Shown here piece after piece: positions 1 through 64,000 of a stretch of DNA of 64,000 bases. Numbering within the stretch: position 1 is the first letter of the stretch; each line of letters starts with the position of its first letter. Origin of the DNA: Candidatus Binatia bacterium (GTDB lineage Bacteria; Desulfobacterota; Binatia; UBA9968; JAJDTQ01); contig OY762897.2 of assembly GCA_963666515.2 (NCBI GenBank), positions 768,001 through 832,000 of the forward strand, written 5' to 3'. Under the pieces are notes generated by a model. That model was not told the origin of the DNA. It saw nothing but the letters and a program-made list of their open reading frames with translations, and ran no database searches. The position numbers were made by a program, and so were the translations under genes.

Positions 1-319
1 CGTAGCAGAGGTAGAACTGCCACAGGGACCCGCTGCCGGCCGCCAGCACCAGCCCGATGCCGACGAGACCGCAGCCCACGGGCATCATGACGCGCGGCCC
101 GAGACGGTCGAACGCCCACCCCGCCACCGGCGCCATGGCGCTGTAGACGATGCCGTTCACCGAGGCGATGGTGGCGGTGGTGGCGCGCGACCACCGGAAC
201 GCCTCCAGCAGCGCCACGTTGAACACGCTGAAGCCGGCCATGAGGCCGCCCACCACCACCAGGTTGAGGAAGCACAGGGCGACGATGACGTAGCCGTAGA
301 AGAAGGGGCGGCGAAGCAT
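1..319 (-). CDS. MFS transporter (runs off window edge), paralogue of the adjacent MFS
   Basis: ATG at 319 on the minus strand reads MLRRPFFYGYVIVALCFLNLVV...GWAFDRLGPR; N-terminus nearly identical to the 374..1672 protein. Confidence 0.85.
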   Translation of the reverse strand, partial: MLRRPFFYGYVIVALCFLNLVVVGGLMAGFSVFNVALLEAFRWSRATTATIASVNGIVYSAMAPVAGWAFDRLGPRVMMPVGCGLVGIGLVLAAGSGSLWQFYLCY

Positions 320-373
320 GAGGCGTTCAGACGGGGTTCAGGATGGTTCCGGTTCTCCGGCCACCGGGTTGTC

Positions 374-1672
374 TCACCGCGTCTCGTGGCGAGACCGCCG
401 CTTCCACACCATGCACGCCTGGACGCTCAGGTAGGCTATCGTGAAGGATACGAGCCCCAGGACCCAGGCGTGCTGGTATGAGCCGGTCACGTCGAACGCA
501 TAGCCGCCGAACCACGATCCGAGCGCCACCCCGATGCCGAAGGTGACCTCCAGCCAACCGAGGATCTTGCCAACGTTTCTGCCGCCGAAGATGTCCGTGA
601 TGGTGGCGCCGAAGGTGGGGTTGCCGGAGCTGTGGCCGATGCCGTAGAGGACGGCGAAGGCCACGAACCACCACGCCGGCGCGTCCGCGCTCAGGGCCAT
701 GAGCACCCCGATCCCGCCAAGGGTGAACAGGGTGCCGAGGCGGTAGGCGCGGTCGCGCCCCAGGCGGTCCGAGATGAACCCCCAGATGGCCGTGCTCGGA
801 ATCCGCGCCACCCCCACCAGGCTGAAGGCGTTGGCGGCTACCTGTTTCGCCAGTCCGACGTGAACCAGATGGGCGACCGCGTAGGTGTACATGAGGGCAA
901 GGCCGGTGCCGAGCCCCAGGTGGCCCACGGCAATGGACCAGAACGGGAACGAGCGGAACGCTTCCGCGAGCGTCCAGTCCCGCGCCGGTACCGACTTCGC
1001 GGCGGCGGGTTCCGCCGTCACCACGGGAGCGCCCGTCGCGACCGCGGCAGCATCCGCGGCGCCCGGCGAATCGCCGTCCGGCCGCTGTCCGACATCCTCG
1101 GGCCGACGTCTTTGGAACACGGCGTTCAGAGGCACGATGGTTACCAGAACCACGATCCCCAGCAGCGCCATGGACGCGCGCCAGCCGTACCGGGTGATCA
1201 GGACCTGCACCAGGGGCACGATCAGGATGCCGAAGCCCAGTCCCATGGTGGACAGGCCGAGGGCCATTCCCCGCCGCCGGCGGAACCAGTGGGACAACAG
1301 GGCGGTGTTGCTGACGAAGCCGATGCAGCCGATGCCCAGTCCCACGAGCAGGCCGTACGCGAGGTAGAAGTGCCAGAGCGACCTGCCGGCCCCCGACAGC
1401 AGCAGCCCGCAGCCGATGAGGAAGGCTCCCAAAGGCATGAGAATGCGCGGCCCCAGCCGGTCGTACGCCCAACCCACCAGCGGCGAGGAGGCGCTGTAGA
1501 AAAAGCCGTTCACCGAGGCAATGGAGCCCGTCGCGGCACGAGACCAGCCAAACGTTTCCACCAACGCGATGTAGAAGACGCTGAACGAGGCCAGGATGCC
1601 CCGCATCAGCACCATGTTGAAAAAACAGAGGGCGACGATGACGTAGCCGTAGAAGAAGGGGCGCCGAGCCAT
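374..1672 (-). CDS. MFS transporter
   Basis: 432 aa, about 12 hydrophobic segments, MFS motif A-like GWAYDRLGPR and GFISDRLGR. Confidence 0.9.
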   Translation of the reverse strand: MARRPFFYGYVIVALCFFNMVLMRGILASFSVFYIALVETFGWSRAATGSIASVNGFFYSASSPLVGWAYDRLGPRILMPLGAFLIGCGLLLSGAGRSLWHFYLAYGLLVGLGIGCIGFVSNTALLSHWFRRRRGMALGLSTMGLGFGILIVPLVQVLITRYGWRASMALLGIVVLVTIVPLNAVFQRRRPEDVGQRPDGDSPGAADAAAVATGAPVVTAEPAAAKSVPARDWTLAEAFRSFPFWSIAVGHLGLGTGLALMYTYAVAHLVHVGLAKQVAANAFSLVGVARIPSTAIWGFISDRLGRDRAYRLGTLFTLGGIGVLMALSADAPAWWFVAFAVLYGIGHSSGNPTFGATITDIFGGRNVGKILGWLEVTFGIGVALGSWFGGYAFDVTGSYQHAWVLGLVSFTIAYLSVQACMVWKRRSRHETR

Positions 1673-1700
1673 GGGATTCAGGGTCGTGCCGAACGCAGCA

Positions 1701-2669
1701 TCAGATGTGCGGCAGCGTCTCCTCGGCGAACCGCTGCATCTGCTCCAGCCGGTCGGGCCAGCGCGGCACCATGAACTGCAGCGCCAGGTGCTCCACGCCC
1801 GCGTCCCGGTAGCGCGCGATGGCCTCCACGAGTTGGGCCGGAGTGCCGGCCAAGCGGTCAGGCTCCTGGGGCACGGGCTCCGGGGTCACCTCGATGGGGA
1901 GGCAGCAGTTCAGCCGCAGGCCGTCCGGTTCCCGCCCGGACTCCGCGGCGTGGCGCCGGGCGTTGTCGAACCGCGCGGCCAGCTCATCGGGCTCGATGCG
2001 AACGAAGTAAGGGAACCACGCGTCGCCGTAGCGGCCCGCGCGCCGCTGCGCCCGGCGGCCCTCGCCGCCGATCCAGACGGGGATGCCGCGCGGCGCCGGC
2101 GGCTTGGGCAGGAAGGCCACGTCCTCGAACTCGTAGAACTCGCCGGAGAAGCTGGCGTGCTCGGCGCTCCACAGTTCCCGCAAGACCTTGAGTTGCTCGT
2201 CGGTCCTGCGTCCCCGGTCCTCGAACGGCGCCTGCAACGCCCGGAACTCTTCCTCCATCCACCCCACCCCGACGCCCAGGATGAACCGGCCTTCGGAGAG
2301 ATGGTCCAGGGTCACGGCGATCTTGGCCCACACCAGCGGCTGGCGGTAGGGCAGCACCAGGACGCTGATGCCCAGTTCGACCCGGCTGGTGCAGGCGGCG
2401 AGGAACGTCAGGCAGGTCAGGGAATCCAGGAACGGGCGGTCCGGCGGCACGATGAACGCTCCGTCCTTGCCGTAGGGATAGGGCGTGTCGATGCGCCAGG
2501 GGATGATGATGCGGTCCGCCGCCCAGATGGAGTCGAAGCCCCAATCCTCGGCGCTCCGGGCTGCCTGACGCAGGGTTTCGGGCGTAGCGGCTCGTCCTGA
2601 GATCGGCAGGAAGACTCCGGTTTTCGTGGCGTGGCTCCGTTCGAAGGGGGATACGGTCAGTGGTTGCAC
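1701..2669 (-). CDS. LLM-class (luciferase-like, probably F420-dependent) oxidoreductase
   Basis: AEDWGFDSIWAADR, TLDHLSEGRFILGVGVGW and PVWIGG motifs. Confidence 0.9.
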   Translation of the reverse strand: MQPLTVSPFERSHATKTGVFLPISGRAATPETLRQAARSAEDWGFDSIWAADRIIIPWRIDTPYPYGKDGAFIVPPDRPFLDSLTCLTFLAACTSRVELGISVLVLPYRQPLVWAKIAVTLDHLSEGRFILGVGVGWMEEEFRALQAPFEDRGRRTDEQLKVLRELWSAEHASFSGEFYEFEDVAFLPKPPAPRGIPVWIGGEGRRAQRRAGRYGDAWFPYFVRIEPDELAARFDNARRHAAESGREPDGLRLNCCLPIEVTPEPVPQEPDRLAGTPAQLVEAIARYRDAGVEHLALQFMVPRWPDRLEQMQRFAEETLPHI

Positions 2670-2834
2670 TACTAGCCGAACCCGGGCGGGGCTGTCAAAC
2701 CAGCCAAGGTTGACGCGAGCGGCGCAAAGGGGCTATGGCTTTGCTACGCCACGCGGTCGCGCGGGCCGCCGGAAACGCGGCGCGGGCGTCTGGCGGAAAC
2801 GCGTCAACAACACACACCGAGGGGAGAACACCAC

Positions 2835-4604
2835 ATGGCAAAGGCCGCAAGGACGGAGAAGAAGCAGGCAGAGTACGGCTCGGACGTGGTCGTCGACATG
2901 CTCAAGGCGTTCGACATCGAGTACACGGCCTTCAACCCCGGAGCGAGCTTCCGCGGCATCCACGACTCCATCGTGAACTACGGCGGCAACCACCACCCGG
3001 AGGTGATCTTCTGCTGCCACGAGGAGATCTCGGTGGCCATCTCCCACGGCTACGCCAAGGCCACGGGCAAGCCCATGGTGGCGATCCTGCACGACGTGGT
3101 GGGCCTGCAGCACGGCAGCATGGGCATCTTCAACGCCTGGTGCGACCGGGTGCCGGTCATCTGCCTGGGCGGCACCGGCCCGGTGGACACCACCATCCGC
3201 CGCCCCTGGATCGACTGGATCCACACCGCGCTGACGCAGGGCAACCAGGTGCGCGACTACACCAAGTGGGACGACCAGCCGGCCACGCTGGAGAGCATCC
3301 CGGAGTCCTTCATCCGCGGCTACCGGCTCGCCGTCACCGAGCCCACCGCGCCGGTCTACATCAACTACGACGCCGGCCTCCAGGAGATGGAGGTGGCGAA
3401 GCAGATCGAGGTCCCCGACGTGAGCCGGTTCGCGCCCCAGGCGCCGGTGCAGGGAAACCCCGAGGCCATGCGCCGGGCCGCCGAGCTGCTGGTGGGCGCC
3501 AAGGCGCCCCTCATCATCGCCGACTTCATGGGACGCAAGCCCGCGGCGGTGGCGGCCCTGGCCGAGCTGGCGGAGCTGCTGGCGATCCCGGTCATCGACA
3601 AGGGCAACCGCCACAACATCGCCAACACCCATCCGCTGGACGTGACCAACGTCTCCGGCGACTTCCTCAAGAAGGCCGACGTGGTGCTGGCGCTGGACGT
3701 CCAGGACCTCTACGGCTCGCTGACCACCGTGGACCGCACCACCCGGGAGATGGGCTACGTCATCCAGCCCGGCACGCAGATCATCCACATCAACCTGAAC
3801 GACATGCTGGTGCACAGTTGGGCCACGGACGTGCAGCCGCTCCAGGCCGTGGACGTTCCCATCAGCGCCGACACCGCCATCGCCCTGCCCGAGCTGACCC
3901 GCCTGTGCCGCGAGTTGATGGGCTCGGACAAGTCGGCCGTCGAGGCCCGCGCCAGGGAAGTGAAGGCGGTGCACGATGCGGCCCGCGCCCGCTGGCAGGA
4001 GGAGGCGCGGCAGACCCTGACCCGCAACGACATCTCCACCGCCTGCCTCGGCTACGAGTTGGGCGAGGCGGTCAAGAACGAGGACTGGGTGCTGGCCAAC
4101 GGCAGCGCCAACGGCTGGGCGCGGAAGCTATGGGACTGGACCAAGCCGGGACAGTACCTGGGGCGTAGCGGCGGCGCCGGCGTGGGCTACGGCATGAGCG
4201 CCGCCATCGGCGTGGCCCTGGGGCACATGGGGACGGACAAGTTCTGCGTGGACATCCAGTCGGACGGCGACCTGCTGATGACCTCCAGCGCCCTGTGGAC
4301 CGCGGCGCACCACAAGATCCCGCTGCTGATCGTCATCCACAACAACCAGTCCTTCTACAACTCGGAAGAGCACGGCATCAAGCTGGCCGAGTTCCGCAAC
4401 CGCCCGGTGGAGAACGCCGGCATCGGCACCCACGTGAGCGACCCGCTGGTGGACTACGCCAAGATGGCCGAGTGCTTCGGCGTGTGGGGCGAGGGTCCCA
4501 TCACCACGCCGGCGGAATTGGGACCCGCGCTGGAGCGGGCCTGCAAGGTGGTCAAGGAGCAGCGGCTCCCCGCCGTGGTGGACGTGGTCTCGGACCCGCG
4601 CTGA
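2835..4604 (+). CDS. Thiamine pyrophosphate-binding enzyme (acetolactate synthase/decarboxylase-like)
   Basis: NPGASFRG, HEEI catalytic Glu, SDGD...NN TPP-binding motif; RBS GGGGAG upstream. Confidence 0.9.
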   Translation: MAKAARTEKKQAEYGSDVVVDMLKAFDIEYTAFNPGASFRGIHDSIVNYGGNHHPEVIFCCHEEISVAISHGYAKATGKPMVAILHDVVGLQHGSMGIFNAWCDRVPVICLGGTGPVDTTIRRPWIDWIHTALTQGNQVRDYTKWDDQPATLESIPESFIRGYRLAVTEPTAPVYINYDAGLQEMEVAKQIEVPDVSRFAPQAPVQGNPEAMRRAAELLVGAKAPLIIADFMGRKPAAVAALAELAELLAIPVIDKGNRHNIANTHPLDVTNVSGDFLKKADVVLALDVQDLYGSLTTVDRTTREMGYVIQPGTQIIHINLNDMLVHSWATDVQPLQAVDVPISADTAIALPELTRLCRELMGSDKSAVEARAREVKAVHDAARARWQEEARQTLTRNDISTACLGYELGEAVKNEDWVLANGSANGWARKLWDWTKPGQYLGRSGGAGVGYGMSAAIGVALGHMGTDKFCVDIQSDGDLLMTSSALWTAAHHKIPLLIVIHNNQSFYNSEEHGIKLAEFRNRPVENAGIGTHVSDPLVDYAKMAECFGVWGEGPITTPAELGPALERACKVVKEQRLPAVVDVVSDPR

Positions 4605-4611
4605 CCGGAGA

Positions 4612-5442
4612 ATGGACGAGAGCGCGCAGCATCCGGCCTTCGCCGAGGCGGTGGCCGGACCCGACTTCGACCTGGCCCGGGCGGCCCTGACCATCGCCCT
4701 GGCCGAGTACCCCGACCTCGACATACCCGGGCACCTGGAGCAGTTGCGTAAGCTGGCCGACCGGGTAGGCGACGCGGCCGGCGCCGAAGAGGGCGCCTAC
4801 CGGCGGTTGGCGTGCGTCGATTACGTGCTGTTCCGGCAGGAAGGCTTCAAGGGCAACGAGGACGACTACTACGACCCGGAGAACAGCTTCCTCAACCGGG
4901 TCATGGAGCGCAGGCGCGGCATTCCCATTACCCTGTCGGTGCTCTACATGGAGGTGGCCCGGCGCGCGGGCCTGGACGCCCAGGGGGTGGGCTTCCCCGG
5001 TCATTTCCTGGTGAAGACGGTGTGCGAGGACCAGGAGGTCTTCGTGGACCCCTTCCACGGCGTCAGCATCCTGTCCCCGTCGGACCTCCAGGAACTGCTG
5101 GACAAGCTGTACGGCGGCCGGCTGGAGGTTCAGCCCGAATTTCTCTCCGCGGTGCCCAAGCGGCAGATCGTTCAGCGGATGCTGAACAACATCAAGCTCA
5201 TCTACTCCAACCGGCAGGACCTGAAACGGTGCCTCCGCACGGTGGAGCACTTGGTGATCCTCAACCCGGACGAAGCCGACCAGGTCCGCGACCGCGGCCT
5301 GTTGCGGTTGCGGCTGGAGGACAGCGCCGGCGCGCTGGCCGATTTCGAGCGGTATCTGGAACTGGCGCCGGACGCCGAAAGCGCCCCGGCGGTGCGGGAA
5401 CAGATCGAGCGCATCGGGAAGCACGCCCGCGTGGTTCACTGA
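4612..5442 (+). CDS. SirB1-like protein (transglutaminase-like domain plus TPR)
   Basis: YYDPENSFLNRVMERRRGIPITL, FPGHFLV, C-terminal TPR (RDRGLL...ALADFERYL). Confidence 0.88.
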   Translation: MDESAQHPAFAEAVAGPDFDLARAALTIALAEYPDLDIPGHLEQLRKLADRVGDAAGAEEGAYRRLACVDYVLFRQEGFKGNEDDYYDPENSFLNRVMERRRGIPITLSVLYMEVARRAGLDAQGVGFPGHFLVKTVCEDQEVFVDPFHGVSILSPSDLQELLDKLYGGRLEVQPEFLSAVPKRQIVQRMLNNIKLIYSNRQDLKRCLRTVEHLVILNPDEADQVRDRGLLRLRLEDSAGALADFERYLELAPDAESAPAVREQIERIGKHARVVH

Positions 5443-5516
5443 GGGCAGGGACGGCGGCCCGCGTTTGCAGGGTTTTCACCACGGCGCAGGCTGCCGGCGC
5501 CGCCCGCGCTCGCTCC

Positions 5517-7535
5517 TCACTGAAACGCCTTCACGTACGCCCGCTGCACCCTCTCCACCCGGGTGGTGTACAGCAGGCCGAGGCGGGCGAACGCTTCCAG
5601 GGCGGCGCCGTCTCCCTGGTCCATGGGGAAGTGGACCACCTTGCGGAAGCGCTTGATTTCCTTCTGTGACTCCTCGGTGAGGTTCTCCACTGCCTGTTGC
5701 AGTTCTTCGCGCCCCTTCAGGACCTTGTTGAGGATGGGCAGCACCAGCACGTCGGCCTTGTCCTGGATGCGTGACAGGGCCGCGCTCGCCACCGGCACCA
5801 CGTCGATGCCGAGGTCGGACAGGAAGTTGCTCAGCCGTTGCCCCACCTGGTCCTTCAGGAAAGCTTCCGGCACCGCCACGGCGTGGCGCAGCCGGCGCCG
5901 CATCCACCGCCACGGCGTGGGGTAGACCTCGCGCCGCATCTTCCGCAGGTATTCCTTGCTCAACTCGCCCCAGGTCTGCTCCACCTCGGCGCTCTCTACG
6001 AAAGGCGCGGCGGCCACGGTCTCGGGGTCGCCGTGGGCCTTGTCCACGTAGTCGTGGAAGTGTTTCTCCGAGATCATGTAGCTGATGGCGTAGTCCAGCT
6101 TCTCGAAGTTGGGGCGCGGCCACATGACCTGCCGCAGGGTCTTGAGGAAGAAGCGGCGCCGGGCACGGTCGGTGGTGAAGACGTAGTGCCGTACCGCCTT
6201 GGCCACGATGCCGAGGATTTCGCGGTCCACTTTTCCGCGGCCGCGGCGAATATATTCGGGCCGAAACGCCTGGACTCCGGTGGCCAGCCGCGCGCCGTAG
6301 TTCTCGTACTTGTAGAGGCTCCGGATCAGCCAGTTGTAGCCCTGCTGCACCTCCTCGATGCTCATCAGCTTGGGGACGAAGTTCAGGTCCGCGGAGCCGT
6401 GCCCACTCATCTGCGCGGAGTCGTAGGGGATCAGCCGGCCTTCCTTCTCCATGCGTTCGTAGAGAGGCGTCTTCTCGATCGCGGTCAGCACGCCGCTGGT
6501 GGTGAAGGCGATGCCGGCCTCCTGCAGGAACTCGAACTGCTCCCGGAAAATGTCCTTGTCGTCGTTGTCGAAGCCCACGATCATGCCCGCCAGGATCGCC
6601 ATGTTGTGGGACTGGATCTTGCGGATGCTCTCCATCAGCGGCGAGGTGGTGTTCTGCCGCTTCTGGGTCTCGTTGAGGCTCGCCACCCGCGGCGACTCGA
6701 TGCCCAGGAACATGCTGGTGAAGTTGGCGTCGTGCAGCAACTGGAGCAGCTTGGGCTTCTCCGCCACGTTGATGGTCATCTCCCCGGAGAAGTTGATGGG
6801 ATACTTGTTGGCGCGGCCGAACTCCGCCACCGCGGTCAGCAGTTCCTCGGCGTAGCGCATGTTGCCGATGAGGTTGGCGTCGGAGAAGCTGATGTGTATT
6901 CCGCCGACGGACCGCACGGCTTCGATCTCCGCGATCACGTGGTCCACGCTCTTGGTGCGCGGCACCCGCCCGTCGGTGATGATGATGTCGCAGAACTCGC
7001 ACTTGAAGGGGCAGCCCCGGGTGGTCTGCAGGAAGTAGTAGAGGTAGTCGTCCCTGGACGCCAAGTCCACCCGCGGCACCGGCGACAGCGTGATGTCGAC
7101 GTTGCCTTCCTGCTTGTAGAGGGCCTGGTGGCTGCCCGAGCGGAGGTCGTCGCAGAACTGCGGCCAGGTGATCTCCACCTCGCCGTCGAAGACCACGTCG
7201 AACGATCCGTCGGTGAAGCGCTCGGGGCACAGGGAGGGGTAGGGGCCTCCCACCACCACCATCTTCCCCTGCTTTCGGAACGCTTCCGCGATCTGCCGGG
7301 CGCGGCCGTACTGGATGTTCCAGCAGGCGATGGCCACGACGTCGGCGTCGGTCTCGAAATCGAGCGGCCGGACGTTCTCGTCCCGGAGTTCCACGTCGAA
7401 GTCCGGCGGCGTCAGCGCGGCCACCGTGAGAAGCCCCAGCGGCGTCTGCGCGCAACGCTGCGGCAGGATGTCGGTGATCCCGGTCAGGCGCCACAGCGAG
7501 TTCGGGAAGCGCGGGTTGACGAACAGAATCTTCAT
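5517..7535 (-). CDS. B12-binding radical SAM protein (DUF4070-type) with extra C-terminal region
   Basis: PLGLLTVAA...VVGGPY cobalamin-binding domain; TRGCPFKCEFC CxxxCxxC; IVGFDND. Confidence 0.9.
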   Translation of the reverse strand: MKILFVNPRFPNSLWRLTGITDILPQRCAQTPLGLLTVAALTPPDFDVELRDENVRPLDFETDADVVAIACWNIQYGRARQIAEAFRKQGKMVVVGGPYPSLCPERFTDGSFDVVFDGEVEITWPQFCDDLRSGSHQALYKQEGNVDITLSPVPRVDLASRDDYLYYFLQTTRGCPFKCEFCDIIITDGRVPRTKSVDHVIAEIEAVRSVGGIHISFSDANLIGNMRYAEELLTAVAEFGRANKYPINFSGEMTINVAEKPKLLQLLHDANFTSMFLGIESPRVASLNETQKRQNTTSPLMESIRKIQSHNMAILAGMIVGFDNDDKDIFREQFEFLQEAGIAFTTSGVLTAIEKTPLYERMEKEGRLIPYDSAQMSGHGSADLNFVPKLMSIEEVQQGYNWLIRSLYKYENYGARLATGVQAFRPEYIRRGRGKVDREILGIVAKAVRHYVFTTDRARRRFFLKTLRQVMWPRPNFEKLDYAISYMISEKHFHDYVDKAHGDPETVAAAPFVESAEVEQTWGELSKEYLRKMRREVYPTPWRWMRRRLRHAVAVPEAFLKDQVGQRLSNFLSDLGIDVVPVASAALSRIQDKADVLVLPILNKVLKGREELQQAVENLTEESQKEIKRFRKVVHFPMDQGDGAALEAFARLGLLYTTRVERVQRAYVKAFQ

Positions 7536-7728
7536 GGCGTGAAACTCCTCATCGGGTCGGTGTGTCTGACCGTGCTCTGCGGCTCTGCGGTTTTGCTTTT
7601 TGTTCCCGCGATGGTTTATTGATGACTGCGTCGGGAAGCGCCGTCAGACCTCACAATAAACCGAATTTGCGCAACGTTATCAACCGTAAACCGGCGCTGT
7701 CAATGCTTTTTTCCGATTCCGCCCGAAC

Positions 7729-8418
7729 ATGTCCATGATCCGGCTCCACAAGGTCTCCAAGCTCTATCCGCCCGACGACACCGGGGTCCGCGACGTCACG
7801 TTCGAGGTGGAGGATGGAGAGTTCCTGTTCCTGTGCGGCCCCAGCGGAGCCGGCAAGACCACGCTGCTGCGCCTGCTGTTCCGCGCCGAGCCGGTCACCG
7901 AAGGCCAGGTCATCGTCAGCGGCCGAAACATCACGCGCCTGAAGGGCGACGGGCTGGCGGCGTTCAGGCGGAGACTGGGGCTGGTCTTCCAGGATTTCAA
8001 GCTGATCCCCCGCATGACCGCGCTGGAGAACGTGGCGCTGGCCGCGGACGTCACCGGGGTCTCCTGGCGCGAAAGCCGGCGCAAGGCATTCAGGCTGTTG
8101 GCGGAACTGGGGCTCAAGGACAAGTACGGCGCCTTGCCGCCGGCCCTTTCCGGCGGAGAGCAGCAGCGCGTGGCCATCGCACGCGCGCTGGTCAACGACC
8201 CGGAGCTGGTGCTGGCCGACGAGCCCACCGGCAACCTGGATCCGGAGATGGCCGAGGAGACCATGCGGCTGTTCGCGCGCATCCACCGGCAGGGCACCAC
8301 CGTGCTCATCGCCACCCACGATCACCGTTTCCTGCAGCGCTTCGACGGGCGCGTCCTGCTGATGCGCCAGGGACGTCTGGCCGGCGTCCACGGCGCGGTC
8401 CCGGCGGTGTCGGCGTGA
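7729..8418 (+). CDS. ftsE: Cell division ATP-binding protein FtsE
   Basis: GPSGAGKT, VFQDFKL, LSGGEQQR, LADEPTGNLD; precedes ftsX. Confidence 0.92.
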   Translation: MSMIRLHKVSKLYPPDDTGVRDVTFEVEDGEFLFLCGPSGAGKTTLLRLLFRAEPVTEGQVIVSGRNITRLKGDGLAAFRRRLGLVFQDFKLIPRMTALENVALAADVTGVSWRESRRKAFRLLAELGLKDKYGALPPALSGGEQQRVAIARALVNDPELVLADEPTGNLDPEMAEETMRLFARIHRQGTTVLIATHDHRFLQRFDGRVLLMRQGRLAGVHGAVPAVSA

Positions 8419-9314
8419 TGAAATCGGTCTACGTCCTGTTCGTGGCCGGGCGCGTCGGCAGAAGCCTGCGGGAGCTGTTCTGGACCCACCTGCTCACCGC
8501 CGGAGTCATGGCCATGACCCTGTCCGTGTTCGGCGGATTCCTGATGATCCAGGGAAACGTCGGCCGGCTGGTGCAGGGCTGGAGCGACCAGGTCCAGGTG
8601 TTCGCGTACCTGAAGGACGGCGTCGACGCGGCCGCGGCGGAAGCCATGCGTTCCCGGGTCGCCGCCTACCCGGAGGTGAAGGCCGTCCGCTACGTCTCCC
8701 GGGAGCGCGCCTGGGACGAGTTCAGGAAGACCCTGGGATCGCAGTCCGGGATCCTCGAGGGCCTGGAGCCCGACGTGCTGCCGGCCTCCCTGGACGTGGA
8801 GGTGCGGTCCGGCCACCGCTCGCGCGAAGCGGTGCTGAGCCTGGCGCGACGCATGGCGGCCCTGGAAGGGGTGCAGGAGGTGGAGTACCCGGAAACGTGG
8901 CTGGAGAAGGTGCGGCTGCTGATGATCGGCATCGAGTGGCTGAAGTGGCTGCTCGGGGGCTTCCTTTTCCTGGTGGCTTTCCTGATCGTCGGCAGCACCA
9001 TCAAGCTCGCCATCGTGGCGCGACAGGACGAGATCGAGATCATGCAGCTCGTGGGTGCCGCGGACGGACTGATCAAGGCGCCCTTCGTCATCGAGGGTAT
9101 GATCCAGGGGCTGGTGGGGGCCGCCCTGGCCCTGGCGCTGCTCCGGGGAGCGTTCTCGCTCCTGACCGCGGAGTTGCTGGCGCCGTTCGGCGCCCTCGTG
9201 GCCGGCCGGCAGTTCGCCTTCCTCGGAGCGGGCGAATGCGCGCTGCTGGTGCTGATGGGGTGGCTCCTGGGCGCCGCCGGAAGCATGCTGTCCGTGAAGA
9301 GGCACCTGGCGTGA
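8418..9314 (+). CDS. ftsX: Cell division permease FtsX
   Basis: ATG overlaps the ftsE stop (TGATG); EIEIMQLVGA...IKAPFVIEG motif. Confidence 0.92.
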   Translation: MKSVYVLFVAGRVGRSLRELFWTHLLTAGVMAMTLSVFGGFLMIQGNVGRLVQGWSDQVQVFAYLKDGVDAAAAEAMRSRVAAYPEVKAVRYVSRERAWDEFRKTLGSQSGILEGLEPDVLPASLDVEVRSGHRSREAVLSLARRMAALEGVQEVEYPETWLEKVRLLMIGIEWLKWLLGGFLFLVAFLIVGSTIKLAIVARQDEIEIMQLVGAADGLIKAPFVIEGMIQGLVGAALALALLRGAFSLLTAELLAPFGALVAGRQFAFLGAGECALLVLMGWLLGAAGSMLSVKRHLA

Positions 9315-9318
9315 CGCC

Positions 9319-10476
9319 ATGCAAGCCCTTTGCCGCGCCCTGACCGCCGCCGCTCTCTGCCTTGCCGTCGGCGGCCCGCCGCCTGCCGGGGCGGAGGGGG
9401 CCGACGAGCCCGCGGACCTGAGGCAGCGCATCCGCGAGGGACGGGCCGCGCTCGACCGGGTCCGGCGCGGAGAGTCGTCGGTGCTGGAGGTGCTGGACGA
9501 GATCGGCGCCGCCCTGGACCGCAAGCGGCGGCGGCTGGATACCCTGAATTCACGGTTGCGGCAACGCGAGCGCGACGTGGCCGAAGCGGTGCGCGCGGCC
9601 GGCGAGGCCGCCGAGGCGTTGGACGAGGGACGGGCCGCGCTGGCCGGCCGGGTGCGGGCGCTCTACCGGTGGCAGCGGGCTGGAACGCCGTTCGTGCTGC
9701 TCAACGGCGAGTTCTCGGTGGTCGAGCTGATGCGTCGCAGGCGGCATCTCGAGGCGGTGCTGTCCCGGGACCGCGCGCTCATCCGGACGCTGTCACGGAA
9801 CGTCCGCCGGAGCCGGAACCTTCAGGCCAGCGTGGAAGTCCGGCGCCGGGAGCTGTCGGAGGAGCGCGACGCGGTGGCCGCGTTGCGGGACGAGCTGCGG
9901 GAGGAGCGCGCGCGCAGACAGCAGACCCTCGGCGCGCTCCGGCGCGAGCGCGCGCTTCGGGAGCGGGCGTTGGAGGAGCTGGAGCAGGCCGCCCGCCGTC
10001 TCCAGGGCATCATCACCGGCTCCGGGAAAAGCCCCGCGCCAGCCCGGGGGCCGCGGCCGGCCGCCGGCCTCGCCGCGGCCGGTCTGGACCTGCCGGTGGC
10101 CGCGGGCAGGATCGTCGGCGGCTTCGGCGTCCACAAGCACCCGGACCTGAACGTGGACGTGCACCGTCCGGGGATCGAGATCGCCGCGCCCGCAGGCGCC
10201 GAGATCCGCGCCGTGGAAGGCGGCAGCGTGCTCTACGCGGACCGCTTGTCGGGCTACGGAAACATGCTCATCATCGACCACGGCAGGCGCTACTACACGG
10301 TGTACGGCCACCTGTCGAGGCTCGACAAGGCGTTGGGCGACCGGGTGGAGCGGGGCGAGCGCATCGCCTGGGTCGGAGAGGGCGCGCCGTCCGGCCGCTC
10401 CCGCCTCTACTTCGAGGTCCGGAAGAACGGCAAGCCGGTGGACCCGGTCCCCTGGTTCCGCCGGCGGGCGCGTTGA
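9319..10476 (+). CDS. envC: EnvC-like murein hydrolase activator (coiled coil plus M23 domain)
   Basis: Signal peptide, long coiled coil, GYGNMLIIDHG...YGHL...LYFEVR; follows ftsEX. Confidence 0.8.
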   Translation: MQALCRALTAAALCLAVGGPPPAGAEGADEPADLRQRIREGRAALDRVRRGESSVLEVLDEIGAALDRKRRRLDTLNSRLRQRERDVAEAVRAAGEAAEALDEGRAALAGRVRALYRWQRAGTPFVLLNGEFSVVELMRRRRHLEAVLSRDRALIRTLSRNVRRSRNLQASVEVRRRELSEERDAVAALRDELREERARRQQTLGALRRERALRERALEELEQAARRLQGIITGSGKSPAPARGPRPAAGLAAAGLDLPVAAGRIVGGFGVHKHPDLNVDVHRPGIEIAAPAGAEIRAVEGGSVLYADRLSGYGNMLIIDHGRRYYTVYGHLSRLDKALGDRVERGERIAWVGEGAPSGRSRLYFEVRKNGKPVDPVPWFRRRAR

Positions 10477-10553
10477 CCGGGGTTTGCGGCGCAGGTCCCG
10501 GCACACTAGAATCGACTGCAATCGACGTGCAATCGACGCGAGGAGATCCTGTG

Positions 10554-11852
10554 ATGAATCTTTGGAATCGACGGCGCCGCCTCTTCGGCTGGTTTCTCGC
10601 TCTGGGCTGGGTGCTGTTCCTCGCCGGACTGCTGGCGCCGCGGGTCGCGGCCGTGGGTTCCGGCGCCTATCAGAGCCTGGAGACCTTCGCCAACATCCTC
10701 GCCATCGTCCAGCGGCACTACGTCAAGGAGGTGGAGACGGAAAAGCTCGTCACCGGGGCCATCGAGGGCATGCTGGAGTCTCTGGACCCCCACAGCTCCT
10801 ACTTGGCCGGGGAGGCGTACCGGGAGCTTCAGACCGAGACCGAGGGGCGGTTCGGCGGGCTGGGGCTGGAGATCACCGTGCGCAACGGCGTCCTGACGGT
10901 GATCTCGCCCATAGAGGACACCCCCGCGGCCCGCGCCGGAGTTCAGCCGGGCGACCAGATCGTCGGCGTCGACGACCAGTCCACCGAGGAGATGAGCCTG
11001 TCCGAAGCCGTCAACCGGCTGCGCGGCCCCCGTGGTTCCAGCGTCACCATCTCGGTGCGGAGAAAGGGCCACGACAAGCTGCTGAAGTTCACCATCGTCC
11101 GGGACGTGATCGAGATCAGCAGCGTGCGCGCGCACGTCCTGGAGCCCGGCTTCCTGTACGCGCGCATCGCGCAGTTCCAGGAACGCACCAGCGACAACCT
11201 GAAAGCCGTGTTGAAGAAGAACCAGCCGGAGGGAGAGGCCATCAAGGGTCTGGTCCTGGACCTGCGGAACAACCCGGGCGGGCTTCTGAGCCAGGCCGTG
11301 GGCGTTTCCGACCTGTTCCTCGATTCGGGTCTGATCGTGTACACGGACGGGCGTCTGAGCCAGCAGAAGCAGAAGTTCTCCGCCAGCCGGGACGGCTCGC
11401 GGACCGACTTCCCCATGGTCGTGCTGGTGAACGGCGGCAGCGCCAGCGCCTCGGAGATCGTCGCCGGCGCCCTCCAGGACCACAAGCGCGCGCTGGTGCT
11501 GGGCGCCAGGACCTTCGGCAAGGGGTCGGTGCAGACCATCCTGCCGCTGGACGGCCGCTCGGCCCTGCGCCTCACCACCGCGGAATACTATACGCCCAAC
11601 GGCCGTTCGATACACGAGACCGGGATCGAGCCCGACATCGTCATGGACCGGAGCGCGCAGCCTTCGCCGCCCCGCGAAGAAGCGCAGGGCGAGGACGCCG
11701 GCGCGGCGGGCGAGCGCCCGGATCGGGAGGCGGTCGGCTCGGACAGCATGGCGCAGCGGGTGAAGAACGACCCCCAGGTGGGACGGGCGCTGGAGCTGCT
11801 CAAGGGCTGGGAGATGTTCCGCGGCCTCGGCGGCTCGGACAAAGCCACCTGA
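10554..11852 (+). CDS. ctpA: S41 carboxy-terminal processing protease (PDZ)
   Basis: LDPHS, DLRNNPGG, SASASEIV, TFGKGSVQ; RBS GAGGAG upstream. Confidence 0.92.
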   Translation: MNLWNRRRRLFGWFLALGWVLFLAGLLAPRVAAVGSGAYQSLETFANILAIVQRHYVKEVETEKLVTGAIEGMLESLDPHSSYLAGEAYRELQTETEGRFGGLGLEITVRNGVLTVISPIEDTPAARAGVQPGDQIVGVDDQSTEEMSLSEAVNRLRGPRGSSVTISVRRKGHDKLLKFTIVRDVIEISSVRAHVLEPGFLYARIAQFQERTSDNLKAVLKKNQPEGEAIKGLVLDLRNNPGGLLSQAVGVSDLFLDSGLIVYTDGRLSQQKQKFSASRDGSRTDFPMVVLVNGGSASASEIVAGALQDHKRALVLGARTFGKGSVQTILPLDGRSALRLTTAEYYTPNGRSIHETGIEPDIVMDRSAQPSPPREEAQGEDAGAAGERPDREAVGSDSMAQRVKNDPQVGRALELLKGWEMFRGLGGSDKAT

Positions 11853-11887
11853 TGCCGCCAGGCAGCGACCCGATGCGGCCGAGCGCG

Positions 11888-13114
11888 ATGTCCCGTCCTT
11901 CCTATCACTACCGTGTCTCACCGCCCGCCGCGGTGCTCACGGTCAGCGAGCTGAACGAGGTCATCAGGGACCGGCTGGAGACCGGCCTCGACGCCTTGTG
12001 GGTGGCGGGCGAGATCTCCAACGTGCGCTTCCCCCCGTCGGGACACGTCTATTTCACCCTCAAGGACGAGCAGTCGCAGATCGCCGCGGTGCTGTTCCGC
12101 CGCCATGCCGAAAACCTGCGCTTCCGCCTGGAGGACGGCATGGATGTGGTGTGTTCGGGACGCGTGGGCCTGTACACGGTGCGCGGCGCGCTGCAGTTCT
12201 ACGCGGTCGAGGTGGAGGCGCGCGGCAAGGGCGCGCTGGCGGTCGCTTTCGAGCAGTTGAAGAAGCGGTTGTCGCAGGAAGGGCTGTTCGACGTCGAACG
12301 CAAGAAGCCGCTGCCGTTCCTGCCGCGCACCATCGGCATCGTCACGTCGCTTCATGGCGCGGCCGTGCGCGACATGCTGACCATCATCGGCCAGCGGTTT
12401 CCCGACCGCCGGGTGGTGGTGCGGCCGGTGCGGGTGCAGGGCGAGGGCGCCGCCGAGGAGATCGCGCAAGGAATTAGCGAGATCGATGAGGCCGGCATGG
12501 CGGACGTCCTGATCGTGGGCCGGGGCGGCGGTTCGCTGGAGGACCTCTGGGCCTTCAACGAGGAGGTGGTGGCGCGGGCCATCGCCTCGGCCCGGGTCCC
12601 GGTCGTGTCCGCGGTGGGACACGAGATCGACGTGACCATTGCGGACTTCGTGGCGGACCGGCGGGCCGCCACTCCCACGGCCGCAGCCGAGGCGGTCCTT
12701 CCCCTCCGGCGCGAGCTGGCGGACCGGGTGGCGGGGCTCACGCGGCGGTTGCGGCGCGGGGCGCACGGCCGCCTGGAGCGCCGGCGGGAGAGCCTGCGGC
12801 ACTGGATCCACCGCCTCGCGGACCCCAGCCAGCGTCTCCGCCAGGGGCAGATGCGTCTCGACGACCTGTCGCTGCGGCTGTGGCGCCGCCAGGAGGACCG
12901 GCTGTTGCGGCTGCGGGAGCGCCTGGGCCATCTCGCCGGACGGCTGGGCGGCGTCGATCCGCTGGCGGTCCTGCGGCGCGGCTACAGCATCGTCTACCGG
13001 GTCTCCGACGGCCGCATCGTCAAGGACGCCGCCTCGCTCCGCAAGGGCCATCGCGTACGCGTGAGTTTCGCCGCCGGGCGGGCGGTATGCCAGGTGGAGG
13101 AAGTGGAGGACTAG
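11888..13114 (+). CDS. xseA: Exodeoxyribonuclease VII large subunit
   Basis: GEISN, SGHVYFTLKD, RGGGSLEDLWAFN, SAVGHEID; start uncertain (11852, 11873 or 11888). Confidence 0.93.
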   Translation: MSRPSYHYRVSPPAAVLTVSELNEVIRDRLETGLDALWVAGEISNVRFPPSGHVYFTLKDEQSQIAAVLFRRHAENLRFRLEDGMDVVCSGRVGLYTVRGALQFYAVEVEARGKGALAVAFEQLKKRLSQEGLFDVERKKPLPFLPRTIGIVTSLHGAAVRDMLTIIGQRFPDRRVVVRPVRVQGEGAAEEIAQGISEIDEAGMADVLIVGRGGGSLEDLWAFNEEVVARAIASARVPVVSAVGHEIDVTIADFVADRRAATPTAAAEAVLPLRRELADRVAGLTRRLRRGAHGRLERRRESLRHWIHRLADPSQRLRQGQMRLDDLSLRLWRRQEDRLLRLRERLGHLAGRLGGVDPLAVLRRGYSIVYRVSDGRIVKDAASLRKGHRVRVSFAAGRAVCQVEEVED

Positions 13115-13156
13115 AGACCTGGAGACCGATCCAGGCCGACAACCCAGGGAGTCAGG

Positions 13157-13444
13157 ATGTCCCAGGAAGACAAGACCCAGGACGACGACAAGCAGGACGA
13201 GGAGACGCAGGAGGCGAGGAGTTTCGAGGAGTGTCTCGAGGCGCTGGAGAAGGTCGTGGAGCGCATCGAGAGTGGGGAGTTGAGCCTCGAGGATTCGCTG
13301 GCGACCTTCGAAGAGGGTGTGCGGCTGGTCCGGTCCTGCAACCGGAAGCTCAACGACGTCGAGCGGCGAATCGAGGTGCTGACCAAGGATTCGGACGGCC
13401 GCGCCCGGTTGCAGGAGCTGGTGGAGGACGAACCTCCGGACTGA
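13157..13444 (+). CDS. xseB: Exodeoxyribonuclease VII small subunit
   Basis: SFEECLEALEKVV...LSLEDSLATFEEGVRL. Confidence 0.93.
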   Translation: MSQEDKTQDDDKQDEETQEARSFEECLEALEKVVERIESGELSLEDSLATFEEGVRLVRSCNRKLNDVERRIEVLTKDSDGRARLQELVEDEPPD

Positions 13445-13484
13445 CCGGCGCGTCCGGCACGGCGACGATGGGAGCGAACGGACC

Positions 13485-14282
<798 letters not shown>

Positions 14283-14322
14283 TTGGCTATAGTTCGACTG
14301 ACCCAAGGAGAGAACACATCGT

Positions 14323-14523
14323 ATGACAGGGGTTCGGATCAAGGACAACGAGTCCATCGAGAGCGCCATCCGGCGTTTCAAGAAGCAGTGCGAGAAAGCC
14401 GGGATACTGGCGGAACTGCGCAAGCGGGAACACTACGAAAAGCCGAGCGTCAAGCGCAAGAGGAAGGCCATCGCAGCCAAGAAGCGCGCCATGAAGCGCG
14501 CGCGAAGTCACCAGTGGTACTAG
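14323..14523 (+). CDS. rpsU: 30S ribosomal protein S21
   Basis: [28 protein letters not shown]. Confidence 0.97.
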
Positions 14524-14573
14524 TGTGGCGTCCTGCGTGTGACGCGGGGCGCGGGTTGCCCCAATAGGCCGTT

Positions 14574-15107
14574 GTGAACATCGTTGACGCAGTGTTGGCA
14601 GCAGTCCTGTGCGTGTTTGCCGCAAGGGGGTACGTCAAGGGGCTGTTCCGTGAAGTGTTCGCCCTGCTGGGCCTTTCGGTCGGCTTCGTCGTGTCCTGGC
14701 GGTACTACGAACCGTTTTCCCTCTGGGTCGATTCCTGGCCCTACTCGCCGTTCATCCTACAAGGCATCGTTTTCGTCGCCCTCTTCTTCCTGACTTACAT
14801 CGCGCTCAACTGGGTGGGGTCCGTGCTCCATCGGTCGGCAAGCGTCCTGTTCCTCGGCGGGTTCGACCGGCTTGGAGGCCTGCTGGCGGGCGGCTCCAAG
14901 GGCGCCCTGTTTCTCGGCCTGGGGCTTTTCTTCGCCGTCTCCCAGGCATGGATTCCGCAGAATTTTCAACAGCAGTTCGGCAAGGCGGCCCTGGTCGCCC
15001 CTCTTTTCGGCTTTGGGGCGTGGGTAGTGGAGCAGGGCGCCTCCTTTACGCAGCCGGATGCACCGGCACCGCTGCCGGCGGCGAGCGGCCTGCAACGCGG
15101 CGCATGA
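14574..15107 (+). CDS. cvpA: CvpA family membrane protein
   Basis: RGYVKGLFREVFAL...FDRLGGLLAG pattern, several TM segments. Confidence 0.85.
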   Translation: MNIVDAVLAAVLCVFAARGYVKGLFREVFALLGLSVGFVVSWRYYEPFSLWVDSWPYSPFILQGIVFVALFFLTYIALNWVGSVLHRSASVLFLGGFDRLGGLLAGGSKGALFLGLGLFFAVSQAWIPQNFQQQFGKAALVAPLFGFGAWVVEQGASFTQPDAPAPLPAASGLQRGA

Positions 15108-16876
15108 TCTCGGATCAGACCACTCAAGAGGTTCGCGCGCGCGCCTCCATCGTGGAGGTCGTTTCCGACTACGTGACGCTCAAGAAGGCCGGCCGGAACC
15201 ATTCCGGGCTGTGTCCCTTCCACTCCGAGAAGACCCCGTCGTTCACCGTCAACGAGGAAAAGGGGGTCTTCTACTGCTTCGGATGCCAGGCCGGGGGCGA
15301 CGTCTTCAAGTTTCTCATGCTCTATGACGGGCTCACCTTCCCCGAGTCCATCGAGCGCCTGGCGGAGCGGTACGGCATCGCCGTCGCGGTTTCCGAGTCC
15401 GGCGGCGGCAGCAGGCGCCGCGACCTGTTCCGGTTGAACGAGCAGGCGGCGGACCTGTTCCATGACCTGTTGCTGAATCCCTCCCAGGGCGTGCGCGCGC
15501 GCGCCTACCTGGAGCGGCGCGGCGTGGACGAATCCCTGTGGCGGCGTTTCCGTCTCGGCTTCGCGCCGCGGGGCGACGCCCTGGCCCGCCGGTTCCGCAG
15601 CCACGGCGTGGCGCCGGCGGATGCCGCGGAAGCGGGACTGGTGGTGGAGAGGGAGCCGGGCAACTACCGCGACCGGTTCTTCGACCGCGTCATCTTCCCC
15701 ATCACGGAGCCGGGCGGCAAGGTCGTCGGCTTCGGCGGCCGGGTCATCGACGACGGCGCCCCCAAGTACCTCAATTCGCCGGAGACGCCGCTCTTTCACA
15801 AGGGCGCGCAGGTCTACGGCCTGCGGGAGGCGCGTGAGGGAATCCGCGCCAACGACCGCGTGGTGGTGGTGGAGGGCTACCTGGACGTGCTGGCGTTGGC
15901 GCAGTTCGGCGCAACCCACGTGGTGGCCACCCTGGGCACGGCCCTGACGGCCGATCACCTGCGGCTTCTGGGGCGGTACACGCGCAACGTCACCGCGTTG
16001 TTCGACGGCGACGCCGCGGGGCGGAACGCCGCCGCCCGCAGCTTCGAGGTGTTCCAGCAGGCCGGCCTCTGGGGCCACGCCGCGTTCCTGCCCGAAGGCT
16101 CGGACCCGGACACGTTCGTCAGGACCCAGGGGAAGGCCGCGCTGGACGGCGTGCTGGAGCGCGCGACGCCCATCGTGGACTTCTATCTCAACTGGCTGCG
16201 GGACCGCCACGGCAGCGACCTCGGCGGCAAGAGCCGCCTGGCCAGCGAGGTCAGCCGGATGCTCGCGAAGGTGACCAACCCCCTGGACCGGGACGTGCTG
16301 GCGCGGCGGGCGGCGGACCTGCTGGGCATTCGCGAGGAGTCGTTGCGCCGGCACGCGGCCAGCGCGGCGTCCGGTGGGAGCGCGCGCACGGAAGCCCCCG
16401 GCCGGAAACGAGAGGGTGGTTGGGCTCTGGGCGAAGACCGCGCGGAGGCCGTGCTGGTAGCGCTGATGCTGCGGTTCCCGTCGGTGGTGGAGGCGTTGCG
16501 CCGGCAACCCATGGACAAGCTCGTGACCGAGAAATGGCGCGACGTGATCCGGCGCATCCTTGCGGCTCCCGAGGCCGGCGGCGCGACGACGGCGGGCATG
16601 CTCACCGAGGGCCTCCAGCCCGAGTTCGCCGCGGAGATCAGCGCCCTGGTGTTGCGCGGGCAGGAGATCGACGAGAAGGAGCGGGACCGCATGACCGCGG
16701 ACTGCCTCTTTCACTTGCAGCAGCGGTATCTGAGGCGGCTCGACCAGGAGCTGTGCAGGGCGATCCGCGTGGCGGAAGAGACTCGTGACGACGAGGCCAA
16801 GAAAGAGAGGATGCGGCAATGGCAGGAGGTCATGCAAAGGAAACTCCGCTTGGAACGCGCGAGGCCGGGTTTGTAG
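15104..16876 (+). CDS. dnaG: DNA primase
   Basis: Zinc finger [11 protein letters not shown]...[26 protein letters not shown] Toprim domain. Confidence 0.96.
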
Positions 16877-16905
16877 ACGCTGCGCCAGTCAGAACCGCCC
16901 GTGCG

Positions 16906-18669
<1,764 letters not shown>

Positions 18670-18720
18670 CGGTCGATGCGGCGCCCGCGGACTTCCAACA
18701 ACCGCCTGCACGCCATTTCC

Positions 18721-18797
18721 GGGCCCATAGCTCAGTTGGTTAGAGCCACCGGCTCATAACCGGTAGGTCCCTGGTTCGAGTCCAGGTGGGCCCACCA
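18721..18797 (+). tRNA. tRNA with CAT anticodon, most likely tRNA-Ile2 (lysidine-modified)
   Basis: GGGCCCA/TGGGCCC acceptor stem, CTCATAA anticodon loop, GGTTCGAG T-loop, encoded CCA; C4:G69 and C5:G68 pairs and position after rpoD favour Ile2 over Met. Confidence 0.93.
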
Positions 18798-18899
18798 TTC
18801 CCCTCACCAAGTCACAACCCGAGGCACGCAGCAGGAGCGAACTGGTTCGGGAGGCATTGCTCCGCTATATTGAGGAGTGTAAGCGGCGGAGAGAATCCA

Positions 18900-20945
18900 G
18901 TGAGCGCCCTGAACATCAGCAGCTTCATATGGAGCATCGCGGACGACGTGTTGCGCGATGTCTACGTGAGGGGCAAGTACCGCGACGTCATCCTGCCCAT
19001 GACCGTCATCCGGCGCCTCGACGCGGTTCTGGAACCGACGAAGGACGCCGTGCTCCGCATGAAGGAGCAATTGGATGCCGCCGGCATCGCGAACCAGGAG
19101 CGGGCGCTAAGCCAGGCCTCCGGCGAGGCTTTCTACAACACGTCCCCCTTCCGGCTCCGCGACCTGACATCCCGCGGACGGCGCCAGCAGTTGCGGGCCG
19201 ACTTCGAGTCATACCTGGACGGCTTCTCGCCCAACGTTCAGGAAGTCCTGGAGAAGTTCAAGTTCCGCAACCAGATACCGACCCTGGTGGACGCGGACGC
19301 GCTGGGCTTCCTGCTGGAGAAGTTCCTGGACAGCTCGATCAACCTCAGCCCCCGGCCCGTCCTCAATGACGACGGCTCCGTGCGCCTGGAGGGGCTGGAC
19401 AACCACGGCATGGGCACGGTCTTCGAGGAACTGATCCGGCGTTTCAACGAGGAGAACAACGAAGAGGCGGGGGAACACTTCACGCCCCGGGACGTGGTGC
19501 AACTCATGGCGCGCCTCGTCTTCCTGCCGGTCGCCGATGAGGTCACGTCCGGCACCTACCTGGTGTACGACGGCGCGTGCGGCACCGGCGGCATGCTTAC
19601 CGTGGCGGAGGAAACGCTCCTGGAGCTTGCCGCCGAGCAGGGCAAGGAGGCGTCGGTCCACCTGTACGGGCAGGAAGTCAACCCGGAGACCTACGCCATC
19701 AGCAAGGCCGACCTCATCCTCAAGGGTGAGGGTGGCGAAGCCAGCAACATGCGGTACGGCTCAACTCTCTCCGCCGACGCCTTCCCGGCTCACGAGTTCG
19801 ACTTCATGCTGTCCAATCCTCCCTACGGCAAGAGTTGGAAGAGCGACCTGGAGCGCATGGGCGGAAAGTCGGGCATCAAGGACCCGCGCTTCGTCGTGGA
19901 GCACGACGGCAACCCGGCGTACTCGCTGATCACCCGGTCCAGCGACGGCCAGATGATGTTCCTGGCCAACATGCTGAGCAAGATGAAGCGGGATACGCCG
20001 ATGGGCAGCCGAATCGCCGAGGTGCACAACGGCAGCGCCCTCTTCACCGGCGACGCGGGGCAGGGCGAGAGCAACATCCGCCGCTGGATCATCGAGAACG
20101 ACTGGCTGGAGGCCATCGTCGCCCTCCCGTTGAACATGTTCTACAACACGGGCATCGCTACCTACATCTGGGTGCTGAGCAACCGCAAGCCAGCGCATCG
20201 CCGCGGCAAGGTGCAGCTCATCGACGCAACGCAGTGGTCCCGACCGCTACGCAGGAACCTGGGCAACAAGAACAGCGAGTTGTCGGACGAGGACATCCGG
20301 CGCATCTGTGATGTATTCCGTGCCTTCGAGGAGACGGAGCAGTCGAAGATATTCCCCAACGAGGCCTTCGGTTACTGGAAAGTCACCGTGGAGAGGCCCC
20401 TGAGACTGGAGGGGATTGATCCCGAACGGGTCTATACCTCCAAGGAGGTTCGGGACCTCAAGGACAAGGGGGAGCCCTCGAAGGATGCGCCGCCGATCAT
20501 CAGGAAGGTCCACAGAAGGGTCGGCGACGCGGACCCGCTACGCGGCCTGTTCCAGATGACCGTTGCCGGTAAGCCGGTTGTCGTGGAGTACGAGCCGGAT
20601 ACCGCGCTTCGAGATACGGAGCAGGTGCCGCTTCTGGAAGAGGGCGGCATTGACGCGTTTTTGCGCCGCGAGGTTCTGCCATACACCCCGGACGCGTGGT
20701 ACGTGCCGGACAGCGTGAAGGTCGGGTACGAGATCAGCTTCACACGCTATTTCTACAAGCCGCAGCCCATGCGAACGCTGGACGAAATCCGAGCCGACAT
20801 CCTGGCCCTGGAAAAGGACACGGACGGGTTGCTTGGGGAGGTACTGGGGTTCGAAGTCCGGCTTGGCGAAACAGCTAAAGAGGACGAAACGCCGACCGAG
20901 GCCGAACCGTCAATCCACGGCGGAGACAACGATGGACGTCAATGA
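18900..20945 (+). CDS. hsdM: Type I restriction-modification methyltransferase subunit
   Basis: FIWSIADDVLRD, AGEHFTPRDVV, YDGACGTGGML, SNPPYG; GTG at 18900 with GGAG upstream. Confidence 0.95.
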   Translation: MSALNISSFIWSIADDVLRDVYVRGKYRDVILPMTVIRRLDAVLEPTKDAVLRMKEQLDAAGIANQERALSQASGEAFYNTSPFRLRDLTSRGRRQQLRADFESYLDGFSPNVQEVLEKFKFRNQIPTLVDADALGFLLEKFLDSSINLSPRPVLNDDGSVRLEGLDNHGMGTVFEELIRRFNEENNEEAGEHFTPRDVVQLMARLVFLPVADEVTSGTYLVYDGACGTGGMLTVAEETLLELAAEQGKEASVHLYGQEVNPETYAISKADLILKGEGGEASNMRYGSTLSADAFPAHEFDFMLSNPPYGKSWKSDLERMGGKSGIKDPRFVVEHDGNPAYSLITRSSDGQMMFLANMLSKMKRDTPMGSRIAEVHNGSALFTGDAGQGESNIRRWIIENDWLEAIVALPLNMFYNTGIATYIWVLSNRKPAHRRGKVQLIDATQWSRPLRRNLGNKNSELSDEDIRRICDVFRAFEETEQSKIFPNEAFGYWKVTVERPLRLEGIDPERVYTSKEVRDLKDKGEPSKDAPPIIRKVHRRVGDADPLRGLFQMTVAGKPVVVEYEPDTALRDTEQVPLLEEGGIDAFLRREVLPYTPDAWYVPDSVKVGYEISFTRYFYKPQPMRTLDEIRADILALEKDTDGLLGEVLGFEVRLGETAKEDETPTEAEPSIHGGDNDGRQ

Positions 20946-21087
20946 AATAGTCTTCAAGGTCACTGAAGCGGATGAACGTGGAATCGAAGCCCGGGCTCTT
21001 GGCTACGGCATCTTCACGCAGGGAGATGACTTGGCCCTGGAGAAGGAAGCCGTGGGACTGTTCGCAAAAGACTTGGAAAGATTGTAG
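20932..21087 (+). pseudogene. Truncated HicB-like antitoxin fragment fused to a remnant resembling the hsdM 3' end
   Basis: NEIVFKVTEADERGIEARALGYGIFTQGDD resembles HicB-like N-termini; it is followed by LALEKEAVGLF, similar to HsdM LALEKDTDGLL. Confidence 0.55.
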
Positions 21088-21125
21088 GGGCGACCGGCTG
21101 GTCGCCCGCTGCGGTGCACACAAAG

Positions 21126-22589
21126 ATGACCCGAGTTCTACAGACTTATCCTGGCTACAAGCCCTCTGGTGTCGAATGGCTCGGTGATGTGCCGGTGCAT
21201 TGGGAGGTGCGGCGGTTGTGCACCGTCGCTGAAATGCGGGTAAGCAGCGTGGACAAGCATACTACGGAGGGTGAATTTCCTGTTCGCCTGTGCAACTACG
21301 TCGATGTCTACAAGAATGACCGTATCACTCAGGCTATGCCATTTATGAGTGCAACAGCGTCGCGGGATGAGATCGCAAGATTCCGGCTAGCACGAGGTGA
21401 TGTGCTCATCACAAAGGACTCCGAGGCTTGGGACGACATTGGTGTCCCAGCTTTAGTGACGGAGCCGGCCGATGATCTTCTCTCTGGCTACCATTTGGCC
21501 TTGCTACGGCCCTTCAAGGAGATGCTAGGAGCATATCTAGATCGAACTTTGCAGAGCAAGACTGTTGCCTACCAGTTTCATGTCGAGGCGAATGGTGTTA
21601 CGCGATATGGCCTTACCCAAATGGGCATTCAATCCATTCGTGTTCCTCTTCCTCCTCTCCCAGAGCAGTCTGTCATCGTCCGCTATCTCGATTACGTGGA
21701 CCGGCGCATCCGGCGCCATGTTGCGGCCAAGCGAAAGCTCATCGCCCTGCTGGAAGAGGAGAAGCAGGCCGTCGTCAATCGGGCCGTCACCCGAGGCATC
21801 GATCCTAACGTGCCCGTCAAGCCGTCCGGCGTTGAGTGGCTGGGCGACGTGCCGGCGCATTGGGAAATGCGGAGGGGCAAACGGCTATTTAGTCCCCGCC
21901 GAGAATTGGCCAAGCCAAACGACGTCCAGCTATCTGCAACGCAGGCATACGGAGTCATCCCCCAAGACGAGTACGAGCGGAAAGTAGGTCGGAGGATCGT
22001 GAAGATATCCCTGCACCTCGACAAGCGCCGCCATGTCGAAGTGGACGATTTTGTCATCAGCATGCGCAGCTTCCAGGGTGGTTTGGAGAGGGCTTGGGCA
22101 ACCGGATGCATCCGCTCATCCTACATTGTTCTTCGCCCGACCATTGAAGTTGATGTGGAATTTTTTAGCTATGTATTCAAATCACGGGCCTACATACAGG
22201 CGCTACAGTCAACAGCCAACTTCATTCGGGACGGGCAGGACCTAAACTTCAATAACTTTTGCGCAGTGGACTTACCTTTTCCTCCTGCTGACGAGCAAAG
22301 GGAGATCGCCGTGGCTCTCGGAGAAGCCACCGCCAACATTGATACGTCTATCGCCCGCGCGCGCCGGCAGATCGCCCTAGTGCAGGAATACCGCACCCGC
22401 CTCATCGCCGACGTGGTGACGGGCAAGCTGGACGTGCGCGAAGCGGCGGCGCAACTCCCGGATGAGTCCGGCGAGGAAGGCCCTGTAGACGAGGATGGCC
22501 TCATCCTGGACAATATGGACGACGGCTCCGATGACATCAGTGAACCACGAGAAGAGGAGCCGGAAAGGGAAAGCGAGGTGATCCCATGA
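21126..22589 (+). CDS. hsdS: Type I restriction-modification specificity subunit
   Basis: Duplicated KPSGVEWLGDVPxHWE, two lower-GC TRDs, PPLPEQ/PPADEQ, EYRTRLIADVVTGKLDV. Confidence 0.95.
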   Translation: MTRVLQTYPGYKPSGVEWLGDVPVHWEVRRLCTVAEMRVSSVDKHTTEGEFPVRLCNYVDVYKNDRITQAMPFMSATASRDEIARFRLARGDVLITKDSEAWDDIGVPALVTEPADDLLSGYHLALLRPFKEMLGAYLDRTLQSKTVAYQFHVEANGVTRYGLTQMGIQSIRVPLPPLPEQSVIVRYLDYVDRRIRRHVAAKRKLIALLEEEKQAVVNRAVTRGIDPNVPVKPSGVEWLGDVPAHWEMRRGKRLFSPRRELAKPNDVQLSATQAYGVIPQDEYERKVGRRIVKISLHLDKRRHVEVDDFVISMRSFQGGLERAWATGCIRSSYIVLRPTIEVDVEFFSYVFKSRAYIQALQSTANFIRDGQDLNFNNFCAVDLPFPPADEQREIAVALGEATANIDTSIARARRQIALVQEYRTRLIADVVTGKLDVREAAAQLPDESGEEGPVDEDGLILDNMDDGSDDISEPREEEPERESEVIP

Positions 22590-22810
22590 CGGACTGGAGC
22601 ACGTGCCCCGCGGTCGAGAGCGTGCCCGGCAAGGTGAGCGGTAACTGGGTGTTCACTGGCACCAGGCTGCCTGTATATGCCCTGTTCGAGAACCTGGAGA
22701 GCGGTGCTACCGTCGAAGAATTCATGGAATGGTTCCAGCCCGTGGACGAATGGAAGGTGCGAGCCGTTCTTCAACACGTGGCCGATTCCCTGAGAATGCC
22801 TTGCCGGTGA
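22586..22810 (+). CDS. DUF433 family protein (putative antitoxin)
   Basis: PGKVSGNWVFTGTRLPV...LESGATVEEFMEWF; overlaps the hsdS stop (ATGA). Confidence 0.85.
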   Translation: MTDWSTCPAVESVPGKVSGNWVFTGTRLPVYALFENLESGATVEEFMEWFQPVDEWKVRAVLQHVADSLRMPCR

Positions 22811-22816
22811 GCAGCC

Positions 22817-23152
22817 TTGAAGATACTCTTTGATCACGGAACGCCTGCGCCTCTCAGGCGAGACCTCCACGGACACTCGGTCGATACGGCGGCAGAGAGA
22901 GGGTGGGAAAGCCTTGCCAACGGCGACCTTCTGGACAGGGCTGAACAGGAGGGCTACGAGCTGCTGATCACCACCGACCAGGGCATAAGGCATCAGCAGA
23001 ATCTCGCAGGCAGAAGGCTGGCCGTCATCGTTCTGCTCTCCACCGCTTGGCCTTACGCCCAGTCGAGGATCGAAGACATTCGCGCTGCCATCGCAGAGGC
23101 GCGGCCCGGTGAGTTGAGGGAAGTCCCCATTCTGATTCGAGGCGAGAGGTAG
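22817..23152 (+). CDS. PIN-like (DUF5615/VapC45-type) putative toxin
   Basis: MKILFDHG...NGDLL...LLITTDQGIRHQQNL; adjacent to DUF433. Confidence 0.8.
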   Translation: MKILFDHGTPAPLRRDLHGHSVDTAAERGWESLANGDLLDRAEQEGYELLITTDQGIRHQQNLAGRRLAVIVLLSTAWPYAQSRIEDIRAAIAEARPGELREVPILIRGER

Positions 23153-23153
23153 C

Positions 23154-26100
23154 GTGACCGCGGACACCAGCGAGAAGGGGTTGGAGCGCCTCATCTGTGA
23201 GGCACTGACAGGCGCGCCCTGCGACGCGCCACGGCTCGATATGGTCGGCGAAAGACCGGCCAGCTACGGCGCCGGCTGGATATGCGGCGACCCCCGGGAC
23301 TACGACCGCGAGTACTTCGTCGACTTGGCCCAGCTCTCTGCCTTTCTCCACGCCACACAGCCCGTCGTCGCCGCATCGCTGGACCTTGGCGAGGACGGCC
23401 CGATTCGGCGCAGGTTCCTGGCCCGTCTGCAAGGGGAGATCGCCAAGCGCGGGACCATCGACGTGCTGCGCAAAGGCGTCAAGCATGGGCCGCATCAGAT
23501 CGACCTGATGTACGGCACGCCGTCGCCGGGGAACGAGAGGGCCGGGGTCCAGTACGGTCACAACCGGTACAGCGTCACCAGGCAGCTCCGGTACAGCAAC
23601 GACAATGCTTCGCTCGCCCTTGACCTGGGCCTGTTCGTGAACGGCCTGCCCGTCGCCACCTTCGAGTTGAAGAACAGCCTGACCAAGCAGACGGTGGAGG
23701 ACGCCGTAGAGCAATACAAGCGGGACCGCAATCCCAGGGAGAAGATCTTCGAGCTTGGCCGCTGTGTCGTACACTTCGCAGTCGACGACCACGAGGTGCG
23801 GTTCTGTACCCACCTGCGGGGCAAGGAGTCCTGGTTCCTGCCCTTCAACAAGGGGTGGAACGACGGCGCGGGCAACCCGCCCAACCCCAACGGCCTCAAG
23901 ACCGACTACCTCTGGAAGCAGGTGCTCACCCGTGACGGGTTGACCGACATCATCGAGAACTACGCCCAGATCGTCGAGACCAGGGACGAGAAGACGGGCC
24001 GCAAGAAGCGAGAGCAGATATGGCCCCGCTACCACCAAGTGGACGTGGTGCGCAGGCTCTTGGCCGACGCATCCGGTAGGGGAGCCGGCTCCAGGTATCT
24101 CATCCAGCACTCCGCAGGCAGCGGCAAGTCCAACTCCATCGCCTGGCTGGCACACCAGCTCATCGGGCTGGAACGGGAGGACGCGGCCGTCTTCGACACG
24201 GTGGTCGTGGTGACGGACCGGAGGGTGCTGGACGGGCAGATTAAGGGCACCATCAGGCAGTTCTCGCAAGTCGGCTCCGTAGTGGGCCACGCCGAGGACT
24301 CAGACCGTCTCCGGCGGTTGCTCCGTGAGGGCAAACGCATCGTCATCACCACCGTCCAGAAATTCCCCTTCATCGTGGACGCCATCGGCAACGAGCACCG
24401 GGGACGCAAGTTCGCCATCATCGTGGACGAGGCGCATTCGAGCCAGGGCGGACGCACGTCGGCGTCTGTGTCCATGGCGCTGGGAGGGGCCGGCGCCGAG
24501 GAAGAGGACGAGACCACCGAGGACAAGATCAACCGCATCATGGAGTCGAAGAAACTGCTGGCCAACGCCAGTTACTTCGCCTTCACCGCCACCCCCAAGA
24601 ACAAGACCTTGGAAATCTTCGGCGCGCCCGTTTCCGGCGGCGACAAGACCCGGCACGTGCCCTTCCACTCCTACACCATGAAGCAGGCCATCCAGGAGGG
24701 GTTCATCATCGACGTGCTGAAGCACTATACGCCGGTGGACAGCTACTACCGGCTGGTGAAGACCGTGGCGGGGGATCCGGTGTTCGACACCAAGCGGGCC
24801 GAGAAGAAGCTGCGCCGGTACGTGGAGAACCACGAACACGCCATCCGCCTGAAGGCGGAGATCATGGTGGACCACTTCCACGAACAGGTGGCGGGCTTGC
24901 GGAAAATAGGCGGGCAGGCACGGGCCATGGTGGTCACCGACAGCGTCCAGCGGGCCATCAGCTATTTCTGCGCCATTCGGGACTACCTGGCGGAGCGCAA
25001 GAGCCCGTACCGCGCCATCGCCGCATTCTCCGGCGAGCACGAGTACGGCGGCGCGAAGGTTACCGAGGCGTCCCTCAACGGCTTCTCGCCGAACCTGATC
25101 GCCGACAGGATTCAGGAAGACCCGTACCGCTTCCTGGTCTGCGCCGACAAGTTCCAGACCGGCTACGACGAGCCGTTGCTGCACACGATGTACGTGGACA
25201 AGGTGCTGTCGGGCGTCAAGGCGGTGCAGACGCTGTCGCGTCTCAACCGGGCGCACCCCAAGAAGCACGACGCCTTCGTGCTGGACTTCAACAACGATGC
25301 CGGCGCCATCCAGGATGCCTTCGCCGACTACTACCGGACCACCCTGTTGGCGGACGAGACCGACCCCAACAGGTTGCACGACCTCAAGGCGACCCTCGAC
25401 GGCTATCAAGTCTACGGACCGGCGCAGGTGGACGAATTCGTGGAGCGGTACCTTTCGGGAGCCGACCGGGACAGACTCGATCCCATCCTGGACGCTTGCG
25501 TTGCGGTCTACCGGGAGAAGTTGAACGAGGACGGCCAGGTTGACTTCAAGGGCAAGGCAAAGGCGTTCCTCCGGCTCTACGGGTTCCTGGGAGCCATCCT
25601 GCCCTACACCAGCGCGGAGTGGGAGAGGCTCTCCATCTTCCTGACTTTCCTGGTCCCCAAGCTGCCCGCCCCTGTCGAGGACGACCTGTCAAAGGGGATT
25701 CTCGAAGCCATCGACATGGACAGCTACCGGGTAGAGAAGCAAGCAGTGCAGGACATCCAGATTCCCGACGAGGACGCGGAGATCGAGCCGGTGGTCGCCG
25801 ACGGCGGTGGTCAGAAGCCGGAACCCGAGATGGACCGGCTCTCCAACATCATCCGGGACTTCAACGACCGGTTCGGCAACGTCGAGTGGAAGGACCAGGA
25901 CAAGATCGAGAAGATAATCTCCGAAGAGTTGCCCGCGATGGTAGCCGGGGACAGAGCCTATCAGAACGCCATGGCCAACTCGGACAGGCAGAACGCGAGG
26001 ATCGAGCACGACAAGGCCCTGGAGCGGGCCATGACCGATCTCCTTGCAGACCATACTGAACTGTTCAAGCAGTTCAGCGACAACGAGTCCTTCCGCCGTT

Positions 26101-26189
26101 GGCTCTCGGAGGCGGTCTTCGCCGCCACCTACCAAGGGTCGGCCACGGTCGCCGATGCCCTGATGCGCAGACAGCCGTCGCCAGAATGA
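23154..26189 (+). CDS. hsdR: Type I restriction endonuclease subunit R
   Basis: NGLPVATFELKN nuclease motif, HSAGSGKS, IVDEAH, FTATP, QTLSRLNR. Confidence 0.95.
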   Translation: MTADTSEKGLERLICEALTGAPCDAPRLDMVGERPASYGAGWICGDPRDYDREYFVDLAQLSAFLHATQPVVAASLDLGEDGPIRRRFLARLQGEIAKRGTIDVLRKGVKHGPHQIDLMYGTPSPGNERAGVQYGHNRYSVTRQLRYSNDNASLALDLGLFVNGLPVATFELKNSLTKQTVEDAVEQYKRDRNPREKIFELGRCVVHFAVDDHEVRFCTHLRGKESWFLPFNKGWNDGAGNPPNPNGLKTDYLWKQVLTRDGLTDIIENYAQIVETRDEKTGRKKREQIWPRYHQVDVVRRLLADASGRGAGSRYLIQHSAGSGKSNSIAWLAHQLIGLEREDAAVFDTVVVVTDRRVLDGQIKGTIRQFSQVGSVVGHAEDSDRLRRLLREGKRIVITTVQKFPFIVDAIGNEHRGRKFAIIVDEAHSSQGGRTSASVSMALGGAGAEEEDETTEDKINRIMESKKLLANASYFAFTATPKNKTLEIFGAPVSGGDKTRHVPFHSYTMKQAIQEGFIIDVLKHYTPVDSYYRLVKTVAGDPVFDTKRAEKKLRRYVENHEHAIRLKAEIMVDHFHEQVAGLRKIGGQARAMVVTDSVQRAISYFCAIRDYLAERKSPYRAIAAFSGEHEYGGAKVTEASLNGFSPNLIADRIQEDPYRFLVCADKFQTGYDEPLLHTMYVDKVLSGVKAVQTLSRLNRAHPKKHDAFVLDFNNDAGAIQDAFADYYRTTLLADETDPNRLHDLKATLDGYQVYGPAQVDEFVERYLSGADRDRLDPILDACVAVYREKLNEDGQVDFKGKAKAFLRLYGFLGAILPYTSAEWERLSIFLTFLVPKLPAPVEDDLSKGILEAIDMDSYRVEKQAVQDIQIPDEDAEIEPVVADGGGQKPEPEMDRLSNIIRDFNDRFGNVEWKDQDKIEKIISEELPAMVAGDRAYQNAMANSDRQNARIEHDKALERAMTDLLADHTELFKQFSDNESFRRWLSEAVFAATYQGSATVADALMRRQPSPE

Positions 26190-26268
26190 CGGCAGGTCCC
26201 GGTCCTGAAGGGAGAAATGAGCGGGAGCATCGCGGTTCCAAGGGGTAGCGAAACAGGAGGCACCGTCC

Positions 26269-27303
26269 ATGGCCGAGAACTTCGAAGCAGGCATCGAGAA
26301 CTGCGTCGCGACGTGCGCCAGGGTCGAGCGCGGCCAGAGCGTCTACATCGTCACCCAGGAGGAGGCCGCCGATCCGGCGGTGGTGGAGGCGTTGACCGAG
26401 TCGGCGCGGGACCGGGGCGGCGACGTTCACGTGGTGAACGGCCCGGTCATCCCCAAGGACAGGCCCGAGGACATTCCCGCGGCCGTGCTGGACGCCTACG
26501 GACGCGCGGACGTGCTGTTTGCGCACTACCCGTCGCTCAAGCGCGAGGAGTTGCACCACCATTTCCCGGGAGAGGCGCGGGTGCGGGTGCCCAACCGCGC
26601 GCGTACCGTCGCCCTCATGTCTTCGGACTGGGCCGCGTTTCCCTACTCGGTGCAACGGGCTCTGGCCGACACCCTCGATGCGCTGTCGGCGCCGGGCAAG
26701 TCATGGCGCATCACCAGCCCTGGTGGCACGGACGTAAAGGGAACTTTCGGCGCCAGCGAGAGCACGGTGGCACAGGCCTATTTCGTCGAGGACGAAGGCG
26801 GCCGCGCCCGCCGCAACTTTCCCGGCGGCGTGCACAGCCCGGTGGTGGCCGTGGCCACCGAAGGCGTTATCGTGGCCGACCACATCGCCAAGTTCGGCGG
26901 CATGCCGGAATCCGTGCGGCTGGAGTTGAAGGACGGGCGCGTGGTCTCGCTGGAGGGCGGCGACCCGTCGATGCACGAGTCGTTGAACGCCACGGACGGC
27001 TTCATCGACTCGTGGCACGCCGGCGTCAATCCCAAGACCATCGTGCCCATGGCCCGGGCCGACAACCCCGTGGAATGGTACAGCTACTCCCATTGCAGCC
27101 CGACCATCGTGCACTTCCACGTGGGCCGCTCCCACGATCCCGTGGACGTCGCCTGCTTCGACCAGACCATTGAGATCGACGGCCGCACCGTCTACGACCA
27201 GGGCACGCTCTCCATATGGGACGAGCCCGAGGTTCACGGTGCGGTGAACGCGTCCGGGATGACCGACTCGATGATGGTGAACACGCCGATGACACTGGGC
27301 TGA
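26269..27303 (+). CDS. M29 aminopeptidase-fold / NicX-like protein
   Basis: RITSPGGTD, NFPGG, WHAGVNP, HFHVG...IEIDG pattern; RBS AGGAGG. Confidence 0.55.
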   Translation: MAENFEAGIENCVATCARVERGQSVYIVTQEEAADPAVVEALTESARDRGGDVHVVNGPVIPKDRPEDIPAAVLDAYGRADVLFAHYPSLKREELHHHFPGEARVRVPNRARTVALMSSDWAAFPYSVQRALADTLDALSAPGKSWRITSPGGTDVKGTFGASESTVAQAYFVEDEGGRARRNFPGGVHSPVVAVATEGVIVADHIAKFGGMPESVRLELKDGRVVSLEGGDPSMHESLNATDGFIDSWHAGVNPKTIVPMARADNPVEWYSYSHCSPTIVHFHVGRSHDPVDVACFDQTIEIDGRTVYDQGTLSIWDEPEVHGAVNASGMTDSMMVNTPMTLG

Positions 27304-27322
27304 CGGCCGCGGCCGCCGCTAC

Positions 27323-27426
27323 CGTCATTCCGGCGAAAGCGGCTGTGTCGAAACTCCGTCCTGGGTGCGAAGGGCGACGACACTCGAATCGTCATTCCGG
27401 CGAAAGCCGGAATCCAGGGGTGGGGA
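27323..27426 (+). repeat. Palindromic repeat family A (GTCATTCCGGCGAAAGCCGGAATCCAG), partial and full copy, in a composite element
   Basis: Between convergent genes; 27341-27426 is nearly identical to 61346-61433. Confidence 0.85.
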
Positions 27427-27446
27427 GTGGCCAGGCGGCTCCGCGG

Positions 27447-28568
27447 TCACCCCTCTCCCAGGTAGAGCCTCCTGGCGTTGTCCCGGGTGATCTTCCGCAC
27501 CACCGCCTCGTCCATGCCGGCCATGTCCTGCTCGACGGTCTGGTGCGAAAGCGGCCAGACCGAGTCGCCGTGCGGATAGTCCGAGGCCCACAACACGGTG
27601 TCCGCGCCCAGCACGTCCAGGAGCTTCAGCCCCACCGGGTCCTCCTGGAACGTCGCGTACATCTGCCGCTGGTAGTATTCGGACGGCTTCATCTTGAGCG
27701 CGCCGGCCCCGGTCGGGCGCATGCGCGGGCGGATCTCGTACTCCTGGTCCATCTTCTGGAGAATGTAGGGGATCCAGCCGAGAGAGCTTTCTCCGAGCAC
27801 CGCCCTGAACTTCGGGTGGCGTTCAAGGACACCGGAAAGCACCAGCGACGCCAGCACCTCGTCGAGCTGGGCCGCCACCACCGTGATCCGGATCAGGTCG
27901 ACGCCGCGTCCCGGTGGGACGTCGGTCCTGCCGACGCTCCAGAAGCCGGCGCCCTGGTGGAACGAGATCGGGAGGCCGGTGTCCTCGGCTGCGCTCCACA
28001 ACGGTTCCCACGCTTCGTCCCAGACGCGCCGGGCGGCGTCGAACGCCTGGAACTGCACCCCCTTGAGGCCCAGCCGCGCGCAGTGGAGCAGTTCCTCCAC
28101 GGCCGTCTCAACCCCGTGGACCGGGAGGAAGCCGAGCCCGATCAGGCGCTCGGGTGAAGCGCTGCAGAACTCGGCGATCCACTCGTTGTACGCCCGCAGG
28201 CTCACGGTGTTCAGCTCGGGCTCCTCCAACTGAAACCCCGAGATGAGCCCGCCGTACATCACCTGACAGTCGACCCCGTCCCGGTCCATGTCCTCAAGGC
28301 GCAGTTCCGGCGTGGTCGGCCGCCACCGGCCCGGCTCCTGTGTGACCGGCGTCGTGGATTTTCCGAACCGGATGCTCGTGTAGTTGTCGTAGCGGTAACG
28401 GGCGCCGAAGAGCTCGCCGTCCGCCTCCCAGTGCCACTCCTCCGCGTTCTCCACGAGCCGCGGCACCCGGTCACGGAACTTCCGCGGCACCCGCGCGGTC
28501 CAGAGGTCTCCCGGAAGGTACGGCAGGTCCACGTGGTCGTCGGCGGAAAACATCTTCCAGTCGGGCAT
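27447..28568 (-). CDS. Amidohydrolase_2 family protein
   Basis: SADDH, RLEDMDRDGVD, ISFH, WASDYPH. Confidence 0.9.
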   Translation of the reverse strand: MPDWKMFSADDHVDLPYLPGDLWTARVPRKFRDRVPRLVENAEEWHWEADGELFGARYRYDNYTSIRFGKSTTPVTQEPGRWRPTTPELRLEDMDRDGVDCQVMYGGLISGFQLEEPELNTVSLRAYNEWIAEFCSASPERLIGLGFLPVHGVETAVEELLHCARLGLKGVQFQAFDAARRVWDEAWEPLWSAAEDTGLPISFHQGAGFWSVGRTDVPPGRGVDLIRITVVAAQLDEVLASLVLSGVLERHPKFRAVLGESSLGWIPYILQKMDQEYEIRPRMRPTGAGALKMKPSEYYQRQMYATFQEDPVGLKLLDVLGADTVLWASDYPHGDSVWPLSHQTVEQDMAGMDEAVVRKITRDNARRLYLGEG

Positions 28569-28758
28569 GGTCGCCTCCGTTCATTCCAAGCACCCCTCCG
28601 TGTCGGATGGCGCTTCGCAATTTCGGCCTACGGTGTTCCGAGACTCCCTGTCAACCGATGGAGACCGCATTGCCCCGACGGTGGCCGGGTGGTAGCTTCT
28701 TCAACCGGACAGGACTCCGGCGGAGCGAACCGCCAAGCCGCGTACAACCAAGGGGGGC

Positions 28759-29645
28759 ATGATGGTCATCGACATACACCGGCATTTCTGGCGCGGGGTT
28801 CAGCGTTACTACGACGCGGATGCATCCCCGGAAGCTCCGGCACCCGCCAAGCCCGACTGGGAGGAGACCACGCGGGAGCTGGTGGAGGAGATGGACGCAT
28901 CGGGCGTGGATGCGTCCGTCATGCTGATAGCCGACTACGGCGACCGCCTCGGCACGCCGCATTTCCCCATCGACCAGGAGAACTGGATCCTGGCCCAGGC
29001 CCAGGAGCGGCACCCGGAGCAAATCATCGCCTTCTACGGCATCGACCCGCGCCGCCCGGGAGCGCCCGAGAAGTTCGAGCGGGCCATCGGGGAGTGGGAC
29101 ATGCACGGTATCAAGCTCCACGCCACCGCCGGCTACTTCCCCCACGACCGGGTCTGCTACCCGATCTACGAGATCTGCATCAAGCACGACGTGCCCGTGC
29201 TGCACCACTCCGGCGAGCGCTTCCACCCGCTGCTGTACAGCCGTTTCACCCATCCCCTGGAGTTCGATCAGGTAGCCGTCGACTTCCCGCGCCTCAAGTT
29301 GATCCTGGGCCACGCCGGCGGCCTGTGGTGGGAGGACTGCGCCACCATCGCGCGCGTCCACGAGAACGTGGTGGTGGATCTGGCCGAGTGGCAGACGAAA
29401 CTGCGTGACAAGCCCGCCGAGGCCCTCGCCGCCCTGGACCACATGCGCAATTTCCTGGGCGCCGAACGCATCCTCTGGGGCACCGACTTCCCGCACATGC
29501 GCCAGCAGATGTCCCTCAAGAACACCGTGGACATCTACCGCCGGCTCCCGCCCTGGCCCAGGAGCACGGCTACAAGTTCACCGACGGCGAGGTCGAGGCC
29601 ATGCTGGGAGGGAACGCGGCGAGGGTCCTGCGCCGGGGTGCGTGA
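28759..29645 (+). CDS. Amidohydrolase_2 family protein with an apparent 1-nt frameshift near 29548
   Basis: IDIHRH, GIKLH, LILGHAG, WGTDFP; the -1 frame restores ...EVEAMLGGNAARVL and ends at TGA 29645. Confidence 0.8.
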
Positions 29646-29668
29646 AGGAGCACGTTCAAAATAGGCCC

Positions 29669-29728
29669 TTGTCCTTTTCACTATTTTTAGTATATTCAGC
29701 GTATGCTGAAAGCCACTAAAATAGTGAA
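29669..29728 (+). promoter_or_regulatory. Promoter and nested inverted-repeat operator of the AbiEi-like gene
   Basis: TTGTCC-16 bp-TATATT; arms TTCACTATTTTTAGT / ACTAAAATAGTGAA around the inner palindrome TTCAGCGTATGCTGAA. Confidence 0.65.
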
Positions 29729-30812
29729 CAAGCTGGAGATCCAAGCCGTGGATGCGGTTCAGGATTTGCTCGGCGAGGTGCCGAGCGTGGAGATCGAATC
29801 GGTCGAGTATGAACGAAAGGTCGGCAACGCCTACGGTGTCGATGGGCTGATCGGTTTGAGCTACCCGGGTGGAACCTGCTCGCTCGTCCTCGAAGTGAAG
29901 TCTAACGGAGCCCCCCGCTTTGTCCGTTCCGGGGTCTTTCAGCTTGAGAGCTGTGTGTCGCAGTTGCGCCGATCCGGTGAAGCCAATGGCGGACGGCGAC
30001 TCATCCCCATGCTTGTCAGCCCTTACCTGTCTCCGGAGTCGCGAGCCATCTGCACCGACCACGATGTCGCCTACCTCGATCTGGTCGGGAATGCGCGGCT
30101 CGCGTTCGATACCGTGTACATCGAGCGCACCGTTGCGGACAGGCCCCGCTCCGAGGCCCGTGCGCTCCGTTCCATCTTTACCCCCAAGGCGGCAGCCATC
30201 CTGCGCGTCCTGCTAAGCAAGCCGGATCGGGCATGGCGCGTTGCCGATCTGGCCACACGGGCCAAAGCGAGCTACGGCCATGTAAGCAATGTCCGCAAGG
30301 CCCTGCTGGAACGGGAATGGATCGAAGTGCGGGATGACGGCGCCGTTCTCGTCCAGCCGCACACGCTGCTGCGGACGTGGCGCGAGAACTATCGTCGCCC
30401 GCCCGGCCAGTCCATCACCGGATACACCCATCTCCATGGAACGCAGCTTGACGAGCGGCTGCGGGGGAAGCTCAACCCGTTCCCTGGGCGCCCTCGCGCG
30501 ATCTACTCGTTGCACTCTGCTACGCAGTGGCTTGCGCCCTTCAGCCGAAGCGGCACCCAAACGTTCTATGCCGACGAACCCGGCGCCGAGGTGCTGAAAC
30601 AGGAGTTGAAACTGACGCGCGCCGCACGGGGAGCGAACGTCGTCCTGCATGTCCCGACGGATGAGAGCCTGTTCGACGACGCGAGCGAACCGGCGCCGAA
30701 CGTATTCTGCACCAGTCCAATCGTGACCTATCTCGATCTCTGGAACGGCAGTGACCGCGAGCGGGAGGCTGCGGAACACTTGGCGGGAGAGTTCTTCCCA
30801 TGGCTGCAGTAG
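29703..30812 (+). CDS. AbiEi-like (type IV toxin-antitoxin) antitoxin / transcriptional regulator
   Basis: VLEVKSNGAPR, PYLSP...YLDLVGNARL, central wHTH, C-terminal YLDL...DREREAAEHL. Confidence 0.75.
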   Translation: MLKATKIVNKLEIQAVDAVQDLLGEVPSVEIESVEYERKVGNAYGVDGLIGLSYPGGTCSLVLEVKSNGAPRFVRSGVFQLESCVSQLRRSGEANGGRRLIPMLVSPYLSPESRAICTDHDVAYLDLVGNARLAFDTVYIERTVADRPRSEARALRSIFTPKAAAILRVLLSKPDRAWRVADLATRAKASYGHVSNVRKALLEREWIEVRDDGAVLVQPHTLLRTWRENYRRPPGQSITGYTHLHGTQLDERLRGKLNPFPGRPRAIYSLHSATQWLAPFSRSGTQTFYADEPGAEVLKQELKLTRAARGANVVLHVPTDESLFDDASEPAPNVFCTSPIVTYLDLWNGSDREREAAEHLAGEFFPWLQ

Positions 30813-30970
30813 AGCCGCGATACGCCTCCGACTACGACGACCGCACCACCGTCGCCGTCAGGTCCGTGCTGGTCGAGATCCGTCAAGTCCTCGGAAGCTA
30901 CAAGGGCAAGTTCGCCGTGATCGATAAATGGCAGCAGGACGCTTGGCTCTCTGCACTGGGTTTGAGGTGA
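30800..30970 (+). pseudogene. Internally deleted partner gene (AbiEii-like nucleotidyltransferase toxin remnant)
   Basis: 56 aa MAAVEPRYASDYDDRTTVAVRSVLVEIRQVLGSYKGKFAVI|DKWQQDAWLSALGLR; breaks just before the expected GG motif; overlaps the antitoxin stop. Confidence 0.6.
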
Positions 30971-30986
30971 TTCGTAACCGTGGCGC

Positions 30987-31796
30987 TCAGCGCAACTCCG
31001 GGTAGCCGTGGGCGGCGGCGAGGCGTTGGAACTCGATAATCCGGTCGTACGCGGAAGACGGCAGGATCTCCACGCCGCCGATGAACACGGCGTTGCCGGC
31101 GGCGCGGACATCGGGCTTCTCGAAGGCTTCCAGGAGCGCGTCCTGCAACTGCCGTATTCGATCCGGATCGCTCCCGGCCCGCGTCACGAAGGGGATTCCG
31201 GGCGCGCGCTCCGTGTAGCAGAGCCGGCGGGTCCTGTTGAGCAGGGAAGGGCGGTAGCGCTCGATACAGGCATACGTGACGCAGTCGATGGCGGCGATGT
31301 CGGCCTCGCGCCGTGCGACTATGGCGACGCTCGCGGGGTGGGAGCCGCTGATGACGATCCGCGAGAAGAAGCGGCCCCGCCGGCTCAGCGGGGCGACCAT
31401 CGCCCGCAACGCATTCGCCCCCGAGTGAGACTCGGGGCCGTTGACCACGCACACGGCATTGCGCAAGTCCGAGAGCTCCGTGGCGGGTGAATCCTCGGCC
31501 ACGAGGACGACGCTGGAGTAGAGGCAACCGTCGCAGCCGGGCGCGCGGTAGAGCGGAGTGGCCACCAGGGTAAGCGTTTCGGAATAGCGGCCCACGAGGT
31601 CGGCCCCGCAGCATTGGCTGAGCAGCAGCCCTGGGTCGGTCCAGAGATCGTGGACGCTACGGGATAGATCGAGAGCCGCCGGAACCCCATCCACTCCCGC
31701 CTTCTCCAGCTTTTGCGCGATACCTTTCCAGAGGATCTCGTGGGCGCCGCGCACCTCCTCGAAGTCGTACATTGGGAAACTTGCGGTGAGTGTCAT
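30987..31796 (-). CDS. PhnD/SsuA-type periplasmic substrate-binding protein
   Basis: SFPMYD, LLSQCCG, NGPESHSG, SGSHPAS, ADIAAIDCVT. Confidence 0.8.
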   Translation of the reverse strand: MTLTASFPMYDFEEVRGAHEILWKGIAQKLEKAGVDGVPAALDLSRSVHDLWTDPGLLLSQCCGADLVGRYSETLTLVATPLYRAPGCDGCLYSSVVLVAEDSPATELSDLRNAVCVVNGPESHSGANALRAMVAPLSRRGRFFSRIVISGSHPASVAIVARREADIAAIDCVTYACIERYRPSLLNRTRRLCYTERAPGIPFVTRAGSDPDRIRQLQDALLEAFEKPDVRAAGNAVFIGGVEILPSSAYDRIIEFQRLAAAHGYPELR

Positions 31797-31939
31797 CGGT
31801 TCCTTATCAGGGGCTCACGGTTGTCAGGCGGCAAACGGTTCGGCCTCTGAAGAGTGGAATTCCTGCCTGCCGTGCAATCTACCTTTACATGCCTATGATC
31901 CTGAACATCAAGAATGAAAGATACCTGCCAACTCGGCCC

Positions 31940-31990
31940 TTGACGGGAAGCAATTCATGGGTCATCTTACTAGTAAGACTCAGTAAGAGA
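31940..31990 (+). promoter_or_regulatory. Promoter/operator of the RHH-PIN toxin-antitoxin operon
   Basis: TTGACG-17 bp-CATCTT overlapped by the perfect palindrome TCTTACTAGTAAGA, with a further AGTAAGA half-site. Confidence 0.65.
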
Positions 31991-32000
31991 TAAGGAGAAC

Positions 32001-32261
32001 ATGCCCCGATCAACAAAGACCGTTACGTTTTCCCTCTCCCCGGCAATGGCGGAACGTGTCGATCACATCATGAAGCAGCAGGGACGAAACAGGAGCGAGT
32101 TGGTCCGTGAGGCCTTGCTCCGTTACATGGAGGAGTGCGAGTGGCGAGAACTGCTCCAATACGGAGAACGCCGTGCGAGGGCTTTGGGTATCGGCCCTGA
32201 AGACGTTTCGACCCTGGTGGAAGAGTACCGGGCGGAAGTCGGCCCTTCCTCTCGCAAATGA
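32001..32261 (+). CDS. Ribbon-helix-helix (CopG-like) antitoxin
   Basis: TVTFSLSP...GRNRSELVREALLRY; RBS AAGGAG. Confidence 0.85.
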   Translation: MPRSTKTVTFSLSPAMAERVDHIMKQQGRNRSELVREALLRYMEECEWRELLQYGERRARALGIGPEDVSTLVEEYRAEVGPSSRK

Positions 32262-32662
32262 GGGTCGTTCTAGACACAAACGTCGTCGTGTCCGGTCTGA
32301 ATTTTCCTGGGAACGAGCGGTTGGTCCTGGAGTTGAGCCTCCGCGGGCGTTTCGCAATGTACTTCTCGGCGTTCATCTTGGAAGAAATTCAAGGAGTGCT
32401 AGGTCGCAAGTTCGGTTGGGGTCAAGACCGTGTATCGGAAGCTCGGCGCACTTTGGAAAGGGCCGCTACCGTCATCGAGCCCCGGCGGCTCCCAAATGTG
32501 ATCGAGTCCAACGAAGCGGACAACCGTATCCTGGAGTGCGCGCTGGAGGCCTCCGCCGACTACCTGGTGACCGGCGACCGACGGCATCTGTTGCCTCTTA
32601 GAGAACACCGGGGCGTCAAGATACTTAATGGCCCCCGTTTTCTGGCTGTTTTGGGCTATTAG
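32258..32662 (+). CDS. PIN domain toxin (VapC-like)
   Basis: VVLDTNVVVS, DNRILECA, YLVTGD; ATGA overlap with the antitoxin. Confidence 0.9.
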   Translation: MRVVLDTNVVVSGLNFPGNERLVLELSLRGRFAMYFSAFILEEIQGVLGRKFGWGQDRVSEARRTLERAATVIEPRRLPNVIESNEADNRILECALEASADYLVTGDRRHLLPLREHRGVKILNGPRFLAVLGY

Positions 32663-32744
32663 TTAAAGAAAATCTACATTCCAATGACCCAATGAACTTT
32701 GGTATTGCAAAGCGCAACAATTTCAAACGTTCAAGGAGGTCCTC

Positions 32745-33119
32745 ATGGCCATTGAGCTCAACCATACGATCGTGCCTGTCCACGACAAGGAGGAGTCGGC
32801 CCGTTTCTGGGAGAAGATCTTCGGGTTCGAGCACCAGAAGCCGCTGGGGCACTTCCAGCCGATCCATATTTCCTCCCAGTCCTTGTCGCTTGATCTCGAC
32901 GACCGCAAGCAGGTGGAGCATCACCACTATGCCTTCAAGGTGAGCGAGCAGGAGTTCGACGAGATATTCGGCCGCATCCGGGAGGCTGGGCTGGAATACG
33001 GCAGCGGTCCCAGGAGTTCCACCGACATGAAGACCAACACCTGGAACGGCGGGCGCGGCGTTTACTTCCGGGACCCCAACGGGCATCTGCTGGAGTTGCT
33101 CACACAGGACTACGCCTGA
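32745..33119 (+). CDS. VOC/glyoxalase family protein
   Basis: LNHTIV, HYAFKV, GRGVYFRDPNGHLLEL. Confidence 0.9.
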   Translation: MAIELNHTIVPVHDKEESARFWEKIFGFEHQKPLGHFQPIHISSQSLSLDLDDRKQVEHHHYAFKVSEQEFDEIFGRIREAGLEYGSGPRSSTDMKTNTWNGGRGVYFRDPNGHLLELLTQDYA

Positions 33120-33143
33120 CGGCCGGACTTCGATTGTATGCTT

Positions 33144-34346
33144 CTACGGCCGCGCCGGCTCGGGCAGCGGGGCGTCGTCGGAGCGGATGGTGATGTAGAC
33201 CATGGCGGCCGACGCCAGCAGGATCAGGCTCATCATCTGCATGAAGCCGTCGTAGCTTCCGTACACGTCGAAGTAGACGCTGGCCAGGATGGGCCCGCCG
33301 CTGGAGCCGACTTGGTGCACGAGGAAGCTCAGGCCGAGGATGAGTCCCGCCAGCCTCGGCCCTACCATCTCGAAGAACATGACGTTCTGGACCCCGATGG
33401 TGCCGAATGTCGGCCCCATGGCCAGCGCCACCACGATGTAGAAGGCCAACGGGTTCGAGAAGTCCAGGGACAGGGCAAAAGTGCCCACGCCCCGGAAGAC
33501 GTAGGTGAGGGCCAGCGCCTGCGCGCGGCCGTAGCGGTCGGAGACCCAGCCGAAGGCCACCGCGGAGACCGCGGCGGCGACTCCGAAGACGGTGACGGCA
33601 TCCCGCCCGACGACCTGGTCGAAGCCCTTGCTCAACGCGATGGCCACCAGGTGCACGCTCTGGAACAGGGCGAAACCGCAGGAGAACCGCGCCGCGAACA
33701 GCAGCAGCATGTTCCGGTCCCGCAGATAGGGCAGGCAGCTTCCCCAGCTTGCGCGTTCGCGGCGCGTGGAGGAGGAGGGGTCGGGATCGCGCGCGCCGAC
33801 CCACCCGAACGGGAAAGCCACGAACAACAGAAGCACCCCGCAGAACATCGCGGCCATGCGCCAGTCATAGTTCACGATGATGTAGTGCAGCGGCCACGCC
33901 AGGAAGAAGGGGCTCATCGGCGACGCCGTCTGGACGATGCTCACCGCCAGGCCGCGGTTGCTGGCCTCGTAGTGCTTGGCCACCAGCAGCGAGATGATCA
34001 CCAGTCCGCAGGCCCCCTTGGCCATGCCGGTCATGATCCCGAAGGTAAGGGATAGCTGCCACAGGTTCTGCGACAGGCCCATGCCGAAGAAGCCCGCGGC
34101 CATGAGGAGCACCCCGCCCAGGATCACCGGGCGGGTGCCGAGGTCGTCCGCCTTCTTCCCGAACAGCACGCCGCCGACGGCCCAACCCAGCATTGCGAAC
34201 ACGTAGGGAACCGTCGCCGTGGTGCGCGACCAGCCGAACGCCGTCTCGATGGGCGTCAGGAACAGGCTGAACGCGTTCATGCTGATGGACGTGATGACCA
34301 CCACCGCGGCGGACATGACGACGATGACGATACGCGGGAGCCGCAT
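33144..34346 (-). CDS. MFS transporter
   Basis: About 12 TM segments, GKKADDLGTR and GWVSDRYGR; ATG at 34346. Confidence 0.88.
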   Translation of the reverse strand: MRLPRIVIVVMSAAVVVITSISMNAFSLFLTPIETAFGWSRTTATVPYVFAMLGWAVGGVLFGKKADDLGTRPVILGGVLLMAAGFFGMGLSQNLWQLSLTFGIMTGMAKGACGLVIISLLVAKHYEASNRGLAVSIVQTASPMSPFFLAWPLHYIIVNYDWRMAAMFCGVLLLFVAFPFGWVGARDPDPSSSTRRERASWGSCLPYLRDRNMLLLFAARFSCGFALFQSVHLVAIALSKGFDQVVGRDAVTVFGVAAAVSAVAFGWVSDRYGRAQALALTYVFRGVGTFALSLDFSNPLAFYIVVALAMGPTFGTIGVQNVMFFEMVGPRLAGLILGLSFLVHQVGSSGGPILASVYFDVYGSYDGFMQMMSLILLASAAMVYITIRSDDAPLPEPARP

Positions 34347-34478
34347 GGTTGTTTCAGGATCGGGTGAGAGGGTTTCCCGTTGTATGGGCGCGACGCGTCC
34401 GGGCGGGGCCGGCCCGGGCGCCGGCGCCGTTGAGTTCCGCCCGGACCTCAACGGCCCGGGCGGGTTTGTGTTCCACTC

Positions 34479-35567
34479 CTACAGGCCGTAGAGCGCCTTG
34501 GGATTGTGGTACAGGATGTTGTCCTTCCGCTCCTGGCTGACGTCGTCCATCTTCTTCAGGTCGAGGATGGCGTCCATCTCGCTGGACGGATCGGTGTGGC
34601 CGTAGTCGGTGCCGATGACCAGGTTGCCCTCGCCCGAGTACTTGAGGACGTAGGGGATGTCGTCGTTGGTCTGGCAGGTGACGTAGATGCCGTACTCCTC
34701 GAAGAGGTCCTTGGGGAACTCGCGCCCGGCCGCCTGGTACCGGTTCTCGCTCTCCAGGTAGATCCACGGCACCCACTGGGAGGAGGCTTCGATGAAGCCC
34801 CAGCGGAGGTTCGGGAAGACCTGGGGGATCTCGCTCATGATGAGGCCCAGGCACGACGTGACCGTAGGCGCCCGGAACATGGCGAAACGGCCCGCGGTGG
34901 TGGGACGGTAGGTGTCGCAGTTGCCGGGGTTGCCGTTGGCGATGTGCACGGCGACGGCCATGTCCAGGTCCGCGGCCGCCTGGTAGACGGGGTAGAAGTA
35001 CGGATCGCACATGTCCCGGTCCCCCTCCAGCGGCCGCATGCAAACCGCCACCGCGCCGTCCTCCTGGGCCTGCTTCATCTGCGCCACCGCTTCGTCCAGC
35101 GCCAGCACCGGCACCACGCAGGACCAGCGCAGCCGGCCCTCGCTCTGTCGGTAGATGTCGCCCAGCCAGCGGTTCCAGCTCCGGCACAGCGCGGCCTCCA
35201 CATCCGGCCGGGTGGTGATCTGCTCGATCCAGAAGGTGTTGTGGAGCACCTGCACGTCCACCCCCAGCTTTTCCATGTGGTCGAGCCGAAGCTGGACGTC
35301 GTCCAGCTCGCGCGCGGCCTGGGGCGACTCGACGTTCCGTCCGAACTGGTCCGACAGGTCCCTCAGTTGCTGCTCGCTGTAGGTGGGGAAGCGGAACCCG
35401 CGGATCTTTTCGTCGATGACCCAGTACTGGAGGGTGGGTTCCTGGGGCGAGGAGAAGAGTGTAGGGCGGAACTTCTCCTCCGACGGCTCCAGGTAGTCCC
35501 ACGTGTGTTCGGTTTCGATCACGTGGGCATCGGCATCGATGACCGGAAGGCTTTCCTGGCTGGACAT
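34479..35567 (-). CDS. Amidohydrolase_2 family protein
   Basis: IDADAHVIE, VAVH, IGTDYGH. Confidence 0.9.
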   Translation of the reverse strand: MSSQESLPVIDADAHVIETEHTWDYLEPSEEKFRPTLFSSPQEPTLQYWVIDEKIRGFRFPTYSEQQLRDLSDQFGRNVESPQAARELDDVQLRLDHMEKLGVDVQVLHNTFWIEQITTRPDVEAALCRSWNRWLGDIYRQSEGRLRWSCVVPVLALDEAVAQMKQAQEDGAVAVCMRPLEGDRDMCDPYFYPVYQAAADLDMAVAVHIANGNPGNCDTYRPTTAGRFAMFRAPTVTSCLGLIMSEIPQVFPNLRWGFIEASSQWVPWIYLESENRYQAAGREFPKDLFEEYGIYVTCQTNDDIPYVLKYSGEGNLVIGTDYGHTDPSSEMDAILDLKKMDDVSQERKDNILYHNPKALYGL

Positions 35568-35701
35568 GGCGCGTCTCCTTGATACGCGGCCCGGAGGATT
35601 CCGGGTCGTCAGGGTTTTTGCCCGGCGCCGCACGGCAGCCGGTGCTCAACCGTCAAGTTCGACCAAGAGCCCGCGTTTGTCAACCGCTACGCGGTGTTCT
35701 T

Positions 35702-35762
35702 CCGTTCGTCCTGAGCCCTTCGACAAGCTCAGGACAGGCGTAGCGAAGCGAAGTCGAAGGAC
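35702..35762. repeat. Palindromic intergenic repeat family C (GTCCTGAGC-CCTTCGACAA-GCTCAGGAC...GTCGAAGG)
   Basis: Nested inverted repeats GTCCTGAGC/GCTCAGGAC and CCTTCGAC/GTCGAAGG; one clear copy in the window. Confidence 0.6.
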
Positions 35763-35790
35763 CCCAATCTTCCCTGCCGTCGTATGCCGC

Positions 35791-36555
35791 TCAGTGCAGG
35801 TTGGCCCCGCCGTTCACGAGAATCGACTGGCCGGTGACGAAGGCGCTCAGGTCCGAAAGGAGGTACAGCGCGGTGCCCACCACGTCCTCGGGTTTCTCGA
35901 TGCGCTGCAGCAGGCGCTTGGCCGCTGACCGTTCGTAGTCCTCCAGAGCGGCGGCCGTGGGCTCCGGCTCGCTGGCGGTGGAGCCCGGCGCCAGCGTGTT
36001 CACCCGGATGTTGTCGGGGCCCAGCTCGCGGGCGAGCACCCGGCTGAAGCCCACCACCGCCGCCTTGGACACCACGTAGTGCATCATGCCGCCGCCGCCG
36101 TTGTAGGCCATGTTGGAGGCGATGTTGACGATGCTACCCTGGCGGCGCTCCTGCATGGCGGGGGCCACCGCGCGGCTGCACAGCCACAGCCCCTTGACGT
36201 TCACGGCCATTACCCGGTCCCACTCATCTTCCTGGATGTCCTGGAAACCCGAGCGCGTCACCGGCACGCTCATGAAGACCGCGGCGTTGTTGACCAATCC
36301 GTCGATCCGTCCGAAGGCTTCGAGGGTGGCCTCGGCCATGGCCCGGCAACTCGAAGAGTCCGCCACGTCCGTCTGGAGCCCGAGGCCCCGGCCGCCTTCG
36401 CGCGCTACCTCCCCGGCCACGGACTCGGCGGCGGCCCCGTCGATGTCCGCGGCCACCGGGATGCCGCCCTCCCGCGCGATGCCCAGGCAATAGGCGCGGC
36501 CGATGCCGTTGCCTCCTCCGGTGACGATGACGACTTTCTGATCCAGCAGACCCAT
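35791..36555 (-). CDS. Short-chain dehydrogenase/reductase
   Basis: TGGGNGIG, LVNNAA, YVVSK, IRVNTLAPG. Confidence 0.92.
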   Translation of the reverse strand: MGLLDQKVVIVTGGGNGIGRAYCLGIAREGGIPVAADIDGAAAESVAGEVAREGGRGLGLQTDVADSSSCRAMAEATLEAFGRIDGLVNNAAVFMSVPVTRSGFQDIQEDEWDRVMAVNVKGLWLCSRAVAPAMQERRQGSIVNIASNMAYNGGGGMMHYVVSKAAVVGFSRVLARELGPDNIRVNTLAPGSTASEPEPTAAALEDYERSAAKRLLQRIEKPEDVVGTALYLLSDLSAFVTGQSILVNGGANLH

Positions 36556-36681
36556 GATCGTTCCTTTCTTCGCGGACACGCGCGTAGAACCTCGCGGCAG
36601 GTTGCAACCATCGGGATTCCTTGTCAAGGCAGCCCTCGGCTGCAAGCCGCACCCATCACCGTGCGTCCTCCCCACCCCAAC

Positions 36682-36713
36682 CCCCTGGACCCCGGGTCAA
36701 GCCCAGGGTGACG
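36682..36713. repeat. Palindromic repeat family B (CTGGACCCCGGGTCAAGCCCAGGGTGACG)
   Basis: Inverted relative of the copy at 38122-38177. Confidence 0.7.
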
Positions 36714-36765
36714 TGAACGTCGGCCACCTCTTCTACAATACCGCCCCGATTGCTAGTTTGTCCGT

Positions 36766-37215
36766 ATGGACCATCATGCAAATCTCCTTGAACGGAACCA
36801 GGACATCAGGGACCTGCTCGCCTCCGTCCATCGCATAGCCGTGCTCGGAATCAAGACCGAGCAGCAGGCATCCCAGCCTGCATTCTACGTGCCGCGGTAC
36901 ATGCACCGCGCGGGTTTCGACGTGATCCCCGTGCCCGTGTACTACCCGGAGGTGACGGAGATTCTCGGCAAGACGGTGTACCGCCGGCTGGCGGACATCC
37001 CCGGCGCGGTGGACTTGGTGAACGTGTTCCGGCGTCCGCAAGACATCGAGCCGCACCTCAATGACCTGCTGGCCGCGAAACCCGCGGCGGTGTGGTTCCA
37101 GTCCGGCATCCGCCATCAGGCGGTGGCCGAGACGCTGGCGCGGGCGGGCATCAAGGTGGTCCAGGACCGCTGACTCATGGTGGAACACCGGTCGCCGGCG
37201 GCGACCATCCCATAA
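36766..37215 (+). CDS. CoA-binding (YccU-like) protein, probable selenoprotein (UGA at 37171-37173)
   Basis: IAVLG, VDLVNVFR, AVWFQSGI; reads VVQDR-TGA-LMVEHR where the family has DRC; next stop TAA 37215; hairpin follows the TGA. Confidence 0.8.
37174..37213 (+). promoter_or_regulatory. Candidate bacterial SECIS element
   Basis: GGTCGCC-GGC-GGCGACC (37190-37206), loop 23 nt after the UGA. Confidence 0.65.
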
Positions 37216-37231
37216 CCCTCTCCGGCCTGAC

Positions 37232-38110
37232 TCAACCCAGGGCCAGAATCCAGCACAGCAACACGGCCGCGGCCCCCAGGACGCCGATCCTGAGCTGCAT
37301 GCGTGCGTTCTCCGGATGGTCCGCGGTGGCGGCCCGCGCGCCGCCCACGGCTCCGCCCGCGGCCAGCCCCCAGAAGTGCGCCCACAGGTCCACGCGCTGG
37401 CCGCCGGTGCCGAGCATGCCGAGAATCGCCAGTCCGGCGGCCAGCGGCACCCAGGCCCGCCGTCCCCGCAGCCCGATGCGCCGCCGCCGCACCACCCCCG
37501 TCCCGCCCAGTACGCCCAGCGCGCCGAAGACCGCGGTGGAGGCTCCCACCGAGATGTGGTCGAAGCCGTAGGACCACGCGTTGCAGAAGTTCCCCAGCGC
37601 GCCCGCGCCCAGCACCAGGGCGGCCCCGACCCCCGGGCCTTCGGACCGGCAGACCGCGGTCAGGAAGAACACCATGGCCACCGCGTTGGAGCCCACGTGG
37701 GGCAGATCGGCGTGCAGGGTAAGGGCGGTGACCGTGCGCCACAGCTCGCCGCCGAGGATCAACTCGGCGGAGGCGGCGCCGCGCGCGACCCAAGGCACCA
37801 ACCCGTGGGTCCAAGCCTCAACGAAGAAGAACGCCAGCAGCCCCGTCGCCACCCCCACGCCGGTGTAGAGGGGCGCCTTGCCGGTCCACACCTGCTCTTC
37901 GGGCGCCGTGGCGCGGGTCTCGCTCTCGTAGTCCCAGAGTTCGGTTACCGCCTGCTCCAGGTGCCGCGAGGGAACCGACAGCACCCAGCCGTTGGAGGTG
38001 CGCTGCAGACGCGGAGCCAAGCCCTCCGCTTCCAGCACCAGCGCCCATTCCTCGGCCCGGCGCAGGTCCGTCGTCCTGCGTACGATGATTTCCCGTCTCG
38101 CCTGCATCAT
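37232..38110 (-). CDS. Rhomboid family intramembrane serine protease
   Basis: WRTVTALTLHAD..HVGSN, VGASTAVFG, AHFWG. Confidence 0.9.
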   Translation of the reverse strand: MMQARREIIVRRTTDLRRAEEWALVLEAEGLAPRLQRTSNGWVLSVPSRHLEQAVTELWDYESETRATAPEEQVWTGKAPLYTGVGVATGLLAFFFVEAWTHGLVPWVARGAASAELILGGELWRTVTALTLHADLPHVGSNAVAMVFFLTAVCRSEGPGVGAALVLGAGALGNFCNAWSYGFDHISVGASTAVFGALGVLGGTGVVRRRRIGLRGRRAWVPLAAGLAILGMLGTGGQRVDLWAHFWGLAAGGAVGGARAATADHPENARMQLRIGVLGAAAVLLCWILALG

Positions 38111-38121
38111 GGCGTTCTACA

Positions 38122-38177
38122 ACGTCACCTCCGGGCTTGACCCGGATCAAGTCCGGAGCAGACTCCGGGGTCCAGGG
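38122..38177. repeat. Palindromic repeat family B with internal expansion
   Basis: ACGTCACCTCCGGGCTTGACCCGG...GGTCCAGGG, reverse-complement relative of 36682-36713. Confidence 0.7.
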
Positions 38178-38281
38178 ATGGGGCGAGCGGGCCAGAATGA
38201 CGGGTGCCGGCATTCGGATCCTGGCGCATGGGACGTAGATACAAGACGCGACCAGCGGCTTCAACTTCCGCCGGCGCGGCC

Positions 38282-39145
38282 TCAGCGCCAGGTGATGAGC
38301 ACGATCCCGGTGACGATCAGCACCGCCCCGGCGGCCACCCGGGCGTTTACGGTCTCCAGGTCCCGCAGGAACAGGGCGCTGAAGAGCACGATGAAGAGCG
38401 GGTTGGTGTTGATGAGCGGCACCACCACGGATACGTCCCCCTCGCTCAGGGCGATGTAGCCCAGAAGCTGGGCGGTGGCCGATACCACCGCGGCGGTGCC
38501 GTAGAACGGCAGGCACTTCCGGTCCCCCTGGAAGGTGGCCCGCAACTGGCCCGTGGCCGCCAGGCTGAGGGAGAACACCGCCAGCGACGTGGTGATGGTG
38601 ACGGCGGTGGCGACGTAAGGGTTGGGCATGATCAGCAGCCCGGTCTTGCGGAAGTTCTGCGAGATGGCCGTGAGGAAGGCCGCCCCCAGCGGGTAGGCCA
38701 GGTGAATGGCCTTCCACTCGCTCTCCCCCTCGCGCCGGGTGGAGGTGAGCCACACCCCCACCACGCTCAGGAGCGATCCCAGGTAGACCGCGGCTTCGGG
38801 CCGCTCGCCCAGGAAGGTGAACGCCAGGGCGATGGCGAACAGCGGCGTCACGCTGCGCACCGGGCCGGCGCGCGACGCGCCCAGGCGGACGATGCCCGTG
38901 TAGTGGAGGAAGCGGACGATGGCGGGCTGGATCAGCCCGCTGATGATGAAGTACCAGGTGGCGTCGGTGTAGAGCAGGCTCAGCGGAAAGAACAGCCAGA
39001 TAGCAGTCCACAGCGCCACCGTGCTCAGCACGAACCCCATGAGCGCGGCCAGCGCCACGCTGGCGTAGCGCGAGCCCCGGCGCACCAGGATCGCCTCGGA
39101 GCCCCACGCCACCGCCGAGGTCAGGGCTAGGAACTCGGGACCCAT
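38282..39145 (-). CDS. DMT/EamA family transporter
   Basis: About 10 TM segments in two repeats; PLFAIALAFTFLGE and PLFIVLFSALFLRDLE. Confidence 0.9.
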   Translation of the reverse strand: MGPEFLALTSAVAWGSEAILVRRGSRYASVALAALMGFVLSTVALWTAIWLFFPLSLLYTDATWYFIISGLIQPAIVRFLHYTGIVRLGASRAGPVRSVTPLFAIALAFTFLGERPEAAVYLGSLLSVVGVWLTSTRREGESEWKAIHLAYPLGAAFLTAISQNFRKTGLLIMPNPYVATAVTITTSLAVFSLSLAATGQLRATFQGDRKCLPFYGTAAVVSATAQLLGYIALSEGDVSVVVPLINTNPLFIVLFSALFLRDLETVNARVAAGAVLIVTGIVLITWR

Positions 39146-39170
39146 GACGACCGGCGTTGAAGCGTGAGAC

Positions 39171-40019
39171 TCACTCCAGCACGAGCGGGGTGTCGTCGCG
39201 GTTGGCCCACTCGCCCATGGAGCCGTCGTAGTTGCGCGCCCGCTCGTAGCCCAGCAGTGTCAGGACGAAGACTCCGTGCGCCGCACGGATGCCGCCCTGT
39301 CAATAGGTGACCACTTCCTTGTCCGGCGGAACCCCCGCCTGCTCCAGCAGGCTCCGAAGCTCCCCGGCCGGTTTCAGGGTCTTGTACGGCTTGTCCTGGA
39401 GGAAGTTGAGCCATTCCAGGTGTACCGCGCCCGGGATGCGGCCCGCCCGCTTGTTGCCGCGGTCGTTGGCGCCCGTCCACTCGCCGTCCGAGCGCACGTC
39501 GAGGAACATCACGTCCGGGTTGCCGACGTTGGCCGTCCCGTAGTCCAGCGTGCACACGAGGTCCGGGTTCGCCTTGGGGTTGAACACCGCGCCATCGGGC
39601 TTCGGCACGTCCAGGGTCATCGGCCGTCCCTCGCCGAACCACTTCTGCCAGCCGCCGTTGAGCACGGTCACCTCGGTATGGCCGTAGTAGTTCAGCACCC
39701 ACCACAGGCGCGCGGCCCACAGCGACCCGTTGCTGTCGTAGGCCACCACCCGCGTTCCGTCGCCGATGCCCAGGCTCTCCATCACTTCCTTCGCCGTGTC
39801 CGGCGGCGCCACCAGGGGGTACTTGCGCGGTTCCTTGTCGTATCCCGGCTGCTTGATGTAGTGGTGCACGCGGATACCGACCGCGCCCTTGATGTGAGCC
39901 CGGCGGTAGACGTCGAACGGATCGCAGTCCACGATGCGGATGTCCGGGTCGTCGAGATGCTGCTCCAGCCAGTCTGTCTCCGTCAGCAGCTCCGGGTGCG
40001 CGTAGCCTTCCTCTGCCAT
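39171..40019 (-). CDS. Two-domain rhodanese/sulfurtransferase, probable selenoprotein (UGA at 39302-39300)
   Basis: GHTEVTVLNGG, FLDVRS, GRIPGA; active site VVTY-TGA-QGGIRAA, then ARNYDGSMGEW signature to TGA 39171. Confidence 0.9.
39261..39299 (-). promoter_or_regulatory. Candidate bacterial SECIS element
   Basis: CAGGGCG/CGTCCTG lower stem plus TCCGTGC-GGC-GCACGGA upper stem, loop 17 nt after the UGA. Confidence 0.75.
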
Positions 40020-40149
40020 GGGTCCACCTCCTGGTGTGGCGTGTCGAATCTCTAACAGATCGAACGGCGGCGCGCGAACGCGCCCGGCTTGAACTGTCGC
40101 GCCGTCTTGGGCGAGAATGGCACACTGCAATCTATCGGAGGGAAACGAC

Positions 40150-41220
40150 ATGTCCATGTTCATCGACGCCGACGCGCACGTGATCGAGACCGAGCAGACC
40201 TGGGAGTTCATGGAGGAAGAGGACAAGCGCTTCGCGCCGGACCTGCTGGTCTCGGAGCGAAGCGGCCTCCGCTACTGGCGCATCGACGAGCGGGTGGTGC
40301 CCAACACCAACATCGGCCTCAACACCACCGCCGAGTCCCGCGAGCTGGCCGACGTGTCGGCGCGCATCGCCCACATGGACGAGCTGTCGGTGGACGTCCA
40401 GGTCATCTATCCCACGCTGTTCCTGCGGCCGCTCACCGCCCGGGCCGACGTGGAGCGGGCGCTCTGCCGGGGCTACAACCGCTGGCTGGCGGAGATCTGG
40501 AAGCAGGGGGGCGGCCGCATCCGCTGGGTGGTGCTGGCGCCCGTCCGGTCCATGGACCGGGCCATCGAGGAAATCCGCTTCGGCAAGGCCAACGGCGCCT
40601 GCGGGGTCTTCATACATGGCTTCGAGGGCGAGCGGCTGCTCTCGGACGACACCTTCTTCCCCATCTACCAGGAGGCCAGCGACCTCGACATGCCCATCTG
40701 CATCCACGCGGGCGGCGGCAACCTCGACCACTACGACCTGTTCGCCCAGGACGTGTTCTCGCGCTTCAAGCTCCCCGCGGTGGGCGCGTTCAACAACCTC
40801 ATCTACAAGGGCATCCCCGACCTGTTTCCGAAGCTTCGCTGGTGCTTCGTGGAGACCACCTCCCAGTGGGTCCCCTACGCGCTCAACGACCTGCAGATCC
40901 GCACCACCGCCGAGCTGACCTTTCGCCGGAAACACGCCGACAGCAAGCTGGCCGGCGTGCGCGGCGCGCCCCGGGAGCTGGGCGACGGCAACCTGCTCAA
41001 GGACAACCGCATCTACGTGGCCTGCCAGACCACCGACGACCTCCCTTACGTGATCCAGCACGCCGGCGAGGACAACATCATCGTCGGCACCGACTACGGC
41101 CACGCCGACTACTCCAACGACATGGAGGCCATCGCCACGCTGGCGAAGGAGGGCGTACTCGCCGAAGGCGTGGGCGACAAGATACTGAGCGACAACCCCC
41201 GGCGGCTGTATGCCCTCTAG
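40150..41220 (+). CDS. Amidohydrolase_2 family protein
   Basis: IDADAHVIETE, ICIH, VGTDYGH; close paralogue of 34479..35567. Confidence 0.9.
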   Translation: MSMFIDADAHVIETEQTWEFMEEEDKRFAPDLLVSERSGLRYWRIDERVVPNTNIGLNTTAESRELADVSARIAHMDELSVDVQVIYPTLFLRPLTARADVERALCRGYNRWLAEIWKQGGGRIRWVVLAPVRSMDRAIEEIRFGKANGACGVFIHGFEGERLLSDDTFFPIYQEASDLDMPICIHAGGGNLDHYDLFAQDVFSRFKLPAVGAFNNLIYKGIPDLFPKLRWCFVETTSQWVPYALNDLQIRTTAELTFRRKHADSKLAGVRGAPRELGDGNLLKDNRIYVACQTTDDLPYVIQHAGEDNIIVGTDYGHADYSNDMEAIATLAKEGVLAEGVGDKILSDNPRRLYAL

Positions 41221-41235
41221 GAGTCTGAGGCAACC

Positions 41236-42246
41236 ATGTCCAAATGCTCCTTCGGCGTCGAGATTCACCCCTACTACGACGTTCCCGCCCTGATGCACGA
41301 GGTGACGCTGGCGGAGGAACTGGGCTACGACCAGGTATGGTTCGGCGACTCCCAACTCATCTGGCGGGAGATGTACGTGCTCCTGGGCGCTGCCGCCCAG
41401 GCCACCTCAAGGGTCCTGCTGGGCACCGGCGTCACCAACCCGATCACGCGGGTCTCCGCGGTCACCGCCAGCGCGGCGGCGACGCTGCAGGAGCTGTCCG
41501 GCGGCCGGCTCACCCTGGGCATCGGCAACGGCTTCACCTCGGTGAATACCATGGGCAGGAAGCCCGCCACCCGGGCTCAGCTTGAAGCGTGCGTTGACGA
41601 AATCCGCATGCTGTGCCGCGGCGACCGCGTGCCGGTGGAGTCCGGAGACATGCGGCTGATGTTCGGCGCGCCGGAGAAGTGCCCGCCCATCGCCCTGGCC
41701 GCCAGCGGCCCGAAGATGCTGCGGCTGGCGGGCCGCATCGGCGACGGCGTGATCCTGGCCCGGGTCGCCATGGAAGGGGACATGCTGGCCCGGATGCTGG
41801 AGTGCGTGGACGGCGGCCGGAGGGAGGAGGGCCGCGACGCTGCGCCGTTCCAGAGGTTCCTTTCGGTCTCCGCGGCCGTGGACGAGGACGGTTCCAAGGC
41901 GGTGTCTGTGGTGCGGCCCCACGTGGCGCGGGCCATCCTCAAGCCGTTCTGGGGGCTGAGCCCGGCGGCCGCCGCGGCAGCGGAAAGGATGACCGGCCAA
42001 TACGACAACTACCAGCACCTCAACCCCAACGCCGCCCACGCCGACTCCGTCCCAGACGAGGTAGTGCCCGAATTCGCTCTGGCGGGCACGCCGGCCCAGT
42101 GTATCGAGAAGGCCCGCCGCATGTTCGAGAGCGGCATCGACCAGATCACCATCCGTCCCTACGCGGTGGACGGCCTGCCCCGGGCCAGCATGATCCGCGC
42201 CTTCGCCGAGCAGGTCGTGCAGCCCATGCTGCGGGGTGACGGCTGA
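41236..42246 (+). CDS. LLM-class flavin-dependent oxidoreductase (Mer-like)
   Basis: AEELGYDQVWFGDS, GTGVTNP, ATLQELSGGR, AASGPKML. Confidence 0.9.
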   Translation: MSKCSFGVEIHPYYDVPALMHEVTLAEELGYDQVWFGDSQLIWREMYVLLGAAAQATSRVLLGTGVTNPITRVSAVTASAAATLQELSGGRLTLGIGNGFTSVNTMGRKPATRAQLEACVDEIRMLCRGDRVPVESGDMRLMFGAPEKCPPIALAASGPKMLRLAGRIGDGVILARVAMEGDMLARMLECVDGGRREEGRDAAPFQRFLSVSAAVDEDGSKAVSVVRPHVARAILKPFWGLSPAAAAAAERMTGQYDNYQHLNPNAAHADSVPDEVVPEFALAGTPAQCIEKARRMFESGIDQITIRPYAVDGLPRASMIRAFAEQVVQPMLRGDG

Positions 42247-42259
42247 CCGGACGACCGGC

Positions 42260-43474
42260 ATGTCACGCGACCACCTGAACTTCCTCTTTCTCAACGTCGC
42301 GCACTTTCTCGATCATCTCTTCATGCTGATCTTCGCGACGGTGGCGGCGTTGCGGCTGGCCCACGAGTGGGACATGAGCTACGGAGCGCTGATCCCCTAC
42401 GCCACGCCGGGGTTCGTCGCCTTCGGGGTCTGCGCGATTCCGGCCGGATGGATCGGGGACAAGTGGAGCCGTGCGGGGATGATCGTCATCTTCTTCATCG
42501 GCACCGGCGCGGGCTCGATCCTGACCGCGCTGGCGGCCACGCCGGTGGAGATTGCCTTGGCGCTGCTGGCGATGGGGGTGTTCGCCGCCATCTACCACCC
42601 CGTGGGAATCGCCATGGTGATACAGGGACGGCGCAAGACCGGCATTCCCATCGCCATCAACGGCGTGTTCGGCAACCTCGGAGTCGCCGCCGCCGCGCTG
42701 CTCACCGGCTACCTGATCGACACGGGCGGCTGGCGCAACGCGTTCGTCTGGCCCGGCGCGGTTTCCATCGCCCTCGGTGTCGCATACGCGGCCTTCGTAT
42801 GGACGGGACGGTGGAGCCGGGCGCCCGGCCTCGCGGACGCCGCGGCCGGCAGGCAGCCCGCCGCCGACATCGTGTCCGTCGGGCGTCCGACGTTCGTGCG
42901 CGTGCTCTGCATCATCGTGTTCACCACCGCCATCGGCGGCCTGATCTTCCAGAGCACCACGTTCGCGCTGCCGAAGATCTTCGACGAGCGGCTCCACGGC
43001 ATCGCCGGCTCGGCCACCGCGGTGGGCGGCTATGCCTTCATGGTGTTCGCCATCGCCGCTATGGCGCAGCTCGTGGTGGGGTATCTCGTGGACCGATACT
43101 CCGTGCGCACGGTGTTCGCGTTCGTCGGCGGGTTGCAGGCCGCGCTCTTCGCCATCATGTACCAGCTCACCGGCCTGGGCGCCCTGGTGGTCGCGGTCGC
43201 CTTCATGCTCGTCGTGTTCGGACAGATCCCCATCAACGACGTGCTCATCGGCCGCATCACCAAAAGCGAGTGGCGCAGCCGCGTCTTCTCCCTCCGCTAC
43301 ATCGTGACCTTCTCGGTCATGGCGTCCACGCTGCCCTTCGTGGCTGGCATCCACGCAAGCTGGGGTTTCGGCGCCCTCTTCGTGGTGATGGCGGTGGCCG
43401 CGAGCGGCGTCCTCGCCGCGGCCCTGATGCTGCCGCGCACCGGCGTGGTCGTCGGGCAGCCTGCGGCGGCGTGA
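42260..43474 (+). CDS. MFS transporter
   Basis: HFLDH, GWIGDKWSR, AIYHPVG, about 12 TM segments; start 42236 or 42260. Confidence 0.88.
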   Translation: MSRDHLNFLFLNVAHFLDHLFMLIFATVAALRLAHEWDMSYGALIPYATPGFVAFGVCAIPAGWIGDKWSRAGMIVIFFIGTGAGSILTALAATPVEIALALLAMGVFAAIYHPVGIAMVIQGRRKTGIPIAINGVFGNLGVAAAALLTGYLIDTGGWRNAFVWPGAVSIALGVAYAAFVWTGRWSRAPGLADAAAGRQPAADIVSVGRPTFVRVLCIIVFTTAIGGLIFQSTTFALPKIFDERLHGIAGSATAVGGYAFMVFAIAAMAQLVVGYLVDRYSVRTVFAFVGGLQAALFAIMYQLTGLGALVVAVAFMLVVFGQIPINDVLIGRITKSEWRSRVFSLRYIVTFSVMASTLPFVAGIHASWGFGALFVVMAVAASGVLAAALMLPRTGVVVGQPAAA

Positions 43475-43528
43475 AGCTGCGCTCCGCCGGGATGACGAGT
43501 CCGACTCAACGCGGCATGACTTTCATCT

Positions 43529-45646
43529 ATGGCTGAAAGGAAACCCGCATACCGCATCGGCGTAGACGTCGGCGGCACCTTCATCGATCTCATGGTGTCC
43601 GACGGCGACCAGCGCCGTATTCGCAAGACCCTGTCCGATCCTGCCGACCTTGCCGGCGCCCTGCTGGCCGGCCTGGATCTCGTGGGGGAGGAGTTGGGCT
43701 TGACCCTGAACGAGTTGCTGGCCCGTACCGAGCAGATCGTCCACGGCAGCACCATCGCCACCAACGCGTTGCTGACGCGGAACGGCGCGCGTACGGCGCT
43801 TCTCACCACGGCCGGGTTCCGGGATGTGCTCAACATGCGGCGCGGCCTGCGCACCGATCTTTACGAACCCAAGCAGGCCCCGCCCGACCCGCTGGTTCCG
43901 AGGCAACGGATTCACCCCGTCACGGAGCGTGTGGACAGCGACGGTGCGGTGCTGGAACCGTTGGACGGTGACTCCGTTGACCGGGCCGTGGCCGCGCTCC
44001 GTCAGGCAGGCGCGGAGAGTGTCGCCGTGGGGCTCGTGTTCGCCTTCGCCAACGACGCCCACGAGCGCGCCGTGGCGTCGCGCCTCAGGGACGCGCTCCC
44101 GGACGTGCACGTCTCGCTCTCCAGCGAGGTGTTGCCCGAGGTGAGGCTCTACGAGCGCCTCAGCACCACCGCGGTGAACGCTTACGTGACGCCGGTGCTC
44201 GCGGCCTACCTTGAGTCCCTCGAACGGCGGCTGGCGGGCAACGGGTTCCGCGGCCGGCTGCTGGTCATGCAGTCCAGCGGCGGGGTCATGGGCCTGGATC
44301 CGGCGAGGCGGTTCGGGGTGCGGAGCATCCTTTCCGGACCGGCCGCCGGGCCGGTGGCGGGCCTCTGGTACGCCGGCCTCCACGGCATCTCCAACGCCAT
44401 CACCGCGGACATGGGAGGGACCAGCTTCGATGTCTGCCTCGCCGAGGGGGGCGAGGTGGAGGTGACCAAGGAAACGGAGATATCGGGGCACCGGATCGCG
44501 CTGCCCATGGTGGCGGTGCACACCATCGGCGCCGGCGGCGGCAGCATCGTCACGGTGGACGGCAGGGGGCTGCTACGGGTGGGACCTGAGAGCGCCGGCT
44601 CCACCCCCGGTCCCGTGTGCTACGGCCGGGGCGGCGACCGGCCCACGGTCACGGACGCCGACCTGCTCATCGGCTACCTGGGCGCGGAGCGGTTCTGGGG
44701 CGGGCGGCTCAGGCTCGACGAGGACGCGGCCCGGGAAGCGTTCCGCCGGCACGTGGCCGAGCGCCTGGGCGTGGACGCGGTGCGTGCCGCCTACGGCGCC
44801 TTCCAGGTGGTGAACGCCAACATGGTGGACGCCATCCGGGAGGTGTCGGTGCGGCGCGGCCACGACCCGCGCCGGTTCGTGCTGGTGGCCGCGGGCGGCG
44901 CCGGCCCCATCCATGCCTGCGCCATCGCGCGGGAGCTGGACATTGGCCTGGTCCTGGTGCCACGGGAGGCGTCGGTCATGTGCGCCGCCGGACAGCTCCT
45001 GTCCGACCTGCGCCACGATTTCGTGAGGAGCTGTGTGATGTCGCTGGAGCGGTTCGACCGGGACATGGTGGAATCGCATTTCCGGGAGTTGCGGCGTGCG
45101 GCCACGGAAGCGCTCCTGGCCGAGGGTATCCCGCCGCATCGCATTGCGGTAAGCTCGGCTGCGGACGTGCGCTACGTGGGACAGTTCAGCGAGGTGGAGG
45201 TGCCCTTGTCCGATACCGCGATGACCGAGGCCGTGGTGGCGAAGCTGACCGGTGACTTTCACCGGCTCCACGAGTCCCTGAACGGCTACAATATGCCGGA
45301 GGCGGCGGCCGAGATCGTCAACCTGCGGGTGGTGGGAAAGGGCCCCGCCGATGCCGAGGTCACGCCTGACCAGCGCGGCACACCGGGCACGGCCCTGACG
45401 GGCCGCCGCGGAGCGTTCTTCGAGGACGGTTTCCGCGAGGTGCCGGTCTACGACGGTCACCGGCTGGCTTCCGGGGAGGACGTCGCCGGCCCGGCCATCG
45501 TCGAGCAGGAGACCACCACCGTGGTGGTGCCGCCGGAGTACCAGCTCACCTGCGACGCTTTCGACAACTACCTCGTGTACCTGAAGGAGCGCGGTCTGGC
45601 CGAGAGCTTGGCGCGGGTGAAGCCCGGGCCGGAAGACGGGAGGTAG
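43529..45646 (+). CDS. Hydantoinase/oxoprolinase A subunit
   Basis: GVDVGGTF, HGSTIATNALL, LSGPAAG, DMGGTSFD, IGAGGGS, PGPVCYGRGG. Confidence 0.93.
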   Translation: MAERKPAYRIGVDVGGTFIDLMVSDGDQRRIRKTLSDPADLAGALLAGLDLVGEELGLTLNELLARTEQIVHGSTIATNALLTRNGARTALLTTAGFRDVLNMRRGLRTDLYEPKQAPPDPLVPRQRIHPVTERVDSDGAVLEPLDGDSVDRAVAALRQAGAESVAVGLVFAFANDAHERAVASRLRDALPDVHVSLSSEVLPEVRLYERLSTTAVNAYVTPVLAAYLESLERRLAGNGFRGRLLVMQSSGGVMGLDPARRFGVRSILSGPAAGPVAGLWYAGLHGISNAITADMGGTSFDVCLAEGGEVEVTKETEISGHRIALPMVAVHTIGAGGGSIVTVDGRGLLRVGPESAGSTPGPVCYGRGGDRPTVTDADLLIGYLGAERFWGGRLRLDEDAAREAFRRHVAERLGVDAVRAAYGAFQVVNANMVDAIREVSVRRGHDPRRFVLVAAGGAGPIHACAIARELDIGLVLVPREASVMCAAGQLLSDLRHDFVRSCVMSLERFDRDMVESHFRELRRAATEALLAEGIPPHRIAVSSAADVRYVGQFSEVEVPLSDTAMTEAVVAKLTGDFHRLHESLNGYNMPEAAAEIVNLRVVGKGPADAEVTPDQRGTPGTALTGRRGAFFEDGFREVPVYDGHRLASGEDVAGPAIVEQETTTVVVPPEYQLTCDAFDNYLVYLKERGLAESLARVKPGPEDGR

Positions 45647-45650
45647 AATC

Positions 45651-47414
45651 ATGGACCCCATTCTCGTGACTGTCATCGCCAACCGTCTCGAAGGGGTCAC
45701 CCGTGAGATGGGCGCGGGCATGCTGCGCAGCTCGCGCTCGCCCATCTTCGCCGAGAACAAGGACTTCGTGACCGCGGTGTTCGACCGCCGCCTCCGGCTG
45801 GTGGCGCAGACCGCCTACATTCCTGTGCTGATGGGTGCGAGTCCGTTCGCGGTCAAGGCGGTCAGCGACCACTTCGGCGACGATGTGGAGCCGGGGGACG
45901 TGATGATCCTCAACGACCCCTACCGCGGCAACAACCACGCGCCGGACATCTCCGTGATGAAGCCGGTGTTCTTCGAGGGTGAGCTTCGGTTCTGGGTCCT
46001 CAGCCGGGGCCACCACGCGGACATCGGCGGCGGTGGAGCCGCGGGGCGGAACCCTCACGCGGCCACGGCCTGGGAGGAAGGTCTTCGGATACCGCCCGCG
46101 AAGCTCTACCGGGGCGGCGCCTGCAACCGGGACGTGTGGGAGATCATCCTGCTGAACGTGCGCCTGCGCAGCTCGGTGGAGGGCGACCTCCAGTGCCAGG
46201 TGGGCGCCTGCAACGTGGGCGAGAAGTCGCTGGAGCAGATGCTCCTGCGGTACGGCTGCGAAAGCGTCGAAGGCGCCATGGAGGAGATGCTGGACCGGAG
46301 CGAGGCGCAGATGCGGGAGCGCATCGCGGCCGTTCCCGACGGAGTCTACCATGCCTCCCGGCAGCTCGATCACGTGCTGGAGGACGGCCCCGGCGGGCGG
46401 CCCGCCATCCGCGTGCGGCTGGAGGTGGAAGAGGACGGGCTGCGTTTCGACTTCGCCGGCTCGGACCCGCAGATCCCGGTCTACTACAACAGCTCCTACG
46501 CCAACACGGTGTCGTCGTGCTACATCGGGCTCTTTTCCACCATCGCCGCGGACGTGAGCGTGAACGAGGGCTGCATGCGCCCGGTGGCGGTTTCGGCGCC
46601 GGAAGGGTCGCTGGTGAATCCACGGGAAGGCGCGCCCACCACCCAGTGCACCGTCGCCACCTGCGCCACCATCGTGGAAGCCGTGTGGATGGCGCTGTCC
46701 CAGGCCGTGCCGGATCGGGTGCAGGCGGGCTGGGCGCGCACCAACGCGGGCGCCGGCACCGCCCTGAACCGGCGGACCGGGCGGCCGGGCGCCTTCATCC
46801 TCCATTTCGCCAAGGGAGGCGGCGGCGCCACCCAGGGGTTCGACGGCTGGAGTCACATCAGCCCGGTGTCGTCCATGGGCGGCTCGCGGGTGCCGGACCC
46901 GGAACTCTACGAGCTGACCTTCCCGCACCGCATCCTGAACTATGAACTCCGCCCGGACAGCGCCGGCGCAGGAAAGTGGCGCGGCGGTTACGGGGCGCTG
47001 TTCTCCCTGCGATTCAACGAGGATGGCAGCGCCCTCTCGGTGCAGATCGGCAGCGGCGCCGAGGAGACCGCGCCGTTCGGTCTGGCCGGGGGTTCCCCGG
47101 CCGCGGCCGGCACGGTGCGGGTGCGCTCGGAGGACGGCGAGGAGGTGGAGTTCCACCGCGCCGCCATGCACCACCCGCGCGGCGGCGACGTGGCCGAGAT
47201 ACGCTCCGCCGGAGGCGGCGGATACGGCGACCCGTACGAACGGCCGGTGGAGGCCGTCCTGGACGACGTGGAAGCCGAACTGCTGTCGCCAGAGAACGCA
47301 CGGCAGCAGTACGGCGTGGTGGTGGACCCGGAGACGGGCACCGCGGACATGGAGGCGACCCGGAGGCTGCGGCAAGTCGGTTGGACGAAGGCCGCGGCGT
47401 CGTGCGGTCAATGA
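45651..47414 (+). CDS. Hydantoinase B/oxoprolinase subunit
   Basis: LNDPYRGNNHAPD, HHADIGG, EEGLRIPP, GGGGYGDP. Confidence 0.93.
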   Translation: MDPILVTVIANRLEGVTREMGAGMLRSSRSPIFAENKDFVTAVFDRRLRLVAQTAYIPVLMGASPFAVKAVSDHFGDDVEPGDVMILNDPYRGNNHAPDISVMKPVFFEGELRFWVLSRGHHADIGGGGAAGRNPHAATAWEEGLRIPPAKLYRGGACNRDVWEIILLNVRLRSSVEGDLQCQVGACNVGEKSLEQMLLRYGCESVEGAMEEMLDRSEAQMRERIAAVPDGVYHASRQLDHVLEDGPGGRPAIRVRLEVEEDGLRFDFAGSDPQIPVYYNSSYANTVSSCYIGLFSTIAADVSVNEGCMRPVAVSAPEGSLVNPREGAPTTQCTVATCATIVEAVWMALSQAVPDRVQAGWARTNAGAGTALNRRTGRPGAFILHFAKGGGGATQGFDGWSHISPVSSMGGSRVPDPELYELTFPHRILNYELRPDSAGAGKWRGGYGALFSLRFNEDGSALSVQIGSGAEETAPFGLAGGSPAAAGTVRVRSEDGEEVEFHRAAMHHPRGGDVAEIRSAGGGGYGDPYERPVEAVLDDVEAELLSPENARQQYGVVVDPETGTADMEATRRLRQVGWTKAAASCGQ

Positions 47415-47506
47415 TGATTGCCGGCTCGGTACATGTTATAATCCCGTCTTCCTGTAGTGATTTGCTGGTCATTTTGCCGGCGGCGGCGTTTGCGGACTAT
47501 ACCGGG

Positions 47507-48526
47507 ATGATGAAGATGAACGTAATGAAGGTCGCCGTCCTCGCCGCGGCTTCGTTCCTGCTCTCCGCTTGCCTCGGTGGCGGTGGCACGACCGGAGGCA
47601 AAGTCGATCCCGTGCCCGGAGGTAACGGTGGCGATGCCATGCCTGGTGACACGAGCCGTTACATCGAGAGAGGTCCGCGTCTGGCATCCTCCAACCTGTC
47701 GCCGATTCGGGAAGCGGAAGACGACTTCGGCGCGGATGTGATCGAGGCCTTAGTCCGCGCAACGGGGGCCACACCACGCGGCTCCTCGCAATCGTCGCTG
47801 GTCGACGAGGATGGGCGCACGGCTGATGAAGTGACGGCCCGCGTTGTCCGCGATGATGACGGGAACGTGGTCTACGAGGTCACCGACCGCGCCCGCATGA
47901 TCGTCCGCGTACCCGTACCCGCCCGCCAGAATTTCCACTTGGCTCTCTTCACCACCCTGCTCCCCGGTATCGAGCCCGATCTGACGAGCTACCCGCATGA
48001 GGTTCTCGGCCTGTGGGCGTGGGACGGCGAGACCGGGTCGGAGATCGGGGCGTTCTGGGACAAGAGTCCATCGGGACCGCCCACGACTTTAGGCTCGCCG
48101 TTGCCGACGGGTACAGCCACCTACGAAGGCGACGCAGTGGGACTCCATGCCGCCGGCGGAGCGGCGACGAAGTTCCTGGCCGACGTGACACTGGTCGCCG
48201 ACTTCGGCGCCCATTTGGTGAGCGGCAAGGTTGACACGTTCCGTTCCATCGCCGGGATGTCGTTGGGCGACCTGTCCGTTACACTGAGCGAGACCCCCTT
48301 TTCGCCTCAGGGGGAGGCCTTTTCGGGCGAGACGACGGCGACGGCGGTTTCCGGGAGTGGCAAATGGGGAGCGCGCTGGAGCCACGATAGCCGCTCGGCG
48401 ATGGGTGGGACGTTCGGCTTCGCCGCAGCCGACGGGAGTGTGGCTCTTCTGGGAGCGTTCGATGCGTCCGCACGTGCCTCCGCGGCTGGTGGGGATCCCA
48501 ACGACCCCGTGGCGACGGGTCGGTAA
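47507..48526 (+). CDS. Lipoprotein with TbpB/transferrin-binding-like C-terminal beta-barrel
   Basis: Lipobox LLSAC-LGGGG, PTGTATYEGDAVG, LVADFG, GGTFGF...GAFDA; start 47507-47525; TGTTATAAT upstream. Confidence 0.65.
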   Translation: MMKMNVMKVAVLAAASFLLSACLGGGGTTGGKVDPVPGGNGGDAMPGDTSRYIERGPRLASSNLSPIREAEDDFGADVIEALVRATGATPRGSSQSSLVDEDGRTADEVTARVVRDDDGNVVYEVTDRARMIVRVPVPARQNFHLALFTTLLPGIEPDLTSYPHEVLGLWAWDGETGSEIGAFWDKSPSGPPTTLGSPLPTGTATYEGDAVGLHAAGGAATKFLADVTLVADFGAHLVSGKVDTFRSIAGMSLGDLSVTLSETPFSPQGEAFSGETTATAVSGSGKWGARWSHDSRSAMGGTFGFAAADGSVALLGAFDASARASAAGGDPNDPVATGR

Positions 48527-48608
48527 AGAAAGAACCATAAAGAACGGACACATCACGCACGCGGAAGCTCTCGACCAACCCGCAGCGTATCCGTAACAGG
48601 AGGGCACC

Positions 48609-49349
48609 ATGTCGAAGATCGTCACACGCGCGCTCACGCAGGAGCAGGACGGGGTGCCCGGCTTCATCGCCTCGCCGGAACGGCAGACGCTGGGCCCGGC
48701 GCTGCTCATCGTCCATCACCACTACGGAGTGACGGGCCACATCAAGCACATGGCCTGCGAGTTCGCCGAGCGCGGGTACACCGCTATGGTGCCGGCCCTC
48801 TACGACATGCTGGGTTTCTCCGACTTCCACGGCGTGCAGAAGCAGACCACGGACGGGCGTTTCGTGGAGGTCATCGGCCAAGGATGGCGATATCTCTGCG
48901 GGCGCGACGACGTGGACGAGAACCGCGTGGCGGTCATGGGCCTGTGCATGGGCGGGCGCATCGGCATCCACTTCGCAGCGGCGACGCCGCAGGTTGCCGC
49001 ATTCCTGGGCTACTATCCCTCGGTACGCGACGAGGGTCCTAGCGAGCTGCGTCCGCGCCATCCGAACGAATCTGCACGGGAGATTCACTGCCCCTCCATG
49101 ATCCTGTTTGGAGGTCATGACCGTGTGGCGCCAGTGCCCGTGCAGGAGAAGCTTCGAGCAGCGTTCCTGGAAGGCACCCCCGACGTCGAGTGGCATTTCT
49201 TCCCGCCAGCCGGCCACGGCTTCGCCCTGGCAGACGGCGACGCCTACGACCCTACGCTGGCCAAGCTCACTTGGCCGCTGTCGGTCAACTTCCTGGATCG
49301 CGTGCTGGGAGCGGAACCTGTAGCCACGACGATGCGTTCGGTCGCCTGA
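48609..49349 (+). CDS. Dienelactone hydrolase family protein
   Basis: GLCMGG nucleophile motif, GGHD, AGHGF. Confidence 0.9.
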   Translation: MSKIVTRALTQEQDGVPGFIASPERQTLGPALLIVHHHYGVTGHIKHMACEFAERGYTAMVPALYDMLGFSDFHGVQKQTTDGRFVEVIGQGWRYLCGRDDVDENRVAVMGLCMGGRIGIHFAAATPQVAAFLGYYPSVRDEGPSELRPRHPNESAREIHCPSMILFGGHDRVAPVPVQEKLRAAFLEGTPDVEWHFFPPAGHGFALADGDAYDPTLAKLTWPLSVNFLDRVLGAEPVATTMRSVA

Positions 49350-49392
49350 GCCTGCGGCCGTATGGATGCGGGCTTGCGAACGTGAGGGGCGA

Positions 49393-50841
49393 TCAGCCTC
49401 CCACCGGCGGCGTGCGCCGGAACCACCCGGCCGCCTGCTCGTAGGCATGCGCGGCCCGCAGCACCCGTTCTTCCATGAAACGCGGCCCCACGAGTTGGAG
49501 CCCGATAGGCAGTCCGCCGTCCGTGAACCCGCAGTTGACGCTCAGGGCCGGCAGCCCGGTGAGGTTGAAGGGCGTGGTGAAGAGCGAGCGGAAGTTCACG
49601 CCCGGGCTTTCCAGCCGGATCTCCTCTCCGTCCACCATCATTACCGCCCGATTTGATTCCTCGATGGTGGGCGCAGGCACCGCGGCCGTCGGCGCGGCGA
49701 TGATGTCCGCGCCCTCGAAGACTTGGTCGAACTCCCGGCACAGCAGGCGGCGGATGCGTTGGGCGGCAACGTATGCGTCTGCGGGGATCAGCATCGAAGC
49801 GATGTTCTGGCGCAGCAGGCGCGGGCTGTAGTCCCGCGGCCGGGCCGTCAGGTAGGGCAGGTTCTCCACCACGTTCTCCGGCCGCGTGATGCACGGCCAG
49901 ACGAACCGCGTCGTATCCAGGTGCGGCACCTCCACCTCCACCAGCTTGGCGCCGAGGGACTCCAGTTGGCGCTGTGCCTCCTCGAATGCCTCCCGCACCG
50001 CTCTCGTCATGTACCGGTCGAAGTAGTCCTTGACGATCCCGACCCTTAGACCCTCGATACCCGCGTCGAGGCCGTCGCCGTAGTCCGGCACCGGCTCGTC
50101 CGCGCTGTTGGGGTCCTTCGGGTCCTTGCCCGCAATTGCCTGCAGGATCAGCGCGCAGTCCCGCACCGTTTTGCTGAATACCCCCAGGTGGTTGGTGCTG
50201 AAGCCACCCTCGCCGGGCACGTGTCCGAAGCGGCTGATGCGCCCGTAGGTGGGCTTGAATCCCACCGTGCCGCACAACGAGGCCGGGTTCCTCACCGACC
50301 CGCCGTTGTCGGTCCCTATGGAGCCCAGGCACAGGCTCGCTGCCAGACCCGCGGCCGAACCCCCGCTGGACCCCCCGGCGATCCGCTCCATGTCCCAGGG
50401 GTTCCGCGTGGTGCCGTAGAACGGGTTGATGGTGGTGCCGCCGTTGGCCCACTCATGCATGTTGGTCTTGCCCAGGATCACCGCCCCCGCCTCCCGGAGC
50501 CGCGCCACCACCGTGGCGTCGTAATCCGGAACGCACTGCTCCAGCACCTTGGACCCCGCCGTGGTCCGGATGCCGCGCGTCGCGATGTTGTCCTTGATGG
50601 ACAGCGGAATGCCGTGCAGCGGCCCGCGATACTTCCCGTCCCGTATCTCCGCCTCCGCCGCCCGCGCGTCCTCCAACGCCTCGTCACGCGATACCGTGAC
50701 GTAGGCCACCAGCTCCGGGTTCAGCCGCTCGATGCGCGCCAGCATGAGTTCGGTGATCTCCACTGGCGAAAGCTCTCCACGCCCGATTGCCACCGCCGTG
50801 TCCTCGATCGTCAGCTCCGCCAAATCATGGTCTGTCATCAC
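49393..50841 (-). CDS. Amidase-signature family enzyme
   Basis: GIPLSIKD, GGSSGGSAA, GTDNGGSVRNPA. Confidence 0.93.
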   Translation of the reverse strand: MMTDHDLAELTIEDTAVAIGRGELSPVEITELMLARIERLNPELVAYVTVSRDEALEDARAAEAEIRDGKYRGPLHGIPLSIKDNIATRGIRTTAGSKVLEQCVPDYDATVVARLREAGAVILGKTNMHEWANGGTTINPFYGTTRNPWDMERIAGGSSGGSAAGLAASLCLGSIGTDNGGSVRNPASLCGTVGFKPTYGRISRFGHVPGEGGFSTNHLGVFSKTVRDCALILQAIAGKDPKDPNSADEPVPDYGDGLDAGIEGLRVGIVKDYFDRYMTRAVREAFEEAQRQLESLGAKLVEVEVPHLDTTRFVWPCITRPENVVENLPYLTARPRDYSPRLLRQNIASMLIPADAYVAAQRIRRLLCREFDQVFEGADIIAAPTAAVPAPTIEESNRAVMMVDGEEIRLESPGVNFRSLFTTPFNLTGLPALSVNCGFTDGGLPIGLQLVGPRFMEERVLRAAHAYEQAAGWFRRTPPVGG

Positions 50842-51023
50842 GTGGCTCCTTCTGGATATTCCCGTCGCCGGGTCCGGCTTGCGGTAGGGGAAGCCTATGC
50901 GTAGGAAGGTTCGGGATCAAGGGCGGCTGTTTGTAGTGGATTCAACACGCTATAATGTTTGAAACCGTGTCCAGGGACCACTTGTGCAAGTCTTTAGTTG
51001 GAGAACCATTCGGGAGGACTGTC

Positions 51024-51248
51024 ATGGCAGAGCAGATCACGGTATCGGTAGATTCCGATGTGGCCAAGCTGTACCGGTCGGCCTCTGACGAGGAACGTCG
51101 AAAACTCGACTTGCTCGTCAATTTGCGATTGCGTGATGTTGCAGATTCCGGGAGGTCTTTCCAAGACGTCATGGAGGAAATCAGTCGCAATGCCCGGCAG
51201 CGTGGTCTGACTCCAGACATCTTGCAGTCCATCCTGGACGAAGAATGA
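51024..51248 (+). CDS. Small putative antitoxin
   Basis: MAEQITVSVD...ARQRGLTPDILQSIL; RBS GGAGG; ATGA overlap with the PIN remnant. Confidence 0.65.
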   Translation: MAEQITVSVDSDVAKLYRSASDEERRKLDLLVNLRLRDVADSGRSFQDVMEEISRNARQRGLTPDILQSILDEE

Positions 51249-51501
51249 CCCGTTTCGTCTTCGATACAAACGTCACCGTTAGCGCATTGTTGTTCAATGA
51301 ATCCGTGCCGGGGCGGGCGTTCTTCCGCGCGTTGGGACATGGAAAGTATGTCGTGATCCCAGTGATGACCATGTCCTGGAGTTGGCGGTCAGTGGTGATG
51401 CAACATACATAGCCACCGGTGATGCCGACTTGCTCGTCCTGAACCCGTTTCGTGGGGTACAGATTTTGACGCCTGCCGACTTCCTGGAAGCACCGGTATG
51501 A
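51245..51501 (+). pseudogene. PIN toxin pseudogene (internal deletion plus frameshift near 51345)
   Basis: N-part MTRFVFDTNVTVSALL..., C-part in another frame CRDPSDDHVLELAVSGDATYIATGDADLLVL. Confidence 0.8.
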
Positions 51502-51520
51502 AGGCTGAGGTACAAACAAG

Positions 51521-52441
51521 ATGCGCATCGCCGCTGTAGACTTGGTCAGCAACACTTGCTTCCCGGCCTTGGCCGCCCAGGAGTTGGGCTTCTACCGGGA
51601 AGAGGGTGCGGACGTGGAAATCGAGCTGGTGTCCCAGATCGGCGCCACCCGGGCGCTTCGGGAGGGCGCTGCGGACGCCATGATCGCCGGGTCGGTGCAC
51701 GACCTGCTGCGGGAGTTTCCTGGTTGGAACGGCGCCAAGCTGCTGGTGGCGCTGTCCCAGGGGACGCCGTGGCTTTTGACGGTGAGGGCGGACCTTGAAG
51801 CGGAACGCGGTGACCTCGACGCGCTCAAGGGACTGCGCGTCACCGCCGCTGAAGGGCCGGACTTGGTGTTCAAGACGCTGTTGGCCGCCGGGGGACTCGA
51901 TCCAGAGCGCGACGTGAGCATCGTGCACCTGCCGGGCTCCGAAGCCAGGGATGTATCGTTCGGCGTCTACGCCGCGCGCGGCCTGGAGTCCGGGCAGATC
52001 GACGGCTTCTGGTCCAATGCAATGGGCAGCGCCACCGCGGTTTCGCTCGGCGTCGGCAAGGTTCACGTGGACGTGCGGCGGGGCGACGACCCGGCGGAGG
52101 TGCGTTACTGTACCTTCGCGGGCCTCGGCACCACGGACGCGTTCATCGAGCGGGAGCCGGAGCAGGCGGCGGCCGCGGTGCGGGCCATCGTGAAAGCGCA
52201 GAAGGCGTTGCGCGCGGATCCGTCCAAGGCGGCCCAAGTCGGGGAGGGGCTGTTTCCGGAGGACGCCGCCGCGCTGATCACGGGCATCGTCGAGCGGGAC
52301 GTGCCGTTCTACGAGCCGGCCATCTCCGAGGAGGCAGTGGCGAAGCTGAACGCGTTCGCGCAATCCGTAGGCCACCTGCCGGGGCCGGTGGCCTACGAGC
52401 AGGTGGCGGCGGTGCGGTTCCGCGATCTGTGGCAGGGTTGA
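51521..52441 (+). CDS. ABC substrate-binding protein (NMT1/SsuA-like)
   Basis: AAQELGFYREEGADVEI, LKGLRV, AAVRAIVKAQ; no permease nearby. Confidence 0.75.
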   Translation: MRIAAVDLVSNTCFPALAAQELGFYREEGADVEIELVSQIGATRALREGAADAMIAGSVHDLLREFPGWNGAKLLVALSQGTPWLLTVRADLEAERGDLDALKGLRVTAAEGPDLVFKTLLAAGGLDPERDVSIVHLPGSEARDVSFGVYAARGLESGQIDGFWSNAMGSATAVSLGVGKVHVDVRRGDDPAEVRYCTFAGLGTTDAFIEREPEQAAAAVRAIVKAQKALRADPSKAAQVGEGLFPEDAAALITGIVERDVPFYEPAISEEAVAKLNAFAQSVGHLPGPVAYEQVAAVRFRDLWQG

Positions 52442-52470
52442 GCACGAACTGCGGGCCGTCCATCCCTCGC

Positions 52471-52500
52471 CCCTGGATTCCGGCTTTCGCCGGAATGACG
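52471..52500 (-). repeat. Palindromic repeat family A
   Basis: CCCTGGATTCCGGCTTTCGCCGGAATGACG, exact reverse complement of the family A core; between convergent genes. Confidence 0.85.
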
Positions 52501-52529
52501 GGTTTCGGGCCTCGGTGCGGTTGCCGGGC

Positions 52530-53771
52530 TCAGAACCCCGCTGCCGGCTCCAGCGCTCCCTCCGGCGGCGTCCGCGTCTCGTAGGCCCACTCGGGCATGC
52601 GGCTCTCCATGCCGTTGGCTTGCAGCTCGGCCTCGTAGGTCTTTCGGATCTGCGGGTCCTCGTCCATGTAGGAGATCGCGTTGCCGCCTTCGCGGGTGTC
52701 CACCGCGCCCACGTCCTTGGCCTGGGCGCCCGGTGCGCCGCCGCGCCGGAAGCCGGGTCCGTAGGGGCCGTCGAAGATGAGCAGGCGCAGGCCCTCCGGG
52801 TCGGTGCCGAAATGCTGGTGGAACCAGTCGCCGCGCATGGGTGCGGCGCTGATCATGCCCACCGGCTCGTAGGTCTGCTGCTTGACGTCGTCGCCGCGTC
52901 CTTCCTCCCACGGCCGCATGCCCAAGGTGTCCGGCCACGTGTAGCTGAAACCCTTGCCCTTGATGCAGACCAGGATGGCGCCGGAGGTGTGCTTGTGGGC
53001 CTTGGAGTATTGCCCGGTCTCGTACTGGGCGATCTTCATGTAGAAGTTGGCGCCGGCCATGTGCGGCTCCACGCGACGGTAGCTGAAGGAACGCCGGTTG
53101 TCCCGCGGCAGCTCGCAGGTGACGATGTCCGGGATGACGTTGGTGAGGCGCATGGCGAGGCCGCGCACCGGGTCGGCGTGGATTTCTTCCACCTCCTTGA
53201 AGTAGTCGTCCTGTCCTGCGAACCGCTTGCTGAACTCGTACGGGCAGTTCATTACGAACTCGGCGTCGCGGACCAGGTTCAGGATGTTGGGGGCGGTGGT
53301 GGCGGCCAGCAGCAGAGCCGGCGCGGAGGTGGCGTTGACCACCCGGTGCCAAGCGTTCAGCGGGATGCCGAAGAGCGAGCCCGGACCCCATTCGAAGGTG
53401 AGTTTGTTGTTCTCGCTCTCGTGCCACACCTCGGTGGTGCCGCGCCCCTCCACCACGTAGTAGGTCTCCTCGTAGAGATGGCGCTCGGGGTTGAGCGCGC
53501 CCGCGCCGGGGACCTCCACCACGTACATGCCCCAAAGGTGCTCGGTGCCCAGGAGCTGGATGCCGATGCCGCGTCCGCCCAGCCGTTTCCAGGGCTTGAA
53601 CGGCAGGTCCTGGACCTTGTGCACGCCGATGTCCCGGTGGATGGCGATGCCCTGGTCCTCCATGAAACGGTCGTAGGGCGACTTGGGGTTCTTCCATGTC
53701 CCGAATCCGGCCTTGCCGGTGGCCGAGGGCTCGTTGAAGTCGAAAAGTTCCGCGCCGGGTTCAACTCCCAT
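52530..53771 (-). CDS. Bicupin protein (possible ring-cleavage dioxygenase-like)
   Basis: ERHLYEE...PLNAWH and KAHKH...WFHQH cupin motifs. Confidence 0.75.
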   Translation of the reverse strand: MGVEPGAELFDFNEPSATGKAGFGTWKNPKSPYDRFMEDQGIAIHRDIGVHKVQDLPFKPWKRLGGRGIGIQLLGTEHLWGMYVVEVPGAGALNPERHLYEETYYVVEGRGTTEVWHESENNKLTFEWGPGSLFGIPLNAWHRVVNATSAPALLLAATTAPNILNLVRDAEFVMNCPYEFSKRFAGQDDYFKEVEEIHADPVRGLAMRLTNVIPDIVTCELPRDNRRSFSYRRVEPHMAGANFYMKIAQYETGQYSKAHKHTSGAILVCIKGKGFSYTWPDTLGMRPWEEGRGDDVKQQTYEPVGMISAAPMRGDWFHQHFGTDPEGLRLLIFDGPYGPGFRRGGAPGAQAKDVGAVDTREGGNAISYMDEDPQIRKTYEAELQANGMESRMPEWAYETRTPPEGALEPAAGF

Positions 53772-54038
53772 GATGTCCTCCTTGGCTTCCAGGTCGTTGT
53801 CCGAAGGGATGTTAGCCGTGGTCCCCGGCACGGTCAAGCGAGCCCGTCAGGCCCAGCGCAGGCGGCCTTTTCCCCGCGTGGACACGGGGTCTCCGGCATT
53901 TGATAGGGTAGGGGCTTTGATCTATAGTGGCAGTGCTTCGGCGGACCGTGGCCGAGGCGCTTTCCAAGGGGCAAACGAGACACCGGAGATACTCGGCAAC
54001 GAGGCGGCGCGCCGCCCGTTCGAGGAAGGAGCAGATCC

Positions 54039-55172
54039 ATGAAGGACGGATTTCGCGTGATCGATTCGGATCGACACATCATGGAGCCTTCGGACATGTA
54101 TGACCGCTACATGCCGAAGAAGTTCCACGGGCGGGTGAAGATCACCGGACCCAACCAGTCCAACCGTTTTGTGGACGGCAAGCCCGTCTCCGATTCCAAC
54201 AGGCGGCCCGACCGCGAGGTCACCGACTACGGCTTCATCTTCGCCAGCAACGCCGCCTGGCGCGAGACCTTCGCAGAGGCCATCGCCACCGGTTTCGACC
54301 CCGCGTCCAATCTCCGCGACATGGACAGGGAAGGCATCGACCTGAGCGTGCTGTTCCCGACCATGGGCCTCTACGTCATGTGGAGCTCGGACATCGACCC
54401 GGAGTTGAGCCAGGCCATCTGCCGGGCCTACAACACCTGGCTCGCCGAGTACTGCAGCCATGACGAGTCGCGGCTGCGCGGCGTCATGCTGCTGCCCTTG
54501 CAGGACCCCGCCCGGGCCGTCGAGGAGCTGCGCTACGCGCGCGAGAAGCTGGGCCTGGTGGGCATCTTCTGGCGCCCCAACAAGCTCTGCGGCCGCACGC
54601 TGGCCAGTCCCGACTACTACCCCGTCTACGAGGCGGCCCAGGACCTGGGCGTCACCGTGTGCGTCCACGAGGGCGCGCGCACGGTCCTGGACCAGGCCGG
54701 AAGCGACCGCTACAGTGAGTTCGGCCGCCACGTGGCCTGCCACCCGCTGGAGCAGATGCTCGCGTGCCTGAGCCTCTGCGGCGACGGCGTGCTGGAGAAG
54801 TTCCCGACCCTCAAGGTCGCCTACCTGGAGTCCGGCTGCGGCTGGGTGCCCTTCTGGCTGGAGCGCATGGACGAGCACTGGGAGCACGAGTCCCACGGCT
54901 CCGCCAAGACCACCCCGGAGAAGCCCAGCTTCTACTTCCACCGCCAGTGCTGGGTGAGCTGCGAGGCCGGCGAGGAGTTGGTGCCGAGCTTCGTCGAGCA
55001 CGTCGGCAACGACCGCCTCACCATGGCCACGGACTATCCCCACAGCGACTGCATCGACAAGTGGCCGGACCTCACCGTGGGCGCCCTCAGCGCCAACGAC
55101 AAGCTGTCGGAGGAGACGCGCCGCAAGATCCTGTGGGACAACCCGGTGCAGATGTTCAGCCTGGGAATGTAG
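54039..55172 (+). CDS. Amidohydrolase_2 family protein
   Basis: IDSDRHIMEP, VCVHEG, LESGCGW, ATDYPH. Confidence 0.9.
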   Translation: MKDGFRVIDSDRHIMEPSDMYDRYMPKKFHGRVKITGPNQSNRFVDGKPVSDSNRRPDREVTDYGFIFASNAAWRETFAEAIATGFDPASNLRDMDREGIDLSVLFPTMGLYVMWSSDIDPELSQAICRAYNTWLAEYCSHDESRLRGVMLLPLQDPARAVEELRYAREKLGLVGIFWRPNKLCGRTLASPDYYPVYEAAQDLGVTVCVHEGARTVLDQAGSDRYSEFGRHVACHPLEQMLACLSLCGDGVLEKFPTLKVAYLESGCGWVPFWLERMDEHWEHESHGSAKTTPEKPSFYFHRQCWVSCEAGEELVPSFVEHVGNDRLTMATDYPHSDCIDKWPDLTVGALSANDKLSEETRRKILWDNPVQMFSLGM

Positions 55173-55186
55173 GCGGGATACGAGCG

Positions 55187-56212
55187 ATGGCGAAATACCG
55201 GGTCGTCTACTGCGGCAGCAACGATGTTCCCGTCGACCTGATCGAGCCCATCCTGCGCGAGGCGGACGCGGAGATGGTGATCGCCAGGCCGGCCAACGAC
55301 GAGGAGCTGGCGGAGGCCGGGCGCGACGCCGACGGCATGATCTTCCACGGCGCCCTGCCGCTCACCCGCGAGATCATCGAGAAGCTCAACCGCTGCAAGG
55401 TGGTGTGCCGCACCGGCGTGGGCGTGGACCGACTGGACCTGGAAGCGGCCAGGGAGCACGGCGTCACCGTGTGCAACGCCGCCGGCTGCAACTCCATCGA
55501 AGTGTCGGAGCAGATGATCGGCCTCATGATCGCCATCTCCCGCAAGCTCGTGCGCATGAACCAGTACGTGCGCGAGGGCCGCTGGCGCCGCCACACCGCG
55601 GAGCTGCACTCCTGGCGCGGCCCGGTGTCGCGCATCGCCGGGCAGACCCTGGGCATCGTGGGCCTGGGCAACGTGGGGCGCCAAGTGGCGCCCCGGGCCC
55701 AGGGCATGAAGATGAACGTCCAGGCGGTGGACCCCTACGTGGCTCCCGAGATCGCCGAGGCCATGGGCGTCAAGCTGGTTTCGCAGGACGAGCTGGTGCG
55801 CACGTCGGACGTCATCAGCCTGCACGCGCCGCTGGTGCCCGCCACCCGCAAGATGTTCGGCAAGGCCCAGTTCGCCGCCATGAAGAAGACGGCCTACCTC
55901 CTCAACTGCGCCCGCGGCGGCCTGGTGGACACCGACGCCCTCTACGAGGCCCTCACCACCGGCGAGATCGCCGGCGCCGCCCTCGACGTCACCGACCCCG
56001 AGCCCATGCCCGCCGACCACCCGATCCTCACCCTCCCCAACGTCATCGTCACCTGCCACACCGCCGCCAACTCCAACGAGTCCTACGTCGACTGCCAGAC
56101 CCACGCCGCCAGGGAAGTCGTGCGTGTCCTCCAGGGCGAGCCCCCCACCACCGAGATCAACGACCCGTGGCTGGTGGGCGAGGCCCAGGACCAGGGGTTC
56201 GGAGGGGTGTGA
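55187..56212 (+). CDS. D-isomer-specific 2-hydroxyacid dehydrogenase (CtBP/SerA-like)
   Basis: RTGVGVD, GIVGLGNVG, NCARGG, ALDV..PEP, TCH. Confidence 0.92.
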   Translation: MAKYRVVYCGSNDVPVDLIEPILREADAEMVIARPANDEELAEAGRDADGMIFHGALPLTREIIEKLNRCKVVCRTGVGVDRLDLEAAREHGVTVCNAAGCNSIEVSEQMIGLMIAISRKLVRMNQYVREGRWRRHTAELHSWRGPVSRIAGQTLGIVGLGNVGRQVAPRAQGMKMNVQAVDPYVAPEIAEAMGVKLVSQDELVRTSDVISLHAPLVPATRKMFGKAQFAAMKKTAYLLNCARGGLVDTDALYEALTTGEIAGAALDVTDPEPMPADHPILTLPNVIVTCHTAANSNESYVDCQTHAAREVVRVLQGEPPTTEINDPWLVGEAQDQGFGGV

Positions 56213-56232
56213 GCGGAATTGGAAGGTTGGTG

Positions 56233-56427
56233 ATGAAGAAGCCAGTTGAAGTACAGCGGAAGAGCCGGCGCAGATTGGGCATCCTCAAGGAAATGATGAG
56301 CGAAGAGGAACTGAATGCGCTCATCGAGGCGGTCGAACAACCGTTGTCGCCGGAAGATCAGGCGGCTCTGGAAGGTGCGCTCACGGACGATCTCGGCATC
56401 GCCAAGCCGCAAGCCCTCAAGGACTAG
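56233..56427 (+). CDS. Small hypothetical protein, possibly an orphan antitoxin fragment
   Basis: 64 aa MKKPVEVQRKSRRRLGILK..., lower GC, next to a TA pair. Confidence 0.4.
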   Translation: MKKPVEVQRKSRRRLGILKEMMSEEELNALIEAVEQPLSPEDQAALEGALTDDLGIAKPQALKD

Positions 56428-56830
56428 CGTCGGCGCTACGGCGCGGGCGACCACCCTTGCGACCGTTTTCCCTTGCGGCCGTCGCCTTGGCCGACGAACG
56501 ACTCTTGCCGCCGGCCGCACCCATACGCGCCGCCATCCAACTCCTGGAGCCAAAGACGCCCTGCAACAAGGCCGGGACGTAGAGATCGGCATCGAGTCGG
56601 GGCCAGTGCAGGCCCAACCCGGTGGGGCTGATCTCGATCTCAGCGAGATCATCGGGCGACGCCCCGGCCAGTCCCTCTGCCAGCGTAGCGGGAAAAGTCA
56701 GTTCCACACCGGTGTTAAGCCGCACGATCACGCGTTGTCTGCGCCGGTCGAACCGGGCGGCGTGGACATGGCCGGCATCGCGCTCGACTCGCGCTTGCGC
56801 TTTTTCGAATTCCGCTTCAGTAACGGCCAT
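56417..56830 (-). CDS. DUF2442 family antitoxin-like protein
   Basis: GLGLHWPRLDADLYVPALL, AARENGRKGGRP. Confidence 0.85.
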   Translation of the reverse strand: MAVTEAEFEKAQARVERDAGHVHAARFDRRRQRVIVRLNTGVELTFPATLAEGLAGASPDDLAEIEISPTGLGLHWPRLDADLYVPALLQGVFGSRSWMAARMGAAGGKSRSSAKATAARENGRKGGRPRRSADASP

Positions 56831-57065
56831 GGATATTTCTCCATTCCTCGCACAGTGTTTGAAGGGCCTGAGCCAGACCTTCGTTGATGCGATTCACTTC
56901 CCGATGTCCGAAACCATAGCTGGTGCGCAACTCCGGCGGACCATTTGGACAGTGCAGTGCGAACACAGCTTCTTTACCCGCTCCAATCACGTGAACGTGA
57001 GGTGGGCGATGGTCGTTCGGATAGATGACCACACGCATGCCATCGAAACGGAGCACCGTCGGCAT
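56817..57065 (-). CDS. DUF4160 family toxin-like protein
   Basis: MPTVLRFDG..IYPNDHRPPHVHV. Confidence 0.87.
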   Translation of the reverse strand: MPTVLRFDGMRVVIYPNDHRPPHVHVIGAGKEAVFALHCPNGPPELRTSYGFGHREVNRINEGLAQALQTLCEEWRNIHGRY

Positions 57066-57181
57066 GGCTCAAGATAACAGAACCCAAGCGTTTGGGAAAG
57101 GGTGATGAAGCGTAGATTGGACGTGCCAGCGCCGCCTTTGGTAAGGTGGCACCGGAGCTAAAGACGCGACGCCCTAAGGCT

Positions 57182-57550
57182 TCAAGCCGGAGACCAGCAG
57201 CCCACCTCGACGCGGTTCCCTGATCCGGGGTCAAGCGCGTAGAAAACCGCCATGTCGTCGCGGTCGAGGATGGCCATATCGAACGTGATCCCGGCTGCTG
57301 CAAGGACGGCGTACTGCTTTTTCACTTCCTCGATGGTGTCCACGGTGAATCCGAAGTGGAGCCACTCGGGAGGTTCTCCCCGTTCCTCCACAGGCCTGAG
57401 GGCAAGGAGAAAACCGTCCTTGTCCGCTTCGCGCACGAGGAACGTTTCACCGTCCGCTTCCCACCCTTTTCTGAATCCGAAGAAGCGCTCGTAGAACGCG
57501 ACGGAAGCATCCACGTCGTACGTCGAGACTTGAAGGTGATTGAGCTTCAT
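57182..57550 (-). CDS. VOC/glyoxalase family protein
   Basis: MKLNHLQV...FYERFFG, HFGF, DPGSGNRVEV. Confidence 0.85.
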   Translation of the reverse strand: MKLNHLQVSTYDVDASVAFYERFFGFRKGWEADGETFLVREADKDGFLLALRPVEERGEPPEWLHFGFTVDTIEEVKKQYAVLAAAGITFDMAILDRDDMAVFYALDPGSGNRVEVGCWSPA

Positions 57551-57575
57551 GGTCGGGTGTGCGGAATCCTGGTCG

Positions 57576-59888
57576 CTAGCCCTTCCGCGCTTCCTTGATT
57601 GCCCGCCACAGCTTCGGCGCGGTGTAAGGCATGTCGATGTGATCGATGCCCAGCGGTGACAACGCGTCCATGACGGCGTTGGCGACGGCCGGCGGGGCGC
57701 CGTTGGTGCCGGCTTCGCCGACGCCCTTGACGCCCAGGGGATTGAAGGGGTTGAGGGTTTCGGTCTCGCCGAGGATGAGGGGCGGCATGGTGCTGGCGCG
57801 CGGCACGGCGTAGTCCATGAGGGTGCCGGTGCGGGGCTGGCCTTCCTCGTCGAAGACCATTTGTTCGCACAGGGCTTCACCCAGGCCTTGGGCGAGGCCG
57901 CCGTGGACCTGGGCCTCTACGATCATGGGGTTCAGGACTACGCCGATGTCGTCCACCAGCACCAACTTCTCGATGGTCAGCTCGCCGGTGTCGGCGTCGA
58001 TGCGCACCAGCGCCACGTGGGCGCCGAAGCCCCAGGCCTCGCGGTTGGGGTCGAAGAAGGCGATCTCGTGAAGACCGGGGTCCATGCCTGCCGGGGTGCC
58101 CTTGGCGTGGGCCGCGCCGGCCACTTGGCGCCAGGTCACGTTCCGTTCCGGCACGCCGGCCACGGCGAAACCGCCCTCGACCTGGACCACGTCGTCGGGC
58201 GAGGCTTCCATGAGGTTGCCGGCGATGGCCTTGGCCTTGGCGACCAGGCGTTCGGCCGCGGTGGCAAGGGCGCCGCCGCCCATGACCGCGCTGCGGCTGC
58301 CGAAGGTGCCGGTGCCCTGCTGGATGGCGATGGTGTCGCCGTGACGCACCACCACGCTTTCCATGGGCACCTTGAGCAGGTCCGCCGCTACCTGTGCCCA
58401 CACGGTCTCGTGCCCCTGTCCGTGGGAGCTGGAACCCGTGAGCACGGTGACCGCGCCGGTGCGGTCCACGCGCACGGCGCCGCTCTCGAATCCGGCGCCG
58501 CCGCTGGGCTCCACGAAGGTGGAGACGCCGACGCCCACCAGTTCGCCGCGTTCCCGCGCCTCGTCGCGCATGCGGATGAGCCGGTCGTAGTCGGACAGCC
58601 TCAGCGCCTCGTCAAGTGACTTCTCGTAGTCTCCCGAGTCGTACACGACGTTCACACCGGTGCGGTAGGGGAACTGGTCCGGCTGGATGTAGTTCTTGCG
58701 GCGAATCTCCAGGGTATCCATGCCCAAGTCCCGCGCGGCCTTGTCGGCCAGCCGCTCGATGTTGAGCACCGACTCCGGCCGCCCGGCGCCGCGGTACGGC
58801 CCCGTGGGCACGGTGTTGGTGAAGGCCGAGACGATCTCCACCCGCACGTCCTGGATCTGGTAGCAGCCCGGAGCCATCACCAGCATGCGCTGGGGCGGTC
58901 CGGCGGTGGCGGAGTGCAGGTACGCACCCAGGTTCGCCACCACCCGCACCTTGAGGCCCAGCATCCTGCCGTCCTTGCTCAAGGCCAGCTCCGAGGTCAT
59001 GGCCTGGTCGCGTCCCTGGCAGGTGGTCAGGAAGTCCTCGCTACGGGTGGCCATCCACTTGACGGGCCGATTGAGCTTTTGGGCCACGTGGCACACCAGC
59101 ACGTCCTCGCGGTAGACGCAGCCCTTGCTGCCGAAGCCGCCGCCCACGTTCGGCGCGATGACGTGGATGCGGTTCTCGGGAAAGCCCAGCGAGTTGGCCA
59201 AGTCCGCCCGGGACCGGTGCGGTCCCTGGGTCGACATCCACACCGTCAGCTCGTTGCGGATGGGGTCGGGGTACGCCAGCACCCCCCGCGCCTCCATGGA
59301 CATGGCCACGAGCCGCGGGCTCTTCATGTGAAGGCGGCAGATGTGGTCCGCCTCGGCGAACGCCTTGTCGACGTCGCCGTTCTCCTTCTTCATGGTGTAG
59401 CAATGGTTGGTGCCCAGCTCCTCGTGGGCCAGCGGCGAGCCGTCCTCCAGTGCCGCCTCGGCGTCGGTGACCACGGGCAAGGGATCGTACTCGACCCCGA
59501 TGACCGCGGCCGCGTCTTCCGCCAGCGCACGGCTCTCCGCCACAACCGCCGCGATGGGCGCGCCCACCGCGTGGACGGAGCCGCGGGCCAGCACCGGATG
59601 CTCCGGCATGTTCATGTCCGGCGTCAGCATGGGCGCCCGCAGGGCCAAGTCGCCGGTGTCGTCACCCGTGAGCACGCACACCACCCCGGGCATGGCCGCG
59701 GCCTCGGCGGTGTCGATGGACACGATGCGCGCGTGGGGGTGGGTGCTCCGGTGAATCGCCACGTGCAGGATGCCCGGCAGCTTCACGTCGTCCACGTAGC
59801 ATCCTTGGCCGGTGAGCAGGGGAGGGTCCTCGACCCGGCGGATGGAAGCGCCGATGAGGCTGTCGGGGTTGTTTTGCTCTGTGCTCAT
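57576..59888 (-). CDS. Xanthine dehydrogenase-family Mo-binding subunit (CoxL form II-like)
   Basis: RRVED, VGGGFGSK, PYRGAGR, HGQGHET, KGVGEAG. Confidence 0.92.
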   Translation of the reverse strand: MSTEQNNPDSLIGASIRRVEDPPLLTGQGCYVDDVKLPGILHVAIHRSTHPHARIVSIDTAEAAAMPGVVCVLTGDDTGDLALRAPMLTPDMNMPEHPVLARGSVHAVGAPIAAVVAESRALAEDAAAVIGVEYDPLPVVTDAEAALEDGSPLAHEELGTNHCYTMKKENGDVDKAFAEADHICRLHMKSPRLVAMSMEARGVLAYPDPIRNELTVWMSTQGPHRSRADLANSLGFPENRIHVIAPNVGGGFGSKGCVYREDVLVCHVAQKLNRPVKWMATRSEDFLTTCQGRDQAMTSELALSKDGRMLGLKVRVVANLGAYLHSATAGPPQRMLVMAPGCYQIQDVRVEIVSAFTNTVPTGPYRGAGRPESVLNIERLADKAARDLGMDTLEIRRKNYIQPDQFPYRTGVNVVYDSGDYEKSLDEALRLSDYDRLIRMRDEARERGELVGVGVSTFVEPSGGAGFESGAVRVDRTGAVTVLTGSSSHGQGHETVWAQVAADLLKVPMESVVVRHGDTIAIQQGTGTFGSRSAVMGGGALATAAERLVAKAKAIAGNLMEASPDDVVQVEGGFAVAGVPERNVTWRQVAGAAHAKGTPAGMDPGLHEIAFFDPNREAWGFGAHVALVRIDADTGELTIEKLVLVDDIGVVLNPMIVEAQVHGGLAQGLGEALCEQMVFDEEGQPRTGTLMDYAVPRASTMPPLILGETETLNPFNPLGVKGVGEAGTNGAPPAVANAVMDALSPLGIDHIDMPYTAPKLWRAIKEARKG

Positions 59889-59948
59889 GAGTGGTCCTCG
59901 AAGGTTTGAACGCGCATCGCGTCGACCCTGAACCTCTGTGCCGAAGGT

Positions 59949-60809
59949 CTATACCCGCGCCGCGGCGGCCTCGATGGCGCGCCCGGCGTAGACCACCGCC
60001 ATGTGGCGCTTGTATTCCTCGTCGGCGTAGGAGTCCGCATGGGGATCGATGCCCTCACCGGCCTGCCGGGCCGCCTCAGCGATTACGTCCGTCGTGAGCT
60101 GCTTCCCCACGAGCGCGGCTTCCGTCCCGGTGGCCCGGTGCGGCGTTCCGCCCACGCCTCCCAGCACCACCCGCGCGCCCGTGCAGGCGCCGCCGTCCAC
60201 GGTCAACGCCGCTGCCGCGCTTACTACCACATAGCCCGAGGCCGGGTGCGGTAGCTTGGCGTAGCTCGTACGCGCAGGCGTGGAGGGCAACGGGATCCGT
60301 ATGGACGTAAGGATCTCGTTGGGCTCCAGCGCGGTGGTGAAGAAGTCCACGAAGAAGTCGTCCGCCGCCACCGTACGCTCGCCGCCGGACGAGGTCAGCA
60401 CGAACGACGCATTCAGCGCCGTGAGGGTCACGGGGAGATCGGCGCCGGGGTCTGCGTGGGCGACGCTGCCGCCCATGGTGCCGCGGTTCCGCACCTGCAG
60501 GTCGCCGATGACCGAGGCCGTGTCCGCGAGCCCCGGCAGAAGGCCCCGGACGGTCTCCGACGTGGCCACCTCGGTGTGGGTGGTGAGGGCGCCGATGACC
60601 AGCGTGTCGCCGTCGGTGCGGATGCCGCTCAGTCCGGGAATCCGGCTCAGGTCGATGAGCACCTCCGGCTGGGTCAGCCGGAGCTTCATGGCCGGCAGCA
60701 GGCTGTGTCCTCCGGCCAGCAGCTTGGCGTCCTCGCCGTGTTGCCGCAAAAGGCCGAAGGCTTCCTCCAGGGAGCCGGGTGCGTCGTATCCGAAGCTGGC
60801 TGGGTGCAT
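59949..60809 (-). CDS. FAD-binding subunit (CoxM-like)
   Basis: LAGGHSLLPAMKLR, VRNRGTMGGS..HADP. Confidence 0.92.
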   Translation of the reverse strand: MHPASFGYDAPGSLEEAFGLLRQHGEDAKLLAGGHSLLPAMKLRLTQPEVLIDLSRIPGLSGIRTDGDTLVIGALTTHTEVATSETVRGLLPGLADTASVIGDLQVRNRGTMGGSVAHADPGADLPVTLTALNASFVLTSSGGERTVAADDFFVDFFTTALEPNEILTSIRIPLPSTPARTSYAKLPHPASGYVVVSAAAALTVDGGACTGARVVLGGVGGTPHRATGTEAALVGKQLTTDVIAEAARQAGEGIDPHADSYADEEYKRHMAVVYAGRAIEAAAARV

Positions 60810-60813
60810 GCTG

Positions 60814-61290
60814 TTACCTCATCTGCTCGGCCGCCGCGCGGATGGCCTTGACGATGTTCACGTAGCCCGTGCAGCGGCACAAGTTGCCTTCCAGGGCGTG
60901 CTTGATGGCGTCGTCGTCGGGATCGGGCTGGGTCTCCAGCAGGTGCGCGGCGGTCATCACCATGCCCGGCGTGCAATAGCCGCACTGGAGGCCGTGCTCT
61001 TGCTGAAAGGCGGCCTGGACGGGGTGCAAGTCGGCGCCGTCCGCCAGCCCCTCGATGGTGGTGACCTCAGCGCCGTCGGCCTGCACCGCCAGCACTGTGC
61101 AGGACTTCACCGCGGCGCCGTTGAGATGCACCGTGCACGCGCCGCATTGGCTCGTATCGCAGCCCACGTGGGTGCCGGTGAGCCCCAGGTTCTCGCGCAG
61201 GAAGTGCACCAGCAAGAGGCGCGGCTCCACTTCGGCCGCGCGCGCCTTGCCGTTCACGGCAACGTTGATGGGTAATGCGGCGTGTTTCAT
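60814..61290 (-). CDS. 2Fe-2S subunit (CoxS-like)
   Basis: [26 protein letters not shown]. Confidence 0.93.
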
Positions 61291-61345
61291 GGTTTCCTCG
61301 CTGCCGTGTATTTTACGCCCGCCCGACATGGGTTCCCGCTTTCCA

Positions 61346-61433
61346 GGCTGTGTCGAAACTCCGTCCTGCGTGCGGAAAGGCGACGACACTCGAATCGTCA
61401 TTCCGGCGAAAGCCGGAATCCAGGGGGTGGGGG
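61346..61433 (+). repeat. Composite repeat (GGCTGTGTCGAAACTCC leader plus family A palindrome), second copy
   Basis: Nearly identical to 27341-27426. Confidence 0.85.
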
Positions 61434-61513
61434 AAGGCGGTAACGGCCTTACATGGCCACTCCGACTTCAAGCACTCTCGCCCGTTTTCGTCAAGGGTCC
61501 TGGAGAAGCGCCG

Positions 61514-62806
<1,293 letters not shown>

Positions 62807-62830
62807 AAGAGAAGTTGTGGATGGATTGCG

Positions 62831-63160
62831 CTACCAGCGGCCTGGTCTGCCGCCTCCGCCCGACCGCCTGTTGCCGCCGCCCCCGCCTCCGTTGCCGAAG
62901 CCGGACCGTCTCTCCTGCGGGCGCGCCTCGTTGACCGTCAGCGTACGGCCCTGAAGCTCCGTTCCGTTGAGGGCGTCGATGGCTTTCTGCCCTTCTTCAC
63001 CCGAGCCCATTTCCACGAAGCCGAAGCCGCGCGACTGGCCGGTAAACTTGTCCGCGATGACTCTTGCGGACTCCACCGTGCCGTGCTCGGCGAATACCTC
63101 CTCGAGCTGGCCGTCGGTGACGGAATAGGGCAAACCGCCCACGTACAATTTCTGGCTCAT
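62831..63160 (-). CDS. RRM RNA-binding protein with Gly-rich tail
   Basis: KLYVGGL (RNP2), RGFGFVEM (RNP1). Confidence 0.93.
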   Translation of the reverse strand: MSQKLYVGGLPYSVTDGQLEEVFAEHGTVESARVIADKFTGQSRGFGFVEMGSGEEGQKAIDALNGTELQGRTLTVNEARPQERRSGFGNGGGGGGNRRSGGGGRPGRW

Positions 63161-63460
63161 GTTCTTCCTCCAATGGCTGAGACAAAAGAAAACCAGTCTG
63201 TTCGACCCTGGGAATCGGATCGCCGCATCGGGCAAGAACATGCCTCTTTCACGGCACGCGATGGAACTTTGCTTGGACGAGAGCTTCGTCGGGCAGATTA
63301 GGCTGGAACACAGTTCGAATAGGGAGACTTTAGCTGCATCCGGCGTCCGTGTCAACGGCACGGTCGCCTCGGTCGCAACTACTCGTCACGTCGCTACCGG
63401 GTGACACACCGATAGTGAACCGGGACGAGATCGGCAGACGGCTGCATGGCCGGCGCGGAA

Positions 63461-63652
63461 CTAGAGATCCTCGATAGGGGGTTGCGGACCAGGGACGATG
63501 TCGGCGATGTCGGGATCGACGTCGTCTTCGCGCTCGGGCCGTTCTTGCCGGGCTTCCCGGCGTTCGGCGCGCCGCCTGGCCTTCTCCTCCTTCTTCTCCT
63601 GTTTTGCGCGTTCCCGCTGCCGCTTGGCAAACGTGGTTCGTGGTTGAGCCAT
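63461..63652 (-). CDS. Small highly charged hypothetical protein
   Basis: TFAKRQRERAKQEKK...DPDIADIVPGPQP; plausible RBS upstream. Confidence 0.65.
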   Translation of the reverse strand: MAQPRTTFAKRQRERAKQEKKEEKARRRAERREARQERPEREDDVDPDIADIVPGPQPPIEDL

Positions 63653-63722
63653 TTCGCCAGTCTATCGTTTCTTGGCGCGAACGCCAAACGGTTGACGGTT
63701 TGCGGCCGGGCGGCGTGGCTCC

Positions 63723-64000
63723 TCAGCCGCCGGACTCCATCAGCCGGTACACCCGCTCGGGGCTCATGGGCAGGTCGTGGACCACGATGCCCACGGCCTG
63801 CCGCAGCGCGGCGGCGATGGCCGGCGCCACCGGGGCCAAGCCGCCCTCGGCCATGCCCTTGCTGCCGAAGGGGCCGGGGCCTTCCCGGTTCTCGATCAGC
63901 ACGGAATCGAGCACCGCGGGCAGGTTCTTGAACCGCGGCAGGGCGTAGTCGATGGCGCTGGGGTTGAGCAGCAGGGCGCCGTCGAACACCTGCTCCTCGG
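63723..64000 (-). CDS. Xanthine dehydrogenase-family Mo-binding subunit, C-terminal part (starts beyond the window)
   Basis: GPFGSKGMAEGG...APAIAAA...LPMSPERV. Confidence 0.85.
   Translation of the reverse strand, partial: EEQVFDGALLLNPSAIDYALPRFKNLPAVLDSVLIENREGPGPFGSKGMAEGGLAPVAPAIAAALRQAVGIVVHDLPMSPERVYRLMESGG

Follow-up and report, generated by a model that had tools for sequence, protein, structure and literature searches.

Two hairpins with a shared C-GGC-G apex behind in-frame UGA codons in a Binatia bacterium are very probably ordinary bacterial SECIS elements

In the window, the 64,000-nucleotide stretch of Candidatus Binatia DNA analyzed here, two genes carry an in-frame TGA followed by a hairpin with a C-GGC-G apex, and these hairpins are in all likelihood ordinary bacterial SECIS elements behind recoded UGA codons. 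Sec then replaces the Cys of the DRC motif in a CoA-binding protein and the catalytic Cys of a rhodanese, and the shared apex is one form of a general loop rule rather than a lineage code. The observations behind this assignment are the Sec machinery of the genome, Sec/Cys pairs among homologs, the co-occurrence of hairpin and TGA, synonymous constraint, and enrichment of the motif at Sec sites; SelB would be expected to bind, and Sec to be inserted, at both UGAs. The apex that the two hairpins share is genuine and under selection, yet it follows the textbook loop rule and does not represent a new recognition code. The organism, which is known from MAGs only, is selenoprotein-rich, with at least 19 selenoprotein genes.

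The two hairpins read exactly as the original prediction had described them, with different stem sequences, the same 7-bp length, and the same apex. On the + strand, GGUCGCC-GGC-GGCGACC (37190-37206) follows the in-frame TGA at 37171-37173 with a gap of 16 nt to the hairpin and 23 nt to the loop. On the - strand, UCCGUGC-GGC-GCACGGA (39289-39273) follows the in-frame TGA at 39302-39300 with gaps of 10 and 17 nt, respectively. Each has a perfect 7-bp stem and a GGC triloop closed by a C-G pair, and both 7-bp/3-nt hairpins are contained in the minimum-energy fold (RNAfold). The folding energies of nt +6 to +50, -16.8 kcal/mol for the CoA-binding gene and -16.4 kcal/mol for the rhodanese gene, are no better than those of shuffled sequence. 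In 60-nt windows, the + strand hairpin has z = 0.16 (105 of 200 shuffles equally stable) and the - strand hairpin z = -1.28 (28 of 200), so stability alone is not unusual at the genome GC content of 65.8%. An Rfam scan of positions 36500-40300 at E up to 10 returned five weak, unrelated matches, none of which lies on either hairpin.

The first gene (36766-37215, + strand), when read through its TGA, comprises 149 codons with Sec at residue 136 and a TAA stop at 37213-37215; 13 codons continue past the TGA, where public gene calls end the gene early. The product matches CoA_binding_2 (PF13380) at 117.1 bits (cut-off 22.8) over profile positions 2-115 of 116 and residues 23-141, a match that spans U136, and no NCBIfam model matches. 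The Sec-UGA (37171-37173) stands in place of the Cys of the DRC motif (VVQDR-U-LMVEHR). Among 29 ortholog loci, the same codon is TGA in 10 and TGC or TGT in 19, with the in-frame sequence LMV[ED]HR kept behind it, and Cys is found at the DRC codon in 66 of 68 scorable loci from genome contigs of relatives. The solved homologs 1iuk, 2duw, and 2d59, which align through DRCLMVEH, also have Cys at the DRC/NRC site. All 10 TGA forms, and none of the 19 Cys forms, have a hairpin of 6-7 bp whose triloop begins with G. The loop is GGC in five genomes of the genus, in which the entire GGUCGCC-GGC-GGCGACC hairpin is identical across all TGA-bearing orthologs, and GUU in five genomes of another family, in which the hairpin is CCGGCG-GUU-CGCCGG. 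The C-terminal tail SPAAT(I/F/V)P is likewise kept only in the Sec forms, and the RNA therefore appears to shape the peptide rather than the reverse. This series of Sec and Cys orthologs, with a hairpin exactly where there is a TGA, constitutes a clean natural experiment on a SECIS built into a coding tail.

The second gene (39171-40019, - strand) encodes a two-domain, SseA-like rhodanese sulfurtransferase of 282 codons when read through its TGA. Counted from the ATG start, Sec is residue 240; the frame continues for 42 codons past its TGA, and the stop is the TGA at 39173-39171. PF00581 matches in two stretches (E = 6.5e-37), and the NCBIfam 3-mercaptopyruvate sulfurtransferase model scores 112.8 bits, under its cut-off of 250. 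The Sec-UGA (39302-39300) lies at the catalytic Cys of the second rhodanese domain (VVTY-U-QGGIRA), and a Cys homolog in a relative (L087) reads TYCQGGYRAAH at this position. The TGA is carried by all 27 genomes of the genus with a rhodanese match, the present genome and 26 relatives. Around the upper hairpin, the minimum-energy fold adds a lower 8-bp helix (CAGGGCGG / UCGUCCUG), giving an extended SECIS at 39261-39299, and this region has the lowest synonymous variation in the gene. Synonymous codon entropy from U+1 to U+14 is 0.129 bits, as against an average of 0.554 for the gene and 0.846 for the codons immediately upstream, and this stretch ranks third lowest of 260. Across the rhodanese SECIS, 96.7% of pair cells are paired and four pairs are changed on both sides, a result reached by none of 500 shuffles; this covariation represents few events, as the genus sequences are near-identical and three of the four double changes come from one divergent sequence. 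In a Sec-rhodanese from another family, with 42% identity, three of the seven upper-stem pairs are changed on both sides and the GGC loop is kept. In the lower helix, 95% of cells are paired, and at one pair C-G has become U-A in L082 through a double change. In one member of the genus, L074, a G-to-U change breaks one pair of the upper stem.

The Sec-rhodanese gene sits 2 kb from the CoA-binding gene in most members of the genus. In the window, a gene for a rhomboid-family membrane protein (37232-38110, - strand; PF01694, E = 9.2e-17) lies between the two selenoprotein genes, and an EamA-type transporter gene (38282-39145, - strand; PF00892, E = 7.7e-27) lies directly downstream of the rhodanese gene.

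The genome encodes the machinery for selenocysteine: SelB (370.9 bits), SelA (586.9 bits), SelD (381.4 bits), and tRNA-Sec (73.1 bits) all score over curated cut-offs. For SelB, the alignment with the E. coli protein covers residues 2-602 of 614 (E = 1.1e-81) and includes the last C-terminal winged helix. The selD gene itself has one in-frame TGA, which is spanned by the match to TIGR00476. In addition to the two genes of the window, TGA occupies a known Sec position in at least 17 others, a set that is not exhaustive and that was chosen from peptides, blind to hairpins, before Pfam confirmation; a Pfam domain spans the TGA in 11 of them, and in four GRDB-type genes the match stops just short of it. 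A DsbA-like selenoprotein gene was re-checked and is counted in the set. None of the 32 matches to N-terminal motifs of the UxxC/CxxU type was convincing, and in an own-genome paralog BLAST of 1693 TGA-junction peptides shadow frames dominate, with just three clear Sec/Cys pairs. A literature search joining Binatia and selenocysteine returned nothing.

The original prediction had proposed known selenoprotein genes as a reference and ordinary stops and random positions as a background. Among the named references, the formate dehydrogenase alpha gene of this genome has no in-frame TGA and is therefore unusable as a reference SECIS, and selD carries GUC, not GGC. The background comparison separates Sec sites clearly: a C-GGC-G hairpin with its loop 17-32 nt past the TGA occurs at 4 of 18 of them versus 1 of 3166 ordinary TGA stops (Fisher p = 3.6e-9), where two of the four sites are the window's own and the independent count is 2 of 16. 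At random positions the same hairpin occurs 3 times in 20000, and it follows 1 of 2603 TAA/TAG stops. The equal frequency that the original prediction had named as a refutation is thus not observed. In both strands of the genome (2 x 4.67 Mb), the apex occurs on a perfect stem of at least 6 bp at 122 sites and of at least 7 bp at 36. A scan of the 122 hairpins for an upstream coding-frame TGA gave seven matches, four of them real selenoprotein sites; the matches at C1:187393, 1321590, and 2034929 are shadow frames or true stops.

Loop sequences vary widely among the 19 Sec sites. The exact apex is found at four, namely the CoA-binding gene, the rhodanese gene, and two GrdB-like genes, and the other 15 include GGA (twice), GUG, CGUGA, GUA, GUC, GGUC, AGUU, AGUUG, CGUGU, and CGGGC. 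GU-type loops account for eight of the 19, among them that of selD, whose 7-bp hairpin GGUGCAG-GUC-CUGCACC is presumably much like the E. coli fdhF element. Three sites (Prx1, Grx-like, and small rhodanese) have no clear consensus hairpin. A hairpin of at least 5 bp with a loop starting (N)G[G/U], 16-33 nt past the UGA, is present at 16 of 19 Sec sites versus 62 of 1500 ordinary TGA stops (p = 4e-19), which places the loop letters under selection.

Three other explanations of the shared apex were weighed. That C-GGC-G is a lineage-specific SelB motif replacing the E. coli-type GU loop, as originally predicted, is very improbable. The apex is indeed exact at 4 of 19 Sec sites, nearly absent after ordinary stops, and found again, on a different stem, in a Sec-rhodanese from a second family within the order; however, 15 of the 19 sites carry other loops, the CoA-binding gene of the sister family has GUU, the apex falls within the general model as given in the figure legend of PMC13188914, and the SelB C-terminal winged helix, which the prediction had singled out, aligns with that of E. 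coli. The suggestion that the motif could be used to find the organism's other selenoproteins is accordingly weak, as it recovers 4 of 19 genes. It is highly improbable that the apex is mainly a by-product of coding in a GC-rich genome, with SelB needing a stable hairpin and no particular loop letters. Both pentamers share a codon phase and read xCG-GCG, Pro-Ala in the CoA-binding gene and Ala-Ala in the rhodanese, and with so much GC, GCG-type alanine codons should be frequent; in the GrdB-like genes, in contrast, the GGC of the apex is read in a different phase, as a Gly codon, and the restriction of the SPAAT(I/F/V)P tail to Sec forms also argues against a coding origin.

A further reading takes both hairpins for GC-rich palindromes arisen by chance, or for elements of terminator or REP type, and treats the TGAs as true stops or as nonsense mutations of recent date; it is scarcely credible and already contradicted. 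The GC content, the 60-nt folds that are no stabler than shuffles, and the location of the CoA-binding hairpin between convergent genes would be in keeping with such an origin, and a REP-like family, GGGCGACC-NNN-GGTCGCCC, is present in 67 copies, some with a GGC loop. The CoA-binding hairpin, however, has its arms in reverse order relative to this family, with just two such sequences genome-wide, and neither hairpin has a U run behind it. Protein sequence is conserved in frame past both TGAs, across two bacterial families, the hairpin follows TGA and not Cys forms of the CoA-binding gene (10 of 10 versus 0 of 19), and the motif occurs at only 1 of 3166 ordinary TGA stops. In agreement with the earlier argument against two chance nonsense mutations, neither TGA is such a mutation.

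For the preferred reading, ordinary SECIS elements behind recoded UGAs, the following mechanism may be envisaged. SelB with Sec-tRNA(Sec) would bind a small, G-rich apical loop and bring selenocysteine to the A site of the ribosome, where the UGA is read. In the first gene, the conserved DRC Cys of the CoA_binding_2 protein would have become Sec, and in the second, the catalytic Cys of the two-domain rhodanese. C-GGC-G would be an allowed form of the loop rule, which asks for G or U after a G in the first or second position of the loop, and the two apices would be alike because a common SelB requirement acts on GC-rich coding sequence, not because of a special lineage code.

The CoA-binding gene seems to represent a hitherto unlisted selenoprotein family, judging by the sources compared. 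PF13380, YccU, and CoA-binding do not appear in the selenoprotein family table of PMC13188914 or in the main text of PMC12013277, and full-text literature searches did not find CoA_binding_2 as a selenoprotein; a search on PH1109 and CoA returned nothing useful. For a common protein without an assigned role, the Sec form offers an initial clue to function, in that it points to a reactive cysteine. A fuller proposal, which has about an even chance of being correct, is that CoA_binding_2 (YccU/TT1466-type) is a previously unlisted selenoprotein family that arose in at least two Binatia clades, each with its own SECIS (GGC or GUU), and that Sec at the invariant DRC Cys marks a redox-active or catalytic thiol in this widespread family. 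The substrate of such a protein might be bound CoA, in the form of its thiol or persulfide, and the Sec-rhodanese could be a partner in this reaction.

The rhodanese belongs to a known selenoprotein type: similar to the rhodanese-like selenoproteins with UxxG (PF00581) in the table of PMC13188914, it has Sec for the catalytic Cys, and U-Q-G-G fits UxxG. It differs in being a two-domain, SseA-like protein, and may correspond to either form 2 or form 4 of that table. The CoA-binding protein resembles the YccU-type proteins of PF13380 (TT1466, 1iuk; PH1109, 2d59; and 2duw) in its full-length domain match and in the DRC/NRC position, and differs in that the conserved Cys is Sec. For the hairpins, the bSECISearch model of Zhang and Gladyshev, as given in the legend of Fig. 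2 of PMC13188914, is N1(0-1)G[G|U]N N2(0-1) with N1 and N2 paired, a loop of 3-9 nt, a stem of 4-16 bp, and a spacing of 16-37 nt, and the energy threshold of the bacterial SECIS model is -7.5 kcal/mol or lower. In the same source, the consensus has a G at loop position 1 or 2, in most cases as N1-G-[G|U]-N-N2. Both hairpins agree with the model so described, lying within the ORF just past the UGA with a 3-nt loop, a 7-bp Watson-Crick stem, C-G-G-C-G, spacings of 23 and 17 nt, and energies in range. Relative to this consensus no structural difference is observed, GGC being the GG variant instead of GU. Compared with the E. coli fdhF SECIS, the triloops of the window hairpins have no U and there is no bulged U; the same machinery as that visualized with SelB on the ribosome (PDB 5lzb) would be expected to operate, with SelB aligning over its whole length.

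The CoA_binding_2 (PF13380) gene begins at 36766 on the forward strand, reaches an in-frame TGA at 37171–37173, and runs for 13 further codons (LMVEHRSPAATIP) until a TAA at 37213–37215; its Pfam match (117 bits, residues 23–141) includes the predicted selenocysteine (Sec), residue 136. The hairpin GGUCGCC-GGC-GGCGACC (37190–37206, forward strand) lies 16 nt behind this TGA. The two-domain rhodanese gene is on the reverse strand, with its ATG at 40019. Its first TGA (39302–39300) occupies the exact position of the catalytic cysteine (VVTY-U-QGGIRA), and 42 more codons lead to a second TGA at 39173–39171. The rhodanese hairpin, UCCGUGC-GGC-GCACGGA (39289–39273, reverse strand), starts 10 nt behind the first TGA and is enclosed by a lower 8-bp helix. 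Direct reading of the sequence bears out both hairpins of the original prediction to the base. A rhomboid and an EamA transporter gene separate the two genes, and SDR and amidohydrolase genes flank this group of four.

Gene content indicates that the organism decodes UGA as selenocysteine. selA, selB, and selD form a single cluster (C1:4043412–4047708, C1 being the contig of the genome under study, G000), selD carries its own in-frame TGA, and tRNA-Sec (C1:1984970–1985060) scores 73.1 bits; all four exceed the curated cut-offs. Immediately upstream of the tRNA gene is a molybdopterin oxidoreductase gene (whole region, 1983254–1985060) that has formate-dehydrogenase-like matches and is free of in-frame stops. 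The best FdhA (C1:2408443–2410494) is a Cys form as well, and a search of formate dehydrogenase alpha in this genome for an in-frame TGA found none.

Further Sec genes were sought without use of hairpins. In-frame TGAs with an open frame on both sides numbered 39274, and 260 had the best coding potential among six frames on both sides; the 260 junction peptides were inspected by reading, and one more gene was taken from paralog BLAST. Pfam matches were obtained for all 16 picks, the domain extending across the TGA in 11: four AhpC/TSA-type peroxiredoxins (Prx), two OsmC-like proteins, and one each of GrdA, a UGSC-family protein, a glutaredoxin-like (Grx-like) protein, a small rhodanese, and a DUF3179 protein. 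In three GrdB-type proteins, the GRDB model stops just ahead of Sec, as it does in a fourth, GRDB-like protein whose match is weak (17.9 bits against a cut-off of 22). The TGA of selD is spanned by a TIGR00476 match, and a DsbA-like U-P-W-C gene has a PF01323 match with one TGA inside (codon at C1:3385692). Including the DsbA-like gene and the two window genes, the set holds 19 Sec sites. At least 17 further selenoprotein genes thus lie outside the window, namely, the 11 with spanning domains, the three GrdB-type genes, the weak GRDB-like gene, the DsbA-like gene, and selD (C1 positions, e.g., 3528360, 317837, 970182, 689887, 2127487, 4331549, 3156448, 1114737, 1208522, 1718829, 3054816, 914845, 860917, 3796813, 2384013, 3385692, and 4044305). 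This selenoproteome is large for a MAG lineage, and a literature search found no paper joining Binatia with selenocysteine. An in-frame TGA in a transposase-like ORF, at C1:2782644 (forward strand), is probably not Sec: three paralogous copies have Trp at that position (E = 2e-109), so a nonsense mutation from TGG to TGA in a single IS copy is the likeliest reading.

The Sec form of the CoA_binding_2 gene can be followed across relatives. Orthologs at E <= 1e-10 occur in 34 of 61 genomes (G000 and 60 relatives), and 29 loci were extracted for comparison. VVQDR-[C/U]-LMV[ED]HR is kept in all 29; the codon at the Sec position is TGA in 10 and TGC or TGT in 19. Five TGA forms, that of G000 included, belong to the genus under study (g1), and all carry an identical GGUCGCC-GGC-GGCGACC. 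The other five, from genus g5 of another family, all carry CCGGCG-GUU-CGCCGG, 3 nt closer to the UGA; such a hairpin is found in none of the 19 Cys forms. The g5 loci (L051–L055) belong to the same order, and the intervening lineages have Cys, a distribution that suggests either two origins of Sec or many reversions to Cys. Only Sec forms conserve the tail SPAAT(I/F/V)P; the RNA therefore appears to shape the C-terminal peptide. Among the best 80 loci in genome_contigs, 66 have Cys, two have TGA (both Binatia), and 12 do not match the pattern; Cys is also kept in the solved homologs 1iuk, 2duw, and 2d59. As a modest by-product, the Sec form would point to a reactive cysteine in the DRC motif of CoA_binding_2 proteins.

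By the sources covered here, CoA_binding_2 is probably a new selenoprotein family. The family table in PMC13188914 already has rhodanese with UxxG, DUF3179, UGSC, OsmC, DsbA, and Prx types; PF13380, YccU, and “CoA-binding” do not figure in it, “CoA” occurring three times, always in other names. The main text of the deep-Sep paper (PMC12013277) likewise has none of these three terms, and in the GOS paper (PMC2398784) 10 passages among 26 word-start matches to “CoA” come from sample tables or from words of the “coast” type. No NCBIfam model matches the protein, and a full-text literature search for selenoprotein with CoA-binding or PF13380 found nothing relevant. Among its best 120 homologs in a public protein collection, 15 are exactly 135 aa long, and all 14 that were fetched (five from NCBI records) end in VVQDR, i.e., at the TGA; current annotation therefore truncates this gene.

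The rhodanese TGA is present in all 27 genus genomes with a rhodanese match (G017 has no match). The 48 nt from the TGA onward are nearly invariant (mean column identity 98% over 28 aligned sequences, including divergent G032), despite genus proteins that are 83–93% identical. Synonymous codon entropy from U+1 to U+14 is 0.129 bits, the third lowest of 260 windows, whereas the gene averages 0.554 and the stretch immediately upstream reaches 0.846. In the 42% identical Sec-rhodanese of G032 (L086), from another family, f2, CGCGGGC-GGC-GCUCGCG stands at the same offset, with three of seven pairs altered on both sides and the GGC loop unchanged. Within the genus, one lower-helix pair of L082 is changed on both sides, from C-G to U-A, and in L074 a G-to-U change disrupts one upper-stem pair; the covariation comes from very few independent events. 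The two genes lie ~2–4.5 kb apart in 16 of 18 genus relatives having both (counted from positions 36766–40019 of the window and loci L030–L048 and L059–L085), which would be weak evidence of a functional link because the genomes are close kin.

At a genome GC of 65.8%, folding energy is uninformative: against dinucleotide shuffles, stability of the 60-nt windows is not greater (z = 0.16 and −1.28). The apex itself is rare. Across both strands of 4.67 Mb, perfect stems capped by C-GGC-G number 122 at >=6 bp and 36 at >=7 bp. With the loop 17–32 nt behind the TGA, the motif is found at 4/18 Sec sites versus 1/3166 ordinary TGA stops (Fisher p = 3.6e-9), 1/2603 TAA/TAG stops, and 3/20000 random positions; two of the four are the window's own sites, leaving an independent count of 2/16. 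The motif is thus far more frequent at Sec sites than at true stops or random positions. A REP-like palindrome family, GGGCGACC-NNN-GGTCGCCC, has 67 copies on C1, often in pairs ~50 nt apart (e.g., 42262, 42310, 75809, 75855, 185651, and 258412); the few with a GGC loop, a handful among the 122 occurrences, raise the motif background. The presence of Sec machinery, the Sec/Cys orthologs, the tracking of TGA by the hairpin, and this enrichment support both genes as selenoproteins with SECIS hairpins.

It had further been proposed that the shared 7-bp stem and apex represent a lineage-specific SelB recognition motif, and this is not supported. The GGC loop is found at only four of the 19 Sec sites: the CoA_binding_2 gene, the window rhodanese, and GrdB-like 1 and 2 (gaps from the UGA of 23, 17, 18, and 18 nt). 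The others are GGA in GrdB-like 3 and GrdA (18 and 26 nt), GUG in the UGSC-family protein (19 nt), CGUGA in GrdB-like 5 (17 nt), GGUACG and AGUUG in OsmC1 and OsmC2 (19 nt each), GUA in Prx2 (16 nt), GGUC in Prx-like 3 (17 nt), AGUU in Prx-like 4 (16 nt), CGUGU in the DUF3179 protein (20 nt), CGGGC in the DsbA-like protein (20 nt), CGGC and GUCC on weak hairpins in the Grx-like protein (18 nt) and small rhodanese (17 nt), and, without a fit, ACAAGGC in Prx1 (28 nt). The selD loop, proposed as a comparison, is GUC (33 nt) rather than GGC. GG- and GU-type loops are about equally frequent, and stems range from 6 to 11 bp, so that 7 bp is not special. A strict rule was applied, which asks for an MFE fold with >=5 contiguous pairs, a 3–9-nt loop that starts with (N)G[G/U], and 16–37 nt as the gap; 16/19 Sec sites pass it (p = 4e-19), versus 62/1500 ordinary TGA stops. 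SECIS elements in this organism thus follow a rule of a short, GC-rich stem tipped by G and then G or U.

The alignment of SelB with its E. coli counterpart (5lzb chain z) covers residues 2–602 of 614 (E = 1.1e-81) and takes in the last winged helix (RKYTIPVLEHFDRTGVT versus RKLAIQILEYFDRIGFT); nothing points to an altered mode of recognition. The shared apex is best explained as convergence onto a general rule rather than a private one. The pentamer reads CCG-GCG (Pro-Ala) in the CoA_binding_2 gene and GCG-GCG (Ala-Ala) in the window rhodanese, the same phase, xCG-GCG; in the GrdB-like genes, GGC is itself a Gly codon. A requirement of SelB for G[G/U], imposed on GC-rich codons, would yield the shared apex in both window genes. 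As given in a 2026 review (PMC13188914), the bacterial SECIS consensus has an upper stem of 4–16 bp, a spacing of 16–37 nt, an MFE of −7.5 kcal/mol or lower, and a loop of 3–9 nt with at least one G within the first two positions. Most loops take the form N1(0-1)G[G|U]N N2(0-1)N(0-2), in which N1 pairs with N2. Both window hairpins satisfy all structural criteria of this consensus. The pair with its shared apex is ordinary, C-G-G-C-G being a literal instance of the bacterial consensus as stated there.

Follow-up and report, generated by a model that had tools for sequence, protein, structure and literature searches.

The 64,000-nucleotide stretch of DNA analysed here (the window) carries a gene for a CoA-binding protein that raises the question of whether an in-frame TGA near its 3' end terminates the protein or codes for selenocysteine (Sec). 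The uninterrupted open reading frame, 36766..37173(+), closes at ...GIKVVQDR-TGA, and when the TGA is read as U, the frame runs on through LMVEHRSPAATIP to a TAA at 37213-37215, for a product of 149 residues. The first-pass annotation had described this arrangement as an open reading frame ending VVQDR-TGA (37171), a frame continuing to the TAA at 37215, and a perfect hairpin placed 23 nt from the UGA, all of which are present. Its proposal that the locus codes for a Sec-containing CoA-binding protein is supported by the selenium machinery of the genome, by pairs of Sec and Cys orthologues, by a conserved tail, and by the hairpin, and we put the probability that 36766-37215(+) is a real selenoprotein gene, as predicted from sequence, at about 0.9.

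The read-through product and its CoA-binding domain

The predicted CoA_binding_2 selenoprotein gene (36766..37215, + strand) spans 149 codons, from an ATG through VVQDR-U-LMVEHRSPAATIP to the TAA, and codes for a single domain. The UGA predicted to specify Sec is residue 136 (37171..37173, +), in the invariant Cys column of the family. In the coding tail that follows (37174..37212, +), LMVEHR is part of the conserved domain and SPAAT is encoded by the putative SECIS hairpin (37190..37206, +), and the likely true stop is the TAA at 37213..37215(+), with nucleotide identity among relatives dropping in the next 30 nt.

The Pfam CoA_binding_2 model (PF13380) matches the read-through product with 117.1 bits (cut-off, 22.8; E = 7.4e-34) over residues 23-141 and profile positions 2-115 of 116, and the domain thus crosses the UGA. 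Solved homologues include 1IUK (Thermus TT1466), which aligns to residues 11-142 (E = 4.2e-29), 2DUW (E = 8.1e-16), and 2D59 (Pyrococcus PH1109; E = 8.9e-16). All three have Cys in the UGA column (DRCLMVEH in 1IUK, DRC in 2DUW, and NRCMMREH in 2D59, aligned with DR-U-LMVEH in the window), as do 29 of 29 distant homologues sampled across the phylum (32 to 64% identity), and C136 is invariant in a 35-row alignment (A4). The position of the TGA at a conserved C-terminal Cys, stated in the first-pass annotation, is thus borne out by structures and sequences alike. No NCBIfam model matches the read-through product.

The flanking genes are opposite in strand in all lineages, so the CoA_binding_2 gene is monocistronic. 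Their identities vary by lineage, with neighbor sets of a short-chain dehydrogenase/reductase (SDR), a rhomboid, and an amidohydrolase; of an alpha/beta hydrolase, a xanthine-dehydrogenase-type Mo subunit, and a methyltransferase; or of a cobalamin adenosyltransferase and a DUF72 protein, and this comparison of neighbors across lineages gives no functional lead. A predicted Sec-rhodanese gene lies 2 kb downstream of the CoA-binding gene, inside the window; no rhodanese was found in the fetched loci of relatives, most of which have flanks too short to tell. An Rfam E-value scan of 36000-40500 returned no match, a consensus scan of 36500-37400 found no promoter or terminator (a scan that says little in a GC-rich organism), and no RNA run with the gene is listed.

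Orthologues, conserved tail, and hairpin

Orthologues are present in 70 of 123 genomes of the window's order (E ≤ 1e-30), and 67 of these loci were read, with G458, G461, and G478 left out; these three, together with G497 and G739, are counted in genome tallies only. Codon 136 is TGA in 26 loci and TGC or TGT in 40, and the remaining locus (L132) is frameshifted upstream, with the TGA and tail seemingly kept in the shifted frame, as judged by eye. TGA forms account for 5 of 19 orthologues from the window's genus, for all 4 from genus g269, and for 17 of 20 from genus g5, where the three exceptions are a Cys form, the frameshifted L132, and G478 (flagged with a TGA). Two further genomes, G520 and G504, were flagged as having one TGA and were rejected as Sec forms: both code for Cys, and the flag reflects an ordinary terminal stop inside the alignment. 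SelA is encoded in 110 of the 123 genomes, and among the 26 genomes with Sec forms the sole one in which selA was not found is G464 (93% complete, in 670 contigs).

Beyond the order, an even sample of the phylum has a homologue in 76 of 401 genomes (E ≤ 1e-20), with an in-frame TGA in the window's genome only. An exact DNA pattern for [VI][VI]xDR-TGA-LMV[ED]H, which finds only the DR-U-LMV[ED]H subtype, hits 27 stretches in a species-genome collection that partly overlaps the order genomes, and 27 of 27 are the CoA-binding gene, in which the TGA is preceded by an open CoA_binding_2 frame and followed by the tail. These records are mostly titled as Candidatus Binatia or 'delta proteobacterium' metagenome-assembled genomes, and three (L140, L146, and L151) are titled Rokuibacteriota or Methylomirabilota. 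The same pattern occurs in at least 120 metagenome stretches, and 80 of 80 returned loci have the same gene architecture. The phylum of L140 has a homologue in 94 of 251 genomes, one of which (G764) was flagged with a TGA, and 32 loci read from it (30 from this survey plus L146 and L151) comprise 27 Cys and 5 Sec forms; selA is present in two of three Rokubacteria Sec-form genomes tested, with no match in G523. The independent genomes that the first-pass annotation had suggested looking for, with TGA or Cys at the same column and conserved coding downstream, do exist.

Conservation beyond the UGA was analysed in a set of 31 Sec forms identified through protein homology, which keeps it free of DNA-pattern bias. 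Residues 137-142 are L-M-V-[E/D]-H-R in all 31, and they are encoded with synonymous codons (Leu by CTC in 9, CTG in 19, and CTT in 3; Val by GTG in 5 and GTC in 26; Asp by GAT in 8 and GAC in 19). A co-occurring strain of the window's organism differs at 37185 (GAA>GAG) and 37212 (CCA>CCG), and both changes are synonymous in the read-through frame. Mean pairwise nucleotide identity in family f3 is 0.81 in the 30 nt before the UGA, 0.95 after it, and 0.27 after the true stop; the corresponding values in the window's genus are 0.97, 0.98, and 0.56, and the Rokubacteria-type sequences have an identity of 0.36 in the 30 nt after the true stop. This pattern fits a stretch that would be doubly constrained, by coding and by RNA structure.

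The hairpin in the window is composed of GGTCGCC (37190-37196), a GGC loop (37197-37199), and GGCGACC (37200-37206), and its loop is separated from the UGA by 23 nt. Folding alone is not above chance in such GC-rich DNA (for the 66-nt stretch, z = -0.32, with 73 of 200 shuffles folding as well or better), and the significance of the hairpin therefore comes from comparison across relatives. [quoted passage not shown] 2 legend). Applied with our own script and to perfect stems only, these admit the window hairpin (7-bp stem, GGC loop, 23-nt spacing, and -11.6 kcal/mol), along with the hairpins of 24 of 25 Sec forms of the order (median energy, -11.1 kcal/mol) versus 4 of 40 Cys forms (median, -1.4 kcal/mol). 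They are likewise passed by 26 of 26 Sec forms from the genome collection that are long enough and by 73 of 78 from metagenomes, each with a median of -11.1 kcal/mol. The hairpin that the first-pass annotation had likened to bacterial SECIS elements thus tracks the TGA.

Its sequence differs among three Sec clades, although its distance from the UGA is the same. In the window's genus, UGA-N16-GGUCGCC-GGC-GGCGACC is identical in all five Sec forms and missing from most Cys forms. Family f3 has UGA-N14-CCGGCG-GUU-CGCCGG in 21 of 21 Sec forms, with one GUC loop and one G·U pair, and the Rokubacteria-type hairpin is CCG[G/C]C[G/A]-GCUC-[C/U]G[C/G]CGG. Across 17 distinct sequences of this last type, the 7-bp stem is paired in 97.5% of cells, compared with a mean of 87.4% for shuffled controls (the observed value was reached by 0 of 500) and 17 to 52% for slid controls. 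Two of its seven pairs have compensatory double changes (G-C in 11 versus C-G in 6, and G-C in 10 versus A-U in 5), counted in related sequences and not as independent events.

These observations bear on the possibility that the TGA is a true stop, in which case the protein would end at Arg135, whether as a decaying pseudogene or as a short form that still functions, and the similarity downstream would be a leftover. Public annotation agrees with a stop: among the best 120 records listed for public proteins, 15 have 135 residues, and all 8 of these that were read, NCBI and ENA records among them, end in ...VVQDR. Bacterial Sec insertion is also inefficient, which makes a certain amount of truncated product likely whichever reading holds. 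A leftover would nonetheless not be expected to last in 27 species genomes and at least 80 metagenome contigs, nor to be kept at the amino acid level, with codons varying synonymously, in all 31 Sec forms spread over three clades and two phyla. The f3 tail is more conserved than the codons preceding the UGA, with identity collapsing only past the TAA, and a specific hairpin with compensatory changes accompanies the TGA. Termination at Arg135 as the normal outcome is therefore highly improbable.

Selenocysteine machinery and origins of the Sec forms

Delivery of Sec by SelB at a UGA followed by a SECIS element is the canonical bacterial route, and the genome of the window, which is 98% complete, codes for all of the components whose presence the first-pass annotation had made a test of its proposal. 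It has a tRNA-Sec (73.1 bits, with a cut-off of 47; called SeC with anticodon TCA by ARAGORN), and selA (587 bits), selB (371 bits), and selD (381 bits) are clustered; all four score above curated cut-offs. The selD gene has its own in-frame TGA (KAAG-U-AAKLG), followed at 33 nt by a 9-bp hairpin with a GUC loop. At the CoA-binding gene, UGA-136 would be decoded via tRNA-Sec, SelA, SelB, and SelD, steered by the hairpin 23 nt downstream within the last codons.

A crude genome scan for TGA codons preceded by 50 open codons and followed by at least 10, combined with a GC3/GC2 filter and a hairpin rule (at least 6 bp and a G in the first two loop positions), reports 12 places. These are the CoA-binding gene, the rhodanese in the window, six read-through genes of known families (an AhpC/TSA protein with WUGKC, a deiodinase-like protein with FGSITUPPF, two GRDB, a UGSC family member, and an OsmC-like protein), and four that are likely false. 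Because the CoA-binding gene is recovered by criteria that also recover known selenoprotein families, the scan serves as a control, and two of the other hairpins that it reports also have a GGC loop. At least seven other selenoprotein genes of known families are predicted in this genome. A search for the formate dehydrogenase alpha family found nothing above the cut-off and no in-frame TGA, and FdhA is therefore not what maintains Sec use here.

The Sec forms fall at three separate places in a maximum-likelihood tree of 96 rows, built from residues 1-135 (with the Sec column and tail omitted, and leaving out two partial rows and the frameshifted row) by an IQ-TREE quick search with SH-aLRT support. 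One clade consists of 5 rows nested within the window's genus (support 99 to 100), a second of 19 rows of family f3 together with one Cys revertant (91 to 92), and a third of 5 rows inside a Rokubacteria clade (99) alongside 27 Cys forms. At least five state changes are required on this tree, and the simplest reading would be that Sec replaced Cys three times and was in turn lost by reversion; an alternative may be that Sec is the older state and was lost many times. The Cys form inside the f3 Sec clade (L124, from genome G487) is one of the four that pass the bSECIS criteria, and it retains the stem with the loop G changed to C (CCGGCG-CUU-CGCCGG). No selA was found in G487 (92% complete), and L124 has the appearance of a form that went back to Cys recently and still carries the remains of a SECIS. 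Among Rokubacteria, Cys forms have Arg-rich tails (HRRLRR, encoded by CGN CGN CTN CGN CGG) that are already partly self-complementary, and such a tail, as a likely proto-hairpin, may have made it easier for a SECIS to arise.

A second alternative accepts read-through of the UGA but dispenses with selenium, with a near-cognate tRNA-Cys or tRNA-Trp or some local recoding supplying the residue and the hairpin only stimulating readthrough. In its favor, the inserted residue is not readable from sequence alone. It leaves unexplained why the UGA is exactly at the Cys column, a hallmark of Sec, in a genome with a complete Sec system and classical selenoprotein genes that have similar hairpins with small, G-first loops, two of them GGC. 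It is also at odds with the Cys form of G487, which keeps the stem but has lost the loop G, in a genome in which selA was not found at 92% completeness. Selenium-free decoding is accordingly a most unlikely explanation. That the TGA is a sequencing or assembly error for TGC or TGT, for which we found no supporting point, has a negligible probability, with TGA at the same codon in 26 order orthologues, 27 partly overlapping species-genome stretches, and at least 80 metagenome contigs, and with Logan contigs of four runs (from at most three samples of one study that may be the window's source, and so not independent of it) having the window stretch with TGA and no variant, TGC and TGT included, at 37171-37173.

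Proposed chemistry, novelty, and relation to known systems

Sec in known selenoproteins sits at redox or catalytic sites, and it is plausible that residue 136 is redox-active or catalytic, as the first-pass annotation suggested. The predicted Sec would stand in for the invariant Cys of the motif VVxDR-C-LMVEH, and this Cys or Sec would lie beside the thiol of bound CoA. The protein might then cycle through a protein-Se-S-CoA (or S-S-CoA) adduct, to be resolved by a thioredoxin-type reductant, and act as a CoA-specific thiol-disulfide exchange or carrier protein, in which Sec could speed exchange or guard against over-oxidation. A reversible Se-S or S-S bond between residue 136 and the bound CoA thiol is suggested by the invariance of the Cys, its repeated substitution by Sec, CoAlation of YneT, and cross-linking of YccU to thioredoxin 1, and we give this chemistry slightly less than even odds.

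The two precedents come from Cys-containing relatives. One study describes YneT of Bacillus subtilis, a 135-residue putative CoA-binding protein, as CoAlated in spores at Cys126 within the peptide TVIMDLC126IK (PMC8127865), and by visual comparison, the family motif VVMDRCIK agrees with this 9-residue peptide. Escherichia coli YccU is among seven proteins that were Cys-cross-linked to thioredoxin 1 in living cells, in a passage that names no specific Cys (PMC5740110). Counting against the proposal, a further report ascribes deCoAlation in B. subtilis to YtpP and TrxA and leaves YneT unmentioned (PMC10136147).

A broader and more doubtful proposal, which we offer tentatively, is that single-domain CoA-binding proteins (YccU, YneT, and TT1466) are CoA-specific redoxins, recycled by thioredoxin via the invariant C-terminal Cys or Sec. 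If so, the family would attach CoA to oxidised thiols, remove it from them, or act as a buffer (in CoAlation and deCoAlation, or in the handling of CoA persulfide), and the residue would be marked as the catalytic nucleophile by three independent Cys-to-Sec swaps, each accompanied by a SECIS of new origin.

The first-pass annotation did not recognise the protein as belonging to an established selenoprotein family, and our searches agree. A May 2026 review catalogs 119 prokaryotic selenoprotein families or subfamilies in its Table 1 (PMC13188914); CoA_binding_2/PF13380, YccU, and COG1832 are absent from the review, Table 1 included, although supplements of the primary screens might mention the family. 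Its CoA-mentioning entries are a CoA-disulfide reductase, acetyl-CoA synthase gamma (HgcA), and a crotonase-type DsbA-like protein. A CoA-binding selenoprotein family is also not mentioned in passages of a 2022 review (PMC9312934), in the GOS paper (PMC2398784), or in a 2022 preprint on eight new families. Literature searches on selenoproteins or selenocysteine with CoA binding gave nothing relevant among the matches listed, and none was found on selenoproteins in Binatia. With no NCBIfam model, and with public records that end at the UGA and are named only 'CoA-binding protein' or 'uncharacterized protein', the CoA_binding_2 selenoprotein appears to be a new, previously uncatalogued bacterial selenoprotein family.

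The prokaryotic selenoproteome thus apparently gains a family with a fold that is not thioredoxin-like, in uncultured soil lineages whose records are titled Candidatus Binatia or Rokubacteria/Methylomirabilota. Current annotation stops the protein at residue 135, and the key residue is lost. The predicted Sec would single out the C-terminal Cys as chemically active, and tie it to CoA-thiol chemistry, in a bacterial and archaeal family with solved structures. The locus also offers a likely natural case of SECIS evolution, in which three lineages have shaped different hairpins from the last ten codons, with compensatory changes and what seems to be a fossil hairpin in a Cys revertant.

Among PF13380 proteins, TT1466 (1IUK), PH1109 (2D59/2D5A), YccU, and YneT resemble the window protein in the whole-length domain, the VVxDR-C-LMVEH motif, and a stand-alone architecture of ∼140 residues, and the window protein differs in its predicted Sec in place of Cys and in the SECIS hairpin within its last codons. 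To our knowledge, no solved or studied member is a selenoprotein, and we know of no established function for the family. Redoxins specific for low-molecular-weight thiols include glutaredoxin, mycoredoxin, and bacilliredoxin. The proposed likeness to these is by analogy, in one nucleophilic Cys or Sec that would pair with a specific small thiol in a mixed disulfide before being recycled, whereas the window protein has another fold, and CoA would sit in a dedicated nucleotide-binding pocket.

The catalogued bacterial selenoproteins share with the window gene a UGA at a Cys column, a stem-loop with a small, G-first loop 16 to 37 nt downstream, Cys orthologues, and selABCD (PMC13188914). Most characterised selenoproteins are thioredoxin-like in fold (PMC13188914), whereas the window protein has a Rossmann-like nucleotide-binding fold and is without a UxxC or CxxU partner Cys beside the predicted Sec. 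The other listed selenoprotein named for CoA-thiol redox chemistry is the Sec-containing, FAD-dependent CoA-disulfide reductase (TIGR03385; PMC13188914), but this is a large flavoprotein of unrelated fold, with a UGxP motif and without a sequence relationship to the window protein.

Cysteine forms among the orthologues

Orthologues of the CoA-binding gene (36766-37215, plus strand) include both selenocysteine-encoding and cysteine-encoding forms. Locus L124, from genome G487, carries TGC and is the sole Cys form within the Sec clade of family f3, a second family of the window's order; its hairpin keeps the SECIS stem, with the loop CUU in place of GUU. selA was not found in G487, which is 92% complete. 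L124 has probably reverted from Sec to Cys in the recent past, leaving its SECIS as a fossil.

The Cys forms of Rokubacteria (among loci L281-L309) have a C-terminal end HRRL[RA], encoded by CGN and CTN codons, and this coding stretch already has partial self-complementarity. One of them, L283, is sister to the Sec form L304 and has the same hairpin with one mismatch. The pattern suggests either a proto-SECIS or a recent reversion.

A disrupted copy and an upstream repeat

A further copy, read as L132 (genome G481) and L142, has its CoA-binding frame disrupted between approximately residues 88 and 135, yet appears to keep its TGA, tail and hairpin. The disruption reflects either a frameshifted pseudogene or an assembly indel error. 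Upstream of the window's own copy, between it and the divergent SDR gene, is a short repeated element (36681-36734), of which a 32-mer (36682-36713) that includes CCCTGG...CCAGGG has eight genome copies (≤3 mismatches); depth of this 32-mer is about tenfold higher in Logan contigs of four runs, possibly the window's source.

Other selenoprotein candidates in the genome

The window's organism appears to be selenoprotein rich. Outside the window, six candidate genes on contig C1 of the same genome (914845, 3054816, 3528360, 970182, 2127487, and 1114737) combine an in-frame TGA with a hairpin, and their family matches are to AhpC/TSA (WUGKC), deiodinase-like (FGSITUPPF), GRDB (two), UGSC family, and OsmC-like proteins. 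A selD with a Sec codon (KAAG-U-AAKLG) is also outside the window, at C1:4043412-4044335; a formate dehydrogenase with TGA was sought in this genome and not found.

Within the window, a two-domain rhodanese gene (39171-40226, minus strand; Pfam PF00581, E 6.4e-37) is the predicted second selenoprotein gene. Its annotated ORF terminates at a TGA (39300-39302, minus strand) in the active-site loop VVTY-U-QGGIRA, the frame is open for 42 codons beyond, and a hairpin, UCCGUGC-GGC-GCACGGA, is located 17 nt 3' of the UGA. UxxG selenoproteins of rhodanese type are already listed in the catalogue of prokaryotic selenoprotein families (PMC13188914, Table 1).
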